A stretch of DNA of 64,000 nucleotides from assembly GCA_963774265.1 (NCBI GenBank), contig CAVZDU010000005.1, positions 64,001-128,000 of the forward strand. The letters run 5' to 3'. The translations under genes were made by a program, and so were the position numbers. Numbering within the stretch: the first letter of the stretch is position 1; each line of letters begins with the position of its first letter. This document shows, one piece after another, positions 1-64,000 of this stretch. The notes beneath the pieces are model-generated. The model was not told the origin of the DNA. It did no database searches and saw nothing but the letters and a program-made list of their open reading frames with translations. The DNA is from an uncultured Chloroflexia bacterium. GTDB taxonomy: Bacteria > Chloroflexota > Anaerolineae > CG2-30-64-16.

Positions 1-480
1 GCGGCCACTACGGCAAACGTCGTCATGGCCACCGACGGCAGCGGGAATTTCGCGTTCCCCAAGCTCTATCCCGGCATCGACGGCTTGTTTGCCGTGGGCA
101 AACTTCTGGAATTGCTGGCCCATCAACACACCACCCTATCCAAGGTCATCGCAGCGCTGCCACCGTTTAACGTCGCTGCGGGCGTCGTCGAGGGCTCGTG
201 GGAGAGCAAGGGCCGCGTGATGCGCTGCCTGATCGATCAGTTCTCCAAAATGCAGCACGAAACCGTGGATGGCATCAAGGTGCATCTTGGGGATCATGAG
301 TGGGTGTTGATCCGGCCCGACAACGATACAACGGTATTCCATCTCACGGCTGAAGCGAAGTCTTTCCCTTCCGCACAAGAGCTGATCGCCGATTACGGCG
401 GCTTAGTTCAGCGGTATATTCAAGATCCATGCGCTCCCCCCAAAGAACTACCGCACGGCAGAGACGGGCGCCAGAGCTGA
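1..480 (+). CDS. C-terminal part of a phosphomannomutase-like protein (probably mannose-1-phosphate guanylyltransferase/PMM fusion), 5' truncated by window edge
   Basis: PGM/PMM domain IV motif DGIKV..WVLIRPD, DGLFAVGKLLE; frame open from window start; adjacent to a PGM/PMM gene. Confidence 0.75.
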   Translation, partial: AATTANVVMATDGSGNFAFPKLYPGIDGLFAVGKLLELLAHQHTTLSKVIAALPPFNVAAGVVEGSWESKGRVMRCLIDQFSKMQHETVDGIKVHLGDHEWVLIRPDNDTTVFHLTAEAKSFPSAQELIADYGGLVQRYIQDPCAPPKELPHGRDGRQS

Positions 481-514
481 AATCATCACCCTGTTCCTAA
501 GAGGTATTTAACCG

Positions 515-1963
515 ATGTCCATTACTTTTGGGACTGACGGCTGGCGTGCCGTCATCAGCGACGAATTTACGTTTGCCAATGTGCGACGCGTTGCGCAAGC
601 CATTGCCGAGGTGCTGCTCGAAAATGCGGCCGGCCGCGATGCGGTGAATGAGCGGCCGTTGGCCGTGGTTGGTTTCGATACGCGTTTCCTCTCGGATCGC
701 TACGCGCGCGCGGTGGCCGAGGTGCTGGCGGCAAACGGGCTGGATGTCGCTCTGGCAAAAGCCGATGCGCCAACGCCGGCTATCTCGTTCGCGGTTCCCA
801 ACCTTGGCGCGATCGGTGGCGTCATGATCACTGCCAGTCACAATCCGCCGCGCTACAACGGCATTAAACTTAAGTCGGCTCACGGCGGCAGCGCGAGGGT
901 GTCTGACACAAAGCGCGTGGAAGCCAAGATTGCCGAGGCGTTGGCCGAGGACCGCGAGCCGCAGCGGATGGAGATCGATGTCGCCTTGAGCGAGGGCCGC
1001 GTCACTCGTTTTGACCCGTTTGATGCATACGCCGACCACCTGCGCGGACTGATCGACTTTCGGACGATCCACCGGGCGAAGTTGCGCGTGGCGGTGGATG
1101 CCATGTACGGCGCTGGGCGCGGCTACCTCAAACGACTACTCGAAGAGGGCGGTTGCGACGTCATCGAGATCCGGGGGGAGATGAACCCCGGCTTCAACGG
1201 CATCCATCCGGAACCCATCGCAAAGCACCTGGGGCCGCTGATGGAACTCGTGCCGAATGGCGGTTTCGACCTGGGGCTGGCGACCGACGGAGATGCGGAC
1301 CGCATCGGCGCTGTTGGCCCGAGTGGTCGCTTCATCGACCCGCACTGCATCATGACGCTCGCCTTGCGCCATCTGGTCGAGACGCGCGAGTTGCGCGGTT
1401 CGGTGGTCAAGACGGTATCCACCACCCAGATGCTCAACCGGCTGGCCCGCCAATACAATCTACCGCTTCACGAAACACCGGTCGGCTTCAACTATATCGG
1501 CGATCTGATGATGGCCGAGGATGTCCTCATCGGTGGTGAGGAATCCGGCGGCATCAGTATCAAGGGCCATATTCCCGAGGGTGATGGTGTGCTAATGGGG
1601 CTGCTGCTGACTGAGTTGGTGGCCACCAACGGCAAGTCACCCGAGGCGCTGTTGGACGAGGTGATGGGCGAAATCGGCCACTTCGAGTATGCACGCAACG
1701 ATTTCAAGGTGAAGCCTTTTGAGAAGAAGGCATTGGTGTCGAGCCTGGTCGCAATGGCGCCGTCTTCGCTGGGCGGCATTGCGTTGGCATCCGTCAATAC
1801 GCGCGATGGTGTGAAGTACGTTCTGACCGATGATAGCTGGCTGCTCATCCGCCCCTCGGGCACCGAGCCGGTGCTGCGCGTCTACGCCGAGGCCCACACG
1901 CAGGACACTGTCCAGGCACTGCTCGCTGAGGGTCGTGCGCTCGCCGACGCAGCTGGGGCCTAA
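515..1963 (+). CDS. Phosphoglucomutase/phosphomannomutase family protein
   Basis: FGTDGWR, TASHNP (phosphoserine), DGDADR (metal loop), GEESGG, IRPSGTEP motifs. Confidence 0.95.
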   Translation: MSITFGTDGWRAVISDEFTFANVRRVAQAIAEVLLENAAGRDAVNERPLAVVGFDTRFLSDRYARAVAEVLAANGLDVALAKADAPTPAISFAVPNLGAIGGVMITASHNPPRYNGIKLKSAHGGSARVSDTKRVEAKIAEALAEDREPQRMEIDVALSEGRVTRFDPFDAYADHLRGLIDFRTIHRAKLRVAVDAMYGAGRGYLKRLLEEGGCDVIEIRGEMNPGFNGIHPEPIAKHLGPLMELVPNGGFDLGLATDGDADRIGAVGPSGRFIDPHCIMTLALRHLVETRELRGSVVKTVSTTQMLNRLARQYNLPLHETPVGFNYIGDLMMAEDVLIGGEESGGISIKGHIPEGDGVLMGLLLTELVATNGKSPEALLDEVMGEIGHFEYARNDFKVKPFEKKALVSSLVAMAPSSLGGIALASVNTRDGVKYVLTDDSWLLIRPSGTEPVLRVYAEAHTQDTVQALLAEGRALADAAGA

Positions 1964-2006
1964 CCCTAGGTCGAGACGTTCGCCGAAGGTGTTTCACTTT
2001 CCCCCT

Positions 2007-2044
2007 CTAACGCAACACTAACAACCCGCTTACACTCATCTAAT
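2007..2044 (+). promoter_or_regulatory. Four phased pentamers (CTAAC/CTAAC/CTTAC/CTAAT, 11-bp period) upstream of dnaK; candidate OmpR/PhoB-family binding array
   Basis: Pentamers start at 2007, 2018, 2029, 2040. Confidence 0.5.
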
Positions 2045-2093
2045 GCCCTCATCGTAACATGCAGTAGGTAATGCAGCGATGAGGAGTCAGACA

Positions 2094-3992
2094 ATGAGTA
2101 AAGTAGTGGGTATTGATTTGGGCACCACCAACAGTGTCGTAGCTGTGGTGGAAGGCGGGGATGCCGTCGTCATCCCGAGCGCGGAGGGTGGCCGGCTCGT
2201 GCCTTCAATCGTGGCTTTCACAAAAAACGGTGAGCGATTGGTCGGTCAGACCGCGAAGCGGCAGTCTGTCGTCAATCCTGAGAATACGGTGTTTTCGATC
2301 AAGCGCTTCATGGGGCGTCACTATAGCGAGACCGCAACTGAGCGCGGGACCATTCCCTATAAGGTCATCGAAGGCAAGTCGGGCGATGTGCGCGTGAAGA
2401 TTCCTGTGAATGGGAAGGAATATACCCCGCAGGAGATCTCAGGCATGATCCTGGGCAAGCTCAAGGCTGACGCCGAGGCATACCTGGGTGAGCCGGTCAC
2501 GCAGGCCGTGATTACGGTGCCGGCCTATTTCAATGACAGCCAGCGCCAGGCAACCAAGGACGCAGGCAAGATCGCGGGCCTGGATGTGCTGCGCATCATC
2601 AACGAACCGACCGCAGCTGCGTTGGCGTACGGGCTTGACAAGAAGGATAGCGAGACCATCCTCGTCTTTGACCTGGGCGGTGGCACCTTCGATGTCTCCA
2701 TCCTCGAGGTGGGCGACGGCGTGGTCGAGGTGAAGGCCACTAATGGCGATACGCACCTGGGCGGCGACGACTGGGACCAGCGGCTGGTGGACTTCATCGC
2801 CGATGAGTTCAAGAAGGAAAACGGCATCGATCTGCGGAACGACCGGCAGGCGCTGCAGCGGCTCAAGGAAGCGGCCGAGAAGGCTAAAATTGAGCTGTCA
2901 ACAGTGATGGAGACGGAAGTCAACCTGCCCTTCATCACGGCGGATGCCGGCGGTCCCAAGCATCTTCAGACAAAACTGGCGCGGTCCAAGTTCGAGCAAT
3001 TGACCGAAGATCTGTTGGGACGCTGCAAAATGCCGTTCGAGCAGGCGTTGCGCGATGCGAAGCTGAAGTCCAGCGACATCGATGAGGTTGTGCTGGTTGG
3101 TGGTTCCACCCGTATGCCGATGGTGCAGGAGCTGGTGCGCCGGCTGACGGGCAAGGAGCCTAATCGTGGCGTGAATCCCGATGAGGTGGTGGCACTCGGC
3201 GCGGCGCTGCAAGGCGGCGTGTTGAGCGGTGAGGTCAAGGATGTCTTGTTGCTGGACGTGACCCCGTTGACCCTGGGCGTCGAGACCCTGGGCAACGTGT
3301 TGACCCCGATCATCGAGCGCAACACGACCATCCCGGTGAAGAAGAGCCAGATCTTCAGCACGGCGGAAGACAACCAGGGCGCGGTGACTATCCACGTCCT
3401 GCAGGGCGAGCGACCGATGGCGGTGGATAACATGTCGCTGGGGCAGTTCAACCTGGAGGGTATTGCGCCGGCGCCACGGGGCCTGCCGCAAATCGAGGTG
3501 ACATTCGACATCGATGCGAACGGCATCCTGAACGTCAGCGCACAGGATAAGGCAACCGGCAAAGAGCAGAAGATCACCGTCACTGCGTCGACGAACCTTA
3601 ACAAGGAGGACGTCGATCGGATGGTGCGCCAGGCTGAGATCAACAAGGCGGCCGATCAGCGGCGCAAGGAATTGATTGAGGCGCGCAACCATGCTGACCA
3701 GATGGCTTACGTGACCGAACGCAGCCTGAAGGACCTGGATGGCAAGGTCGGCGGCGACGATCGGCGTGCGCTGGAGCAACTGATCGCAGAGGTGCGCCGC
3801 ACCGCCCAGGGCGAGGATGTGACGGCCATCCGGGACGCGATGCAGCGCCTGGAGCAGGCCGCGAGCCGCATTTCGCAAGGCGCGTACGATCAGGCCAGCG
3901 ACGGTGCCAGCGATGGCAATGGAAACGGTTCGTACGGTTCCCGGGAGCGCGGTTCTGACGATGTCGTCGAGGGCGAGTACCGGCAGGTCTGA
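2094..3992 (+). CDS. dnaK: Chaperone DnaK (Hsp70)
   Basis: [33 protein letters not shown] motifs; GAGGAG RBS before ATG 2094. Confidence 0.98.
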
Positions 3993-4010
3993 TAACGGGG
4001 TGCTACAGGT

Positions 4011-4065
4011 AAAAAGGCGACTGGCGCACACGGAACTTTTCCGTGGCGCCAGTCGTTTTGCCTTG
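4011..4065 (+). terminator. Hairpin terminator after dnaK
   Basis: GGCGACTGGCGC-ACACGGAA..TTCCGTG-GCGCCAGTCGTT inverted repeat flanked by A/T runs. Confidence 0.75.
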
Positions 4066-4157
4066 TTATGTCGGCCAATTGTCGGCCGCGTAACAGGGTT
4101 GTCGATGGCTAGTTTGTTATAATCTGATTATCACGTGAGTCGCAGAGGAGAGATACT

Positions 4158-4842
4158 ATGTACTTTGATCCCATGTATTTGGTCTTCATGGCGCCGGCGC
4201 TGCTGCTGGCGTTTTTTGCCCAAATGAAGGTGCGCCGCGCGTACGCCACCTACACCAAGACACCCAACTCGCGCGGGCTAACCGGGCTAGATGCGGCGCG
4301 GCATGATCCTCGGCCCCGAGGGCCTTGGTGACGTGCAAGTCGAGGGTACGCCCGGCGAGTTGACCGACCACTACGACCCGCGATCCAAGAAGTTGGCCCT
4401 GTCCGCGGGCGTGGCCCAACAGCCGAGCGTTGCTTCGCTGGCAATCGTCGCACACGAAATCGGGCATGCGTTGCAGGACCACCAGGGCTATGCGCCGCTG
4501 AAGCTGCGCGGGGCCATCGTGCCGGCTGTGCAGGTCAGCGTGTGGGTCGCACCGTTGCTCTTCTTTGCCGGGCTCTTGTTAGGCATGACCCAGCTTGCGT
4601 GGGTGGGCGTGATCCTGTTCGGTGCGAGCGTGGTCTTCGCGTTGGTCACGCTGCCCGTCGAGTTTGACGCGAGCCGCCGGGCGCTGGGCCTGCTGCAGAG
4701 CTACAGCCTGGCCGATGGTCGGGAGCTCCAGGGCGCGAAGGCGGTGCTCGATGCAGCCGCCCTGACTTACGTGGCCGCCCTTGCGCAGACCTTGATGACG
4801 CTGCTATACTACGTTTCGATTTTGGGCCGCCGCCGCGACTGA
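4158..4842 (+). CDS. YugP-like neutral zinc metallopeptidase (Zn_peptidase_2), one frameshift near 4300
   Basis: ATG 4158 with GAGGAG RBS gives MYFDPMYLVF...; downstream frame has LTDHYDP, AHEIGHALQ, LPVEFDASRRA, AALTYVAA. Confidence 0.88.
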
Positions 4843-4853
4843 GACGGAGGGCC

Positions 4854-6170
4854 ATGAGGAGGACTTTGATGAGGCGTTCCCGAACTCTGGCTCTGGTTGT
4901 GGCACTACTGGCGCTCAGTCTTGCCTTGACGGGCTGCGGCCTGATTACAACATCGGCTCGGTTGCTCTCTGACACAGCCGCAACGCCGACGCCGGTCGTG
5001 CGCCCGACGCGTTTGCCCCTGGCCACGCCCGTGCCCTTTGCGCAGGCCGAGGAGCCCGCGCAGCAGGCCCCTGCCCAACAGGCGCCGGCTCAACTGGCGG
5101 CGCCTGCGCCTGCCCCGATCACCATCGCGCCCGGCGCGGATACCGAGACTGATATCTACACAGCCGTGTATCGTAAAGTCAGCCCGTCGGTCGTGCGTAT
5201 CGACAACCTCACGACGATATCGCAAAATCTCAGTTCGGGTGACACACTGCCCGAGAGCCAGGGTTCCGGGTGGATATGGGACACAAATGGCTATATTGTT
5301 ACGAATCACCACGTGGTTGAGGGTGCGGATGCGTTGTCGGTGACTTTCGCAGACGGCGTCGAGATGCCGGCCGAACTGGTTGGTTCGAATGCCGACAGTG
5401 ACCTGGCCGTCATCCGGATCGATTCGACGCTGGTGCAGCTTGTCCCTGCTGAGCGCGGAAGGCTGGACGAGGTCGTGGTGGGGCAGCGTGCGATCGCTAT
5501 CGGCAATCCATTCGGTTATGACAACAGCATGACCACGGGCATTGTGAGTGCGTTGGGGCGCAGCATTGAGTCGCAGACCGGCTACAGCATCCCGCTCGCG
5601 ATTCAAACAGACGCGGCGATTAACCCGGGCAATTCGGGCGGTCCGTTGCTCAACGAGCGCGGCCAGGTGATCGGCGTCAACTTCCTCATCCGCTCAGCGG
5701 TAGCGAGCAGCTCAGGTGTTGGGTTTGCCATCCCGGTCAATATCGTGGAGCGCGTGGTCCCATCCCTGATCGAGACCGGTGAGTACCACCACGCGTGGCT
5801 CGGCGTCAGCGGCAGGACCTACAGCCCGGCGTGGGCAGGTGCGTTGGGGTTTCCCCAGGAGGCGCGCGGCGCTTACGTGATGGCCGTGATCCAGAATGGC
5901 CCATCGCAGCGAGCCGGCTTGCGCGGCGGCAGCCGAGACACCAATATTCCGTTGGCAGCCGGCACGGGCGGGGTGCTCTACCTGCAGCGTGGCGGTGACC
6001 TGATCGTCGGCATCGACGATCAGCCCGTCACCACATTTGACGACATCCTGATCTACCTGGAGAGCTACAAGTCGCCTGGCGACAAAGTGCAATTACGCTT
6101 TCTGCGGGCCGGCCAGGACGAGCAAACCCTGACCGTGACCCTTGGTGATCGGCCAGCAACCTCCCCGTGA
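4854..6170 (+). CDS. HtrA/DegP-like serine protease lipoprotein with PDZ domain
   Basis: Lipobox LTGC, TNHHV, DSDLAV, GNSGGPL, C-terminal PDZ. Confidence 0.93.
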   Translation: MRRTLMRRSRTLALVVALLALSLALTGCGLITTSARLLSDTAATPTPVVRPTRLPLATPVPFAQAEEPAQQAPAQQAPAQLAAPAPAPITIAPGADTETDIYTAVYRKVSPSVVRIDNLTTISQNLSSGDTLPESQGSGWIWDTNGYIVTNHHVVEGADALSVTFADGVEMPAELVGSNADSDLAVIRIDSTLVQLVPAERGRLDEVVVGQRAIAIGNPFGYDNSMTTGIVSALGRSIESQTGYSIPLAIQTDAAINPGNSGGPLLNERGQVIGVNFLIRSAVASSSGVGFAIPVNIVERVVPSLIETGEYHHAWLGVSGRTYSPAWAGALGFPQEARGAYVMAVIQNGPSQRAGLRGGSRDTNIPLAAGTGGVLYLQRGGDLIVGIDDQPVTTFDDILIYLESYKSPGDKVQLRFLRAGQDEQTLTVTLGDRPATSP

Positions 6171-6233
6171 GGCTCGACGGATCGATCACGCGTTGCCTAA
6201 CCGCCCGGCGATAGGGTCGCCGGGCGGCTTAAT

Positions 6234-7463
6234 GTGGGAAACATGTTGATGATACGACGAAATGCCGGCTTCGTCACTGCCGTCTTCGCAAGCATCTTCG
6301 TGCTTGCCGGTTGCAGCGCGCTGCCGGGATTGCTTGAGCTAGGCCAGGCTGTCGCGACGCAAGCCCCTCCTACGCCACAAGTCGTCGTGGTCATTGCGAC
6401 GCCCACGCCTGTGCCACTGGCTCCGGTCTCGGAGGCGATTAGCAGCGCTGACACCGAAGAAGCGCGGCGCGTTGCCATCTATGAGCAAGTCGCGCCCGCG
6501 GTTGTCAATATCACGACCCAGGTCTTGCGCTCCGACTTCTTCTGGGGTGCAACGCCAGAAGAAGGCAGCGGCTCCGGCTTTCTGTGGGATCATGCGGGGC
6601 ACGTGGTGACCAATTACCACGTGATCGAGGATGCGCAGGAGATATCGGTTAGCTTCGGGGACGACGTGATCCTGACTGCGACTGTTGTCGGTGTGGATCC
6701 GCAGAATGACCTGGCGGTCCTGCGGGCCGATGGGACGATCCCAGCCGGCGTACAGCCCATCCCGGTCGGCGCTTCTAGCAGCCTCAAGGTGGGTCAATCG
6801 GCCATCGCGATCGGCAACCCGTTCGGCCAGTTCGAGCGCACGATGACCGAGGGCATCATCAGCGCGCTTAATCGGACCATCGAAACGGAAAGCACGGTGC
6901 TGCGCGGGGTGATCCAGACGGACGCGGCGATCAACCGCGGCAACTCCGGCGGGCCGCTCCTCGATTCGAGCGGCCGGCTGATCGGCGTCAATTCGGCCAT
7001 CTACTCGCCCACGGGGACATCGGCGGGGGTGGCGCTGGCGATTCCGGTAGACAAGGTGAGCCGCGTCGTTCCGGCCCTGATTGAGAACGGCCGCTACCCG
7101 CATCCGTGGCTGGGCTTGGAAGAGCTGGGCTATGAGATTTCGCCCGCGCTGGCGCGCGCGTTGCGTCTACCTGTGGAGCAGGGGCTGCTGATCGCCCGCA
7201 TCTACCGGGACAGCCCGGCGGATCAGGCCGGGGTGCGTAGCGCGCGGGAAGAAGTGATCTTCGGCAACCGGCGTTATCTGGTTGGGGGTGATGTGCTGAC
7301 CGCGATCGATGGCCGGCCGTTGACGACCTGGGAGCAGCTCAACGCGTACCTGGATGAGGGTGCGAGCGTCGGGCAGACGGTGACGCTCGATCTCCTGCGC
7401 GATGGGGAGGCGATACAGGTGCAGGCAACGCTGGAGGATACGCCGGAGTCGCTGCAGCAGTAG
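6234..7463 (+). CDS. Second HtrA/DegP-like serine protease lipoprotein with PDZ domain
   Basis: Lipobox LAGC, TNYHV, DLAVL, GNSGGPL, PDZ. Confidence 0.93.
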   Translation: MGNMLMIRRNAGFVTAVFASIFVLAGCSALPGLLELGQAVATQAPPTPQVVVVIATPTPVPLAPVSEAISSADTEEARRVAIYEQVAPAVVNITTQVLRSDFFWGATPEEGSGSGFLWDHAGHVVTNYHVIEDAQEISVSFGDDVILTATVVGVDPQNDLAVLRADGTIPAGVQPIPVGASSSLKVGQSAIAIGNPFGQFERTMTEGIISALNRTIETESTVLRGVIQTDAAINRGNSGGPLLDSSGRLIGVNSAIYSPTGTSAGVALAIPVDKVSRVVPALIENGRYPHPWLGLEELGYEISPALARALRLPVEQGLLIARIYRDSPADQAGVRSAREEVIFGNRRYLVGGDVLTAIDGRPLTTWEQLNAYLDEGASVGQTVTLDLLRDGEAIQVQATLEDTPESLQQ

Positions 7464-7477
7464 TAGCGCGAAGCATC

Positions 7478-7543
7478 TAAGGTGCCCGGCACTTCGAAAA
7501 GTGCCGGGCACCTCACCTAGCCCGAGAAGTGCCGGGCACCTTA
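7478..7543. repeat. REP-like palindrome AGGTGCCCGGCACT-TCGAAA-AGTGCCGGGCACCT plus an extra half-copy
   Basis: Perfect 14-bp arms at 7480-7493 and 7500-7513, third arm 7527-7543; same family at 9343/10862 and 21421. Confidence 0.85.
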
Positions 7544-7604
7544 GCCTCTGGAGATGCTGCAGCGCTGGACGCGCCGGGATCGCTTTCGCACCAACCCACA
7601 CACC

Positions 7605-8216
7605 TCAGGCTTGTATTCCCACCAACACCAGTGGGACGGCCGGCACCCCTCGTCCCTGCCGGATTACGTTGTACAGTTCCCCTTCATAGTAAGAAACACC
7701 GGAGCTCATTTGCTGCTGAAGCGTTTTCATCGGCAGTATCTCGATGCCGACATCGATCTGATCGCCCACGTAGAAGGCCAGGTGCTTGACGAACAAGTCA
7801 TAAGCTACGAACGAGTATTTGCCGAACTGCACCTCGATGGCGACGCGATCTTTGACGAAATCCGTCTGGTTGTAACTGTGAATTGGGATTTCGCCTGCAG
7901 CTTCAATCGCCGCCTTCTGTTCGGCCGCACTCATGGTCAGTGTCTTGCGGATAAGTTTTTCGCTGCGCGTCACCCAGTAGCTCACTCGACTTTCACTCCA
8001 TCCTCGGGCACGCAGCAGACGATTGAAGCTGGTGTTGAGATCGACCGGGCTGTAGAGCAGCTTGCCCAGGGTTCGGACCTCCTTTGAGACCTTTGTCCTA
8101 CACTGCTCTGCGTCGACGGCTTCTATAACGGTCTGGACTTCTTCCCAAAGGGCGGGCCGTCTGACGAGGAGGAATTCGAGCCCGTTCAGGTGCGAATAGG
8201 TCTCAGCTATCTTCAT
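7605..8216 (-). CDS. BglII/BstYI-family type II restriction endonuclease
   Basis: QTDFVKDRVAIEVQFGK (D..ExQ catalytic motif), IDVGIEI; overlaps methyltransferase gene. Confidence 0.85.
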   Translation of the reverse strand: MKIAETYSHLNGLEFLLVRRPALWEEVQTVIEAVDAEQCRTKVSKEVRTLGKLLYSPVDLNTSFNRLLRARGWSESRVSYWVTRSEKLIRKTLTMSAAEQKAAIEAAGEIPIHSYNQTDFVKDRVAIEVQFGKYSFVAYDLFVKHLAFYVGDQIDVGIEILPMKTLQQQMSSGVSYYEGELYNVIRQGRGVPAVPLVLVGIQA

Positions 8217-9159
8217 CTTCTTCGTAGCCCCCTTGTCGCTCCAGGAGCGTCAGTTGCGCCTCGGTCGGATTGGGCTCCCAGGGAACCGCGGTCAGGGGAT
8301 TGCCGGCTGACTTAGGATCGTAGACTGGCCGGTTCATCGGGCGAGTGCGCAGCGTGCCTGCCAGTCCGCGGCGGATACGATCTTTGGCGAGTTCGACGTA
8401 CTGGGGAAAGATCTCAGCGCCAGCGGCGCGGCGTCCGTGAAAAACGGCTGCAATCACCGATGTGCCTGTGCCAAGGAACGGATCAAGCACCCAGTCGTCC
8501 TCGTTGGTCATTGACAACACAAGCCGTTCGATGAGTTCAACCGGAAATTGGCAGGGGTGGTCGGTTTTCTCGACATGATTGCTTTTGACGTTTGGGATGA
8601 TCCATACATCGCCCGGGTTCTTGCCTAAAGGATTGCCAGAGTACTGCCCAGCATTGGGTCCCTTGAAGTGCTTCTTGCCAGGATACTTCTGTGGCACGCG
8701 GATCGGGTCGAGATTGAAGACATAATCGTCACTCTTAGTGAACCACATGATCGTCTCGTAGCGGCCCGAAAACCGATTGCTGCAGTGGAGCCCGTGTTCG
8801 AAATGCCAGACGATACGGTTGCGCATACGCAGCCCGAGGCGGCTAAAAAGGGGATAAAGGATTGTGTCGAGGGGGATGATCGAGCCGCGATCCACATAGT
8901 TGCCCACCTGCCAGCAGATGCTGCCAGCGGGCCGTAACACCCGCACACTCTCTTCAATGACGCGTGCCTGCTGCTCTACATAACGATCAAGATCCAGTCG
9001 TTTTTCGTACTCCTTGCCGATATTATAGGGCGGAGAGGTAACGACAAGCTGGACGGTGGCGCGAGGGATCGTGCGCAGGAAATCCAGGCAATCGCCGGGA
9101 TATACCACCACACGTGCTTGTTCTTCAAAAGCATCAGCGATGGGGACTGTCTCAAACAT
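8203..9159 (-). CDS. N4-cytosine/N6-adenine DNA methyltransferase, beta class
   Basis: TSPPY catalytic motif precedes HPCQFP and LDPFLGTGT SAM-binding motif. Confidence 0.93.
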   Translation of the reverse strand: MFETVPIADAFEEQARVVVYPGDCLDFLRTIPRATVQLVVTSPPYNIGKEYEKRLDLDRYVEQQARVIEESVRVLRPAGSICWQVGNYVDRGSIIPLDTILYPLFSRLGLRMRNRIVWHFEHGLHCSNRFSGRYETIMWFTKSDDYVFNLDPIRVPQKYPGKKHFKGPNAGQYSGNPLGKNPGDVWIIPNVKSNHVEKTDHPCQFPVELIERLVLSMTNEDDWVLDPFLGTGTSVIAAVFHGRRAAGAEIFPQYVELAKDRIRRGLAGTLRTRPMNRPVYDPKSAGNPLTAVPWEPNPTEAQLTLLERQGGYEEDEDS

Positions 9160-9365
9160 GACGCCTCGTCAACCGGATCGCCTCCCGGAGGCGAGCACAG
9201 CATCGGGAATGGGTGACTATCTTAGGGCAAGTATACCCCCCAGAGATAGATCCTGCCAATGCTGCCGGCATCGCGCCACTTGTTGCTGGAGGTGATCTGG
9301 AGGGAAGGGTGTGGAATCAGGGGAGTTCCTGCTTGTGCGTATAGGTGCCCGGCACTCCGAAAAGT

Positions 9366-10861
9366 GAATGTCACTAAGAATTCTCGGCAAGTTGTTGTCG
9401 TAGCCGTTGACGCTCCTGGTTGCGTGGTTCGTTAAGAACTGGGTAGACCCGGGGTTTGTAATGACAGGCCCGTGGTTCTACCCGGCCGGGCGGGCGGTGC
9501 GGTATGCGGCGTGAGGCCAGGCGCAGCAACCAAGCGGTCAGCCACGGGCTGGACCCAGTCGGCGGCCGGGCGGCGCACCACAGCGCGGCAACGCTGCGCC
9601 AGCAGTCGGCGAAACTGAGTTGGCTGGGCGGCAGAGCGCTGGCCTGCGCCGCGTGCAACATGAGCCAACGCACTAAATTGTAGGCGAGCAAGGTGGCGCA
9701 GAGCTCCTTGCGGACCAGATCGACCGATTTACAGGTGAGCCGCTCCAGGCCCATTGTGCTCTTCAGACTGCGCAGACACAGTTCGGCTGTCCAGCGGCGG
9801 CCGTAGAGTTGGATGATGTCGGCTGCGGGGTAGTGGTCCGCGTCGGTCAGCGTCGTGAACAGGTACATGATGCGGGTCCGGCTCGTGCCGGTGCCGATGC
9901 GCACACAGAGCAACCGTCCGGGGATGGGGTCGTGCGGCAGCCCGGGATGATGCCGGCGGTCCTTAGCACTCGGCCGCCACAACAGCGGCACATCGCAACC
10001 GGGTAGCACATGTGCCAGACCGACCCGCTTGGCCAGCGCATGGGCGCGCTTGGCCTGGAGCCGCCAGACGGCGTGCGCTCGGCGCTGGACCAGGAGTTGG
10101 GTCAGGCTAAAGATGCCGAAATTCGCATCGCCGAGCCACACACTGTCTGGCGCGGCATTGCGCAGCAGCGTTTCGGTCAAGCACTGCTCACTCGTGGCAT
10201 AGGCGCCATCGGCTACCTGCAGCACGGCGCCGGTGTGCAGATCGAAGGCCGCCACCAGGCGTGGGATCAGCCAATACCCCGTGCCAAAGCGCGGTTGATG
10301 CCGCCCATAGTGCGCCACTAAGCTAGCATGCGGCCAGAGCAGCAAGGTGCTGCCATCCACCACGCAGACGGGGTGCCCCAACCAGTGCTGGTCGGCGGCC
10401 GCCTGGTGGCGGATCCACTCGGCACTGTGCGTCAGTAAGTCCGGCAAGAGCTCCCCCGGCAGCCGCTGCCGGGCCTGACAGTACGCCGAGGTGCTGAGCG
10501 AGGCGAGCCGCTGCGAGCGCGGGCGCGCATGCGTATCGGCCAACCCGTCGAGCCCGCCACTGGCCATGAAACTGACCACCGCACCACAGCTATGGTCGGC
10601 GTGCAGGCGTTGGTAGATCAAACACCAGACGACGATCCAGGGTGTGAACAAGCGCTCGTAAAAGCGCTGGGTGTGCGACGCCAGCAAGGCTCGGACGTGT
10701 TCGGCACACAGCAATTGCTGGAAGACGACCCAAATCTCTGCTATAGTGACGGGTGCTGTCGGCGTAAGTGGCATAGATCCTCCCCTTGGTGCTCAAGATG
10801 AGGTATCTTGATGCCACTTCGCCCTCAGCTGCAAACTTGATCTGAATTCTTAGTGCCATTC
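9366..10861 (-). mobile_element. Complete IS4-family insertion sequence
   Basis: 18-bp TIRs GAATGTCACTAAGAATTC (9366-9383) and revcomp GAATGGCACTAAGAATTC (10844-10861); 12-bp TSD ACTCCGAAAAGT at 9354-9365 and 10862-10873. Confidence 0.93.
9374..10774 (-). CDS. IS4-family DDE transposase
   Basis: SAYCQARQRL, VVDGS, LGDANF, YGRRWTAELCLRSLK (YREK signature). Confidence 0.92.
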   Translation of the reverse strand: MPLTPTAPVTIAEIWVVFQQLLCAEHVRALLASHTQRFYERLFTPWIVVWCLIYQRLHADHSCGAVVSFMASGGLDGLADTHARPRSQRLASLSTSAYCQARQRLPGELLPDLLTHSAEWIRHQAAADQHWLGHPVCVVDGSTLLLWPHASLVAHYGRHQPRFGTGYWLIPRLVAAFDLHTGAVLQVADGAYATSEQCLTETLLRNAAPDSVWLGDANFGIFSLTQLLVQRRAHAVWRLQAKRAHALAKRVGLAHVLPGCDVPLLWRPSAKDRRHHPGLPHDPIPGRLLCVRIGTGTSRTRIMYLFTTLTDADHYPAADIIQLYGRRWTAELCLRSLKSTMGLERLTCKSVDLVRKELCATLLAYNLVRWLMLHAAQASALPPSQLSFADCWRSVAALWCAARPPTGSSPWLTAWLLRLASRRIPHRPPGRVEPRACHYKPRVYPVLNEPRNQERQRLRQQLAENS

Positions 10862-10914
10862 ACTCCGAAAAGTACCGGGCACCTAGCCACCTAGCCGGGC
10901 GCCTGAAGTTAATC

Positions 10915-12866
10915 CTACTTCGCGATCAGCCACACGAACTGGTACGGCGCGAGGAGCAACTCGTCCTTCAACTCCACGTCCTCGCCGCTGACCAAATCCC
11001 GGAATGTATAGCTCAGGCCGTTCGCGCGGACGGTATTCGCAGTCACGCGCTGCTCGTGCTCGCTGAAGTTGCACAGGACGAGCACACGGCCTTCGCCGCC
11101 CTGACGCACGTACGCGAAGACGTGGCCGTTGCCGGGATCCACGACCTGCATGTTGACGCCTGCAAACGCAACACTTCCCTCGCGCACCTCGATCAGGCGG
11201 TGCAGTTGCCCGTAGATCCGACCTGCAGTGCTCCCGCCATCATGACGCTGACTGACCCGAGACCAATCCGTGAAGGGACGATGCACCCAGCGGCTGTCTG
11301 TGGCTTTGGCTGGATCATCCCGGTACGAATAGTCGTTCAGCGTGCCCACTTCATCGCCCAGGTAGAGCAACGGGATCCCGCCGATGGAGAGGATGACGCT
11401 GTGGATGAGCAAGACGCGCCGGACGGCCAGCTCGATCTCCCCATTGTCCCCCTCGCGCAACGCCTTCTCCAGCCCCGCCAAAGACGCGCACGTGCCTGAG
11501 ATGCGCGCATCGCCAGTGCGCGGGTTCTCCATGAAGGGCAGGCCGCGGCTGAAGCTGCCGGGGAAGCGGCCCGTGTAGAAGGCATTAAGGAACCTTCTGT
11601 GGTCGTAGCCGTTCATGCCAAGGCGGTTAGCGGCTGCGTCGTCGAACGTCCACCCGATGTCATCGTGCACGCGCACGTAGTTGACCCACGCGCAGCCCGG
11701 CGTGATGCGAAACCGTTCGGACATGGAGTGTTGGAGCAGCCTCACTTCACGCGTTGCGAGCGACTCCCACAGGAGCGCCATCAGCAATGGGTTGTACGAG
11801 AGCTGGCATTCCTGCGGCGAGATATAGCGCGCCACCTCATCCGGGTGGACGATGGCCTCGGATTTGAAGAGAAGCGCCGGGGCCGCAATGCGCGCCAGCG
11901 CGTTGTACGCCTGGATGATCATGTGCGCTTCGAGTAGGTTTTCGCAGTTCGTGCCCATCTGCTTCCAAATGAACGCGACCGCGTCCAGCCGCAACACCTC
12001 CACGCCGGCATTGGCCAAAGACAGCATTTCTTCGAGCATGGCGCGGAACACGGCGGGGTTGCCGTAGTTCAGATCCCACTGAAAGCTGTAGAAGGTGGTC
12101 CACACCCACTTGCCCATATCGGGGCGATAGGTGAAGCTGCCCGCCCGCGCCTCCGGGAAGATCTCGCGAAGGGTGCGCTCGTACGCATCGGGCATCGTGC
12201 GGTCAGGGAAGATGTGGTAGTAGTCCGCATATTCCTCATCGCCCGCCTGCGCGGCCCGCGCCCATTCGTGCTCGTCCGACGTGTGGTTGAACACGAAGTC
12301 GACCGTCAGGCTGATGCCTTCTCGCCGCAGCTCGCCGGCCACGTCCGACAACTCGGCCATCGTGCCCAGCTTCGGGTCCACCTCGCGGTAGGAGCTGACC
12401 GCGTAGCCGCCGTCGTTCTCGCCCTCCGGGGCTTTGAACAGGGGCATCAGGTGCAGGTAGGTGAGGCCCAGCTCCTTGAGGTAAGGCAGCTTGTCCCTGC
12501 AGTCCTCGCAGGTTCCCCGCAAACAAGTCGACATAACACACGCCACCCAGCATCTGCTGCGACTGGAACCACGTCGTGTCCGACTCGCGCGGCGTCCAAC
12601 GCCTTCAGGTCGGCCGGGCGGGCCAGGTACAGCCGGGCGGCGGTCTCCAGGATCTGTTCGAGATGGTAGAAGAAGTCATAACGGCCGCCGTACAGGTGAT
12701 GGAGGAGGCCGAAGAGATGCTCGAAATTATCCCGCAGCCTGGCTTCGAAGAGCTGCCATTCTGCCGCGGGGATATTGGCGAAGGTTGCGGCCAGGTGCGG
12801 CAGGACGCGGCCCAGTGTCAACTGAGCTTGCTGGCGCAGCCATTGCGGAGACACATTGCCGTCCAT
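10915..12866 (-). CDS. Amylosucrase / GH13 alpha-glucosidase, frameshifted in 5' part (~12500-12590)
   Basis: [44 protein letters not shown]; N-terminus in ORF 12447-12905 with ATG 12866 and AAGGAG RBS. Confidence 0.9.
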
Positions 12867-12890
12867 GCAGGCGCTCCTTGGGGTCAAATG

Positions 12891-12920
12891 CAAAGGGTGA
12901 GCCACTTAGCTCACCCTTTG
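12891..12920. other. Intergenic hairpin between permease and amylosucrase
   Basis: CAAAGGGTGAGC-CACTTA-GCTCACCCTTTG, 12-bp perfect stem. Confidence 0.6.
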
Positions 12921-12941
12921 GTGCTGTTGCCAGTACGAGAT

Positions 12942-14057
12942 CTAGCCCTTCACCGACCCGGCCATCAGCCCGCGCACGAAGTAGCGCTGCAGGGCGAAGA
13001 ACACCGCCAGCGGCAGGATCATGCTGATGAACGCGCCGGCGGTGAGCAGGTGCCAGTCCTGGCCCTTTTCGCCGACGATGGCGGCCAGGGCGCTCGGTGA
13101 CCACCCGGTTCTGGTCGCCCAGGAAGACCAGGGCCACCAGGTAGTCATTCCAGACCCACAGGAACTGGAAGATGGCGAACGAAGCCAGCGCCGGCACCGA
13201 CAGCGGCAGGATCAGCTGGGTGAAGATGGTGAAGCTGCGACGCGCCGTCGATGAAGGCCGATTCGAGGATATCGCGCGGCAGGCTCGCTGATGTAGTTGA
13301 ACAGCAGGTAGATGGCCAGCGGCAGGCCAAAGCCGGTGTGCGCCAGCCAGATGGCCAGGAAGGTGCCGTTCAGGTTGAGCTTGGTGTAGTCCTGCAGGAT
13401 GGGCACCAGGGCGATCTGCAGCGGCACCACCAGCAGCGCCACCACCAGCGTGAAGAGGAACTTGCGGCCGGGGAAATTCATCCAGGCAAAGCCGTAGGCG
13501 GCAGAAGGCGGCGATCAGGATGGGGATGATCGTGGCGGGCACGGCCACCGCGATCGAGTTCAGGAACGCCGTGCCCAGGTTGTTGCCCTTGCGGATGATC
13601 TCCTGGCCGGACGCATCCTTGAACCTGATCTCTTTGCCGGTGAGAACATTCTTGTAGTTGTCCAGGGTCAGATTGGCGCCGAAGCCCACCCACTGCTGCT
13701 CGGAAACCTTGATCAGGCGGGTGCGCTTGTTGCCGAACCAGGTGCAGCTGGCGGCCGTCCGGCAGGGTGACGCCCTCGCGCAACTCCTCGAACGTGGTGG
13801 TGACGCCCTCGATCTCGAAGGACCCGTTGACGTCCACGGTGTCAGGGAGCTTGATCTCGCTCTTCTTCCACGTATCGCTGGTGTGGCAGGACCGTCCACC
13901 AGCCCGAGCTGAAGATGTCCTGGCTCTGGCGGAAGGAGGTGACGAAGACGCCCAGCGACGGGCACCAGCCAGAGCATGCAGATCAGGATCAGAATGCCGT
14001 TCACGAGCACACTGGCGTCATCCGCTGCTGCCTTTTGAGACCACCTGTTGCGCTCAT
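12942..14057 (-). CDS. Carbohydrate ABC permease (AglG-like), multiple frameshifts
   Basis: Fragments FLNSIAVAVPATIIP, WLAHTGFGLPLAIYLL, ESAFIDGAS, FQFLWVWNDYL, QRYFVRGLMAGSVKG. Confidence 0.85.
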
Positions 14058-15184
14058 CAGAAGGCCTTCCTTTCGCCGAACTGCCGCAGGTTGTAGATCA
14101 TGACCGGGATGACTGCGAGCAGCAGGATGATGGCGATGGCCGAGGCACGGCCGGTGTGGCTGTAGGTGAAGCGCTGCAGGTAGAACTCGTTGGCGATGAC
14201 GTTGGTGCCGTTGTTGCCGCCGGTCATCACGCGCACGATATCGAACAGCTTCAGGCTGAAGATGACGATCGTGGTGGTGACGGTGATGAGGGTGCCCTTG
14301 ATGTAGGGGATGGTGATGCTGAAGAAGGCTCTGCATCTCGTTCGCGCCGTCCATCCGGGCCGCTTCCAGCAGCTCAGACGGGCATCCCCTTGATCGCGGA
14401 GGAGATGATCACCATGGCGTAGCCGGTCTGCAGCCAGACCATGATGATGATCAGGAAGAAGTTGTTCCAGGGCGGCAGCGACAGCCAGGGCTGCGACTGG
14501 CCGCCCAGGGCCAGTGACGATGGCGTTCATCAGGCCAATCTCCTGCGATGCCCTGGCCTTCGCCCTTGTAGGTGTAGATGAATTTCCAGATCACGCCCGC
14601 GCCGACGAAGGAGATGGCCATGGGCATGAAGATGATGGCCTTGTAGACAGACTCGAACCGGCTGCGGTCTGCCAGCACGGCGATCAGCAGTCCCAGGCCA
14701 ACGCAGAAGTCCGGTGCCGAAGATCATCCACAGCAGGTTGTTGCGGAAGCGCTTCCAGCATGATGCGGTCGGTGAAGGCGAAGATGTAGTTGGTCAGGCC
14801 CACGAAGGTCGAGCCGGTCTCGTCCTGGAAGCTGAGAATCAGCGTGCGAACGACCGGGATCGCCAGGAACCAGGCCAGGATGGCGAGAGCCGGGCCCACA
14901 AAGACGAACGGCTGGATCAAGCGGCGGGCGTCGTCCGGGAAGCTTCTCCACCAACCAGTTGGAGACCGCAGAACAGCAGGGCCACGCCGCCGACACCCCA
15001 CAGGATCGCCACGATGACCATGACGATCTGGGGGGCCTGGCTGTTGCGAAGAAAGATGAACCCCTGCCAGAGGACGAGGAACGTGATAAGCGGCACGAAT
15101 ATGGACACCAGGATTCGTCCCAGACCGGTCGCCAGCCAGGCCAGCGGACCGCCGGATTGCTTCGGTATCTCTGGAGCTAGTCAT
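14057..15184 (-). CDS. Carbohydrate ABC permease (AglF-like), multiple frameshifts
   Basis: Fragments FVFVGPAL, FVGLTNY, IFMPMAISFVGAGVIW, LKLFDIVRVMTGGN. Confidence 0.85.
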
Positions 15185-15304
15185 GTCGCCTCCTCGTATC
15201 TGCTCGAGATGATGGGAGCAGTGGATCGGGCGCCCCGGCCTCGGAGTGCACCGTGTGCTCGTCGCCGAGCGAGGCCGTGGCAAGTCAGGTCCTACCTGGC
15301 CGGA

Positions 15305-18104
15305 TTACTTGGGCCAGGAGGCGTCGATCTCCTTGAGGGCGGTGTCCAGGCTGATGGAGCCGGAGACGAAGGCGGTCATTGACTTCCAGAAGGAGCCGGC
15401 GCCGACCGCGCCGGGCATCAGGTCAGAGCCGTCGAAGCGGAAGGTGGTGGCGTTCTGCAGGATCTCGGCGACCTTGCGGGTGACGGGGTCCTGGTACCAG
15501 TCGAGGCTGGCGTCCTTGTGCGGTGAGATGGCGCCGCCGGCCTCCACCCAGCCCTTGACCGAAGTCGCCGGTGGAGAAGTACTGGATGACGGCGCGGACT
15601 TCGGGCCGGTCGTTGAACATGGCGTAGATGTCGCCAGCGCACCAGGACGGGCTTGCCGTAGGCTGGATCGATGCGCGGGCAGGTAGAAGAAGTCGTAGTC
15701 TTCGCCGGCCACCAGGCCTTCGGGGAAGAAGGTGGTGATGAAGTTGCCCTGCTTGTGGAGCCAGCACTTGGGCGGCTTCTCGAACATGGGCTTGGGGGCA
15801 TCGCCGAAGGCGGTGGTGGCGATGGCCTTGCGGCCGCCGTAGACGTACTCGTCGTTGAACCAGATCTTGGTGACGACGTCGATGGCCTTGCGGACTTCGG
15901 GGGAATCGAACTTGAGCTGCCCGCGACCCACTTGTCGTAGTTCTCCAGGGTGGTGGTGCGCAGCATGATCTCTTCGATCCAGTCGGTCATCGGCCAGCCG
16001 GTGGCCGCGCCGGACTCGATGCCGATGCACCAGGGGGTGTCGCCGTCTCCGCGATCTGGTCGGTGAGGGCCATCAGCTCGTCCCAGGTGGTGGGGACTTT
16101 GTAGCCGGCGGCGTCGAACTCGGCCTTGGGGTACCAGACCAGCGACTTGCCGTTGACGCGGGCCCAGATGCCGGCCATGATCGGGCCATCCTGGGGCCCT
16201 GCATGGTGCCCATGTCGAGCCAGGACTGGATGTAGTTCTGCTTGAGCCAGTCGGGGTTGATGACCTTGTTCAGGTCGATGACTTTGCCCTTCTTGACCAT
16301 GGTTGGCCAGCAGGCCGGGCTGCGGGAAGTCGACGATGTCGGGCGGGTTGCCGCCGTCGACCTGGATCGAGATGGAGGCTTCGAATTCCTTCGAGCCGGT
16401 GTACTGGATGTCGATGCCGGTGCTGTCTTCGAAGTCCTTGACCGATTCGTCGAACTTGACGGCGTCGTTGTCGGTGAACGGGCCGTCCATGGTGACCTTG
16501 GTGCCCTTGTACTTGCCACCATAGGCATCGACCAGCTCGGTCAGGCCCTTGCTCTTGGCGCCCTCGGCGCTCGCGCCGACGCGGCAGCGGCAGCGAGCCG
16601 CTTAGCCGGCGTCGCACCGGTGCTGGCCGGCCAGGAGGCGTCGATTTCCTTGAGGGCGGTGTCTTCGTCGATGGAGCCGGAGACGAAGGAGGTCATGGAC
16701 TTCCAGAAGGAGCCGGAGCCGACTGCGCTCGGCATCAGGTCAGAGGCGTCGAAGCGGAAGGTAGTGGCATTCTGCAGGATCTCGGCGACCTTGCGGGTGA
16801 CGGGGTCCTGGTACCAGTCGAGGGCGGCGTCCTTGTGCGGTGAGATGGCGCCGCCGGCTTCGACCCAGCCCTTGACGAAGTCGCCGGTGGAGAAGTACTG
16901 GATGACCGCGCGGACTTCGGGCCGGTCGTTGAACATGGCGTAGATGTCGCCAGCGCACCAGGACGGGCTTGCCGTACGGCTGGATCGATGCGCGGGCAGG
17001 TAGAAGAAGTCGTAGTCTTCGCCGGCCTCCAGGCCTTCGGGGAAGAAGGTGGTGATGAAGTTGCCCTGCTTGTGGAGCCAGCACTTGGGCGGCTTCTCGA
17101 ACATGGGCTTGGGGGCATCGCCGAAGGCGGTGGTGGCGATGGCGCTTGCGGCCGCCGTAGACGTACTCGTCGTTGAACCAGATCTTGGTGACGGCGTCGA
17201 TGGCCTTGCGGACTTCAGGTGAATCGAACTTGAGCGTGCCGGCGACCCACTTGTCGTAGTTCTCCGGGGTGGTGGTGCGCAGCATCATCTCTTCGATCCA
17301 GTCGGTCATGGGCCAGCCGGTGGCCGCGCCGGACTCGATGCCGATGCACCAGGGGGCGTCGCCGTCGGCCTCGATCTGGTCGGAGAGGGCGATCAGCTCA
17401 TCCCAGGTGGTGGGGACTTTGTAGCCCGCGGCGTCGAACTCGGCCTTGGGGTACCAGACGAGCGACTTACCGTTGGCGCGGGCCCAGATGCCGGCGGTGA
17501 TGGGGCCATCCTTGCCCGTGCATCTGGCCCATGTTCGAGCCAGGCCTGGCTGTAGTTTTCCTTGAGCCAGTCGGTGTTGATGACCTTGCTCAGGTCGACG
17601 ACTTGGCCCTTCTTGGCCATGTTGGCCAGCAGGCCGGGCTGCGGGAAGTCGACGATGTCGGGCGGGTTGCCGCCGTCGACCTTGATCGCGATCGAGGCCT
17701 CGAATTCCTTCGAGCCGGTGTAGACGGATATCGATGCCGGTGGCCGCTTCGAAGGCCTTGACCGATTCATCGAACTTGACGGCGTCGTTGTCGGTGAACG
17801 GGCCGTCCATCGTGACCTTGGTGCCCTTGTACTTGCCACCATAGGCATCGACCAGCTCGGTCAGGCCCTTGCTCTTGGCGCCCTCGGCGCTCGCGCCGAC
17901 GCCTCCGGCTGCTGCCGGTGCGGGGGCCGCCGGCGCCTCAGTGGCAGCCGGCGCCGCAGCCGGCGCCTCGGTGGCCTTGGGGGCCTCTGTCGGCGCCGCG
18001 GCCGGTGCAGGCGCGGCTGTCGGCGCGGGCGTGGCCTTTGCGCCACACCCTGTCAGAACCAGCGCCATGATCATGATGATGGTCAGGATACTCCAACGCT
18101 TCAT
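15305..18104 (-). CDS. Alpha-glucoside ABC substrate-binding lipoprotein (AglE-like) with two tandem binding domains; frameshifted
   Basis: MKRW..LTGC lipoprotein signal, Ala/Pro linker, then two diverged copies of GGNPPDIVDFPQPG..NGKSLVWYPK..ATGWPMTDWIEE..RFD(G/A)SDLMP. Confidence 0.8.
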
Positions 18105-18228
18105 GTGCTTCTCCTTCTTGAGATATGCATTCGGTAGATATGCATGCGGACTGTCAGTTGTGATCCGGGCTCGTTTTTCTTGTCTGTCGTAGGATCGATA
18201 TGGGCCTCCTTTCGTTCTCAGCACGGGC

Positions 18229-19224
18229 TCAAGCGGTCTCCCGCTGCACGAGGCTGAGCGGTAACCAGACTTCCTGGGCGGCCCGCGAGGGGTCGGCCAG
18301 GCGCGACAAAAGCAAATCAACCGCCACCCGGCCCGACTCCTCGAGGTGCTGGCGGATGGTGGTCAGGCCGATGTAATCTGCCACGTCGATATCATCGAAG
18401 CCGATGACGGCCAGGTCCGCGGGCACGCGCACGCTGCGCTCGCGCGCGGCCTTGAGCACGCCCATGGCCTGGGTGTCACTGGCGGCGAAGATCGCCGTGG
18501 GGGGATGGGGAAGATCAAACAGGGCATGAGCGGACAGCCGAGCGGAATCCATGCCGTGAGGGGCACACGCGATATAGTCGACAGGCAGGTCGATGCCGGC
18601 TTCGGTCAGCGCCTGGCGATAGCCCGCCAGCCGCACCTCGCTGTTCCGCATAGCGTAATCGGGTACGTCCGAATCGCCGACGAAGCCGCAGCGCTGATGG
18701 CCGAGACTGAGAAGATGCTGAGCGGCCATGGCGCCACCGGCGACATCGTCGATGCGCACGCTGCTGAAGGGTGGTCGCGAGGTCTCGATGAGTACGGTCG
18801 GCAGATCGTGTGTGATCAGGCGTTCGCCGGCCTCGTCATTAAAGGGCAGGGCCATGATGATCAGCGCGTCGACGCGGCGCGTGACCGGCAGGCTGGCGAG
18901 CAGGCCAGCGCGGCGGGAAGAGGAATCGACGTTGTAGATCGTGAGATCGAAAGGCGCGTCACTCAGGGCGTTGGCAACGCCCCGGAGCCGGGCCACAAAT
19001 GATGGAAAGGTGAAGAATGGCGCCAGCACGCCGATCCGGGCATGGCTCTTGCGGGCCCGTGCGGTGGCTTCCGCCTTGGGCACGAAACCCAGTTCGTCGA
19101 TGGCGTGGTGGACGCGGGTGCGCGTGATCTCACCCACGCGCTCGGGAGTGTTGAGCACGCGGGAGACTGTGGCAATGCTGACCCCGGCCTTCCTGGCCAC
19201 TTCGTACACTGTCACCTGTGACAT
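18229..19224 (-). CDS. LacI-family transcriptional regulator
   Basis: [25 protein letters not shown]; [15 protein letters not shown]. Confidence 0.95.
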
Positions 19225-19270
19225 GTAGCTCCGGTCTCTGGTGGCTGGCGGCATGGATAAACAACTTCCA

Positions 19271-19284
19271 TGAAAGCACTTACA
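19271..19284. promoter_or_regulatory. Candidate LacI-family operator TGAAAGCACTTACA
   Basis: Near-palindrome resembling TGTAAGCGCTTACA just upstream of the LacI gene. Confidence 0.6.
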
Positions 19285-19377
19285 TGAGTAAGAGTTATAG
19301 CATGCTTTGAGAGGGCTGTCAAACAGATTGCGGCTTTGCAGCAGTGAAATTGAGGCGCCCGGCGCCTGGACGCAACT

Positions 19378-19842
19378 TCAACTCCCGTTCTGTGTATCAT
19401 CCAACCGGGCGCGGCGCGGGGCGAGATCTTCCTCTTCTTGCAGGGGCGGCAGATCGCGGACGGGGATGCCCGAGTCGGCGCCTGGTGTACGGGGCCCAAC
19501 GCGTGTGAACTCGACCGTCACGCCGAGCGAGGCGGCAAGGCGGGCCGCAACGGCCTCCAACTGCTCGACCTCGTCGGCATACTCCGCCAGGCGCACCCCG
19601 TCGTTTGAGGCCGTGAGGATAACCGTGTCATTGACCAGCAAGCGCGTCTCTTCGCGACCGTCCGGCGTACGGGCGGTGCGTACCAGCTTGACAGCCGCCC
19701 CGCTCGATGCCGAAAGGGACGGTTTGCCGAACACGCGCACCAGGACCGTAATCAGTAGCGTGCCGACAAGCAAAAGGGCGAGTAATTCGATGATAGCCAC
19801 GGCCAGCCTCCACCCAAGACGGGTTACGGCTCCAGTATACAC
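19378..19842 (-). CDS. Hypothetical membrane-anchored protein
   Basis: N-terminal hydrophobic helix; follows oxidoreductase in same direction. Confidence 0.6.
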   Translation of the reverse strand: MYTGAVTRLGWRLAVAIIELLALLLVGTLLITVLVRVFGKPSLSASSGAAVKLVRTARTPDGREETRLLVNDTVILTASNDGVRLAEYADEVEQLEAVAARLAASLGVTVEFTRVGPRTPGADSGIPVRDLPPLQEEEDLAPRRARLDDTQNGS

Positions 19843-19846
19843 CCGA

Positions 19847-21358
19847 TCAGGCTGTGGTCAGAAATGGTCGATCCTTGGCCTTGCAGATATCCTTGATGAC
19901 GTCGCGCCCTGAGCCGGCCGCGAGCTCAATGTTCCCGCCCGGCTCAACCCACTGACCGATCATGTAGAAGTTGTCCAGACCGGGAAGGACCCTCTTCATT
20001 CCCTGGCCCATCAGCATGCTCATCTTCCGCGTGGTCATGGCCCAGCCCGCGAACGCGCCGCGCCAGTTGGCCGTGTAGCGCTCGTAGGTCATGGGCGTGG
20101 CGACGTCGATCACCTCGACCTGCGCAGCGAGGCCGGGGTAGCGAGCGTCCAGGCCGCGGATTACTTGTTGGGCGACCGCATCCTTGACCTTAAGGTATCG
20201 GTCCGGCTCGTCGCGCAGCCCATGCCAGTAAGTGTAATCGGCCTCGCACCATACGCTGAGCACGGATTTGCCCGCCGGCGCCATCGATGGGTCGAAGCAG
20301 TAATGTTTCACCACCAGCCGGTCGTGCGCCAGGTTGCCCAACAAAACCGGCTCAGCCAGTGGAAAGCTGACCGATGGAGGCTCAGCCGAGAAGTCGCGGT
20401 CAACCCCGAGCGAGATCTGCAGCAGCGACCTCGTCGGGGGTAGGGTCGTGTAGTAGTCCCGCGTCTTGTCGTCGAGATAGCGTGCATCGAGCAAATCGAA
20501 CAAAGTCGTCCGGCCGTCGCATGCGGAGATCACCAGGTCGCCGCGGTGCTCAGCGCCATCATCCGTCCGGACGCCCACCGCGCGCCCGTTCTCTACGAGA
20601 ATCTGCTCGACGCGCGACTTATACTGGATCTGCCCGCCCAACCCCTCATAGCGTTTGGCCAGCGCCTCGGCAAACGCCAGTGAGCCACCCAGCGGGTAGC
20701 CGCCTTCGTGGTCGTGCATTCCGGCGATGGAGGAGAGCATCAGCATCATCGGGAAATCAGGCCGCGAGAACTGGAAGAATTGGGGCAGCGCCTCACGGAG
20801 CAGCGGGTCTTTGAAGCGCGCGGCGAACTCGGCAACCGTCACGCGCGCCCATTGCAGCGCGGGGACGAGCACGGGCAGCATCGCCTTGCCCATCTCCAGC
20901 GACTCCAACGGGTCAGCGGGTGTGATATCAACCGGCAGATTCATCTTGCGAAACGCGTGCAGCGCATCGATGAAGTCATCGATCACAGCCTCGTCATCAG
21001 GTGACAGCTCCAGCATGTGCCGATGCAGGCGATCGGTGTCCGTATACAAGATGAAGGTCCGTCCATCCGTCCCTTCGTAGCGGGTGAACTCTTCATAGAA
21101 GTGCATGGCGCGCCCTTCGAGCAGGCCGAGCTCCTTCCAGAGCGCACTGCCGGGGATGTCCGGGTTCACGCTGGTCAACAGGCGTACTCCGCCGTCAAAG
21201 GTGTAGTGTCCCCGGCGCCAGGAGGTGCACAGGCCGCCGGGCAGGAAGTGCAGCTCGAAAATGCGCGAGGAAAAGCCGTTCATTTGGGCGTAGCAGCCGG
21301 CCGACAGCCCTGCGATGCCGGCGCCGATGATCAAGACGGATTCTGGGGACATGGGCAC
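19847..21358 (-). CDS. NAD(P)/FAD-dependent oxidoreductase, phytoene dehydrogenase-like
   Basis: IIGAGIAGL, PGGLCTSW..YTFD, ATPMTYERYT, LDNFYMIGQW. Confidence 0.9.
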   Translation of the reverse strand: MPMSPESVLIIGAGIAGLSAGCYAQMNGFSSRIFELHFLPGGLCTSWRRGHYTFDGGVRLLTSVNPDIPGSALWKELGLLEGRAMHFYEEFTRYEGTDGRTFILYTDTDRLHRHMLELSPDDEAVIDDFIDALHAFRKMNLPVDITPADPLESLEMGKAMLPVLVPALQWARVTVAEFAARFKDPLLREALPQFFQFSRPDFPMMLMLSSIAGMHDHEGGYPLGGSLAFAEALAKRYEGLGGQIQYKSRVEQILVENGRAVGVRTDDGAEHRGDLVISACDGRTTLFDLLDARYLDDKTRDYYTTLPPTRSLLQISLGVDRDFSAEPPSVSFPLAEPVLLGNLAHDRLVVKHYCFDPSMAPAGKSVLSVWCEADYTYWHGLRDEPDRYLKVKDAVAQQVIRGLDARYPGLAAQVEVIDVATPMTYERYTANWRGAFAGWAMTTRKMSMLMGQGMKRVLPGLDNFYMIGQWVEPGGNIELAAGSGRDVIKDICKAKDRPFLTTA

Positions 21359-21420
21359 GCTCCTTGCATCCTCCTATACGTCCGGCTCGCCCTTAAGTCG
21401 CGCCGGCATCAAGTGCTATC

Positions 21421-21435
21421 AAGTGCCCGGCACTT
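21421..21435. repeat. Short copy of the REP-like family, AAGTGCCCGGCACTT
   Basis: Shares GTGCCCGGCACT core with 7480 and 9343 copies. Confidence 0.55.
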
Positions 21436-21558
21436 GGCATCTCGGCAGTTCCTGTCTTCTTCTTGACAGGGCATGTGGCCTCTGCTAAGGTGAACAACCA
21501 GGTCCGGCACGCGGCGCGCGGCCGCTCGCCGGAGTTATTCGGTATCGGGAGAAGTCTT

Positions 21559-22530
21559 GTGAAAGCCGCCATCGGCAGCACTCTTTTTGTCGCTCTGCGT
21601 TCTCTGTGGCTTAACCTGGTTTTGGGTGTTTGTCTCGCTGCGTGCGCCGCGCCCGTGGCCCAAACGCCACCTGAGGCGGCAGGCCAGCCAAAAGTGCTGG
21701 CAGCAGAGACCTTCCTGGCAGATATCGCGCAAAACGTGGCGGGAGACCGCCTGACCGTTGAGGCGTTGATCCCGTTCGGCGTCGATCCTCACAGCTTTGA
21801 GCCGACGCCAACCGACGTGCGCAAGGTGGCCGACAGCACTTTGCTGATCGTCAACGGCGCCGGATTCGAGGCTTTCCTGGAGCCGTTGCTGAAGAACGCG
21901 GGCGGCCAACGGACGGTCATCGAAGCCGCCGCGGGACTGACCCCTCGCCAGCCGCAACCCGGAGAGCACCCGGAAGGCGAAGTGGACCGTGCCCATGCGG
22001 AGGGCGATCCGCATTTCTGGCTCGACCCGAGCTCCACCGTCAGGTACGCGGAGAATATTCGCGACGGGTTGACCGCGGCAGACCCCTCTGGCAAGGACGC
22101 CTACGCCGCAAACGCCGAAGCGTACATTGCGAAGCTTAAGGAGTTGGATGCCTGGATCACAGAGCAGGCGGCCACGATTCCTGAGGCACGGCGCCTGCTC
22201 GTGACGAACCACGAGAGCTTCGGCTATTTTGCGGATCGTTACGGCTTCCGGGTGGTCGGCGCAGTTATCCCCAGCGTCAGCTCCGCCGCGTCTCCGTCGG
22301 CCCAGCAGTTGGCTCACCTGGCAGATCAGGTTAAGGCAGTGGGCGCGCCCGCGGTTTTCCTGGAGGCCGGCGCCACTACACAACTGGCCGACCAGCTGGC
22401 GCGGGAAACCGGCATCAAAGTTGTGACGGACCTGCTGACCCACTCGGTCACCGCCAAGGACGGGCCGGCGCCGGATTACCTGAGCATGATGCGCTATGAC
22501 GTGAAACTTATCGTCGACGCGCTGAGGTAG
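21559..22530 (+). CDS. Zn/Mn ABC transporter substrate-binding lipoprotein
   Basis: LAAC lipobox, DPHSFEP, DPHFWLDP, TNHESFGYF; GTG start inferred. Confidence 0.92.
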   Translation: MKAAIGSTLFVALRSLWLNLVLGVCLAACAAPVAQTPPEAAGQPKVLAAETFLADIAQNVAGDRLTVEALIPFGVDPHSFEPTPTDVRKVADSTLLIVNGAGFEAFLEPLLKNAGGQRTVIEAAAGLTPRQPQPGEHPEGEVDRAHAEGDPHFWLDPSSTVRYAENIRDGLTAADPSGKDAYAANAEAYIAKLKELDAWITEQAATIPEARRLLVTNHESFGYFADRYGFRVVGAVIPSVSSAASPSAQQLAHLADQVKAVGAPAVFLEAGATTQLADQLARETGIKVVTDLLTHSVTAKDGPAPDYLSMMRYDVKLIVDALR

Positions 22531-22532
22531 GA

Positions 22533-23366
22533 GTGAGCATGGCCCTGGCAACACTGCTGAAAAGACACGAAGCGCACCGCCAAGACGCCCCCGTCGTCTC
22601 GTTCGATCATGTGAGTGTTCGGTACGACAATGACTCACCCGCGCTGGATGACGTGTCCTTCGAATTATGGCCCGGCGAGCGGGTGGCCGTGGTCGGGCCC
22701 AATGGCGCGGGCAAGAGCACGCTGCTCAAGCTTGTCGCCGGCATCCTGACGCCCACCAGCGGAAAAGCGGATGTGTACGGGTACGGCGCGGGCGGCCACA
22801 TCTGCATCGGCTACGTGCCCCAGCGTTCGAACGTCGATTGGAAGTTCCCGGTCACAGTCTCTGAGGTGGTGATGATGGGCCGCGTGGCGCAGATCGGGTT
22901 GCTGCGCCAGGCAGGTCGCCGCGACTGGGAGCGCGTGCGAGAAAGCCTCAACCAGGTCGGCATGTCAAAATTTGCAGGCCGGCAAATCGGCGATCTGTCG
23001 GGTGGACAGCAGCAGCGGGTGTTCATCGCGCGTGCGTTGGCCCAAGAGGCCGAGTTGCTGCTCATGGATGAGCCGCTTACCGGACTGGATATCCCCTCGC
23101 AAGAAGCGATCTTCGAGATTCTCGACCTTCTCAGGCAGGCGCGCATGACCGTGCTGGTGTCCACGCATGATCTGCAGCTTGCGTCGGACAAGTTTGACCG
23201 GCTGATGCTGCTCAAACGCGGCCTCATTGGTTTCGGCCACCCCAATGAGGTGTTGACTGCGGCGAATTTGCAGCGTGCGTATGGCACGCACCTGACGGTG
23301 CTGCCCGGATCGGATGGCATGTTGGCGCTCAGTGACACCTGCTGCGAGGGGGATGATCATGCTTGA
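22533..23366 (+). CDS. Metal ABC transporter ATP-binding protein
   Basis: GPNGAGKST, LSGGQQQRV, LLMDEP. Confidence 0.95.
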   Translation: MSMALATLLKRHEAHRQDAPVVSFDHVSVRYDNDSPALDDVSFELWPGERVAVVGPNGAGKSTLLKLVAGILTPTSGKADVYGYGAGGHICIGYVPQRSNVDWKFPVTVSEVVMMGRVAQIGLLRQAGRRDWERVRESLNQVGMSKFAGRQIGDLSGGQQQRVFIARALAQEAELLLMDEPLTGLDIPSQEAIFEILDLLRQARMTVLVSTHDLQLASDKFDRLMLLKRGLIGFGHPNEVLTAANLQRAYGTHLTVLPGSDGMLALSDTCCEGDDHA

Positions 23367-24213
23367 GTTCCTGCTTTCACCCCTGCGGTATGAGTTCATG
23401 GTGCGCGGATTGGTGGCGGCCGTCACGGTCGGGGTGGTATGTGCGGTGCTGGGCTCCTATGTGGTGCTCCGGGGTATGACCTTCTTCGGCGACGCCCTGG
23501 CGCACGCCATTCTGCCCGGCGTCGCGGTTGCCTACCTGTTGGGAGGCGGCGCCCAGGGGCCGTTATTTTGGGGTGGGTTGGTCGCCGGCGTGGGCACTGC
23601 GCTGGGCATCGGCGCGCTCAGCAAGACCGGCCAGGTGCGCGAGGACACAGCCATCGGAGTCATCTTTGCAGGCATGTTCGCGCTTGGCGTGGCGTTGATC
23701 TCCACCGTGCGCAACTTCAGCATTGATCTGACACATTTCATGTTCGGCAACGTGCTCGGCGTGTCGCCGGCCAACCTGCTGCTGACCTTGATCTTCGGTG
23801 GGCTGGTGCTGCTGCTCGTGGTTGCCTTCTACAAGGAGTTCCTCGTCATTTCCTTTGATCCGGTGCTGGCGCAAATCTTGCGCATCCCCGACCAGGCCTT
23901 TCGCTACCTTCTGCTGGTTATGCTTGCAGTGACCGTGGTTATTGCGCTCCAGACGGTGGGTGTAGGGCTGATGGTCGCAATGTTGGTCACCCCGGCTGCA
24001 ACTGCGTCTTTGCTGACGCGAAGGCTGCCCGTCATGATGGTCGTCGCCGCATTGGCCGGCGCTGCGTCGGCTGTTATCGGTCTGTACCTGTCGTATTACG
24101 TCAACGTGGCATCCGGCGCCGCCATTGTTCTCGTGTGCACCGCGTTCTTCCTGTTGGCTCTCGTCTTTGCCCCTGGCCGCGGCCTGCTCGCGCGCAGGTT
24201 GCTTCGGTCCTAG
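23359..24213 (+). CDS. Metal ABC transporter permease
   Basis: [26 protein letters not shown]. Confidence 0.95.
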
Positions 24214-24428
24214 TCGAACCGATCGCGGGCGTGCTGGGCGCGGCAGCCGTGCTGCTTGTCCGGCCGCTGCTCCCGTATGCCCTTGCCTTCGCGGCCGGCG
24301 CGATGATCTACGTGGTCGTCGAAGAGCTGATTCCGGAATCACAACGCCATGACGACACGCACATGTCCACCTGGGGCGCCATGATGGGGTTCGCCCTCAT
24401 GATGCTGCTGGATGTAGCCCTGGGCTGA
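24211..24428 (+). pseudogene. C-terminal remnant of a ZIP (ZupT/GufA) metal transporter
   Basis: [46 protein letters not shown], with no N-terminal part or start. Confidence 0.8.
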
Positions 24429-24615
24429 CCTGCGGCCGGATCCGTTTTCCGTTCGTCACAAACCACAGCCTCCGATTGTCGTCGGTCTGCACCCACACCG
24501 CTGGGTGTTGCAGGCTGACGACGCGCCCCGCCCGCCACTCTTCCATCTCATCATTTGAAAAGAGCAGATCGACGCGGTCGCCGACCTGGTAACTCTCCAC
24601 CAGCCGTTTTGCCAT
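24397..24615 (-). CDS. Small hypothetical protein (SH3/Tudor-like appearance)
   Basis: 72-aa ORF with GAGGA RBS; YQVGDRV..W..GRVV..VWVQT pattern. Confidence 0.6.
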
Positions 24616-24643
24616 CAGGTCCTCGTCGTGTAGATCAGCGGGA

Positions 24644-25276
24644 TCACCTCAGCAGCTCACGGACGCTGGCTGCCACTGCTACGGCCAACTTTGGTAGTTC
24701 GCCGGCGTCCAGGTGGATACCGTCGACCTTCGATGAGACGACGTAACGCCCGGCGTCCAGGAAGCCGCAGCCGGCCTCATCTGCGGCCAATTTATAGTAG
24801 TGAGCCAGCCGCTGCGATTTTTCATCGCCTCCCGCGAACGTTTCTTCAAAGCATGTGTCCGGCACGCAGGTGGGCGGCGGTGCAATTAACAGCACCTGGG
24901 GCGCGTGGCCGTCGGGCCCGAACGTGCTGTTCTGGATCATCTCAACGAGCGTCTGTGCTGAATTCGCAATATCCGAGGCCGAAAGGCCAAACCGGTGCTT
25001 CAAGTCGTTGGTTCCCAGCATCAGGACCACCAGATCGAGGGGATGGTGTGATTCCAAAATGGGGATAAGCGTGCTTTTCCCGCTCTTGTATTCGCCTTCA
25101 ACCGGATCGGGCCAGACGGTGGTGCGGCCGTTCAGTCCTTCGGGAATGACCAGGTAGTCGGGACCAAGTTCACGGGCCAGGAGGGTCACCCAGCGTTGCT
25201 CGAGCGGGTAGCGCGCCCCTGTTATGGCATTGTAGCCCCACGTATTCGAATCGCCGTAGCAAAGGATTGTCTTCAT
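24644..25276 (-). CDS. SGNH/GDSL hydrolase
   Basis: ILCYGDSNTWG, EGLNGRTT, MLGTND, DGIH. Confidence 0.93.
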   Translation of the reverse strand: MKTILCYGDSNTWGYNAITGARYPLEQRWVTLLARELGPDYLVIPEGLNGRTTVWPDPVEGEYKSGKSTLIPILESHHPLDLVVLMLGTNDLKHRFGLSASDIANSAQTLVEMIQNSTFGPDGHAPQVLLIAPPPTCVPDTCFEETFAGGDEKSQRLAHYYKLAADEAGCGFLDAGRYVVSSKVDGIHLDAGELPKLAVAVAASVRELLR

Positions 25277-25428
25277 CGCGTCTCCTTGTGCAGAGAGAGG
25301 ATACGCAGATTGTACACCAGGCAGGCAGATTTGCGATCCCATGCGGCAACGGCTTGACGATGCGCCTCGTTCCGGTTACAATTAGCGAACAAATGAGCGA
25401 TCATGCCTTTCACTGGAAGGGTCCTGCA

Positions 25429-26862
25429 ATGGCAAAGACCAAAACCCGTTACGTCTGCTCCAATTGCGGCAGTGCTCAGCCGAAATGGATGGGACGTTGC
25501 CCTGATTGCGGCGAGTGGAACACACTGGTGGAGACGATTGTGCAAGAAGCGGCCCCAGGGCGGCCGTCGGCCACGGCCATTGCGGGAGGTGGCGCTGGCC
25601 CACAGGCCTTGCCCGATATCCCTGCCGACGGCTATGAGCGCATCCCCGTGCCGATCGGTGAACTGAGCCGGGTGTTGGGCGGCGGCATCGTACCTGGGTC
25701 GGTGGTGCTCATCAGCGGCGATCCTGGGATCGGGAAGAGTACGCTGCTGATCCAGTTGTGCGACGCGCTGGCGCGACCGGGGGACGCCACCGCGGGCGAG
25801 GGTCCGGTGTTATACGTCTCGGGCGAAGAGTCTGCCGCGCAGATCAAGCTGCGCGCGGAGCGGCTGGGCATTGTCTCCCGCGACATCCAGGTGCTGGCCG
25901 AGACACACCTGGAAACGATCTCTAACACCATCCAACAACTTCAGCCGCGCATGGTCGTCGTCGACTCTGTGCAGAGCATTTACTCCGAGATGATCCAGTC
26001 GGGCGCGGGCAGCGTGACGCAGGTCCGCGATTGCTCCGCGCACCTGCTGAGGTTGGCCAAGTCACAGACGTTTCCGCTTTTCCTGGTGGGTCACGTGACA
26101 AAGGAAGGGTCTATCGCGGGCCCCCGCGTGCTGGAGCACATGGTCGACACCGTCCTGTACCTGGAGGGCGAGCGTTTCCACTCGTTCCGCCTCCTGCGCT
26201 CTGTTAAGAACCGTTTTGGGTCGACCAACGAGGTCGGCGTCTTTGAGATGGCCGAGAGCGGGCTGGTGGAGGTAAACAATCCGTCAGAGGCATTCCTGGC
26301 CGAGCGCATCCCCAACGCGCCCGGCTCGGCTATTGCGGTCACCATGGAGGGCACGCGACCGATCCTGGTGGAGGTGCAGGCGCTTTCCAGCGCGACGACC
26401 TTCGCACAGCCCCGACGCACGGCCAACGGCGTCGACTTCAACCGGCTGCTGCTGATCACCGCGGTGCTCGCCAAGCGGGCGCGGGTGCGGCTGGGGGACC
26501 AGGACATCTTCGTCAACGTGGTCGGCGGGCTGCAGGTGGATGAGCCCGCGGTGGACCTGGCCGTGGCCGTCGCGGTGGCCTCATCGGCTCGCAACCGCCC
26601 GGTCGCGGCCGACCTGGCGCTGGTGGGTGAGGTCGGGTTGAGCGGCGAGCTGCGCAGCGTGGGACAGCTCCCCCGGCGCCTTAACGAGGCTGCGAAGCTC
26701 GGGTTCACGCGCGTGCTGGTGCCGGCCACCGCGGCGCGGAAGCTCGAACATCCCCCGGCTGGGCTACAAGTGCTCGGCGCGCGCACGCTGCGCGAGGCGC
26801 TGGAGATGGCGCTGATGGGAGGGGATGATCGGGGCAGCGCGGAGCACGAAGACGCGAAGTGA
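25429..26862 (+). CDS. radA: DNA repair protein RadA/Sms
   Basis: C4 zinc finger CSNCG..CPDC, GDPGIGKST, KNRFG, Lon-like C-terminus. Confidence 0.97.
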   Translation: MAKTKTRYVCSNCGSAQPKWMGRCPDCGEWNTLVETIVQEAAPGRPSATAIAGGGAGPQALPDIPADGYERIPVPIGELSRVLGGGIVPGSVVLISGDPGIGKSTLLIQLCDALARPGDATAGEGPVLYVSGEESAAQIKLRAERLGIVSRDIQVLAETHLETISNTIQQLQPRMVVVDSVQSIYSEMIQSGAGSVTQVRDCSAHLLRLAKSQTFPLFLVGHVTKEGSIAGPRVLEHMVDTVLYLEGERFHSFRLLRSVKNRFGSTNEVGVFEMAESGLVEVNNPSEAFLAERIPNAPGSAIAVTMEGTRPILVEVQALSSATTFAQPRRTANGVDFNRLLLITAVLAKRARVRLGDQDIFVNVVGGLQVDEPAVDLAVAVAVASSARNRPVAADLALVGEVGLSGELRSVGQLPRRLNEAAKLGFTRVLVPATAARKLEHPPAGLQVLGARTLREALEMALMGGDDRGSAEHEDAK

Positions 26863-26873
26863 AGCGAGTGGAG

Positions 26874-27080
26874 ATGAGCGGCGCCCCTTCTGAAGTCGTC
26901 GTCATCGGCAACGTGGGCATCGACACCAACATCTACCTCTGCGGCGCGGATGTCGACTGGAGTGTCGAGGCCAACTTCACGCAGAACCCGGACACTGGGC
27001 GCGCCAACTACTGACCCTGGTGCGAGTTGGGTGTCAAGATTGCCGTTGATCTGCAAGATGTCGTCACGCCCCACGATACT
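26874..27080 (+). pseudogene. Decayed 5' fragment of the PfkB kinase gene with internal deletion
   Basis: [24 protein letters not shown] then jumps to the [17 protein letters not shown] segment; matches ~47280-47385 and ~47695-47780. Confidence 0.85.
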
Positions 27081-27303
27081 GCGCGTATCCCGCAGGTTCA
27101 CTTCTGCTCCGCTCCTGTCTGCATTAATGATCCGCGTGAGAATTCTGTCCCAGCAAGACGGCTTGTCACGCCCGCGTTGCGCACTGCCCCGGGAGAGAAA
27201 ACGCACGCGACTGTGAATCCGAGGGGAGTGTGAGTACTTCTGGCAAGGCCAGTACTCACTCATCACCGTATGTCGCCACAGAGCGTTGACTCCGATCTTC
27301 AGT

Positions 27304-27332
27304 TTGCCTGCGATCGGGACTCCTTGTATAAT
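27304..27332 (+). promoter_or_regulatory. Sigma70-type promoter for the giant gene
   Basis: TTGCCT-17bp-TATAAT; hairpin GTGAGTAC..GTACTCAC at ~27230-27259 upstream. Confidence 0.6.
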
Positions 27333-27403
27333 AGCCCTCAAAGCTCCTCTCCAGTTATCACCTCGTGTTTGACCGACGGCTTTTTCTGCATTGGAGGTCA
27401 ACG

Positions 27404-30400
27404 ATGACTAGGCGTCTTCTCAGCCTGCTGGTGCTTCTGGCTTTACTACCCCCTTCTGTCGCACTCTACTCGGCCGCTCAAGAGGCGCAGAACACCAATT
27501 CCAAGAACTCGGGTTCAAGCCCGGTCATGTTTATCGAAAATGTCGGCCAATGGGAGGCTGGCGCGCGTTTCCAGGTTTGGGGCGGCGGCACTATCCTTTG
27601 GCTGGCAGATGATGCACTTTGGCTCACGGTGGTCGAGCAGTCGACTGACGATGCGGCGAATTCTCGCGCTGATCCGCCGGCACGATTCGGGCCGAACCGC
27701 GTTAACGCTGAACGAGCCAACGAATCCCGACTGGCCTCCAATATCAAGATATCCTTCGCAGGGGCAAATCCGCACCCACCTGTCGAAACGTTCGACCGGC
27801 TGGATACTGTTGTCAGCTACTTCATCGGCAATGACCCGACTCAATGGCGGCCGGACGTGCCGGTATGGGGCGGCGTGCGTTACGTGGATCTGTACCCCGG
27901 CGTCGATTTGGAGATCACGAGCGAAGACGGGCAGTTGGTCCAAAGATTGGCGGCGCGCCCCGGCGCGGACCTGACGGTGGTGCAACTGCAGGTGGAGGGT
28001 GCGGATGCTGTGACGGCGGACGGGGACGCGCTGCACCTGAGCACCGATGCGGGCAACGTGATCCTGCCCATGTTGCGGGTGGACGGGCTGCAGGTTGCTG
28101 GCACGCAAGTACAGCCGCGCGGCACGCAGGCGTTCAGAATCGCCGCGCCCTTTGAGGTTTCAAATGCTAATTCCGCTTCCCGACCAGTCATGCCCGAAGG
28201 TGCTGGGTCGGCAACCACAAATCCCGCTCCGCGGGACGCAATCAGTCCACAATCCCTCGCCGACAACCCCGCTGACGTCCTCTACGCCACCTTCCTGGGC
28301 GGGAGTGGGGATGAATACGGCATGGGCATTGCCGTGGACGGAGCGGGCAGCGCCTACGTGACGGGCTACACTTCTTCCACTGATTTCCCAACCACGCCGG
28401 GCGCCTTCGACACGAGCTACAGCGGTGGTGCCGACGCCTTCGTGGTCAAGTTGAATGCGGCCGGCAGCCGGCTGACCTATGCCACCTTCCTGGGCGGCAG
28501 TGGGGATGACGGAAGCTTTGACATCGCCGTGGACGGAGCGGGCAGCGCCTACGTGACGGGCGTCACTTCTTCCACTGACTTTCCGACCACGGCGGGCGCC
28601 TTCGATACGAGCTACAACGGTGGTTCCTACGACGCCTTCGTGGTCAAGTTGAATGCGGCCGGCGGTGGGCTGACCTATGCCACCTTCCTGGGCGGCAGTG
28701 GGGATGAATACGGCATGGGCATTGCCGTGGACGGAGCGGGCAGCGCCTATGTGACGGGAATCACTTCTTCCACTGACTTTCCGACCACGGCGGGCGCCTT
28801 CGATACGAGCTACAGCGGTGGTTCCTACGATGCGTTTGTGGTCAAGTTGAATGCGGCCGGCAGTGGGCTGACCTATGCCACCTTCCTGGGCGGCAGTGGG
28901 GATGAATTCGGCATGGGCATGGGCATGGGCATTGCCGTGGACGGAGCGGGCAGCGCCTATGTGACGGGAATCACTTCTTCCACTGACTTTCCGACCACGG
29001 CGGGTGCCTTCGACACGAGCTACAGCGGTGGTTCCTACGACGCGTTCATGGTCAAGTTGGATGCGGCCGGCAGCCGGCTGACCTATGCCACCTTCCTGGG
29101 CGGCAGTGGGGATGACGAAAGCTCTGACATTGCCGTGGACGGAGCGGGCAGCGCCTACGTGACGGGCTACACTTCTTCCACTGACTTTCCGACCACGGCG
29201 GGCGCCTTCGACACGAGCTACAGCGGTGGCGCCGACGCGTTCGTGGTCAAGTTGGATGCGGCCGGCAGTGGGCTGACCTATGCCACCTTCCTGGGTGGGA
29301 GTGGGGATGAATTCGGCATGGGCATGGGCCTTGCCGTGGACGGAGCGGGCAGCGCCTACGTGACGGGCTACACTTCTTCCACTGACTTTCCGACCACGGC
29401 GGGCGCCTTCGATACGAGCTACAGCGGTGGTTCCTACGACGCGTTTATGGTCAAGTTGGATGCGGCCGGCGGTGGGCTGACCTATGCCACCTTCCTGGGC
29501 GGCAGTGGGGATGAATACGGCATGGGCATGGGCCTTGCCGTGGACGGAGCGGGCAGCGCCTATGTGACGGGAATCACTTCTTCCACTGACTTTCCGACCA
29601 CGGCGGGTGCCTTCGACACGAGCTACAGCGGTGGCGCCGACGCGTTCGTGGTGAAGTTCGCGGAAGGGCTTGAGAGCGATGATGTGGTGCAGGTCACCAA
29701 TACTAATGGCGACAACAATCCCGCGCTTGTCCAGGCTTCAGATGGCAAACTGTGGCTTTTCTTCAACTCTTATCGGGACAATGGCTGGGACTATCTGTGG
29801 TCCCAGACCAGCACCGACGGCGGCGCGACATGGTCGTCAGCCTCAGCGTTTACCCAGATCTTTGATGACGACTATGACCCGGCTGCTGCCAGCTCCGACG
29901 ACGGGGAGCTGTATGTTGTCTGGCGACGCACGGAGGGCGGCAACAATGTCTGGTTTAGATCAAGCACCGACAACGGCGCCATCTGGTCCACAGCCACGCG
30001 CCTGACGACCGATCCCGCCGGCGACTACTTTCCCGACATCATTCAGGCAACCGACGGCAAGCTGTGGGTCGTCTGGCAATCGGATCGCTCCGGCAACAAC
30101 GACATCTGGTACAAGACCAGCACCGATGCCGGCGCTACCTGGTCGTCCGACACCCAACTCACTGCCTCGACTGAGAGCGAGATCCTGCCGACCATCGCCC
30201 AAGCGGCCGACGGTAAGCTCTGGATCGTTTGGACGCGCAGCGGCCGGCTCTGGTATCAAACGAGCGACGACGGCGGCGCAACCTGGGCATCCGAAGCGGA
30301 GATTCCCGATACCTGCTGCTACGACCACTATGCCAATCTCGTTACAGCGCAGGATGGCACACTCTGGCTGGCCGATGAACGAGCTGGCGACATATGGTAT

Positions 30401-33400
30401 CAGACCAGCGCGGATAGTGGCGCAAGCTGGTCCACAGCGACGGACTTCACCCGCTACATAGGTTCTGATGGGATGCCGGAGGTCGTCGTGCTTGCAGATG
30501 GGCAAGTTGCGCTCGCCTGGCATTCCGACCGAGGCCAGCAGTGGTGGTCAAACATCTGGTACGGCGTGTTTGGCGTGCATGAGGATATCAATCCTCCGCC
30601 TTTCGTGGGGTGGATTTGGCCTGTGCCGAGCTTTCCCGACTCAACGAATACGGTGAATATCACCGTCAACGCCGTGGATGAGTCACCCGGGCTATCCATG
30701 GAAGTGATGTGGTGGAAGGACGACGTCTCGCAGAGCAATGTTCCGATGTATGACGACGGTTTCCATGGCGACGACTCGGCCGGTGACAACCGCTGGGGAG
30801 GCACGATTGGATCCTTCCCGGCCGGCACGGCCATCACCTACCAGGCACGCGCGACCGATAGCGACGGCAATATCATTGTGCATCCACCCAGCCGCTATTC
30901 CTTTACTGTGAACTCACCCTTCGTCAGAACCGCCGATATCTTACTCGTGCCCGACTCCGGCGGCGGCAACACTTCGGGATTCCGTTCGTTCTACATTAAT
31001 GCCCTGGACTCTTTGGGCTATACCTATGACACATGGGACACGGGCGTTCGCGGTTTCGTACCTGCCGATGTGCTGAACCAGTACACCGCTGGCCGGGTCA
31101 TCTGGGGCGTCCCTGATGGGGGCTACATCACCAACGATGGCAACCAGCGCACGGCAGTACAGGGGTACCTTGATGCCGGGGGCAAGTTGTTCATCAGCGG
31201 CCAAAACATCGCAGAAAGGCTCAACGGAAACAGCTTCTTGACGAACTACCTGCACGCCACGTATGTCCAAACGGATACCGGGCTGTATGCGCTGGCGGGC
31301 GCGGCCGGCGACCCCATCGGGGACGGGTTGACGCTCAGCCTCTCCGGCGGCGATGGGGCCAACAATCAGAGTTCCAAGGATGAAATCGACCTCATCACAC
31401 CAGCCCAAGCCGTCTTCACATACCAGGCGAGCAAGAGTTTGCTCGGCCCCGAACCCAAGCTGACCACGGAGCCCCCGCCCATACCGACTCAAACACCGAC
31501 TCCGACACCCACACCTCAGGCCGGCACAGATCGAGGCGCGCCGCTTCAAGTGCCCGGAGTCCTGCCTACGGCATTGCCCGGCCAGCTTCAGTCAAGATCA
31601 ACTCCCCAGGCGCCAGGGTCACAGGCCAACGACTCACTAACGCGCGCCGGAGCACCGGACCTGCCGACCAGGTTTGCGGCGCCGGCAGCCGCGCCGGAGG
31701 CTACTATCAGCTCGGGCACGGCCGGGCTGCGCGTCGATACCGGTGCCTATAAAGTAGTCTACTTAGCATTCGGCTTCGAGGGGATCAACGACGCCAGCCA
31801 GCGTGCCGCGGTGATGGAGCGCGCCCTGGCCTGGCTGAACGGGGTGCTGCCGCGGCCGGGCCTGCTGGCGCCCGCCGGCGGGCAGGCAGTCCCGACTGGT
31901 GACGTGGCGTTCAGTTGGATCAATGCACCCGGCGCCACGAGCTATCAGATCCAAATCGACACCGTGCCGACGTTCGATTCGGCCGGGTTGATCGACCAGA
32001 CCGTCACAGAAACGACCTACATCGGCAACTTCACTACCCTCGGCATGCGCTACTGGCGCGTGCGCGCCCTCCCCGGTGGGGACTGGATGGCCGCGTGGCG
32101 GTTCACCGTCGCCGGCGACGTGGTGCAGGTGACGACCCATGTTGATTATGATCACTCGCCGTCCATCGCACGCACGAGCGACGGCAAGCTGTGGACCGTC
32201 TGGTCGTCTCCCCGAACAGGCGACTATAACCTCTGGTACAAAACATCGGGCGATGGCGGCGCGAGCTGGTCGGCTGACACACAGCTCACCACGGTCGGCA
32301 ACTTCGACGGATACTCCGCCATCACCCAGGCCGATGACGGCAAGCTGTGGACGGTTTGGACCTCTGACCGTACTGGCAACTACGATCTGTGGTACAAGGC
32401 GTCGACCGACGACGGCGCCACATGGTCTGCCGACACTCAGTTGACCACTCATAGCAGCATCGATTACTATCCGGCCATCACTCAGGCCAGTGACGGTAAG
32501 ATGTGGGTGGTCTGGTCTTCGTCCCGCTCCGGAAACTACGATCTTTGGTACAAGACCTCGGGCGACGGCGGCGCCACTTGGTCGGCCGACACGCAGCTGA
32601 CCGACCATACCGACGGCGACGACGTTCCTGCCATCACCCAGGCAAGTGACGGCAAGTTGTGGATCGTCTGGAACTCTGGTCGTTCCGGCAACTACGATCT
32701 CTGGTACAAAACCACGACCGACGGCGGCGCGACCTGGTCGGTCGACACACAGCTCACCACGGACAGCAGCTTCCACAGGGAACCCGCCATAACGCAGGCC
32801 AGTGATGGCAAGCTGTGGGTTGCCTGGGTCTCGTATCGCTCCGGAAACCCTGATATTTGGTACAAGACCTCGAACGATGCTGGCGCTACGTGGGGCACGG
32901 ACACGCGCTTCACGCGTTTCATCGGGAGGGACGAACGGCCAGCGCTCGCTTCCTTGACGAACGGCAAGATCGGTATTGCCTGGGACTCCGACCGGAGTAA
33001 CGACTACAGGGACATCTGGTTCGGAATCCCCGGCGAGCGGGAGGACCTCAACCCGCCACCCTACGTGTCCAGTACCGACCACCAGCCCTCGCCCAACCCG
33101 GACAGCGACGACACCATCACGGTCCGTGCGTGGGCGCAAGACGAAACTGGCGTGGCGAGCGTGGGATCTGGTCTGGACTCTGGACGGCGTGGCCCAGCCT
33201 GACCTGCCGATGGTTGACGACGGCGCGCATGGCGACAGAGCAGCCGGCGACGGGGTCTGGGGCGTGCAACACACACCCCTGCCGGCGGGCAGCCAGGTGA
33301 TCTACCGAGTCCGCGCCACCGATATTGACGGCAACACCTACCTCTACCGGTATGAGAACTCATTCATAGTGTTGACGCCGTTCATTAAGACGGCCGACAT

Positions 33401-36400
33401 CCTTTTCGTGCCGGACCACGGCGGCAACGATACAACCTGGTTCCAGCCCTATTACACCAATGCATTGGACACCCTCGGCTACACCTATGATGTGTGGGAC
33501 ACCGGATTGCGGGGGGCTGTACCCGACAGCATCCTAAACCAGTATGCCGTGGGCAACGTGATCTGGGGTGTGCCCGATTGGGGATACATCATCAACGATA
33601 GCGACCAGCGCGCGGCCATGCAGGCCTATCTGGATGCCGGTGGGAAGCTCTTCATCTCAGGTCAGAACATCGCAGCAAACCTGAACGGCAACGCATTTCT
33701 GACCGGCTACTTGCACGCCAGCTATGTGCAGGACGACACGGGGTTGTATGGACTGGTGGGCACGGCTTCCGACCCCATCGGGGACGGATTGACGTTGAAC
33801 CTGTCGGGGGGTGACGGGGCCAACAACCAGTACACGAAGGACGAGGTCGACCCCATCAGTCCGGCTGAGGCGGTCTTCACCTACCAGGCGGGAGCCAGCC
33901 AGATGCTGCGGGCCCCGGTCGTTCCTGCGCAGGAGGCGCCAGTCGGACAGGGAGAACCAGATGGACGGTTGCCTGACCTGGCCGGCGAGCTGCCTGGCAA
34001 GGAACGATCTATGCAGCTCGCTGCCGCTGCGGCGACAGGGCCGCAGGACATCATCGGCTCGGGCACGGCGGGGTTAAAGGTGGATACGGGAACCTACAAG
34101 GTGGTCTACTTCGCGTTCGGTTTCGAGGGGATCAACGACGCCAGCCAGCGCGCCGTGGTGATGGAACGCAGTCTGGCCTGGCTCAGTGGAGTCTTGCCGC
34201 GGCCGGGGCTGCTGACGCCGGCGGATGGGCAGGCGCTCCCAACTGGTGACGTGGCGTTCAGCTGGGCGGGCGTACCTGGCGCGGCGGGCTATGAGATCCA
34301 GATCGACACCGTGCCGACGTTCGAGTCGGCCGGGTTGATCGACCAGACGGTCACAGAGCTGAGCTATACCCACAACTTCACCACCCTTGGCACGCGCTAC
34401 TGGCGCGTGCGCGCTCTCCTCGGCGGGGACTGGACCACGGCCTGGACCTTCGCCGTTGCCGGGCCGTTGGTGCAGGTGACGACCGACACTAATACCGACT
34501 ACTGGCCGGCTATGACGCGGACAAGCGACGGCACGCTGTGGGCGGTCTGGTCCTCTTACCGCTCCGGTAACGCCGACCTCTGGTACAAGATATCGAGCGA
34601 TGGCGGGGCCACCTGGACGGCCGATACGCAGCTCACCACGGACGGCAATACCGATTACTATCCGGCCGTCACCCAGACTGCCGACGGCACGCTGTGGGCG
34701 GTCTGGTCCTCTTACCGCTCCGGTAACGCCGACCTCTGGTATAAGACATCGAGCGATGGGGGCGCGACCTGGTCGATCGAGACGCAGCTCATCACGGACG
34801 GCAATACCGATTACTATCCGGCCGTCACCCAGGCGGCTGACGGCACGCTGTGGGTGGTCTGGACCTCCTATCGCTCGGGCAACTACGATCTCTGGTACAA
34901 GACTACGGCCGACGGCGGCGTGACCTGGACAGCCGATACTCAACTCACCACCCATACCGGCACCGACTACCTTCCGGCCATGACCTGGGCCGGTGATGGC
35001 AGGCTGTGGGTGGTCTGGTCTTCGTCCCGCTCCGGAAACTACGATCTTTGGTACAAGACCACGGCCGACGGCGGCGCGACCTGGTCGGCCGATACGCAGA
35101 ACACTACACACGGCAACACCGACCGTTATCCAGCAATCACGCAGGCCGATGACGGTACGTTCTGGGTGGTCTGGTCTTCGTCCCGCTCCGGAGCCTATGA
35201 TCTGTGGTACAAGACCTCGAGCGATGACGGCGTCACATGGTCCTCGGACATGCGCTTCACGCGCTTCGCTGGGTTGGATTATCGGCCTGCCCTCGCTTCC
35301 TTGACTGACGGCAGGATCGGCGTGGCCTGGTATTCGAACCGCAGCGGCAACTACGACATTTGGTACGGCATCCCTGGCGAGCGGGAGGACCTCAACCCGC
35401 CGCCTTACATATCAAGTGCCCAACACCAACCCTCGCCCAACCCGGACAGCGACGACTCCATCACTTTCCGCGCCGGGGTGACAGACGAAACTGGCGTGAC
35501 GAGCGTGGATCTGGTCTGGACTCTGGACGGCGTGGCCCAGCCTGACCTGCCGATGGTTGACGACGGCGCGCATGGCGACAGCGCAGCCGGCGACGGGGTC
35601 TGGGGCGTGCAGCACGCGGCGCTGGGGGCGGGCAGTCAGGTCACCTACCGAGTCCGCGCCGCCGACACCGACGACAACACCTCTGTATCAGGGCAGTACT
35701 CCTTCACGGTGCTGTCTCCGTTTGTCAAGACGTCTGACATTTTGTTCGTGCCCGACTACGGTGGCAACGATACAACCTGGTTCCAGCCTTATTACACGAA
35801 TGCGCTGGATGCCCTCGGATATACCTATGATGTCTGGGATACAAGATGGCGGGGGGTTGTGCCCGGTAGCATCATGAACCAGTATGTTGGGGGCAGCGTG
35901 ATCTGGGCTGCACCCTATTGGGGCTATATCACCGACAACAGCAGCCAGCGCACAGCGGTGCAGGATTACCTGGTGGGCGGTGGCAAGCTCTTCATCTCAG
36001 GCCAGAACATCGCAACAAGTTTGAGCGGCTACGCATTTCTGACCGGCTACTTGCACGCCAGCTATGTGCAGGACGACACGGGGTTGTATGAACTGGCGGG
36101 TACGGCTTCCGACCCCATCGGGGACGGATTGGCGTTGAACCTCTCCGGCGGTGATGGCGCCAACAACCAGTACACGAAGGATGAGATAGACCCCATCAGC
36201 CCGGCCGAGACGATCTTGACCTACCTGGCTGGGTCCAGTCAGATGTTGGCTGAGCCGAGCCGGCTCACTGGCCTCTCGCCGATCGACCCGCCGGATCCGC
36301 ACCACCAATCTTTGCCCGGCGAGCCTGGCGCGGCGCTTCAGCCGGATATCGAGGCTGAGCCGCTTGCTCGCGTGACTGCTGCGCCGGAGGCCAACATCAG

Positions 36401-39400
36401 CTCGGGCACGGCCGGGCTGCGCGTGGACACCGGCACCTACAAGGTGGTCTACTTGGCGTTCGGCTTCGAGGGAATCAACAGCGGAGCCGATCGGGCCAGG
36501 GTGATGGGCCGGGTGCTCGACTGGTTAGGTATGTCCCCGAGCATCCTTTCACGCGATCTGACCATCCAGAAGTCGCTGGAACCCGACTCGGGTCCTGCCG
36601 AGCCGGACGCTACGTTGACTTTCCGGCTGGCTTACGCTAACTTGGGCAATCAAAGCGCAAGCGATGTGCGTATCGTAGACACTCTTCCCGCCGGGATGGA
36701 ATACGTGAGCGCGACCGGACCGGTGGAACCAACCGTGACCGGACAAACCCTCACTTGGGATCTTGGTTCACTGCCTCGCCTGACTGCGCCGGCCGCCTCC
36801 GGCGTCATCTTGCTCACCGCTAAGATCGCCGCTAATACGCCAGCAGGGACCCGGCTGGACAACGCGGCCGAGATCTCCACCAGTGACACTGAAACGGACG
36901 CAACCGGCAGCGGACTCACCGGCAGCTACTACCAGTATGACGGCGACGCCATCGGCATGCCGCCCAACGACCCCTTCGGGAACGGTGTGCTCACGTTGCG
37001 CCGGGTCGACCCGACGGTGGACTTCGATTGGGGAGAAGGCTCGCCGCAATCCGGGATAGTTCACTCCAATTGGTTTGCAGTCCGTTGGACTGGGTATGTC
37101 TATGCACCGTTGGATGGAACCTACACATTCGCCACCGTCACCGATGACGGAGCCAGGCTTTGGGTCGACAGCCAACAGTTGGTGGACGACTGGACGCAAC
37201 ACGGCATGGAGACTCGTTCCGGGCAGATCGTGCTGACAGGCGGGCAATGGTATGCCGTCCAGTTCGACACAGAGGAGGGCGGCGGCGGCGCAGGCGCGCG
37301 GCTGCAGTGGCAACTGCCCGGCAGCAGCAGCCTTGTGACGATCCCACAGCGGTATCTCTCGCCCGAAGCCGGGTTTGCCAACGATCGCAGCGTTCTCGGC
37401 TTCAGCGTCGCGCCGCCACTCAAAACCAGCGACTTGTTGCTAGTGCTGGACTGCGGCGGCAACGACACCGATTGGTTCAGGCCTTACTACACAACGTCGC
37501 TGAACGAGTTGGGACACAGCTATGATGTCTGGGACGCCGAAGCACTGGGGGCGCCCCAGAGTTGGGTGTTGGACCGATACCTGGGCGGCGCTGTCATCTG
37601 GACAACACCGTATTGGGGATACATCATCTACCCAGACACCTTCTCCGCGGTGCAATCCTACCTGGATCAAGGCGGCCGGCTGTTCCTGACCAGCCAGGAT
37701 ACCGGATACTACCTGAACGAATGGGGCAACACTGGGTTCTTAAATAACTACCTGCACGCTACTTACATACAAGACAGCACGGCTCTGTATGCAGTGACAG
37801 GTGCATCCAGCGATCCCATCGGTGATGGGCTGGTTCTGTCTCTGTCCGGTGGTGACGGCGCCAGCAATCAAGGGGATGGCGATGAATTCGACTCAGTCAG
37901 CCCCGCAACGCCGGTCTTCACCTATGGCGCCGGCGGAGGTGGTGCTGTCGCCGCCGGCACTTGGGGGGAAGCTGCCAGCTTGCTGCAGCCCCAGATCTTG
38001 CCCATCCCACCTGGCGCGGGTCAGAAGCAGCCTCCGGCAGATGCGTCGAAAACCGCAGGCCTGGAGGGGAGCATCTCTTCCGGCACCGCCGGCCTGCGCG
38101 TCGACACCGGCACGTACAAAGTCGTCTACTTTGGTTTTGGCTTTGAGGGCATCAACTCCCGTGCTGATCGCAACGCGGTGATGGAGCGCACCCTGGCCTG
38201 GTTGCGGGGCGTGACCCCGAATCCGACGCTACAGGCGCCCGCCGACGGCGTGCCGCTGCCGGTTGGCGACGTGACCTTCAATTGGCGGGGGGCGACCGGC
38301 GGCACCTACGAGATCCAGATCGACACCGTGCCTACCTTCGACTCGGCCGGACTGATCGATCAGACCGTCACCGGCGCCAGCTACACCCACGACCTATCCA
38401 CCATCGGCACACGTTACTGGCGCGTGCGCGCACTGCCGGACGGCGCCTGGACTGCCGTCTGGCGCTTCACCCTCGGCTACCCGCCGGAGCTGGCCTACAG
38501 CCCGTCCAGCTTCGATGTCACCGTCAACGCCGACCAGGTCATCACCCGTGCCTTGACCATCGAAAACAACGGTTTGAGCTCCCTGACCTTCGATCTGACG
38601 ACGACCGGCGGCGTGGTGAGCCTGGAGCCAACGGCAGGCACTCTGTCTAGCAGCGCCAGCCAAACCATCACAGCCACCTTTGATGGCCGGCTTTTTGCCC
38701 TGGGCACGCATACCGGCGCGATCGAGATTCACTCGAATGACCCGTCGGCCGGCACCAAGGTCATCCCGGTCACGCTGACCGTCGTGCAGCAGCCTCCCGG
38801 CGCGCCAGCCGGCCCGACGCCTCAGGACGGCGAGGTCAACGTGCGCGTCGATGCCTCGTTGACATGGCAAGCTTCAGCGCGGCGGGCTCCTACGACCTGA
38901 CTCTTTGGCCCGATGGACAGTCACGCCCGGGCACGCCCACGGCCGCTGCCTTGACCCAGACGAGCTTCAACCCGCCGGGCGACCTGGCGACGGGAACCCT
39001 TTACCATTGGGACGTGGTTGCGCGCAATTCCGGCGGGACGACACAGGGGCCGGCGTGGTCCTTCACGAGCGAGGGGATACCCGATCTGCAGGTAACGGCC
39101 GTCACCGTGCCGCCGACTGCTTTCTCGGGGCAGGCATTCATGGTCACGTGGGATGTGCTGAATGCGGGGAACCGCGGCACGACCGTGTCCACCTGGTACG
39201 ACCGCGTGTACATCTCAACGGCCCCGACCTTCGACCCTGTTGCCGCGACCTACCTGGGGCAGGTCACGAATCCGGCATATCTTGGCCCAGGGGAGAGTTA
39301 CCGCAAGGAAGGGACGTTCACCCTGCCACAAGGCATCAGCGGCCAGTACTACGCCTACGTGCTCACCGACACCGCCAATGCGCTCCGGGAGTCGAATGAG

Positions 39401-42400
39401 ACCAATAACACCGGCCGCAGCGTCAATGCCAGCGATGTGGGGCTGACCCCGCCGCCCGACCTGCAGGTGCAGGCGATCAGCGGCCCGGCGAACGCTTTCT
39501 CCGGCACCACCGTGCCGGTGCAATGGACTGTAGCCAACAATGGCACAGGCGGCACGGTGGGCACAGCCTGGTCGGATCGGATCTACCTCTCGGCCGACGC
39601 GACATGGGAGAGCACCGACACGATCCTCAAGCTCGCCGGCCACAGCGGCGCGCTGGCGTCCGGCGCGTCCTACGAGGGCTCGCACACCGTCACGCTGCCG
39701 CAGGCGATCTACGGCACGTACTACGTTTTCGCGGTCACCGACATCTACAACCAGATCTACGAGCACGCAGGTGAGAGCAATAACACGAGCCCCACGAGCG
39801 AGCCGCTGCAGATCACCTTGACGCCGCCGCCCGATCTCCAGGTCTCCACCCTAGGTGTCAGCCCCAACCCTGCAAGCTCGGGCGCGAGCCTGCAGGTGAC
39901 GTGGCAGGTCACCAACAATGGCGCGGGCGCGTCCTTCGAGACCTCCTGGTCTGACGCGGTTTACCTGTCGCCGTCGACCAGCATCACGGACCCCGCGAGG
40001 GTCTTGCTCGGCCAGTATCTCGCACAGCGGCATCCTCGAGCCGGGCGACAGCTACTCGATGACGCGCGATCTCACCGTGCCGAACGGCATCAGCGGCGAT
40101 TTCTATGTCCTGGTGCACGCGGATAGCCTGAACCGGGTCTTCGAGTTCAACTCAGACGACAACAACGTGAGCCATGTGCCGCTAACGGTGAGCCTGTCGC
40201 CGTCGCCCGACCTTCAGGTCACCAGTGTGGCCACCGGCGCCGAGGGACCAGTCGTGGCCGGCTCGGCAGCGATCATGACGTGGACCGTCGCTAACCTGGG
40301 CGAAGGTGCTGCTGCCGCCAGTTGGTCCGATGCCCTGTACCTTTCGGCGAGCGCGACCTGGCCCGGCAGTGGCGTCTACCTTGGGAGCTTTGGTCGGCCC
40401 TGGCCGCTCCCGGCCGGCGGGTCATACACGCAGGATCGTTCCGTCGTGCTGCCCGCCAGCCTGGCCGCGGGCGTCTACTACATCTACGCGCGCGCGGACG
40501 TGAGCAACGCGATCTACGAGCATAACTCGGAGTCCAATAACATCACGCGCAGCCTGGCTCAGCTCACAGTCACGCGGCCGCCGGACGCGCCCAAGGCTGA
40601 CCTTGAGATCGGCAGCCTGACGGGCCCGGCGACCGGCGATTCGGGTACGGTTCTCTCGGTCGGTTGGACGGTAACCAACGCGGGGGCCGGCGCGACTTCG
40701 GCCAGTTCCTGGCTGGACCGGATCTATCTCTCGGCCGATGCCAGCCTGAACCCGGCCAGCGACATTACCCTGGGCAGTGCCTCGCGCTCAGGGTTCCTGG
40801 CGGTCGGCGCATCGTATGTTCGCACGCTTGATGTCACGCTGCCGAACGGGATCTCCGGCGAGTACTATCTGTTCTTCCGGGCCGACGTGAACCAGGCGGG
40901 CAATGACAGCAATTGGCTGAACAACACCGGCTACCTGGCGACGCCGATCGCCGTCACCCTGTCGCCCTCGCCTGACCTGGTCCCGGCCGCGGTCAACCCG
41001 ACGACCAGCGGGATTGCCAGCCAGCCGGTGGAGGTGAGCTGGTCGGTGACGAACGGTGGGGCAGGCGCGGCCGCGGGCAGCTGGTACGATGCTGTCTACT
41101 GGTCGATCGATGCTTCGCTGGGCGCCGGTGACACCCAGCTCGCCAGCCGCGCTCACATCGGCGGCCTGGCGTCGGGGAGCGTCTACAACCAGTCGGAGAC
41201 GCTCACCCTGCCAAGCAGTACGGCGGGCCAGTACTACCTACTCGTTAAGGCCGACAGCCGCGGCGCGGTATACGAGCACGAAGCCGAAGCCAACAACGTG
41301 ATCGCGTGGCCGATCGAGGTCACCGTGCCGCAGCCCTCGGACCTGATCGTGACCGGGGTAACGGTCCCCAGCACCGCTGTGCCTGGCGAAATCGTCAGCA
41401 TCGGCTGGACGCTGCAGAACCAGGGGGATTCGGCGGCCAGCGGCTATCTGTGCGACGCGGTCTACATTTCCGGCGACCAGGCCTGGGACATCGACGACGC
41501 GCACACCGGCGACAACTGCAGGACCATCAATCTCGCGCCCGGCGCCACCGGCAGCGTGCAGATGCAGATGCGTATGCCCGACCGGGAGACGCTGGCCGCG
41601 TTGGCGGCTGACACTGACTGGACCGGCGGCATGCCCGGCGTCACACCCGGCGCCTACTACGCGATCGTACGCGCCGACATCCGCAACCAGATCCGCGAGA
41701 CCGACGACGCCAACAACACCGGCGCTTCCGCCGACACTCTCGCGGTGGATGTGGAAGAGCTGACGTTGGGCACACCCACCAGCGGCACGCTGGCCAGTGG
41801 CGAGGCCCGCTTTTATCGGGTGGAGGTAACTGCGGGCCAGACACTGCTGGTCACGCTCGATAGCAGCGCGATCGAGGGCGCGAACGAATTGTACGTTCGC
41901 TACGGCGCGATCCCGTCGCGCGGCGTGTTCGACTATGGTTACTCCGCACCGCTTCAGCCGGACCAAGAGGTGGTCGTCCCATCGACGCAGACCGGGACAT
42001 ACTACGTCCTGCTTTATGGCGCCGGGGTGGCGGGAACGCCAAGTTTCGACCTGACCGCGAGCATCCTGACTTTTGGCCTGCGCTCGGTCAGTCCCAGCGA
42101 GGGCGGCCAGGGCGGCAAGATCACCGTTCGGCTGGATGGCGCGGCTCTGCAACCCAACCTCACGGCATTTCTCGACAGCGCCGTGACCCACCTTCAAGCT
42201 TCAGAGCTCTATTGGTCTGATGCGACCAAGGTGTACGCTACGTTTGACCTTGCAGATGTGGCGCTAGGCACCTATGATCTATCGATTCAACAAGTGGTAT
42301 CGCAGATCCAGTTCAACGATGATTACGATAGCCCGATTGAGGTGTTCACGAACACTGTGCAATCGGTCTTGCCAAGCGCCTTCACTGTCGTGCCCCCCAA

Positions 42401-45400
42401 GATCCTTAAGCCAGCCATTAGAGTAAGCACGCCGAATGCGTTGCGTCCAAATCAGTACTTCGAATCAGTGATAGAGGTTGCCAATCCTGCCAACAACGAT
42501 ATGGTAAGTCCGCTGTTGTTGATCTACGGAGTCCCGGATTTTCGAACAAGGTTGGCAGGCGACAGCAACTTCTCGTTTGGCGCTCGCAAGGCGCTGGTGA
42601 TCTCGCCTGACGGTCCCGCCGGCATCATGCGGGCGGGGGCTGTCACGACGATTCGGCTTGCGGGGATTGCACCCACAACATCGGGCCTGTTGCAGATCGA
42701 GGTTGCTCCTATCAGTGAGACAGTTGTGGTCTTTGATCTAGCTAGCGAGTTGAGAGAGGTTGGCGTAACACCGGATGAGCCTCTGTGGAGCGAAGGTGTG
42801 AACATCCTCGCGACCGAAGCTGGGGACAATTGGGAAAGCTACGAAAAACGCCTGGCTCAGACCGCAACTGGCTTGGATGAGAGAGGCACCCGACAGATAG
42901 ATGCAGATAGCCTGCTTCTAGCGACACTTGCCGATATCATGCAAGAAGCCTCAGCTTCGGCACAATCCAGCGTACAATTGTCGGATTCCTACCAGGGTGG
43001 AAGGAGACTGCTGACCCCTCCGTCCGACGTTCCTTCAACTGAGCCCCGTGCTCTCTCACCCGACGATGTGCCCGACTGCTCACAGACAACGATAGACGGG
43101 CAGCGAACTGGACTAGAGGCGATTGCCGCGCTGTTCGTCACGCCTTTCATGGCGCCCACCGCAAGCAACTATCTACAGCACTTCCTGGATGGCGATGGCT
43201 CTCCCAGAGACAACGACGTCTACTCGCTTGTTGCGCTGGAGACGCGCTTATACGGTCACACGCTGAAGAGCTATTCTGAGATCCATGCGGCTGTCGAAGG
43301 TAGGGTCAGGACTGAGATAGAAACACAGATCCGTGCGCAGACTGGTCCACAATACGTTATGACAGATATTGATCTAGACGACACTGAAGTTGGCCGTCCC
43401 GTCTTCTACCCAAAGCATTCGGACAATCGCTGTCCTGTCGATTACCCTGTTTGGCCAGGGAGCGATTTGGCTTGCGCCTTCGGAGTGATGGGCGAGCCGT
43501 CTAGCGCCACCACGACGGATGGCCAGGCGACCGTCCAGCAATCGCCGGCCTGTGAAGAGGGAACAGTCGCATCCTACGCGGTCAGGATCGGATACAGATT
43601 TGCCGACTTCTACCAATGGACACCCGCACACATCGGGATGAGCCCTTGGGATGATTGGGCCTACAACTTACAGGTGTGTGGCGAAGCCACGCCATTCTTT
43701 AGCTCGATTGCACTCCAGGAGACAATAACTGGCAAAGTCGTCCTGGATGACAGACTTCACTGTGTATCACCAGCCTCACCGACAAATCCCCATGAGATAC
43801 TAATCGTCCAACCTGTTGACCCCAACGACATCGTCGGCCCGGCCGGCTACGGCGACGCGAAATGGGTCGCGGCCAGTAACTCGCTCGGCTACACCATCCG
43901 CTTCGAGAACGACCCTGCGCTGGCCACCGCGCCCGCGCAGCGGGTGACTATCGAGCAGACACTTGATGGCGACCTAAACGTCAGCAGCTTCCGGCTGGGT
44001 GCATTCGGGTTCGGCGGGCAGATCTACACACCGCCGGCCAACCGAGCTTTCTACCAGGCGCGGCTTGGACCGGTGGAGGTGACAGGCAACACGCTATACG
44101 TGGACGTCAACGCGGGCATCGATGTGGTGAACCGCAAGGCGTTCTGGATCTTCCAGTCCATCGACCCAGCGACGGGCAAGCCGCCCACGGACGCCATGGC
44201 AGGTTTCCTGCCGCCTGACGCGGTCGAGGGAGAGGGCCAAGGCTTCGTCTCCTACACCGTCACGCCGTCGGTCTCCTCAGCCACTGGCGATGTGATCGAC
44301 GCGCTGGCGCGCATCGTGTTCGACACCAACGATCCGATCGACACGCCACCGACCTTTAGCACCGTGGACGCGGGTCTGCCCACCTCCTTGCTGGATGCCC
44401 TGCCTGCGACAACCGCCAGTACCGATGTCCTGCTGCAGTGGAGCGGCAGCGATGACGCAGGCGGCTCCGGGCTGGCGGGTATCGAACTGTACGCGTCGGA
44501 GGACGGCGGGCCGTTCGTGTTAGCGCAGAGCAACATTGCACAGACCACTACGATCTTTAGCGGTAAGGCCGGTCATACCTACGGGTTCTATGCCCTCGCG
44601 GCCGACAATGCCGGCAACCGAGAAGCGGCCAAGAACGCCGCCGAGGCGACCACGCAGCTGCTGCCTGCAAGCATTCCGGCGTCCGTCGAGCTGCAAGTTA
44701 CGCCGGCAACCCTGCTGGCCGACGGGACGAGCACCGCGACGGTCACGGCCATCGTGAAGGACAGCCTGGGGGCGACGCTGGCCGCACAACCGATCAGCTT
44801 CGCGGCCTCGAACGGCACGATCAGCCCGGCTCTGATGACGACAAACGCCAGTGGAGTGGCGGTCGCCACCCTGACCGCGCCCACGGTCGCGACGACCATC
44901 GACGTCACAGCGACCAGCGGCGACGCTGCGGCGACGGCCCAGGTGGCGGTCCTCGACATCCCGATCGCGGGCCTGGCTGCCACCAACGACAGCCCAACCG
45001 AGCTCGGTGTGGCCACCAACTTCGCCGCGACGATCACGGCCGGCACAAATGCAACCTACACCTGGGACTTCGGCGACGGTGCCTCCGGAACCGGTGCGCA
45101 GGTGGCGCACGTGTACGCCGCGGTCGGCGCCTATACGGCGACGGTCACCGCGCTGAACGGCCGCGGGACTGTGATTGCCACCACGACCGTATCTGTGATC
45201 GACGTGCCAATCGTGGGTCTGGTCGCGACCAACGACAGCCCAACCGAGCTCGGCGCGGCCACCAACTTCGCCGCGACGATCACGGCCGGCACAAACGCAA
45301 CATACACCTGGGACTTCGGCGACGGCGCCTCCGGAACCGGTGCGCAGGCAAGCCACATGTACGCCGCGCCCGGCGCCTACACGGCGACGGTCACCGCCTT

Positions 45401-47051
45401 GAACGGCCGCGGTTCCGTGACCGCCACGACCTTGGTGACGGTGACCGGCACGTTGCCCTGCCAGTCAGCCATTACTGTCGCCAGTGACGCTGACAGCGGC
45501 GCGGGGTCGCTCCGCGATGCGATAGGGAGCGTATGTTCGGGCGGCACGATCACCTTTGCAGGTGACTCTACCATCATGCTGACCAGCCCACTCACGGTCA
45601 CGACGAGCTTAACGGTTGATGGCTCTGGGAACAACATCACCATCAGCGGCAACAATGCCAGCCGCGTGTTCCATGTGAACTCAGGTGTCGACGCTACGCT
45701 GAGAAATCTGACGGTGGCGGACGGTAAAGTAAGCGGCTACTACATTACCGGTGGTGGCATTGTGAACGAAGGCGCGCTGACCGCGACCAACGTCAGCTTC
45801 TTGCGCAACACAGCTGCTGCCACCTGGCGGAGTTATGGCGGTGCGATCTACAGCACCGGTGCGCTCACGGTCACCGACAGCACTTTCTCGAGCAATAATG
45901 CCGCGGGTGGCAATGGTGGCGGCATCGCCAATTTCGGTAAACTTCAAGTCACCAACAGCAGTTTCAACCCTAACAGCGCATACGGCGGTGGCGGATGTAT
46001 CTACAACGCCGGCAACGCGACGATCACCGGCGCTGCCCTTACCGGCAGCGTATACTACTCGGGTGGCGGCATCGACAATGAGGGTACGATGACCGTCACC
46101 AACAGCAGCCTCGTGGGCAACATTGCCAGTATGTATCACGGCGGCGGCGGCGGGATTTACAACGCAGGTGCGCTGACCGTCACTAACAGCACATTCTCCG
46201 GTAACCAGGCGCGGGCCGATGGTAACGGGGGCGGCATCCTCTCCGAAGCGGGTACCCTGACCCTGACGAATAACACTTTTTCTGGCAACACCGCCAGCGG
46301 CGGCCGAGGCGGCGGTATCGCTGTCGTGAACGCCGCCGCGCAGGCCTGGATCGTGAACAGCACCCTCTCGGGAAATGGTGCCGGCTCCGATGGCGGCATC
46401 TACAGCTTCGGCGCGGCCGTCACGCTCGCGAACACGATCGTCGCCAACAGCACGACGGGGGGGAACTGCGCTACTGATCCCGCAATGACAGACGGGGGCG
46501 GCAACCTGACGTGGGGCGACACGACCTGTCCTGGTATCAACAGCGATCCGAAGCTTGGCACGTTGGCCCACAACGGTGGCGCCACTCAGACCTTCGCCTT
46601 GCTGATGGATAGCCCAGCGATTGATGCTGCGGTTGACATCAACTGCCCGCCAGCCGACCAACGCGGCGTGGCGCGGCCGCAGCCGCAAGGTGGACATTGC
46701 GACATTGGCTCCTTCGAAAGCCTGGCAGCAACGCCGCTAAGGGTTGGTGCCAGGAGGTTGCTTGGCGCAATCCAGTTCAGTTGGGTGCACCGGGATCCGC
46801 AAATCCAGCGATACGAAGTGTACCGAGGGCCGAATCCCTTTGCCCCACCCGGCGAGAATGCATCCGTCAAAATCGGCGAAGCGGACGGACTCCCTGACCT
46901 CGGCCAGAATGTGACATACGTCGATGACACCGCTTTCACTCCTCCGCTGACGAACTGGTTCTACGTTGTGCGGGGAGTGAAAGCGGTCGGCGAGGTGCTG
47001 TCGAACGGGGCGGGAAGCTTCAATTTCGGGTTGGTGCCGGGGACGCAATAG
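27404..47051 (+). CDS. Giant (~6,500 aa) secreted multidomain surface protein; split into 4 ORFs by probable sequencing frameshifts (~33165, ~38880, ~40010)
   Basis: GGAGG RBS and signal peptide; 7 SBBP repeats; three Asp-box/sialidase-like propellers (SxDGGxTWS); repeated DDGxHGDxxAGD and YTYDVWD..GGKLFISGQ modules; DUF11, PA14, multiple CARDB (PDLQV), PPC, DPND domain, Big_1, 2 PKD (YTWDFGDG), beta-helix with choice-of-anchor Q (DQRG..CDIG). Confidence 0.85.
28280..29660 (+). repeat. Seven near-identical ~190-bp tandem coding repeats (SBBP beta-propeller blades)
   Basis: YATFLGGSGD..IAVDGAGSAYVTG.TSSTDFPTT.GAFDTSY..DAF.VK repeated 7 times. Confidence 0.92.
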
Positions 47052-47267
47052 ACTGGCGCGTCAGTCAGCTAATGCCGGGCGGGTGAGTTCAGCTTCGACC
47101 TTGTCCCGCGGGGGGCTTCCCTAGCCCGGCAACCGACGTTGAGTATTGAACCAGATGCGCGCCCTGATAGGCCGGAGACCTGTCAGGGCGTTGCGTTTCT
47201 TGCTGCCTATCTCCGTTTCTCGTAGCAAAATGATATCTCTTCTCACTGAGCCGGGGGGAACGGCCAC

Positions 47268-48200
47268 ATGCATCTGCCTCCTGAAGTCGTGGTCATCGGC
47301 AACGTCGGGATCGACACCAACATCTACCTCTACGGCGCGGATGTCGACTGGAGCGTCGAGGCCAACTTCACGCAAAACCTGGACTACGTGGGGCAGGCGG
47401 GTGGGTACGCAAGCCGGGGTTACGCCCGCCTGGGACACGGGACCGCCTTCATCGGCACGGTGGGGGACGACTATCACGGCCGGTTCATCCGTGAGGAACT
47501 GGCCCGGGATGGCATCGACCTGGCCGGCCTGTTCGTCGATCCCCAAGGCACCGCGCGCAGCGTCAACCTGATGTATCGCGACGGCCGGCGGAAGAATTTC
47601 TACGACGGCAAAGGCCACATGGCGCTGGAGCCTGACCTGGCGGCCTGCCGCGCGGTGCTGGCAGGCGCGCGGCTGGCGCACTTCAACATCCCCAATTGGG
47701 CGCGCCAACTTCTGCCCCTGGCGCGCGAGCTGGGCGTCAAGATCGCCGTCGATTTGCAGGATGTCGTCTCGCCCGACGATCCATATCGCCGGGATTTCGT
47801 CGAGCAGGCTGACATCCTTCTTTTCTCCGCGGCCAACTACGCTGACCCCTCGCCCTTGATCCAGTACTTTCTCGGAAACGTGCCGGATCGGATCGTCGTC
47901 TGCGGCATGGGTGCGGCCGGCTGTGCGCTGGGCACGAGCGCGGGCGTCCGGTTCTTCGGACCCGTGGCGTGGCCCGAGCCTGTGATCGATACTAACGGCG
48001 CTGGCGACGCGCTGGCTGTGGGATTCCTCAGCAGCTATGTGCTGGGCAGCTATTCGCTCGAGGATTCCGTGCTGCGCGGCCAGATCGCCGCGCGCCACAC
48101 GTGTACGCAGAAGGCATCGTCTTCGACCCTGATCAATGCTGAACTCCTCGACCGTCGCCACCGCACATTAGCCACTGACGCAGCGTCCCAGAACGGTTAG
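47268..48200 (+). CDS. PfkB-family carbohydrate kinase
   Basis: [23 protein letters not shown] motifs. Confidence 0.92.
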
Positions 48201-48267
48201 GCACCAGTCAACTCGGATGGTATACTCCGAGCGAAATCAACGTAGAGGGGTAGCGGGAGGCTCTATC

Positions 48268-49533
<1,266 letters not shown>

Positions 49534-49534
49534 T

Positions 49535-50965
49535 ATGAGCGAGCCGGTCTCCTATTCCCACGATACTTATCTGTCGCCCTACACCTGGCGCTATGGCTCC
49601 GCGGAGATGCGCCGCGTGTGGAGCGAGCTGCACCGGCGGCGTCTGTGGCGGCGGATGTGGGTGGCGCTGGCCGAAGCCGAGCAGTCTGCCGGGTTGGTCA
49701 CGGCGGCGCAGGTGGCGGACTTGAAGGCGCACGCGGAGGAAATCGATCTGCCGCGCGCGCTCGCCATTGAGGCGGAGATCCATCACGACCTGATGGCAGA
49801 GGTGCGCACCTATGCGGAACAGTGCCCCATCGGCGGCGGGATTATCCACCTGGGCGCGACTTCGATGGACATCGAGGATAACGCCGAGGCGCTGCGGATG
49901 CGCGAGGCATTGGACCTGCTCCTCGGCAAGCTGTCGGCCCTCCTGATTGCATTTTCGGACCAGATCGAGCGATGGGCCGACGCTCCGACCATGGCGTTCA
50001 CGCACTTGCAGCCTGCAGAACCGACGACCGTGGGTTACCGCCTGGCCCAGTACGCCCAGGATTTACTCAGCGACTATGGTGACTTACGGAGGGTGCGCGG
50101 GGAGGTGCGCGGCAAGGGATTGAAGGGGGCGGTCGGCACCTCGGCGTCCTATGCCGAACTGCTGTCCGGCACGGATGTAAGCCCCAGAGAACTCGAAGCG
50201 CGCGTGCTCCGCGGCCTCGACCTCGAAGCGTTCCCCGTCGCGACGCAGATTTATCCCCGCAAGCAAGACTACACGGTCTTGTCAGCGTTGGCCAGTCTGG
50301 CACAGTCGCTTTACAAGTTCGCGTTTGACTTGCGGTTTCTTCAGTCGCCCCCCATCGGAGAATGGGCCGAGCCCTTTGGCAAGGCACAGGTGGGCTCCAG
50401 CGCCATGCCCTTCAAGCGCAACCCGATCCACGCCGAGAACGTAGATAGTCTTGCACGCCTGCTCGCGGCTCTGCCACGCGTCGCGTGGGACAATGCGGCA
50501 CATAGCCTTTTGGAGCGGACTCTCGATGACTCGGCGAACCGGCGCACCATTCTGCCGGAGGGATTCTTGATCGCTGACGAGTTGGTCACCCGGTCGACGC
50601 GTCTGATCACCGGGCTACAGGTTGACCGCAGCGCTGCCGAGCGGCTGCTGAGCACCTACGGTCCTTTCGCCGCGACCGAACGGCTGCTGATGGCGCTAGC
50701 GCGCCGCGGCGCGGACCGGCAGGCCGTGCACGAGGTCATTCGGGAGCACGCCATGGCTGCCTGGGTTGTCGTGCAGGCGGGCGGCGTAAACCCGTTGATC
50801 GAGTCGCTGTGCGCGGATGCGCGCCTGACGCAATATGCCTCAGTTGAAGAGATGCGCGGCTGGTTGGATGCATCCCCTTACGTGGGCGATGCGCCGGAAC
50901 GGGCGCGCGACCTGGCTGCGATTCTCAAGCGCAATAGGGGTGAAGCGAGTGCAAGGACCCTCTGA
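49535..50965 (+). CDS. purB: Adenylosuccinate lyase
   Basis: HHDLMA, IHLGATS, FTHLQPA, GSSAMPFKRNP. Confidence 0.97.
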   Translation: MSEPVSYSHDTYLSPYTWRYGSAEMRRVWSELHRRRLWRRMWVALAEAEQSAGLVTAAQVADLKAHAEEIDLPRALAIEAEIHHDLMAEVRTYAEQCPIGGGIIHLGATSMDIEDNAEALRMREALDLLLGKLSALLIAFSDQIERWADAPTMAFTHLQPAEPTTVGYRLAQYAQDLLSDYGDLRRVRGEVRGKGLKGAVGTSASYAELLSGTDVSPRELEARVLRGLDLEAFPVATQIYPRKQDYTVLSALASLAQSLYKFAFDLRFLQSPPIGEWAEPFGKAQVGSSAMPFKRNPIHAENVDSLARLLAALPRVAWDNAAHSLLERTLDDSANRRTILPEGFLIADELVTRSTRLITGLQVDRSAAERLLSTYGPFAATERLLMALARRGADRQAVHEVIREHAMAAWVVVQAGGVNPLIESLCADARLTQYASVEEMRGWLDASPYVGDAPERARDLAAILKRNRGEASARTL

Positions 50966-52307
50966 CTCGAGCCGCGGCCGGCCAACTGGGATGACGGCCT
51001 TCACTGTCGTCTGGCTCGGCCAGATAATATCGGTCCTCGCCACCAATATGACCGCCTTCGCTCAGTCGATCTGGGTGTTCCAGGAGACGGGCAGCGCAAT
51101 GGCGCTCGGATTGGTGCAAGTCTGCTTCATCGTTCCCTTCCTGATCCTTTCGCCTGTCGCCGGCGTGATGGTCGATCGCTACAACCGGAAGCTCATGATG
51201 ATGGTGAGCGACCTGGTGGCGATCCTCCCCACCGTTGGGCTGTTGATCCTCTCAGCCGCAGGCCGGTTGGAGGTGTGGCACTTTTACGTCGCAGCGGCCT
51301 TCCAGGGCATCGGCAACACGTTCCAATGGCCGGCCTATTCCGCGGCCATCGCGGTCATGGTCCCGAAAGAACAGCTTGGCCGGGCCAATGGCATGATGTC
51401 GCTGATCGAAGCCGGACCGGGCGTGCTGGCGCCGCTCATGGCGGGTGCACTGCTGCCGCTGATCGGGCTGACGGGTATCTTGGGCATCGATGTCGCGACC
51501 TTCCTTCTCGCGATCGTGGGCCTCGCCATCGTGTTCATTCCGCAGCCCGAGCGCACAGCGGCAGGGCGCGAGGCGCAGGGCAGCTTCCTTAAAGAAGCGG
51601 CCTACGGCTTTCGTTACATTTTTGCGCGGCCAAGCCTGCTTGGCCTGCAGCTGCTTTTCTTCGCGGGCAATCTTTTCTGGGGCATCGCCATGACGCTGAC
51701 CGCACCCATGGTCCTGGCTCGCACGGACAATAACAGCCTGGCCCTCGCCACCGTGCAGTCAGCCGGGGCCCTTGCCGCCGTGGCCGGCGGCGTCATCATG
51801 AGTGCGTGGGGTGGCTTCAAACGCCGCACCTACGGCGTCATCTTCGGTTGGCTGTTGGCCGCGTTGGGACTCATCCCGTTGGGGTTGGGGAGGGTTGTGC
51901 CGGTGTGGGTGGCGGCCGCCGTCTTCGCGGATCTGTGGAGCCCGCTGATCAACGGTTCGAACCAGGCCATCTGGCAATCTAAGGTGGCGCCCGATGTGCA
52001 AGGCAGGGTGTTTTCCGCGCGGCGATTGATTGCCTGGTTCGCCCAGCCCATCAGCCCGATTATTGCCGGTGCGGCGGCCGACTATATCCTGGAACCGGCG
52101 ATGCGCTCCGGTCGCGGGCTGGCCCTGGTCTTTGGCGGGCTATTCGGCACGGGGCCGGGCTCCGGGATGGGGCTGCTGATCGCGCTCAGCGGCATCCTTG
52201 CCGCTGCGGTGGCGCTGGGCGGGTATCTCGTGCCGGCTATCCGGGATGCCGAGGATCGCCTGCCGGATTACGATCACCGGCCGGCTGAGGAACCGGTAGC
52301 CAGCTAG
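50949..52307 (+). CDS. MFS transporter (macrolide efflux/DHA3-like)
   Basis: VWLGQIIS, GVMVDRYNRK motif A, QGRVFS; many TM segments; start uncertain. Confidence 0.9.
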   Translation: MQGPSDSSRGRPTGMTAFTVVWLGQIISVLATNMTAFAQSIWVFQETGSAMALGLVQVCFIVPFLILSPVAGVMVDRYNRKLMMMVSDLVAILPTVGLLILSAAGRLEVWHFYVAAAFQGIGNTFQWPAYSAAIAVMVPKEQLGRANGMMSLIEAGPGVLAPLMAGALLPLIGLTGILGIDVATFLLAIVGLAIVFIPQPERTAAGREAQGSFLKEAAYGFRYIFARPSLLGLQLLFFAGNLFWGIAMTLTAPMVLARTDNNSLALATVQSAGALAAVAGGVIMSAWGGFKRRTYGVIFGWLLAALGLIPLGLGRVVPVWVAAAVFADLWSPLINGSNQAIWQSKVAPDVQGRVFSARRLIAWFAQPISPIIAGAAADYILEPAMRSGRGLALVFGGLFGTGPGSGMGLLIALSGILAAAVALGGYLVPAIRDAEDRLPDYDHRPAEEPVAS

Positions 52308-52320
52308 GGCGCTTGTCGGA

Positions 52321-52373
52321 GACCTTCGAGGTCACGTGAGGAGGCTGCGCGATCTCGCAGACCTTGAAGGTCT
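52321..52373. repeat. Pair of short palindromes GACCTTCGAGGTC / AGACCTTGAAGGTCT between convergent genes (second REP-like family)
   Basis: Two related palindromes at 52321-52333 and 52359-52373. Confidence 0.55.
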
Positions 52374-52394
52374 ATTCGTCGACGTCCCTGGTCT

Positions 52395-54341
52395 TCAGTC
52401 CACCTGGTATGGCACGTCAACAACGATCACGCCGGGGATGAACATGAGCGCCAGCCGCAGGAAGGTGGCGGTCTGGGTGTGCAGCAGGTTATCGAACCAA
52501 TGGCGCGGCACAAACTGGGGCACGACGACGGTGATGACTTCGTTTGGCCGTCGCGCGGCCGCCAGTTGACGGATATACCGCAGCAGCGGTTCGTGCATCA
52601 GCCGGTAGGGCGACTCCACGATCACCAGGCGCACCCCTTCCCCCCACATCTGCCAGCGTTGCTCCACGCGCGCGGCTGAAACCGGATCGATGGAGACGTG
52701 GACCGCGGTCACATCCGAGGATAGGAGCTGCGCGTATTCCAGCGCCGCTAGCGTGCCCTGGTGAACCCCACTGATGGGGAGGATCACACGGTGGCGCTGA
52801 GGAGGCGGCCCGGGATTGAAGTTTTCCAGGGTCAGGCGCGAGGCGAGATGGCGATAGTGCCGGTGGATGCGGAAAAAGAGCAGCACCAGCGCGGGCAAAA
52901 GGATCAGGATGATCCAGGCGCCCTGGCTGAACTTCGTAACGGCAAAAATCACCGTGACGACGACCGTAATGAAAGCACCCAGGGCGTTAATGGCCATTTT
53001 GCTCTGCCAGCCCGTTTCGTACTTCAGGACTGACCCCCGTTCCGCGCGCGTTTCCTGGGATCCCAGTTGACCGGCCTTCCACCAGCGCCGCGACATGCCC
53101 GCTTGCGACAGGCTGAACGAAAGAAACACGCCGATCGCGTACAGTGGAATCAACGCCGTAACGCTGGCCCTGAAGAGGATAATGAATCCGGAGGCGAGCA
53201 GCGCCAGGACGACGATGCCGCGCGAGTAGACCAGCCGGCTGCCCTGGTACGAAAGCTGGCGCGGCAGGAAGCCATCCATAGCCAGCAGTGCACTCAGCCG
53301 CGGGAAGCCGTTGTAGGAGGTGTTGGCGGCCATGATCAAGATGACGGTCGTGCCTGCAATCGTGAGCAGATAGAGCAGACCGCGTGCCCCATCGGCAGTG
53401 CGCGCCACCTGCGAGATGATCGTTTCTTCCTCCGAAGGGATCGCGCCCACCTGGACGGCCAGGAAGGTGATAGCAACCAGGAGCACGGCCAGGATGCCGC
53501 CCATCCAGAGGAGTGTAATGCCGGCGTTACGGCTGCGCGGCTCTTTGAAGGCCGGCACGCCGTTTGCAATCGCCTCGACGCCCGTCAGCGCGGTGGTGCC
53601 GGAGGAAAACGCGCGGAGGATCAGGAAGAGCGTCAGCCCCTGCGGCCCGCCGAGCACCTCCATCGGGGGCGGGTCTGTAACCATACCGAGCGAGCCTGTG
53701 AAGTGACGGAAGAAGCCGATGATCACGGTGGTGAACATCATGATCACGAAGAAATAGGTTGGGATTGCGAAGATCGTGCCCGATTCGCGCACCCCGCGCA
53801 GGTTGATCAGCATGACGAGCAGGGCCAACCCGACGGCCAGCTCCACGCGATACTCGAAAAGCCGCGGGAACGCAGATGTGATCTGCGCGACCCCGGACGA
53901 AATGGAGACTGCGACCGTGAGGATGTAGTCAATCAGCAGCGCTGCGCCTGCGATAGCCGCGGGGGGGTCGCCCAGGTTATCGCGCGCGACAATATACGCG
54001 CCGCCGCCGCCGGGATAGGCGTGGATCGTCTGCTCATAGGACGCCGTGACGATCGCCAGCAGCGCGACGATGCCGAGTGATAACGGAATGGAAAGACCGA
54101 AGGCTATCGTGCCCGCGGCTGCCAGCACCACAAGCATTTCCTGCGTGGCGTACGCGGTCGACGAGAGCGCGTCCGATGCAAACACCGCCAGTCCGACGAT
54201 CTTGCGAATCGCCTGGTGGGGCGCTTCGGCGGTGGCCAGTGGGTCGCCGGTGAGAAGGGTCAGCCACGAGCGCTGCGGTTTTTCGCCGGCCAGCTGGTGA
54301 TGTATGCTGGGTGCGTCATCATCATCAATTTGGGATCGCAT
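52395..54341 (-). CDS. APC-family permease, KimA/YdaO-like potassium transporter
   Basis: FASDALSSTAYA, SYEQTIHAYPGGGGAY, ALTGVEAI, GFPRL, C-terminal SPYR..LHTQTA domain. Confidence 0.9.
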   Translation of the reverse strand: MRSQIDDDDAPSIHHQLAGEKPQRSWLTLLTGDPLATAEAPHQAIRKIVGLAVFASDALSSTAYATQEMLVVLAAAGTIAFGLSIPLSLGIVALLAIVTASYEQTIHAYPGGGGAYIVARDNLGDPPAAIAGAALLIDYILTVAVSISSGVAQITSAFPRLFEYRVELAVGLALLVMLINLRGVRESGTIFAIPTYFFVIMMFTTVIIGFFRHFTGSLGMVTDPPPMEVLGGPQGLTLFLILRAFSSGTTALTGVEAIANGVPAFKEPRSRNAGITLLWMGGILAVLLVAITFLAVQVGAIPSEEETIISQVARTADGARGLLYLLTIAGTTVILIMAANTSYNGFPRLSALLAMDGFLPRQLSYQGSRLVYSRGIVVLALLASGFIILFRASVTALIPLYAIGVFLSFSLSQAGMSRRWWKAGQLGSQETRAERGSVLKYETGWQSKMAINALGAFITVVVTVIFAVTKFSQGAWIILILLPALVLLFFRIHRHYRHLASRLTLENFNPGPPPQRHRVILPISGVHQGTLAALEYAQLLSSDVTAVHVSIDPVSAARVEQRWQMWGEGVRLVIVESPYRLMHEPLLRYIRQLAAARRPNEVITVVVPQFVPRHWFDNLLHTQTATFLRLALMFIPGVIVVDVPYQVD

Positions 54342-54459
54342 GTGACTCAAATCTTGGTGGGATTCTCGGTGTCTGCACTCATGTTAGCACAGCGCGCGGT
54401 GGATGCAAGTGACGGCGGGGTTGTGCTGGAGTCCGAGTTGAATGTTTGCGCGGCGTTGC

Positions 54460-54488
54460 TTGACAAGGACCGCGGCTTCGGGCATAAT
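54460..54488 (+). promoter_or_regulatory. Sigma70-type promoter driving the T-box leader
   Basis: TTGACA-17bp-CATAAT. Confidence 0.75.
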
Positions 54489-54492
54489 CTGG

Positions 54493-56349
54493 TCATAATT
54501 GAATCGCCATTGGCGCAGCCATAAAGCGATGACGGAGGAAAGTAGGCGGGGGGATGACCCCAGAGAAGCCGGGCCCCTGCGAGGGGGCTGAAAGCCCGGC
54601 CGGCCCCAACCCCGATGAAGTTCCCTCCTGAGCGGGCGGGTGAAAGCAATCGTGAAGTAGTCCGCCACGGCAGCCCACCGTTATGGGGCAGCCGGTAAGC
54701 CTGTACAGCCGGGCCGCCGGCCAGAGAGCGGCTTCCCAAGGGAAGCTCGAACCAGGGTGGCACCGCGGAGTGAATACGCGCACTTCGTCCCTCTGCCCGT
54801 TGACAATAAACTGCATAGGCTGCGCAAGCTCACAGCTCACCCAAAGTACCTTCTTACCGTCCTCGTATGCCAGTGTTCCTTCGACGTTCAGTGTTTCTAT
54901 GGCTCTTCGCCGCGTCGCGAAGTCTGATTCGGCGCCTTCCAGACTGACCGCAATCTTAGCGGCGAAGTCTTGCAGGTCCGCTATCTGGTCAGCGGTCAGC
55001 AGGTGCGCCGTCAGGTAGTCGGCCAGGCCGGCGCGCTCCTTCTCCAGCGCGCCTATGGTCGTCTCGATACGGGTGCGGCGCTCGGTCAGCAGGTCCTTGG
55101 AGAAGTCGCCCGAAAGATATAGGTCAAGCAGACGCTCTAGCTGCGTGCGATTCTCGCGGATCAGGTCTTCCACTACCTTCAGCCGCGTTCGTATTGGCGT
55201 ATGCTCGGCTTCTTGTCGCTCGCGGTATGACTCCAGGCCGTCAGCTAGTTTTTGCGGATCAAGCAGGAAGGACCGCACCCAACCCCACACGATAGCGTCG
55301 ACGTCGTCGGCATGCGCTCGCGGGCCGACCTCGCAGGAGTGCGATATCTCACGTTTAGCATGACAGATATAATAGCGCCGCGTCGCGGTCTGCGAATTGG
55401 CGACCAGGCGCGCGCCGCAATGGACGCAGCGCAGCCGACCACTCATTAGATAATCGTAGATCGACTTACGGCGCAGGCTTGTGCGATTGTGGTCCATACG
55501 TACTTGGGCTTGGGCGAAGGTCTCGCGACTTATCAGGGCGGGCACGGTCACGGACAGCGCAGCGTCTTGTGTGAAGTCGCGGTGGTAGCGCCAAAGGCCG
55601 GCGTAGGTCTCGTTACTCAGTATCTTGGATATCGTGCCGCGCGCCCATACGCCGTGCTTGCGCTTCTTGGTGTGTACTTGCCGCGTGTCTTCGTAGGTCG
55701 GCGCACACATGGCGTCCAGCGCGTTCTTAATCGCGGTCATGCTCAGCGCACCGCCCGCGCCGTCGCCGGTCGTATACCACTGGAAGATAAGCCGTACAAT
55801 GCTTGCTTCAGCTTCCTCGATAACCAGCGCAAACTTGCCATTCTCTGACCGATAACGATAGCCATAGGGCGGCCTGCCGTGTACCATGACGCTGCCGGCC
55901 TGGACCTTCAGCACGCGCCCACGCGTCATGCGTTCGTTGATCTTCTCGCGTTCGTATTCGGCTATAGTCGCCTTGATATGCTTGTTTAGCCGGCCTTCGG
56001 GCGAATCGGGATACTCGCCAAGCACGTATTCGATCTGCACGCCAGCCCGCCTTAGCTCTTCTTCGACGACGAGCTGCTTTGCCAGCGACCGCGATAGCCG
56101 GTCGATCTCGCGCACGATCAAGACGTCGAAGTCGCCCGCACGCGCCATGTCACGAACGCGGTTCAGTCGCTCCAGCTCGAAGGCGGCGCCCGACGCGCCG
56201 CGGTCGTCTTCGTGCAGCTCAGCGATGATCTCATAGCCGTGCTCGGTCGCATACTTGCGGCACATCTCCAATTGACCGGCCAGGTTGCGGCCTTCGCGCT
56301 TGGTATCGTCGCTGCTGACTCTGGCGTATAAAACGGATCGCTTGGTCAT
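54493..56349 (-). CDS. Large serine recombinase (integrase); last ~100 codons read into host T-box DNA
   Basis: YARVSS catalytic Ser, DRLSR, AEYEREKINERM, PPYGY recombinase domain, CVHCG..YYIC zinc ribbon, coiled coil; ATG 56349 with AAGGAG RBS. Confidence 0.95.
   Translation of the reverse strand: MTKRSVLYARVSSDDTKREGRNLAGQLEMCRKYATEHGYEIIAELHEDDRGASGAAFELERLNRVRDMARAGDFDVLIVREIDRLSRSLAKQLVVEEELRRAGVQIEYVLGEYPDSPEGRLNKHIKATIAEYEREKINERMTRGRVLKVQAGSVMVHGRPPYGYRYRSENGKFALVIEEAEASIVRLIFQWYTTGDGAGGALSMTAIKNALDAMCAPTYEDTRQVHTKKRKHGVWARGTISKILSNETYAGLWRYHRDFTQDAALSVTVPALISRETFAQAQVRMDHNRTSLRRKSIYDYLMSGRLRCVHCGARLVANSQTATRRYYICHAKREISHSCEVGPRAHADDVDAIVWGWVRSFLLDPQKLADGLESYRERQEAEHTPIRTRLKVVEDLIRENRTQLERLLDLYLSGDFSKDLLTERRTRIETTIGALEKERAGLADYLTAHLLTADQIADLQDFAAKIAVSLEGAESDFATRRRAIETLNVEGTLAYEDGKKVLWVSCELAQPMQFIVNGQRDEVRVFTPRCHPGSSFPWEAALWPAARLYRLTGCPITVGCRGGLLHDCFHPPAQEGTSSGLGPAGLSAPSQGPGFSGVIPPPTFLRHRFMAAPMAIQL
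54521..54795 (+). ncRNA. T-box riboswitch leader (specifier UCC-Ser or UUC-Phe), truncated after the antiterminator
   Basis: AAAGCGATGA..GGAGG-AAAGTAG, CAGAGA, GCTGAA distal loop, GAAGTTCC-CTCC-TGAGC specifier loop, stem II AGTAG, CCGTTA, T-box AACCAGGGTGGCACCGCG (54750-54767), CTTCGTCCCT (54783-54792). Confidence 0.9.
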
Positions 56350-56384
56350 GGTGTGTTCTCCTTCTTGGGCTAGTCGCCTCACGG

Positions 56385-56412
56385 CTGCGCAGCATGACGT
56401 CATGCTGCGCAG
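56385..56412. repeat. 28-bp perfect palindrome upstream of integrase
   Basis: CTGCGCAGCATGAC|GTCATGCTGCGCAG. Confidence 0.9.
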
Positions 56413-56424
56413 GGCGTCAGTCGG

Positions 56425-56679
56425 CTAGTCAGCGTCCTTTAGTAACAGGTTAGCGGGCTGCGCGGCCAGCTCCACGCCAATAGCGAAGCAAGCTTCGCCA
56501 TACGCGGCAGCGTAAGCGCTGCCGGCAGCCTCCAGGTCCAGGACCAGGGCGTCATGCTGCGGTGCGACGGTGCGCAGCTTCTCAATCAGGGCGCTGAAGG
56601 CGGCGCTCTCGGCCTGCGCGCGGTCGCTTGCTTGCACGGTTACGACGCCCTCGAAGGCGTCTGCAAAGGTCTTTGTCAT
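56425..56679 (-). CDS. Small hypothetical helical protein
   Basis: MTKTFADAFEG.. with AAAGGA RBS. Confidence 0.6.
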   Translation of the reverse strand: MTKTFADAFEGVVTVQASDRAQAESAAFSALIEKLRTVAPQHDALVLDLEAAGSAYAAAYGEACFAIGVELAAQPANLLLKDAD

Positions 56680-56704
56680 GGTCGGATTTCCTTTCTCGGC
56701 GATT

Positions 56705-57028
56705 CTATTGTCGTGTCTTGCCATTGCGGCGCAGCGACCTGGTCGGCTGCGGGTCATAAAACATGCCTTCAGGCAGCGCGGCCCAGTCGCGCGCCTTGCG
56801 CCAATTGAAGTCAGGATCATGGAACGCGCACGGCTCGAAGGCGCCCGCGCGGCGGCAGTTGCCAGCCGCGTAGGCCGAACAGGTGCAGATATCGCGCAGC
56901 ATGTCAGGTTGCGCGCCGCCATGCGCATAAGCGTTGACCTGCGGGCAAAGTTCTCGTTCGTCCAGCCATGTAACATGATTGCGTTGCACGCCGGGTAGCT
57001 CTTTCCAGGTCACGGTCAAGATAGCCAT
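56705..57028 (-). CDS. Small Cys-rich hypothetical protein
   Basis: MAILTVTWKE.. with GGAGG RBS; C..CTC..C..C..H cluster. Confidence 0.6.
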   Translation of the reverse strand: MAILTVTWKELPGVQRNHVTWLDERELCPQVNAYAHGGAQPDMLRDICTCSAYAAGNCRRAGAFEPCAFHDPDFNWRKARDWAALPEGMFYDPQPTRSLRRNGKTRQ

Positions 57029-57231
57029 TGTCAAAGCCCTCCTTGTGATAGGGCCGGGCATTATGGTATGATGTGCCCGGCGTATGGTTCTGCCATTGCC
57101 GACCGGCTCGGCGTGCGTGTCAGCGCTCGCCGGGCCTCTTCTTTCCTTGGTCTCTCGCTGTGCCCTCCTTCCCCTGCTCTATCGTGTCTTGCTTATGGTC
57201 GAAGCTGCCGACCTGTAAGCATGTAAGCAAG

Positions 57232-58042
57232 TTAGTTAGTAACGTCTCGGCCCATGACGTGCCGGCGCAAGATGGGCGTCGCTTGCGCGGGCGTCATGGT
57301 CAGTTGCCAGCCCAGGCGCCGGCGCTCAGGATCGCGCCATGCGGCGACGCCCAGGTCGATCAAGATATCGCGCTTCTTGGCGAAGGCGGCGCGCGCTGCC
57401 GGCGCGGGCGGGATGCCTTGCGCGCTCTCGGACGTGCCGACATTCGCGCACTTGGTCACGAAGGCCAGCAGGTCGACCAGTTCGGCCTGCGCTGCGTTTG
57501 CCTTCTGGATGCGGCCGGCCGTCGCGGGCTTCGCTTGGATTGACCAGCACGGGCGCGGCGTTGACGGTCGGCCTGCCGACATAGCGGTCGCCGTCCAGGT
57601 CGCGCTGCGTGATAGTTTCGATCTGCCATAGCAGGGCGTCGGCCAGGCGCAGGCGCCATAGCCAGGCCAGCGCCAGGACCACGGCGAAGACGATCACGGG
57701 CACGCGCCAGGACCAGCCGGCCGCCCAGGCCAGCAGGCCGGCCATGACGCCGAAGGCGCAGGACGTCAGGAAGGCTTGCGCTGCCGGCACTTGGACGTCA
57801 CTTTCCCAGGTCACGGCGCGCTGCGCCTTCCTGGTCTCGTATTGCGCGACGGATTCGTCTTCCTGGTGCGCTTGCGGCAGGTGTAGCTGGATCACGGGTG
57901 CCGGCAGGCGCGGCCTCCAGCCTTCAGGCGGCCTCACGTCTTCAGGCAGCGCCGGCAGCAGCTCGCCTTCGATCTCTTGGCGGCTCAGGTTGCGCTGCGT
58001 GTAATGCGCCGGTATTGTGTCGATCAATCGCCTAGTTGCCAT
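57232..58042 (-). CDS. Hypothetical membrane protein, frameshift near 57520
   Basis: Two TM helices in ORF 57326-58042; continues in ORF 57232-57582. Confidence 0.6.
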
Positions 58043-58222
58043 GCTGTGTATCTTCCAAAAACAAACGCCGGTCGGCTCGGCTGATATGTCGCCAAGCTGA
58101 CCGGCGTAAGTTGCACGGCTGCGCTGTAATGGTAGAATCGTTATAACCGTGTCGCCGGTAGCTTCGGCGGTTGCGGCCAGGGCCGCGCAGGTGTTAGTAG
58201 CACTTGCGCGGTCTGCTTTTCG

Positions 58223-58402
58223 TCAGTCTTCGGTCGCTTCTCCTTGATACTTCGGTAACTCGATCTCGCCATTGGTCCAGGCGCTCAGCAGCCGGCGCAA
58301 GACTTGCGCCAGCGTGATATCTTCGGCCTGCGCCTTCTTCTCGGCTCGGTCGAAGAGTTCCTGCGGTAGTCTGAAGCGAAAGCTCTTATCCTTCGGTATC
58401 AT
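58223..58402 (-). CDS. Ribbon-helix-helix (CopG/Arc-like) regulator
   Basis: KSFRFRLPQELFDRAEKKAQAEDITLAQVLRRLL alternating beta-strand plus two helices; own promoter. Confidence 0.75.
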   Translation of the reverse strand: MIPKDKSFRFRLPQELFDRAEKKAQAEDITLAQVLRRLLSAWTNGEIELPKYQGEATED

Positions 58403-58427
58403 GTGTCCCTCATGTGTCACTGAAGGG

Positions 58428-58456
58428 ACTATAACCCAAGGCGACACAGGTGTCAA
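58428..58456 (-). promoter_or_regulatory. Promoter of RHH gene with GTGTC/GACAC boxes
   Basis: Minus strand TTGACA-17bp-TATAGT; TGTGTC at 58402 and 58413, GACACA at 58443, GTGTC at 58450. Confidence 0.65.
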
Positions 58457-58542
58457 ATTGGCGAAGTGCCGCGCAAGTCGGTTGTCAAGGTGCGTAACTG
58501 GCATTATCCCTAGTGATAATGCCAGTTATAAGAAGTTATAGC

Positions 58543-58791
58543 CTACTCGGTCCGACCGACGCGCAGCCGACCGTGCTGCTCGATCTCGCAGATCGCCGAC
58601 GCCATGACTGCCGCGCTCATGCTGCGCCAGGCGACTTCTGACAGTTGGCCTTGACTGTGGCGCATGGCTGCGTCGTGTAGCTTGGCCCATTCGATGACGT
58701 CCAGCGCGGCCAGCACTTCTAACGTCAGCTCTTCAACTTGCTGCGCCAGGGTGGGCTTGATCGCGGCGCGACGCGTCGTGACGTCAGCCAT
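58543..58791 (-). CDS. Small hypothetical protein
   Basis: 82-aa ORF co-oriented with element genes. Confidence 0.45.
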   Translation of the reverse strand: MADVTTRRAAIKPTLAQQVEELTLEVLAALDVIEWAKLHDAAMRHSQGQLSEVAWRSMSAAVMASAICEIEQHGRLRVGRTE

Positions 58792-58871
58792 GCGGGCCGC
58801 GGTCGCAAACGAAAGTTCGCCGCGCTGTTACGTTCTCGCCCATTTTCGCACCTTTCCCCCGCGCGGGAGGG

Positions 58872-59336
58872 TTAGAAACCGTTTATCGCCAGGTCGTCAA
58901 AATCTCTGCCATACGTCCGTTGACACCACAGCTCAATGAGCGGTGCGTTTTCGTCTGCCCATGCGTTGGCCTCGCGTTCCTGTTGTGCGTTGACACTTGC
59001 CGCCTTCGCATTACTGCGCGCCGCACTCGCAGGCCCAAGTTGCGCGTCAAGTTCGGCTATCCGCGCGACACGTTCGGCTTGTTCCCGTTCGGAGATGTGC
59101 CGCCGCGCGCAATGGCCTAGCTTGATGTGCGCGATTTCATGACTCAACGCCCAAAGCAAGCTGGGCTTGCTGGGGTCGCCATGTATCGCGATGCGCGGGT
59201 CAATCACGATGTGCCAGGCGCGTTCACCTTCGCCCATGCGCGCGCACGCCAGCCCGCCAGGCTCGTACGCCGGGTAGACAATGCACCGTTCACCGCACAT
59301 TTTCGATGCTACACGCGCCAAGAAAAAGACGTTCAT
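58872..59336 (-). CDS. HEXXH zinc metallopeptidase (ImmA/IrrE- or M48-like)
   Basis: ALSHEIAHIKLGH and downstream EREANAWA; start coupled (TAATG) to upstream gene. Confidence 0.7.
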   Translation of the reverse strand: MNVFFLARVASKMCGERCIVYPAYEPGGLACARMGEGERAWHIVIDPRIAIHGDPSKPSLLWALSHEIAHIKLGHCARRHISEREQAERVARIAELDAQLGPASAARSNAKAASVNAQQEREANAWADENAPLIELWCQRTYGRDFDDLAINGF

Positions 59337-59947
59337 TACCCCGCCTCTCTCTCTGATTCCAGGTCGTTGACCGTCAGGGTGGTTGCCAACGCGCACGCTT
59401 GGGAGACGATCACGAAGGTAAGTTGTGCCTCTTCCACCACGCGCCGCGCCTCTTCCCGTAGGGTGTCGCGAGACTCACCCGCAGCCTGCTTTTGCTCCGC
59501 CGCGAATGGCGCGATACTTTGCCGCGCACGTTCTAGCGCGGCGTTAGCTGCCACGTTCGCGCGTGTCTCAAAGCGCCGTAAGAACGGGATACGCGTTTCC
59601 AGTTCCGCGCGCCGCTGTAGCCAAGCGTCAAGTTGCGCCTCTTCCGTCGGCTCGTGCTCCAAATGCGCGGCCAGCGCCCGCGTCGCTTCAAGCACTACGC
59701 CATGCAACCGCGCTTGCTCTGCGGCCGTCGCGCGCACATCGTCAGCCAGGGCTTGCGGGACAAGCGCAACAAGTTCCGCCTTGATTTCCGAAACCCGCTC
59801 GACCGTGGGGCGCAGCGCTTCAGCCCGGCGTTCCGCATCGGCGTGGGCAACTGCGATATTTGCCGCGTCGATTGTCGCTTGCCGGTCCTCTGTCATGGGT
59901 TCCAACCCAATCCAACCCGACCACCTTGAGAAAAATCCGCCTGTCAT
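59336..59947 (-). CDS. Hypothetical coiled-coil protein
   Basis: 203-aa Ala/Glu/Arg-rich helical ORF with AAAGGA RBS. Confidence 0.65.
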   Translation of the reverse strand: MTGGFFSRWSGWIGLEPMTEDRQATIDAANIAVAHADAERRAEALRPTVERVSEIKAELVALVPQALADDVRATAAEQARLHGVVLEATRALAAHLEHEPTEEAQLDAWLQRRAELETRIPFLRRFETRANVAANAALERARQSIAPFAAEQKQAAGESRDTLREEARRVVEEAQLTFVIVSQACALATTLTVNDLESEREAG

Positions 59948-59992
59948 GCTGTGTTCCTTTCTGCCCGCTTAGGGCTGCCATTTGCTAACAAA

Positions 59993-60583
59993 CTAGAAGG
60001 TGATAAATGCGAATAGCTTCCTGCTGTCTGGCACGCGCTCGGCATACCAGCAGGCAAGCGCTGCGCTCAGGACGAGATCGTCGTGTACGCCCTCGCGCCA
60101 GGCAGCATAGCTGTCATGGGCCGTTTGCGGGTCGATCTTGACCTTGAAGTTTAGAAGCTCGGTTATCATGGTCGGGCCTAAAGCCAGGCCGTCAGCGACC
60201 TTCAGCCGGCCAGTCTGCAAGACGGTCAGCAGGCCGAAGACTAGATCGCGCTTCGGCACGCGCCAATGACCGGCTTCGCAGACGGGCTTGTCGCCGCCCG
60301 TAATGGTTACGGGTGCGACGGCCAGCTGCGCCTGGTGCAGCAGGTCGACCACGGGCGCGCCTACGCCGGTCGCATCCGCGACGATGATGTAACGCCCGTC
60401 GATCTCTGGACCTTCGACCAGCTCTTTGACGCGCGCGACGATGGCCGGGTATGGCGTGCCTAACTTCGGGCGTTCGATATGCCGCAAGGCGTAGGTTATC
60501 GGCTCGGTCTCCAGGCGCTCGATCACGGTTATAGCCGTGTAGTCGGTCGCTTGGCCCAGGTCCAGCCCGACAAAGTATGTCAT
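59993..60583 (-). CDS. Terminase large subunit nuclease (RNase H-like) domain as a separate gene
   Basis: VGLDLGQATDYTAI, ADATGVGAPV, HDDLVLSAALA; GGAGG RBS 6 nt before ATG 60583. Confidence 0.85.
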   Translation of the reverse strand: MTYFVGLDLGQATDYTAITVIERLETEPITYALRHIERPKLGTPYPAIVARVKELVEGPEIDGRYIIVADATGVGAPVVDLLHQAQLAVAPVTITGGDKPVCEAGHWRVPKRDLVFGLLTVLQTGRLKVADGLALGPTMITELLNFKVKIDPQTAHDSYAAWREGVHDDLVLSAALACWYAERVPDSRKLFAFITF

Positions 60584-60585
60584 AT

Positions 60586-61336
60586 TCAACCTCCGAATAG
60601 CGGCTTGACGTCTGCCGTAATGCTCGACATGACTAGGTCATAGCCGAAGACCTGGTCGACGGTTTCGACAAATTCGCAAAGGTATTCTTGGCGATACCAG
60701 AAGTCGCCAAGCGCGGCGCGCTCTTCTGCCAGGAAGGCCGGCGCGATCGCGCGGGCAGTCGTGCGCTGTGACCTTGACACGCTGCCAGCCGGCGCCGCCA
60801 TTGGTCCAGGTATCGAAGTACCAGCCGCGCTTGCCGAAGGGCGTGCTCAGGCCGACCAGCCGCCCGCCCGATACGGCCAGCATGGGCCGCACGCTGAAGT
60901 ATAGGTCGTCGGGTACGCGCGCGGCTTCGTCCAGGACCAGTAGATTGACGCCACTGTAGCCGCGGATCGTCTCTTCCTTGCCCGGCAGCGATACGATGCG
61001 GCTGCCGTTCTTCAGGTGCAGCGCCAGGGCGCTCTCTGCGGCGCTAGGTGCTTCTGTGGCGAATTGCGCGTAGAATGACATGACCTTGCGGAAAAGCTCG
61101 CCAGACTGGCGCAGCGACGGCGACAGCAGTAAGACCAGCGCAGGCGGGCGATAGATTGCTTCCCACAAGGCCGCGCAGGCGGTCACGGTTGACTTGCCGG
61201 CCTGCCGGGTGCATAACAGCAGCGACCGCGGCGCTCGGCTGCGCAGTAGATCACGCTGCCATTGGTCGGGGTCCAGGCCGGCGCGGGCCATGACCAGCGA
61301 TGGGTCAAGCGCGACGGCCAGGTCGTCAGTCAACAT
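60586..61336 (-). CDS. Terminase large subunit ATPase domain; one frameshift near 60750
   Basis: PDQWQ, CTRQAGKST Walker A, LLVLDEAA Walker B, LSTPFG coupling motif, YRQEYLCEF. Confidence 0.88.
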
Positions 61337-61811
61337 TGCGCAGCGCCTCCGCGACGGCGATACGGGCGTCAGGGTACGGCGCCAGCGCGTCAAGGATCAC
61401 GCCGCGCACGCGCTGCCAGTCGGGCGACTGGACCAGCACGGCGACTTGCACGCGCTCGGCCTCCAGTTCTCCGACGATGCGCCCGACCAGCTCCAGGTTC
61501 TGCCGCGCTTGGCTGACAGCTTGCAGCGCGGTGCGCAGGTCTTGCGCCTCGTAAGCGATTTTCAGTATGTTCATGGTGACGATCTGCAAGCGCTTCATTT
61601 GCGCCAGCAGATCATCGGCCTGCGCGACCTCGCGCGCTTCCTGCGCCTTCGCCAGCGCCGCGGGAAGGTGCTTCTCTTTGTGCCGGCGCAGCGACGTCTC
61701 GATAACGTCGTATAGCGTCGCAATCTCGCGATTTGAGACGCTACCGGCAGCCAGCGCACGGTCGATAGCTTCGCGCTGCGGGTGGGTGCAGATCGTGCAA
61801 GGTCGCGTCAT
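61326..61811 (-). CDS. Putative terminase small subunit (N-terminal CxxC/HTH, helical C-terminus)
   Basis: CTICTHPQREAIDRAL..SNREIATLYDV..SLRRH; overlaps the TerL ATPase start. Confidence 0.65.
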   Translation of the reverse strand: MTRPCTICTHPQREAIDRALAAGSVSNREIATLYDVIETSLRRHKEKHLPAALAKAQEAREVAQADDLLAQMKRLQIVTMNILKIAYEAQDLRTALQAVSQARQNLELVGRIVGELEAERVQVAVLVQSPDWQRVRGVILDALAPYPDARIAVAEALRNVD

Positions 61812-61825
61812 TTTCGTTGCCTCAT

Positions 61826-62146
61826 TTATTCGTCTTCGACCAGCCAGTCGGGCGCCATGCCGGCGAAGGGGTTAGACTCTGCGTCGGGCTTGTGCGCGCC
61901 ATACCTGCGCAGGTGCTTCGCCAGGTTCTCCTGGAGGGCGTACAGTAGCAGCCAGGCGTTATGCGGCGTCATGATGATGCGGGCGTCGACCTGGACCGTC
62001 AACGGGCTAGGCAGCAGCTTGGCGAAGTCGATCACAATCTCAGACTCAGCATGGCTGATAATCGCGTGATTGCTGTAAACCGGCTCCAGCTTCGCAGGTA
62101 GCCAGACGGCGACCTGCGGGGCGCTGCGCTTCTTATGCTTGCTCAT
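61826..62146 (-). CDS. DUF3467-like protein
   Basis: VYSNHAIISH..EIVIDF..ARIIMTP..LLYALQENL pattern. Confidence 0.75.
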   Translation of the reverse strand: MSKHKKRSAPQVAVWLPAKLEPVYSNHAIISHAESEIVIDFAKLLPSPLTVQVDARIIMTPHNAWLLLYALQENLAKHLRRYGAHKPDAESNPFAGMAPDWLVEDE

Positions 62147-62168
62147 ATCTTCGATCTCCTGTGCTTGG

Positions 62169-62200
62169 GCCGGCCTGCGACCTCTTGTCAGCAGGCCGGC
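62169..62200. other. Intergenic hairpin
   Basis: GCCGGCCTGC..GCAGGCCGGC. Confidence 0.55.
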
Positions 62201-62212
62201 GCAGGTGTATGC

Positions 62213-62743
62213 TTAGGCCAGGTCTTCGTCAGTCGGGCCTGGATCGGCTAGGTCGTCGTCACTCAGTTCGGGCCAGCCGGGCGGCTCGGCGTGCGAAGTC
62301 TGCGCTACGGTCGCCCGCGGTTGCATCGCGGGCGGCTGCGCGTCTGGCGCTGGCTGTGCCCTTCTGGTCGGCAGCGCGGCGCGGACCGGCAGCACATCTT
62401 TGACCTTGTTATAGGTCTCGCCGTCGCTGCCGCGCTCGGTGCTGACGACGATCTGGACGCGCTTGTCCAACAGGTCGTCGCTGTCGAAGGTGTAGTCGTC
62501 GGGAATGGCACGCCCGCCAAAGATCGCGGCCTTGGCCCAGGCCCATAGCTTCGCCTTGGGTGACAGCTTGCAGGACGTCCAGCCGGTCAGCGACCGATCG
62601 CTGAAGTCAGGGTCCAGCAGGTCGAAGCGGATCTTAAGCTGACTACCGAATTGCCCTTCGGCCTGCTCTACGTTGCCGACCTGCGCCATATAGACGCCAG
62701 CCGGGATAGGTTCATACTTCGTCTGTTCAATTTTGATTCCCAT
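62213..62743 (-). CDS. Phage-type OB-fold ssDNA-binding-like protein (DUF669-like)
   Basis: YEPIPAGVYMAQV..LKIRF..DDLLDKRVQIVV..YNKV, Pro/Ala linker and acidic tail. Confidence 0.65.
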   Translation of the reverse strand: MGIKIEQTKYEPIPAGVYMAQVGNVEQAEGQFGSQLKIRFDLLDPDFSDRSLTGWTSCKLSPKAKLWAWAKAAIFGGRAIPDDYTFDSDDLLDKRVQIVVSTERGSDGETYNKVKDVLPVRAALPTRRAQPAPDAQPPAMQPRATVAQTSHAEPPGWPELSDDDLADPGPTDEDLA

Positions 62744-62788
62744 TGCGATTGCTCCTAAGTGTGCTGTGTGCCTTGCGGCTTTGGGTTG

Positions 62789-62852
62789 CGTCTGCGTGTG
62801 TGCGGTCCAGGCACGTCTGCGTTTGTGCGGTCCAGGCACGTCTGCGTTTGTG
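62789..62852. repeat. 25-bp tandem repeat x2.5
   Basis: CGTCTGCGTKTGTGCGGTCCAGGCA at 62789, 62814, partial at 62839. Confidence 0.9.
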
Positions 62853-62855
62853 TTC

Positions 62856-63206
62856 TCAGGCGGCAGCCTCCAAGTCGGCTACATACAGCGTGCCGGTCGT
62901 CGGGTCGCCCCCGACGATGCGCAGCCCGCGCTCGGCCAGGTACTCGCTCGGCGTGAAGTCCCACGATAACGGGATATGCAGCGGTTGCGCGTTCGGGTCG
63001 CTGCGCCAGGACAGCCGGCGCAGGTAGTCGAGCAGCTCGGCCTTATGCTCGGCCAGGCCGGCGCGCAGATCGTCGTCTATGGCGCCCTTCGGCGCTTCGA
63101 CATACAGTCTCTCGCCGCGCGCGGCAAGCCCGATTTGCCGGCCTTCGCACTCGTTTAGCAGGTCAGATAGCTCTTGATAATGTCGCTTGTAAGAAGGCAT
63201 TGTCAT
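62856..63206 (-). CDS. TubC N-terminal docking-domain-like small protein
   Basis: IGLAARGERLYVEAPKGAIDDDLRAGLAEHKAELLDYL. Confidence 0.6.
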   Translation of the reverse strand: MTMPSYKRHYQELSDLLNECEGRQIGLAARGERLYVEAPKGAIDDDLRAGLAEHKAELLDYLRRLSWRSDPNAQPLHIPLSWDFTPSEYLAERGLRIVGGDPTTGTLYVADLEAAA

Positions 63207-64000
63207 AGCTCGAAGACCTCCACTTCGACAGGCGCGACTACCTGGTCGTCAGTCTGTGCCGTTATGCCGTCGCTGCCGTTTGTGCCGTTAATATAGAGAG
63301 TATCGCCTTGGGTCTTCTCCAGTTCTTCAGGTATCGGCAGCCCATAGGCGACCAGCCAGCCGACAAGGTCGGCCGCGCTGATATGCCAGCCCTTCGCTTT
63401 CGACGTGCGCTCGGCCTTCAGGCGCATCTTGCCCAGGACGCGACCGACGCGGCGCGACGTTACGCTATCCGGGTCCATGTCGGCCTCGATTTCCTCGACT
63501 ACTTCCTTCGCGGCCTGCGTGATGGCTGAAGTCTTGAAGGTAAATGCCTTCTCGACAGTCTCCTTATTAACGGCACTAATGGCATTGGCGGCATAACGGC
63601 ACAAGGCGCGAATGACGATGGCGGTCAGGTCGCCGATCTCCAGATCGACGCGCTCTTCCTGGTAGGCTAGGCTCAGGGCTTCGATGCGGTCCCATAAGCC
63701 GGCTGTGCCGTTATCGTCCAGCCATAAGGCGACGGCCAGGATCGCGCGCCAAGGCTCCAGGTTGCGACCAGTCAGGCGGCCGCGCTCGTTAACCAGCGTC
63801 TCATAGCGCGGCAGCTCAGGCAGCCGGCTCAGGCCCAAGGCCCATAGATCGTCAAGTAAGCTGCGCCGGTCGTGCGGCCATAGCTCATAGTCCAGCGGGT
63901 CAGCGTTCGCCCGGTAGCGGTCGGGTGTGCGGATTAACGGCACGATGATTGTGCGGCTTGCCAGGATTGCGTCGGGTAGCTTAGTTGCGCTGAAGAGACG
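63203..64000 (-). CDS. C-terminal part of a primase/helicase-like replication protein (DUF3631-like), truncated by window edge
   Basis: LPDAILASRTIIVPL, GRNLEPWRAILAVA, winged-helix-like TSRRVGRVLGKM..KGW. Confidence 0.6.
   Translation of the reverse strand, partial: RLFSATKLPDAILASRTIIVPLIRTPDRYRANADPLDYELWPHDRRSLLDDLWALGLSRLPELPRYETLVNERGRLTGRNLEPWRAILAVALWLDDNGTAGLWDRIEALSLAYQEERVDLEIGDLTAIVIRALCRYAANAISAVNKETVEKAFTFKTSAITQAAKEVVEEIEADMDPDSVTSRRVGRVLGKMRLKAERTSKAKGWHISAADLVGWLVAYGLPIPEELEKTQGDTLYINGTNGSDGITAQTDDQVVAPVEVEVFEL

What the first reader, a model, noticed from the sequence alone, without database searches (positions are those of the whole stretch)
54460..56349. Serine-integrase element inserted inside a T-box riboswitch, orphaning it and giving the integrase a host-encoded C-terminus
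Seen: a canonical promoter and a T-box complete through the antiterminator (..CTTCGTCCCTCTG). The expected complementary terminator arm, U-tract and regulated gene are absent; the 3' end of a convergent large serine recombinase follows instead. The integrase has no stop before the junction and runs ~100 codons antisense through the T-box to 54493. Known: T-boxes precede aminoacyl-tRNA synthetase or amino-acid genes, and a UGGC bulge suits a G73 tRNA, favouring UCC/Ser over UUC/Phe. Inferred: attB lies in the terminator/sequestrator loop (~54797). Integration would uncouple a possibly essential gene from its promoter and riboswitch, aim the host transcript antisense at the integrase, and change the integrase C-terminus between integrated and excised states. 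That could be a regulatory switch.
Basis: partly seen in the sequence, partly recalled or inferred. Interest (0 to 1): 0.88.

Follow-up and report, generated by a model that had tools for sequence, protein, structure and literature searches.

The report
Mobile element splits pheS T-box
A 13-kb phage-like mobile element has inserted, through its own serine integrase, exactly into the terminator hairpin loop of the RNA switch (T-box) that normally controls the essential phenylalanyl-tRNA synthetase genes, cutting the switch off from the genes it regulates.

Summary
Window 54460-54795 carries a near-consensus promoter and a full-length T-box leader (Infernal 69.9 bits, E 4.8e-15, below Rfam's cut-off of 93). 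It ends at the antiterminator and runs straight into the 3' end of a convergent large serine recombinase gene.

The missing half lies 13.1 kb downstream, outside the window at about 67893. There the terminator 3' arm, the U-tract and pheS-pheT follow a second copy of the 3-bp core CTG. The joined flanks align colinearly with the uninterrupted pheS leaders of 8 related Chloroflexota genomes and refold into the terminator.

- **Target:** the attB is the terminator loop of the pheST T-box. The specifier is UUC (Phe), not Ser.
- **Element:** 13,097 bp, phage-like, single copy, and its integrase was not found in the other 7 genomes of the genus.
- **Integrase tail:** the 99-codon host-encoded tail is real as an ORF. 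The excised form would be 535 aa, like 14 homologues (528-566 aa). Similar antisense frames stay open for 33-196 codons in element-free relatives, so the tail looks passive.
- **pheST expression:** it must now start from a weak promoter-like site at the element's right end. This is inferred.

A reversible regulatory switch remains untested, because no sequencing runs were listed.

The parts
52395..54350 (-). Host amino-acid permease gene, the left neighbour of the T-box
   Evidence: PF13520 AA_permease_2, E 7.7e-30
54460..54488 (+). Host promoter-like site of the pheS leader (TTGACA-17-CATAAT)
   Evidence: 11 of 12 consensus matches; the only site in 54300-55000
54520..54795 (+). T-box leader of pheST, complete through the antiterminator. 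It is now cut off from its terminator 3' arm. The specifier is UUC and the bulge is UGGC.
   Evidence: RF00230, 69.9 bits, E 4.8e-15, model 1-219. Orthologous to the leaders in front of pheS in relatives.
54793..54795 (.). Left copy of the 3-bp core CTG shared by both junctions (crossover region). The right copy lies outside the window at about 67893-67895 (L011 14893-14895).
   Evidence: Junction comparison. The joined flanks align with empty sites in 8 relatives.
54796..54830 (.). Left end of the element, carrying the right half-site of the reconstructed attP (TATTGTCAAYGGG in inverted orientation)
   Evidence: Dyad symmetry at 14 of the 16 inner positions in the reconstructed attP
54493..56349 (-). 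Large serine recombinase (integrase), 618 aa as integrated. The first 519 residues are element-encoded and the last 99 are read antisense from the host T-box.
   Evidence: Pfam PF00239, PF07508 and PF13408; phrog_95 integrase, 2.7e-87; C-terminal alignment with 14 homologues
58223..58504 (-). Arc/CopG-like small regulator of the element
   Evidence: phrog_6506 Arc-like repressor, 1.6e-8; weak PF12441 hit
59993..61393 (-). Terminase large subunit in two ORFs (N part 60638-61393, C part 59993-60589); the frame changes twice
   Evidence: phrog_7579, 4.9e-54; PF03237, 8.8e-10; phrog_27743, 3e-36; PF17289; three-frame reading
61826..62839 (-). DUF3467 protein (61826-62146) and DUF669/SSB-like protein (62213-62839)
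   Evidence: PF11950, 1e-14; PF05037, 7.3e-4; phrog_2300, 2.8e-13
63203..64000 (-). 3' part of an 810-aa DUF3854 (toprim/primase-like) gene. It runs off the window and its full extent is L011 10203-12635.
   Evidence: PF12965 DUF3854, 8.7e-22; weak phrog_6088 DNA primase hit

Best explanation
A 13.1-kb phage-derived integrative element has integrated by serine-integrase recombination into the loop of the intrinsic terminator hairpin of the pheS-pheT T-box leader of a Chloroflexota genome.

The element carries:
- a serine integrase at the left end and a tyrosine recombinase at the right end;
- a DUF3854 primase-like gene and an SSB-like gene;
- a terminase;
- an Arc-like regulator.

**Shown**
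- The promoter, Stem I with the UUC specifier, and the antiterminator stay on the left.
- The terminator 3' arm, the U-tract, pheS and pheT lie 13.1 kb to the right.
- Only 3 bp (CTG) are shared by the two junctions.
- The reconstructed attP is an imperfect inverted repeat.
- The reconstructed attB is the terminator hairpin itself, a naturally symmetric and conserved sequence.

**Inferred**
- The insertion is recent and ordinary, and its regulatory effects are by-products.
- pheST is no longer under tRNA-Phe control. It is transcribed from a promoter-like site at the element's right end, because all element genes point the other way.
- The host leader promoter now reads, unterminated and constitutively, antisense into int.
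- attP lies at the very 3' end of the int ORF, so integration swaps a 16-residue tail for 99 residues of untranslated-leader antisense. That tail is probably without selected function. At most it damps integrase, together with the convergent transcription.
For: **The insertion**
- The T-box match is full length.
- 8 relatives have the same leader followed by a terminator, and 7 of these 8 showed a pheS-like ORF within the fetched stretch.
- The genome's own pheS, at C5:132017, is the only copy found and has the pheS Pfam domains. pheT follows it.
- The right junction was read directly.
- The joined flanks align colinearly with all 8 leaders. They fold into a hairpin of -20.2 kcal/mol followed by a U-tract, against -19.3 to -31.7 in relatives. 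Neither junction as it stands refolds the terminator (-10.9 each).

**The recombination sites**
- The shared core is 3 bp, and the attP dyad matches at 14 of the 16 inner positions.
- The 47-bp attB window is 34-41 of 47 identical in the 8 relatives.

**The element**
- Its integrase was not found in 0 of the 7 other genomes of the genus, and it is single copy in this genome.
- The outward promoter-like site TTGCCC-17-TACAAT is the only + strand site between the element's last gene and pheS.

**The specifier**
- The register was calibrated on the thrS and Val leaders.

**The integrase tail**
- The excised form would be 535 aa, against 528-566 aa in 14 homologues, and homology ends at the crossover.
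- In the 8 element-free relatives the same antisense frame stays open for 33-196 codons.
Against: - No reads or RNA data could be laid, so integration state, transcription starts and excision are all unobserved.
- The outward promoter is only a 9-of-12 match. 11 such sites occur in the 13.7 kb scanned, against 3.1 expected, so it is weak evidence.
- The attP dyad centre lies 1 bp to the left of the CT of the shared core, which is not the textbook geometry.
- The terminator loop is 2 nt longer here than in most relatives.
- The assembly has frameshifts in pheT and the terminase, so base-level details may be wrong. These include the tail length.
- The genome is 84% complete, so a second pheS cannot be excluded.
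- None of the 27 homologue loci scanned with Rfam at about 50% identity or less lies beside a T-box, so this target is seen only once.
Confidence: 0.68

Rival explanations
1. Reversible regulatory switch (active lysogeny). The element excises and reintegrates without killing the cell. This toggles pheST between tRNA-Phe-sensing T-box control (excised) and element-driven constitutive expression (integrated). The host leader's antisense transcription sets the integrase level.
For: - The integrase ORF is intact over its whole homologous length.
- Both junctions are intact, and precise excision would rebuild the terminator.
- The element has no capsid or tail genes recognisable, as expected for a non-lytic element.
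- A strong convergent host promoter faces int.
Against: - There is no evidence of excision.
- No directionality factor was recognised.
- The insertion is seen in one genome only.
- With the terminator removed, the T-box cannot modulate read-through, so the antisense RNA would not report amino-acid status (inference).
- The gene is essential and must be expressed in both states, which leaves little to switch.
Confidence: 0.12
2. The C-terminal swap is itself functional. The 99-residue host-encoded tail inactivates or destabilises the integrase once it is integrated, and the 16-residue native tail is restored only on the circular form. This would be a self-limiting circuit like integration-dependent immunity.
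For: - attP lies inside the int ORF, at the boundary of the conserved region.
- The integrated form (618 aa) is longer than all 14 homologues (528-566 aa).
- There is a precedent for att sites inside ORFs changing protein stability (PMC3694055; passages read).
Against: - Open antisense frames of 33-196 codons occur in relatives without the element.
- Another antisense frame in this genome's own leader is open for 147 codons.
- The tail has no Pfam match.
- Neither tail ends in the Ala-Ala type of degradation tag (motif recalled, not tested with a tool).
- Homologue tails beyond the conserved block are not conserved either.
Confidence: 0.1
3. The tyrosine recombinase at the right end made the insertion, not the serine integrase. 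Alternatively, the region is two nested elements.
For: A tyrosine recombinase gene (PF00589, 9.2e-24) is the first gene inside the right junction.
Against: - Only 3 bp are shared between the junctions.
- No longer direct repeat flanks the element.
- The attP half-sites form a short inverted repeat that abuts the serine integrase gene, as in serine systems.
- Tyrosine integrases usually need a 6-8 bp identical overlap (established knowledge).
Confidence: 0.05
4. Assembly artefact: a chimeric join places the integrase next to the T-box.
For: The assembly has base-level errors, and no reads could be checked.
Against: - Both junctions lie on one contig, 13.1 kb apart.
- They share the same 3-bp core.
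- Their outer flanks join into a leader colinear with 8 relatives, base for base, through the terminator. A random misjoin would not do this.
Confidence: 0.02

Closest known systems
Large-serine-recombinase prophages and elements that split host genes: Listeria A118/phi10403S in comK, SPbeta in spsM, the skin element in sigK
   Same: - A large serine integrase with resolvase, recombinase and zinc-ribbon domains.
- Simple att sites with a very short crossover identity.
- An insertion that interrupts a host functional unit, which precise excision would rebuild.

A118 in comK is taken from PMC3556126 (passages read). Active lysogeny at comK is taken from the PMC7397523 search listing. SPbeta and skin are recalled.
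   Different: - The target here is not a coding sequence. It is the terminator loop of a T-box leader.
- The gene behind it is essential, so it cannot simply be switched off.
- No excision has been observed.
Integration-dependent immunity of mycobacteriophages (Broussard and Hatfull)
   Same: attP lies inside an ORF, so the viral and integrated genomes encode proteins with different C-termini (PMC3694055; passages read).
   Different: - There the ORF is the repressor, the enzyme is a tyrosine integrase, and the change removes a degradation tag.
- Here the ORF is the serine integrase itself and the change adds 99 residues.
- No tag is evident.
Prophages that change host regulation through where they sit: a pneumococcal prophage altering a non-coding RNA, and a phage altering the respiratory strategy of its host
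   Same: Integration alters the regulation of neighbouring host genes or RNAs rather than destroying a protein. Source: search listings and the starts of abstracts only, for 10.1101/2022.09.21.508813 and PMC6814406.
   Different: - Different RNAs and mechanisms.
- Neither is a T-box or a riboswitch-type leader, as far as the listings show.
- The papers were not read in full.
Integration into tRNA and other structured-RNA genes (tRNA, tmRNA, ffs)
   Same: The target is a conserved sequence with built-in dyad symmetry, because it encodes an RNA hairpin. This gives a wide and stable choice of hosts. ffs as a target is taken from the abstract of PMC12540744 in the search listing. tRNA and tmRNA are established knowledge.
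   Different: - Those elements usually carry a copy of the displaced RNA end, so the gene stays whole.
- Here the leader is left broken.
- The element appears to supply a promoter instead (inferred).

Membership tests
T-box leader (Rfam RF00230) | Score at or above Rfam's gathering cut-off (93 bits) | tested here: not met
   69.9 bits, E 4.8e-15, full model 1-219. The cut-off is a curation threshold. 7 of the 9 T-boxes in this genome fall below it. Of the 6 others below it, 5 precede aaRS or amino-acid genes, and the sixth (L055) gave only a sub-cut-off PALP match.
T-box leader (Rfam RF00230) | Conserved T-box sequence with a UGGN bulge in an antiterminator | tested here: met
   GGGUGGCACCGCG lies within the aligned antiterminator. 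It is conserved in 8 orthologues. N=C does not match the A73 of tRNA-Phe.
T-box leader (Rfam RF00230) | Specifier-loop codon that matches the regulated gene | tested here: met
   The loop reads GAA-G-UUC-C. The same register gives ACC before thrS and GUC before a class I (I/L/M/V) synthetase in this genome. The gene behind the leader is pheS.
T-box leader (Rfam RF00230) | A competing terminator (or sequestrator) directly after the antiterminator, followed by an aaRS or amino-acid gene | tested here: not met
   This is not met in the DNA as it stands. It is met only when the flanks of the element are joined, and it is met in 8 of 8 relatives. The leader is therefore a member by descent, but a broken one.
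Large serine recombinase (phage-type serine integrase) | N-terminal resolvase catalytic domain, plus a recombinase domain, plus a zinc ribbon with a coiled-coil insert | tested here: met
   PF00239 94.8 bits, PF07508 49.5 bits and PF13408 39.2 bits, all above their cut-offs. phrog_95 integrase, 2.7e-87.
Large serine recombinase (phage-type serine integrase) | Short att sites, with identity between attP and attB limited to the central dinucleotide region, and attP an imperfect inverted repeat next to int | tested here: met
   The shared core is 3 bp, and the dyad matches at 14 of the 16 inner positions. The dyad centre is 1 bp off the CT of the core, which remains unexplained.
Large serine recombinase (phage-type serine integrase) | Catalyses attP x attB recombination | not testable with these tools
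   This needs an in vitro or in vivo assay.
Active-lysogeny / regulatory-switch prophage | Reversible, non-lytic excision that restores the host function under defined conditions | not testable with these tools
   No sequencing run was listed. Only the potential is shown: the joined flanks rebuild the terminator.
Integration-dependent immunity | attP inside the repressor ORF, so that integration removes a C-terminal degradation tag | tested here: not met
   attP is inside the integrase ORF, not a repressor ORF. Integration lengthens the product from 535 to 618 aa. No tag-like end was seen (tag motif recalled).

The most novel reading that the evidence does not exclude
The element is a reversible switch that has taken over control of an essential aminoacyl-tRNA synthetase operon.

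- **Integrated:** it replaces tRNA-sensing T-box attenuation of pheST with its own outward promoter. It also uses the orphaned, now unterminated host leader transcript and a host-encoded 99-residue tail to hold its integrase down.
- **Excised:** the riboswitch and the native integrase are both restored.

Because the attB is a conserved T-box terminator hairpin, T-box leaders would be a new class of attachment site, comparable to tRNA genes.
Probability: 0.1. Interest if true: 0.75.

Novelty: new variant of a known kind. Interest (0 to 1): 0.5.

Why it matters
Site-specific integration into tRNA genes, tmRNA genes and coding genes is well known. I found no report of a T-box leader, or any riboswitch-type terminator, used as an attachment site. 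The searches were made, with 0 papers. They cover only the held open-access library.

**Target choice.** The case shows that an attenuator hairpin can serve as attB. It is symmetric because it is a hairpin. It is conserved because one arm is the T-box sequence itself.

**A natural experiment.** An essential synthetase operon has been cut from its tRNA sensor and has evidently survived. This gives a direct way to ask how much T-box control of pheST matters for fitness.

**Integrase tools.** The integrase and its roughly 47-bp sites could be tested like other serine integrases.

**Limits.** It is a single occurrence in one metagenome-assembled genome. All regulatory consequences are inferred.

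Tried and rejected
**Searches that gave nothing**
- The default Rfam scan of the whole window found nothing. The T-box appears only with the E-value threshold.
- A search for the terminator arm by its expected complement gave only chance hits. The arm here differs by a mismatch, and it was found through pheS instead.
- Integrase homologues were fetched from three sources:
  - 9 places in 6 other genomes of the same order, at 45-54% identity;
  - 10 named MAG loci;
  - 14 metagenome loci.
  - Rfam scans of 9, 10 and 8 of these found no T-box beside any, and only one tRNA, next to a 26%-identity relative.
  - 6 short metagenome loci (L041, L046-L048, L050, L051) were not scanned.
- Viral contigs held no relative of the integrase and no match to a degenerate attP pattern.
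- The phage collection held only relatives below 30% identity among the 12 records listed, all annotated as integrase or recombinase.
- Sequencing runs: none was listed, and no RNA holder was listed. Reads were therefore never laid.
- Supplementary files of papers were not consulted.

**Ideas considered and dropped**
- Ser as the specifier, rejected.
- A substitute terminator formed with element sequence at the left junction. None was found.
- Special structure in the presumed new pheS 5' leader. The z-score was 0.24, so nothing stands out.
- An 11-bp inverted repeat (GGCGCGTTTTG) between the element's right end and the host terminator arm. Only 3 of 2000 shuffles reached it. I read it as two ordinary terminator-like GC-stem plus U-tract sequences, one of them at the integrase stop codon of the excised form, and not as a device. 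This judgement is post hoc.
- Literature on an attP inside a serine integrase gene. Searches gave nothing specific. My recollection that phiRv1 has such an arrangement could not be checked and is not used.
Full report
**What is at the coordinates**

The window is G000:C5:64001-128000 of a 5.5-Mb, 10-contig genome with about 62% G+C. Named relatives of its integrase are Chloroflexota MAGs.

- **Promoter.** A near-consensus promoter-like site, TTGACA-17-CATAAT, sits at 54460-54488 on the + strand.
- **T-box.** A full-length match to the T-box model RF00230 follows at 54520-54795: 69.9 bits, E 4.8e-15, model positions 1-219. The score is below Rfam's gathering cut-off of 93, which is why the default scan was blank. 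Nine T-boxes were found in the genome, and 7 of them are below the cut-off.
- **Junction.** The match ends with the 3' strand of the antiterminator. Three bases later the sequence is no longer host. No terminator-like site follows, and no complement of the antiterminator strand is nearby.
- **Integrase.** On the minus strand an ORF runs from 56403 to the stop at 54493-54495, with its likely start at 56349. It has the three domains of a large serine recombinase.

**Where the other half is**

The same leader occurs in 27 of 40 related genomes searched.

- In the 8 I read, the leader is followed by a GC-rich hairpin and a U-tract. In 7 of those 8, a gene beginning like pheS follows within the stretch fetched.
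- The genome's own pheS lies at C5:132017, 13.2 kb to the right and outside the window. It is the only copy found by tblastn.
- Pfam confirms pheS (tRNA-synt_2d, 2.3e-88) and pheT behind it (B3_4, B5 and tRNA_bind domains).
- About 120 nt upstream of pheS lie the terminator 3' arm and the U-tract, preceded by CTG and then by foreign sequence.

The two junctions share only CTG, at window 54793-54795 and at L011 14893-14895 (about window 67893-67895).

Joining the outer flanks gives a leader that aligns colinearly with all 8 relatives through the terminator and into pheS. It refolds into a hairpin of -20.2 kcal/mol before the U-tract. The relatives' hairpins range from -19.3 to -31.7 kcal/mol, and each junction as it stands gives only -10.9.

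The terminator loop is 2 nt longer here than in most relatives. I cannot tell whether that is natural variation or a base-calling error.

A chimeric assembly join would not produce two reciprocal junctions of this kind.

**The element**

It is 13,097 bp between the two core copies, at window 54796 to about 67892. It is single copy in the genome. Recognisable ORFs all lie on the minus strand.

| Gene, from right to left | Evidence |
|---|---|
| Tyrosine recombinase | PF00589, 9.2e-24 |
| 810-aa DUF3854, toprim/primase-like | PF12965, 8.7e-22 |
| TubC_N-like small protein | |
| DUF669/SSB-like protein | |
| DUF3467 protein | |
| Possible helix-turn-helix protein | sub-cut-off Pfam hit only |
| Terminase large subunit, in two ORFs | phrog_7579 4.9e-54; phrog_27743 3e-36 |
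| Several unknowns, one with an HExxH motif | motif read |
| Arc-like regulator | |
| Serine integrase | |

- No capsid, portal or tail gene was recognised. It therefore looks like a small phage-derived or satellite-like island rather than a full prophage.
- A perfect 12-of-12 promoter with an extended -10 points leftwards into the element from its right end.
- The integrase was not found in any of the 7 other genomes of the genus. It was found at about 45-54% identity in 6 other genomes of the family. The insertion therefore looks recent.

**Which enzyme, and what the sites look like**

- The identity between the junctions is 3 bp, and no longer direct repeat flanks the element.
- The reconstructed attP is an imperfect inverted repeat with half-sites TATTGTCAAYGGG. 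It matches at 14 of the 16 inner positions and abuts and overlaps the 3' end of the serine integrase gene.
- This is the pattern of serine integrases, not of tyrosine integrases. The latter point is established knowledge.
- The dyad centre lies 1 bp to the left of the CT of the core, which I cannot explain.
- The reconstructed attB is the terminator hairpin, so it has dyad symmetry by nature. One of its arms is the conserved T-box 3' strand. Over a 47-bp window it is 34-41 of 47 identical in the 8 relatives, which belong to four genera.
- That is the same logic usually given for tRNA genes as targets.

**Which amino acid**

The gene is pheS.

- The specifier loop reads GAA-G-UUC-C in all 9 orthologues.
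- In this same genome the leader before a ThrRS gene reads GAA-G-ACC-C. The leader before a class I (I/L/M/V) synthetase reads GAA-A-GUC-G.
- The register is therefore GAA-N-codon, which gives UUC, Phe.
- The UGGC bulge does not pair with the discriminator. tRNA-Phe has A73, and the identical tRNA-Phe occurs in genera whose leaders have UGGU.
- The Val leader also has UGGC, while all three tRNA-Val have A73.
- The mismatch is present in the 5 other leaders of this genus that I read, all element-free. It therefore has nothing to do with the insertion.

**The integrase C-terminus**

- The first 519 residues are element-encoded, and residue 519 (Q) is encoded by the core.
- In the integrated state 99 further codons are read from the antisense strand of the T-box, giving 618 aa.
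- On a circularised element the frame would continue into the element's right end and stop after 16 codons, giving 535 aa.
- Fourteen homologues are 528-566 aa long. Their similarity to this protein ends within a few residues of the crossover, and their last 5-40 residues are not conserved among themselves. attP therefore sits at the boundary of the folded protein.
- The long tail is not beyond chance. In the 8 element-free relatives the same antisense frame stays open for 33, 33, 34, 56, 73, 76, 160 and 196 codons. In this genome's own leader another antisense frame stays open for 147 codons.
- The tail has no Pfam match.
- I read it as a passive consequence of a high-G+C leader.

**How it most likely works now (inferred)**

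- All recognisable element genes point away from pheS, so read-through from them cannot serve it.
- Between the first element gene and pheS, the only + strand promoter-like site is TTGCCC-17-TACAAT at L011 14805-14833, inside the element. It is only a 9-of-12 match, and such matches are not rare: 11 in 13.7 kb against 3.1 expected.
- If it is used, pheST is expressed without tRNA-Phe sensing.
- On the other side, the host leader promoter still fires. With the terminator's 3' arm gone there is nothing for the tRNA decision to act on. Transcription should then run constitutively into int in antisense.
- Together with the odd tail, this may lower integrase and stabilise the insertion.
- Before integration the same outward promoter would read across attP, also antisense to int. 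Convergent transcription over the int 3' end is therefore not unique to the integrated state.

**What is known**

- Serine-integrase prophages that split genes and act as switches are established. A118 in comK is taken from PMC3556126 (passages). The active-lysogeny papers were seen only in the listing.
- att sites inside ORFs that change a protein's C-terminus are established for repressors of mycobacteriophages (PMC3694055; passages).
- Prophages that alter a non-coding RNA or neighbouring regulation are in print (listings; not read).
- I found no paper on a T-box leader as an attachment site. Searches gave nothing relevant in their listings, and one search gave 0 papers. These searches cover only the held library.

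**Caveats**

- pheT changes frame twice within about 130 nt, and so does the terminase gene.
- Several genes behind other T-boxes are in pieces.
- Together with 84% estimated completeness in only 10 contigs, this suggests a long-read assembly with indel errors. The split terminase, the tail length and the 2-nt loop difference should not be over-read.
- No sequencing run was listed, so nothing about excision or expression could be tested.

**Verdict**

- **Real:** the insertion, its target and the broken T-box.
- **Corrected:** the amino-acid assignment. It is Phe, not Ser.
- **Not supported:** a selected function for the tail.
- **Open:** the switch idea.

It is a new variant of a known kind of event, of moderate interest.

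Noticed in passing
window 54755-54768; L054 (G000:C8:204000-206400); tRNAs at C10:222087-222161, C1:935210, C1:1423399 and C2:450975: The T-box bulge is UGGC in the pheS leader, in this genome and in the 5 other leaders of the genus that I read, and also in this genome's Val leader. tRNA-Phe and all three tRNA-Val have A73, so the usual bulge-discriminator pairing would be a C-A mismatch. Other genera with the identical tRNA-Phe have UGGU.
   Followed up: partly
L011 16099-18000 (pheT, outside the window); window 59993-61393 (terminase): pheT and the terminase large subunit each change reading frame twice within a short stretch. Genes behind other T-boxes (L055, L056, L058, L059) are also in pieces. 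These are probably indel errors of the assembly rather than pseudogenes.
   Followed up: partly
L011 14843-14853 and 14904-14914 (about window 67843-67914, outside the window): An 11-bp perfect inverted repeat (GGCGCGTTTTG) links the element's right end to the host terminator 3' arm plus U-tract. On the element side it overlaps the integrase stop codon of the excised form. Only 3 of 2000 shuffles reached this length. It pairs in the predicted fold of the presumed new pheS leader.
   Followed up: partly
window 58495-58535 and 63167-63199; L011 14716-14751: An operator-like palindrome (core ATTATCnCTAGnGATAAT) with a shared flank occurs three times in the element, each time at the head of a gene block. 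One copy overlaps the 12-of-12 leftward promoter. These are possibly binding sites of the Arc-like regulator.
   Followed up: no
window 63255-63305 and 63553-63603: A 51-nt inverted repeat, 82% complementary and 247 nt apart, is rich in GCCGTT-like iterons. It lies inside the 3' part of the DUF3854 primase-like gene and may be the element's replication origin.
   Followed up: no
L017/L020 (G023:C126) and L015/L021 (G052:C129): Homologues of the integrase occur as tandem pairs of serine recombinase genes in two related genomes.
   Followed up: no
G000:C1:935210-935515: A tRNA-Val(GAC) gene ends 8 nt before the start of the thrS T-box leader, so the two may be co-transcribed.
   Followed up: no
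window 54783-54800 versus relatives L002-L010: The reconstructed terminator loop of this genome is 2 nt (CT) longer than in most relatives, right next to the crossover core. It could be natural variation, a base-call error or a trace of the recombination event.
   Followed up: partly
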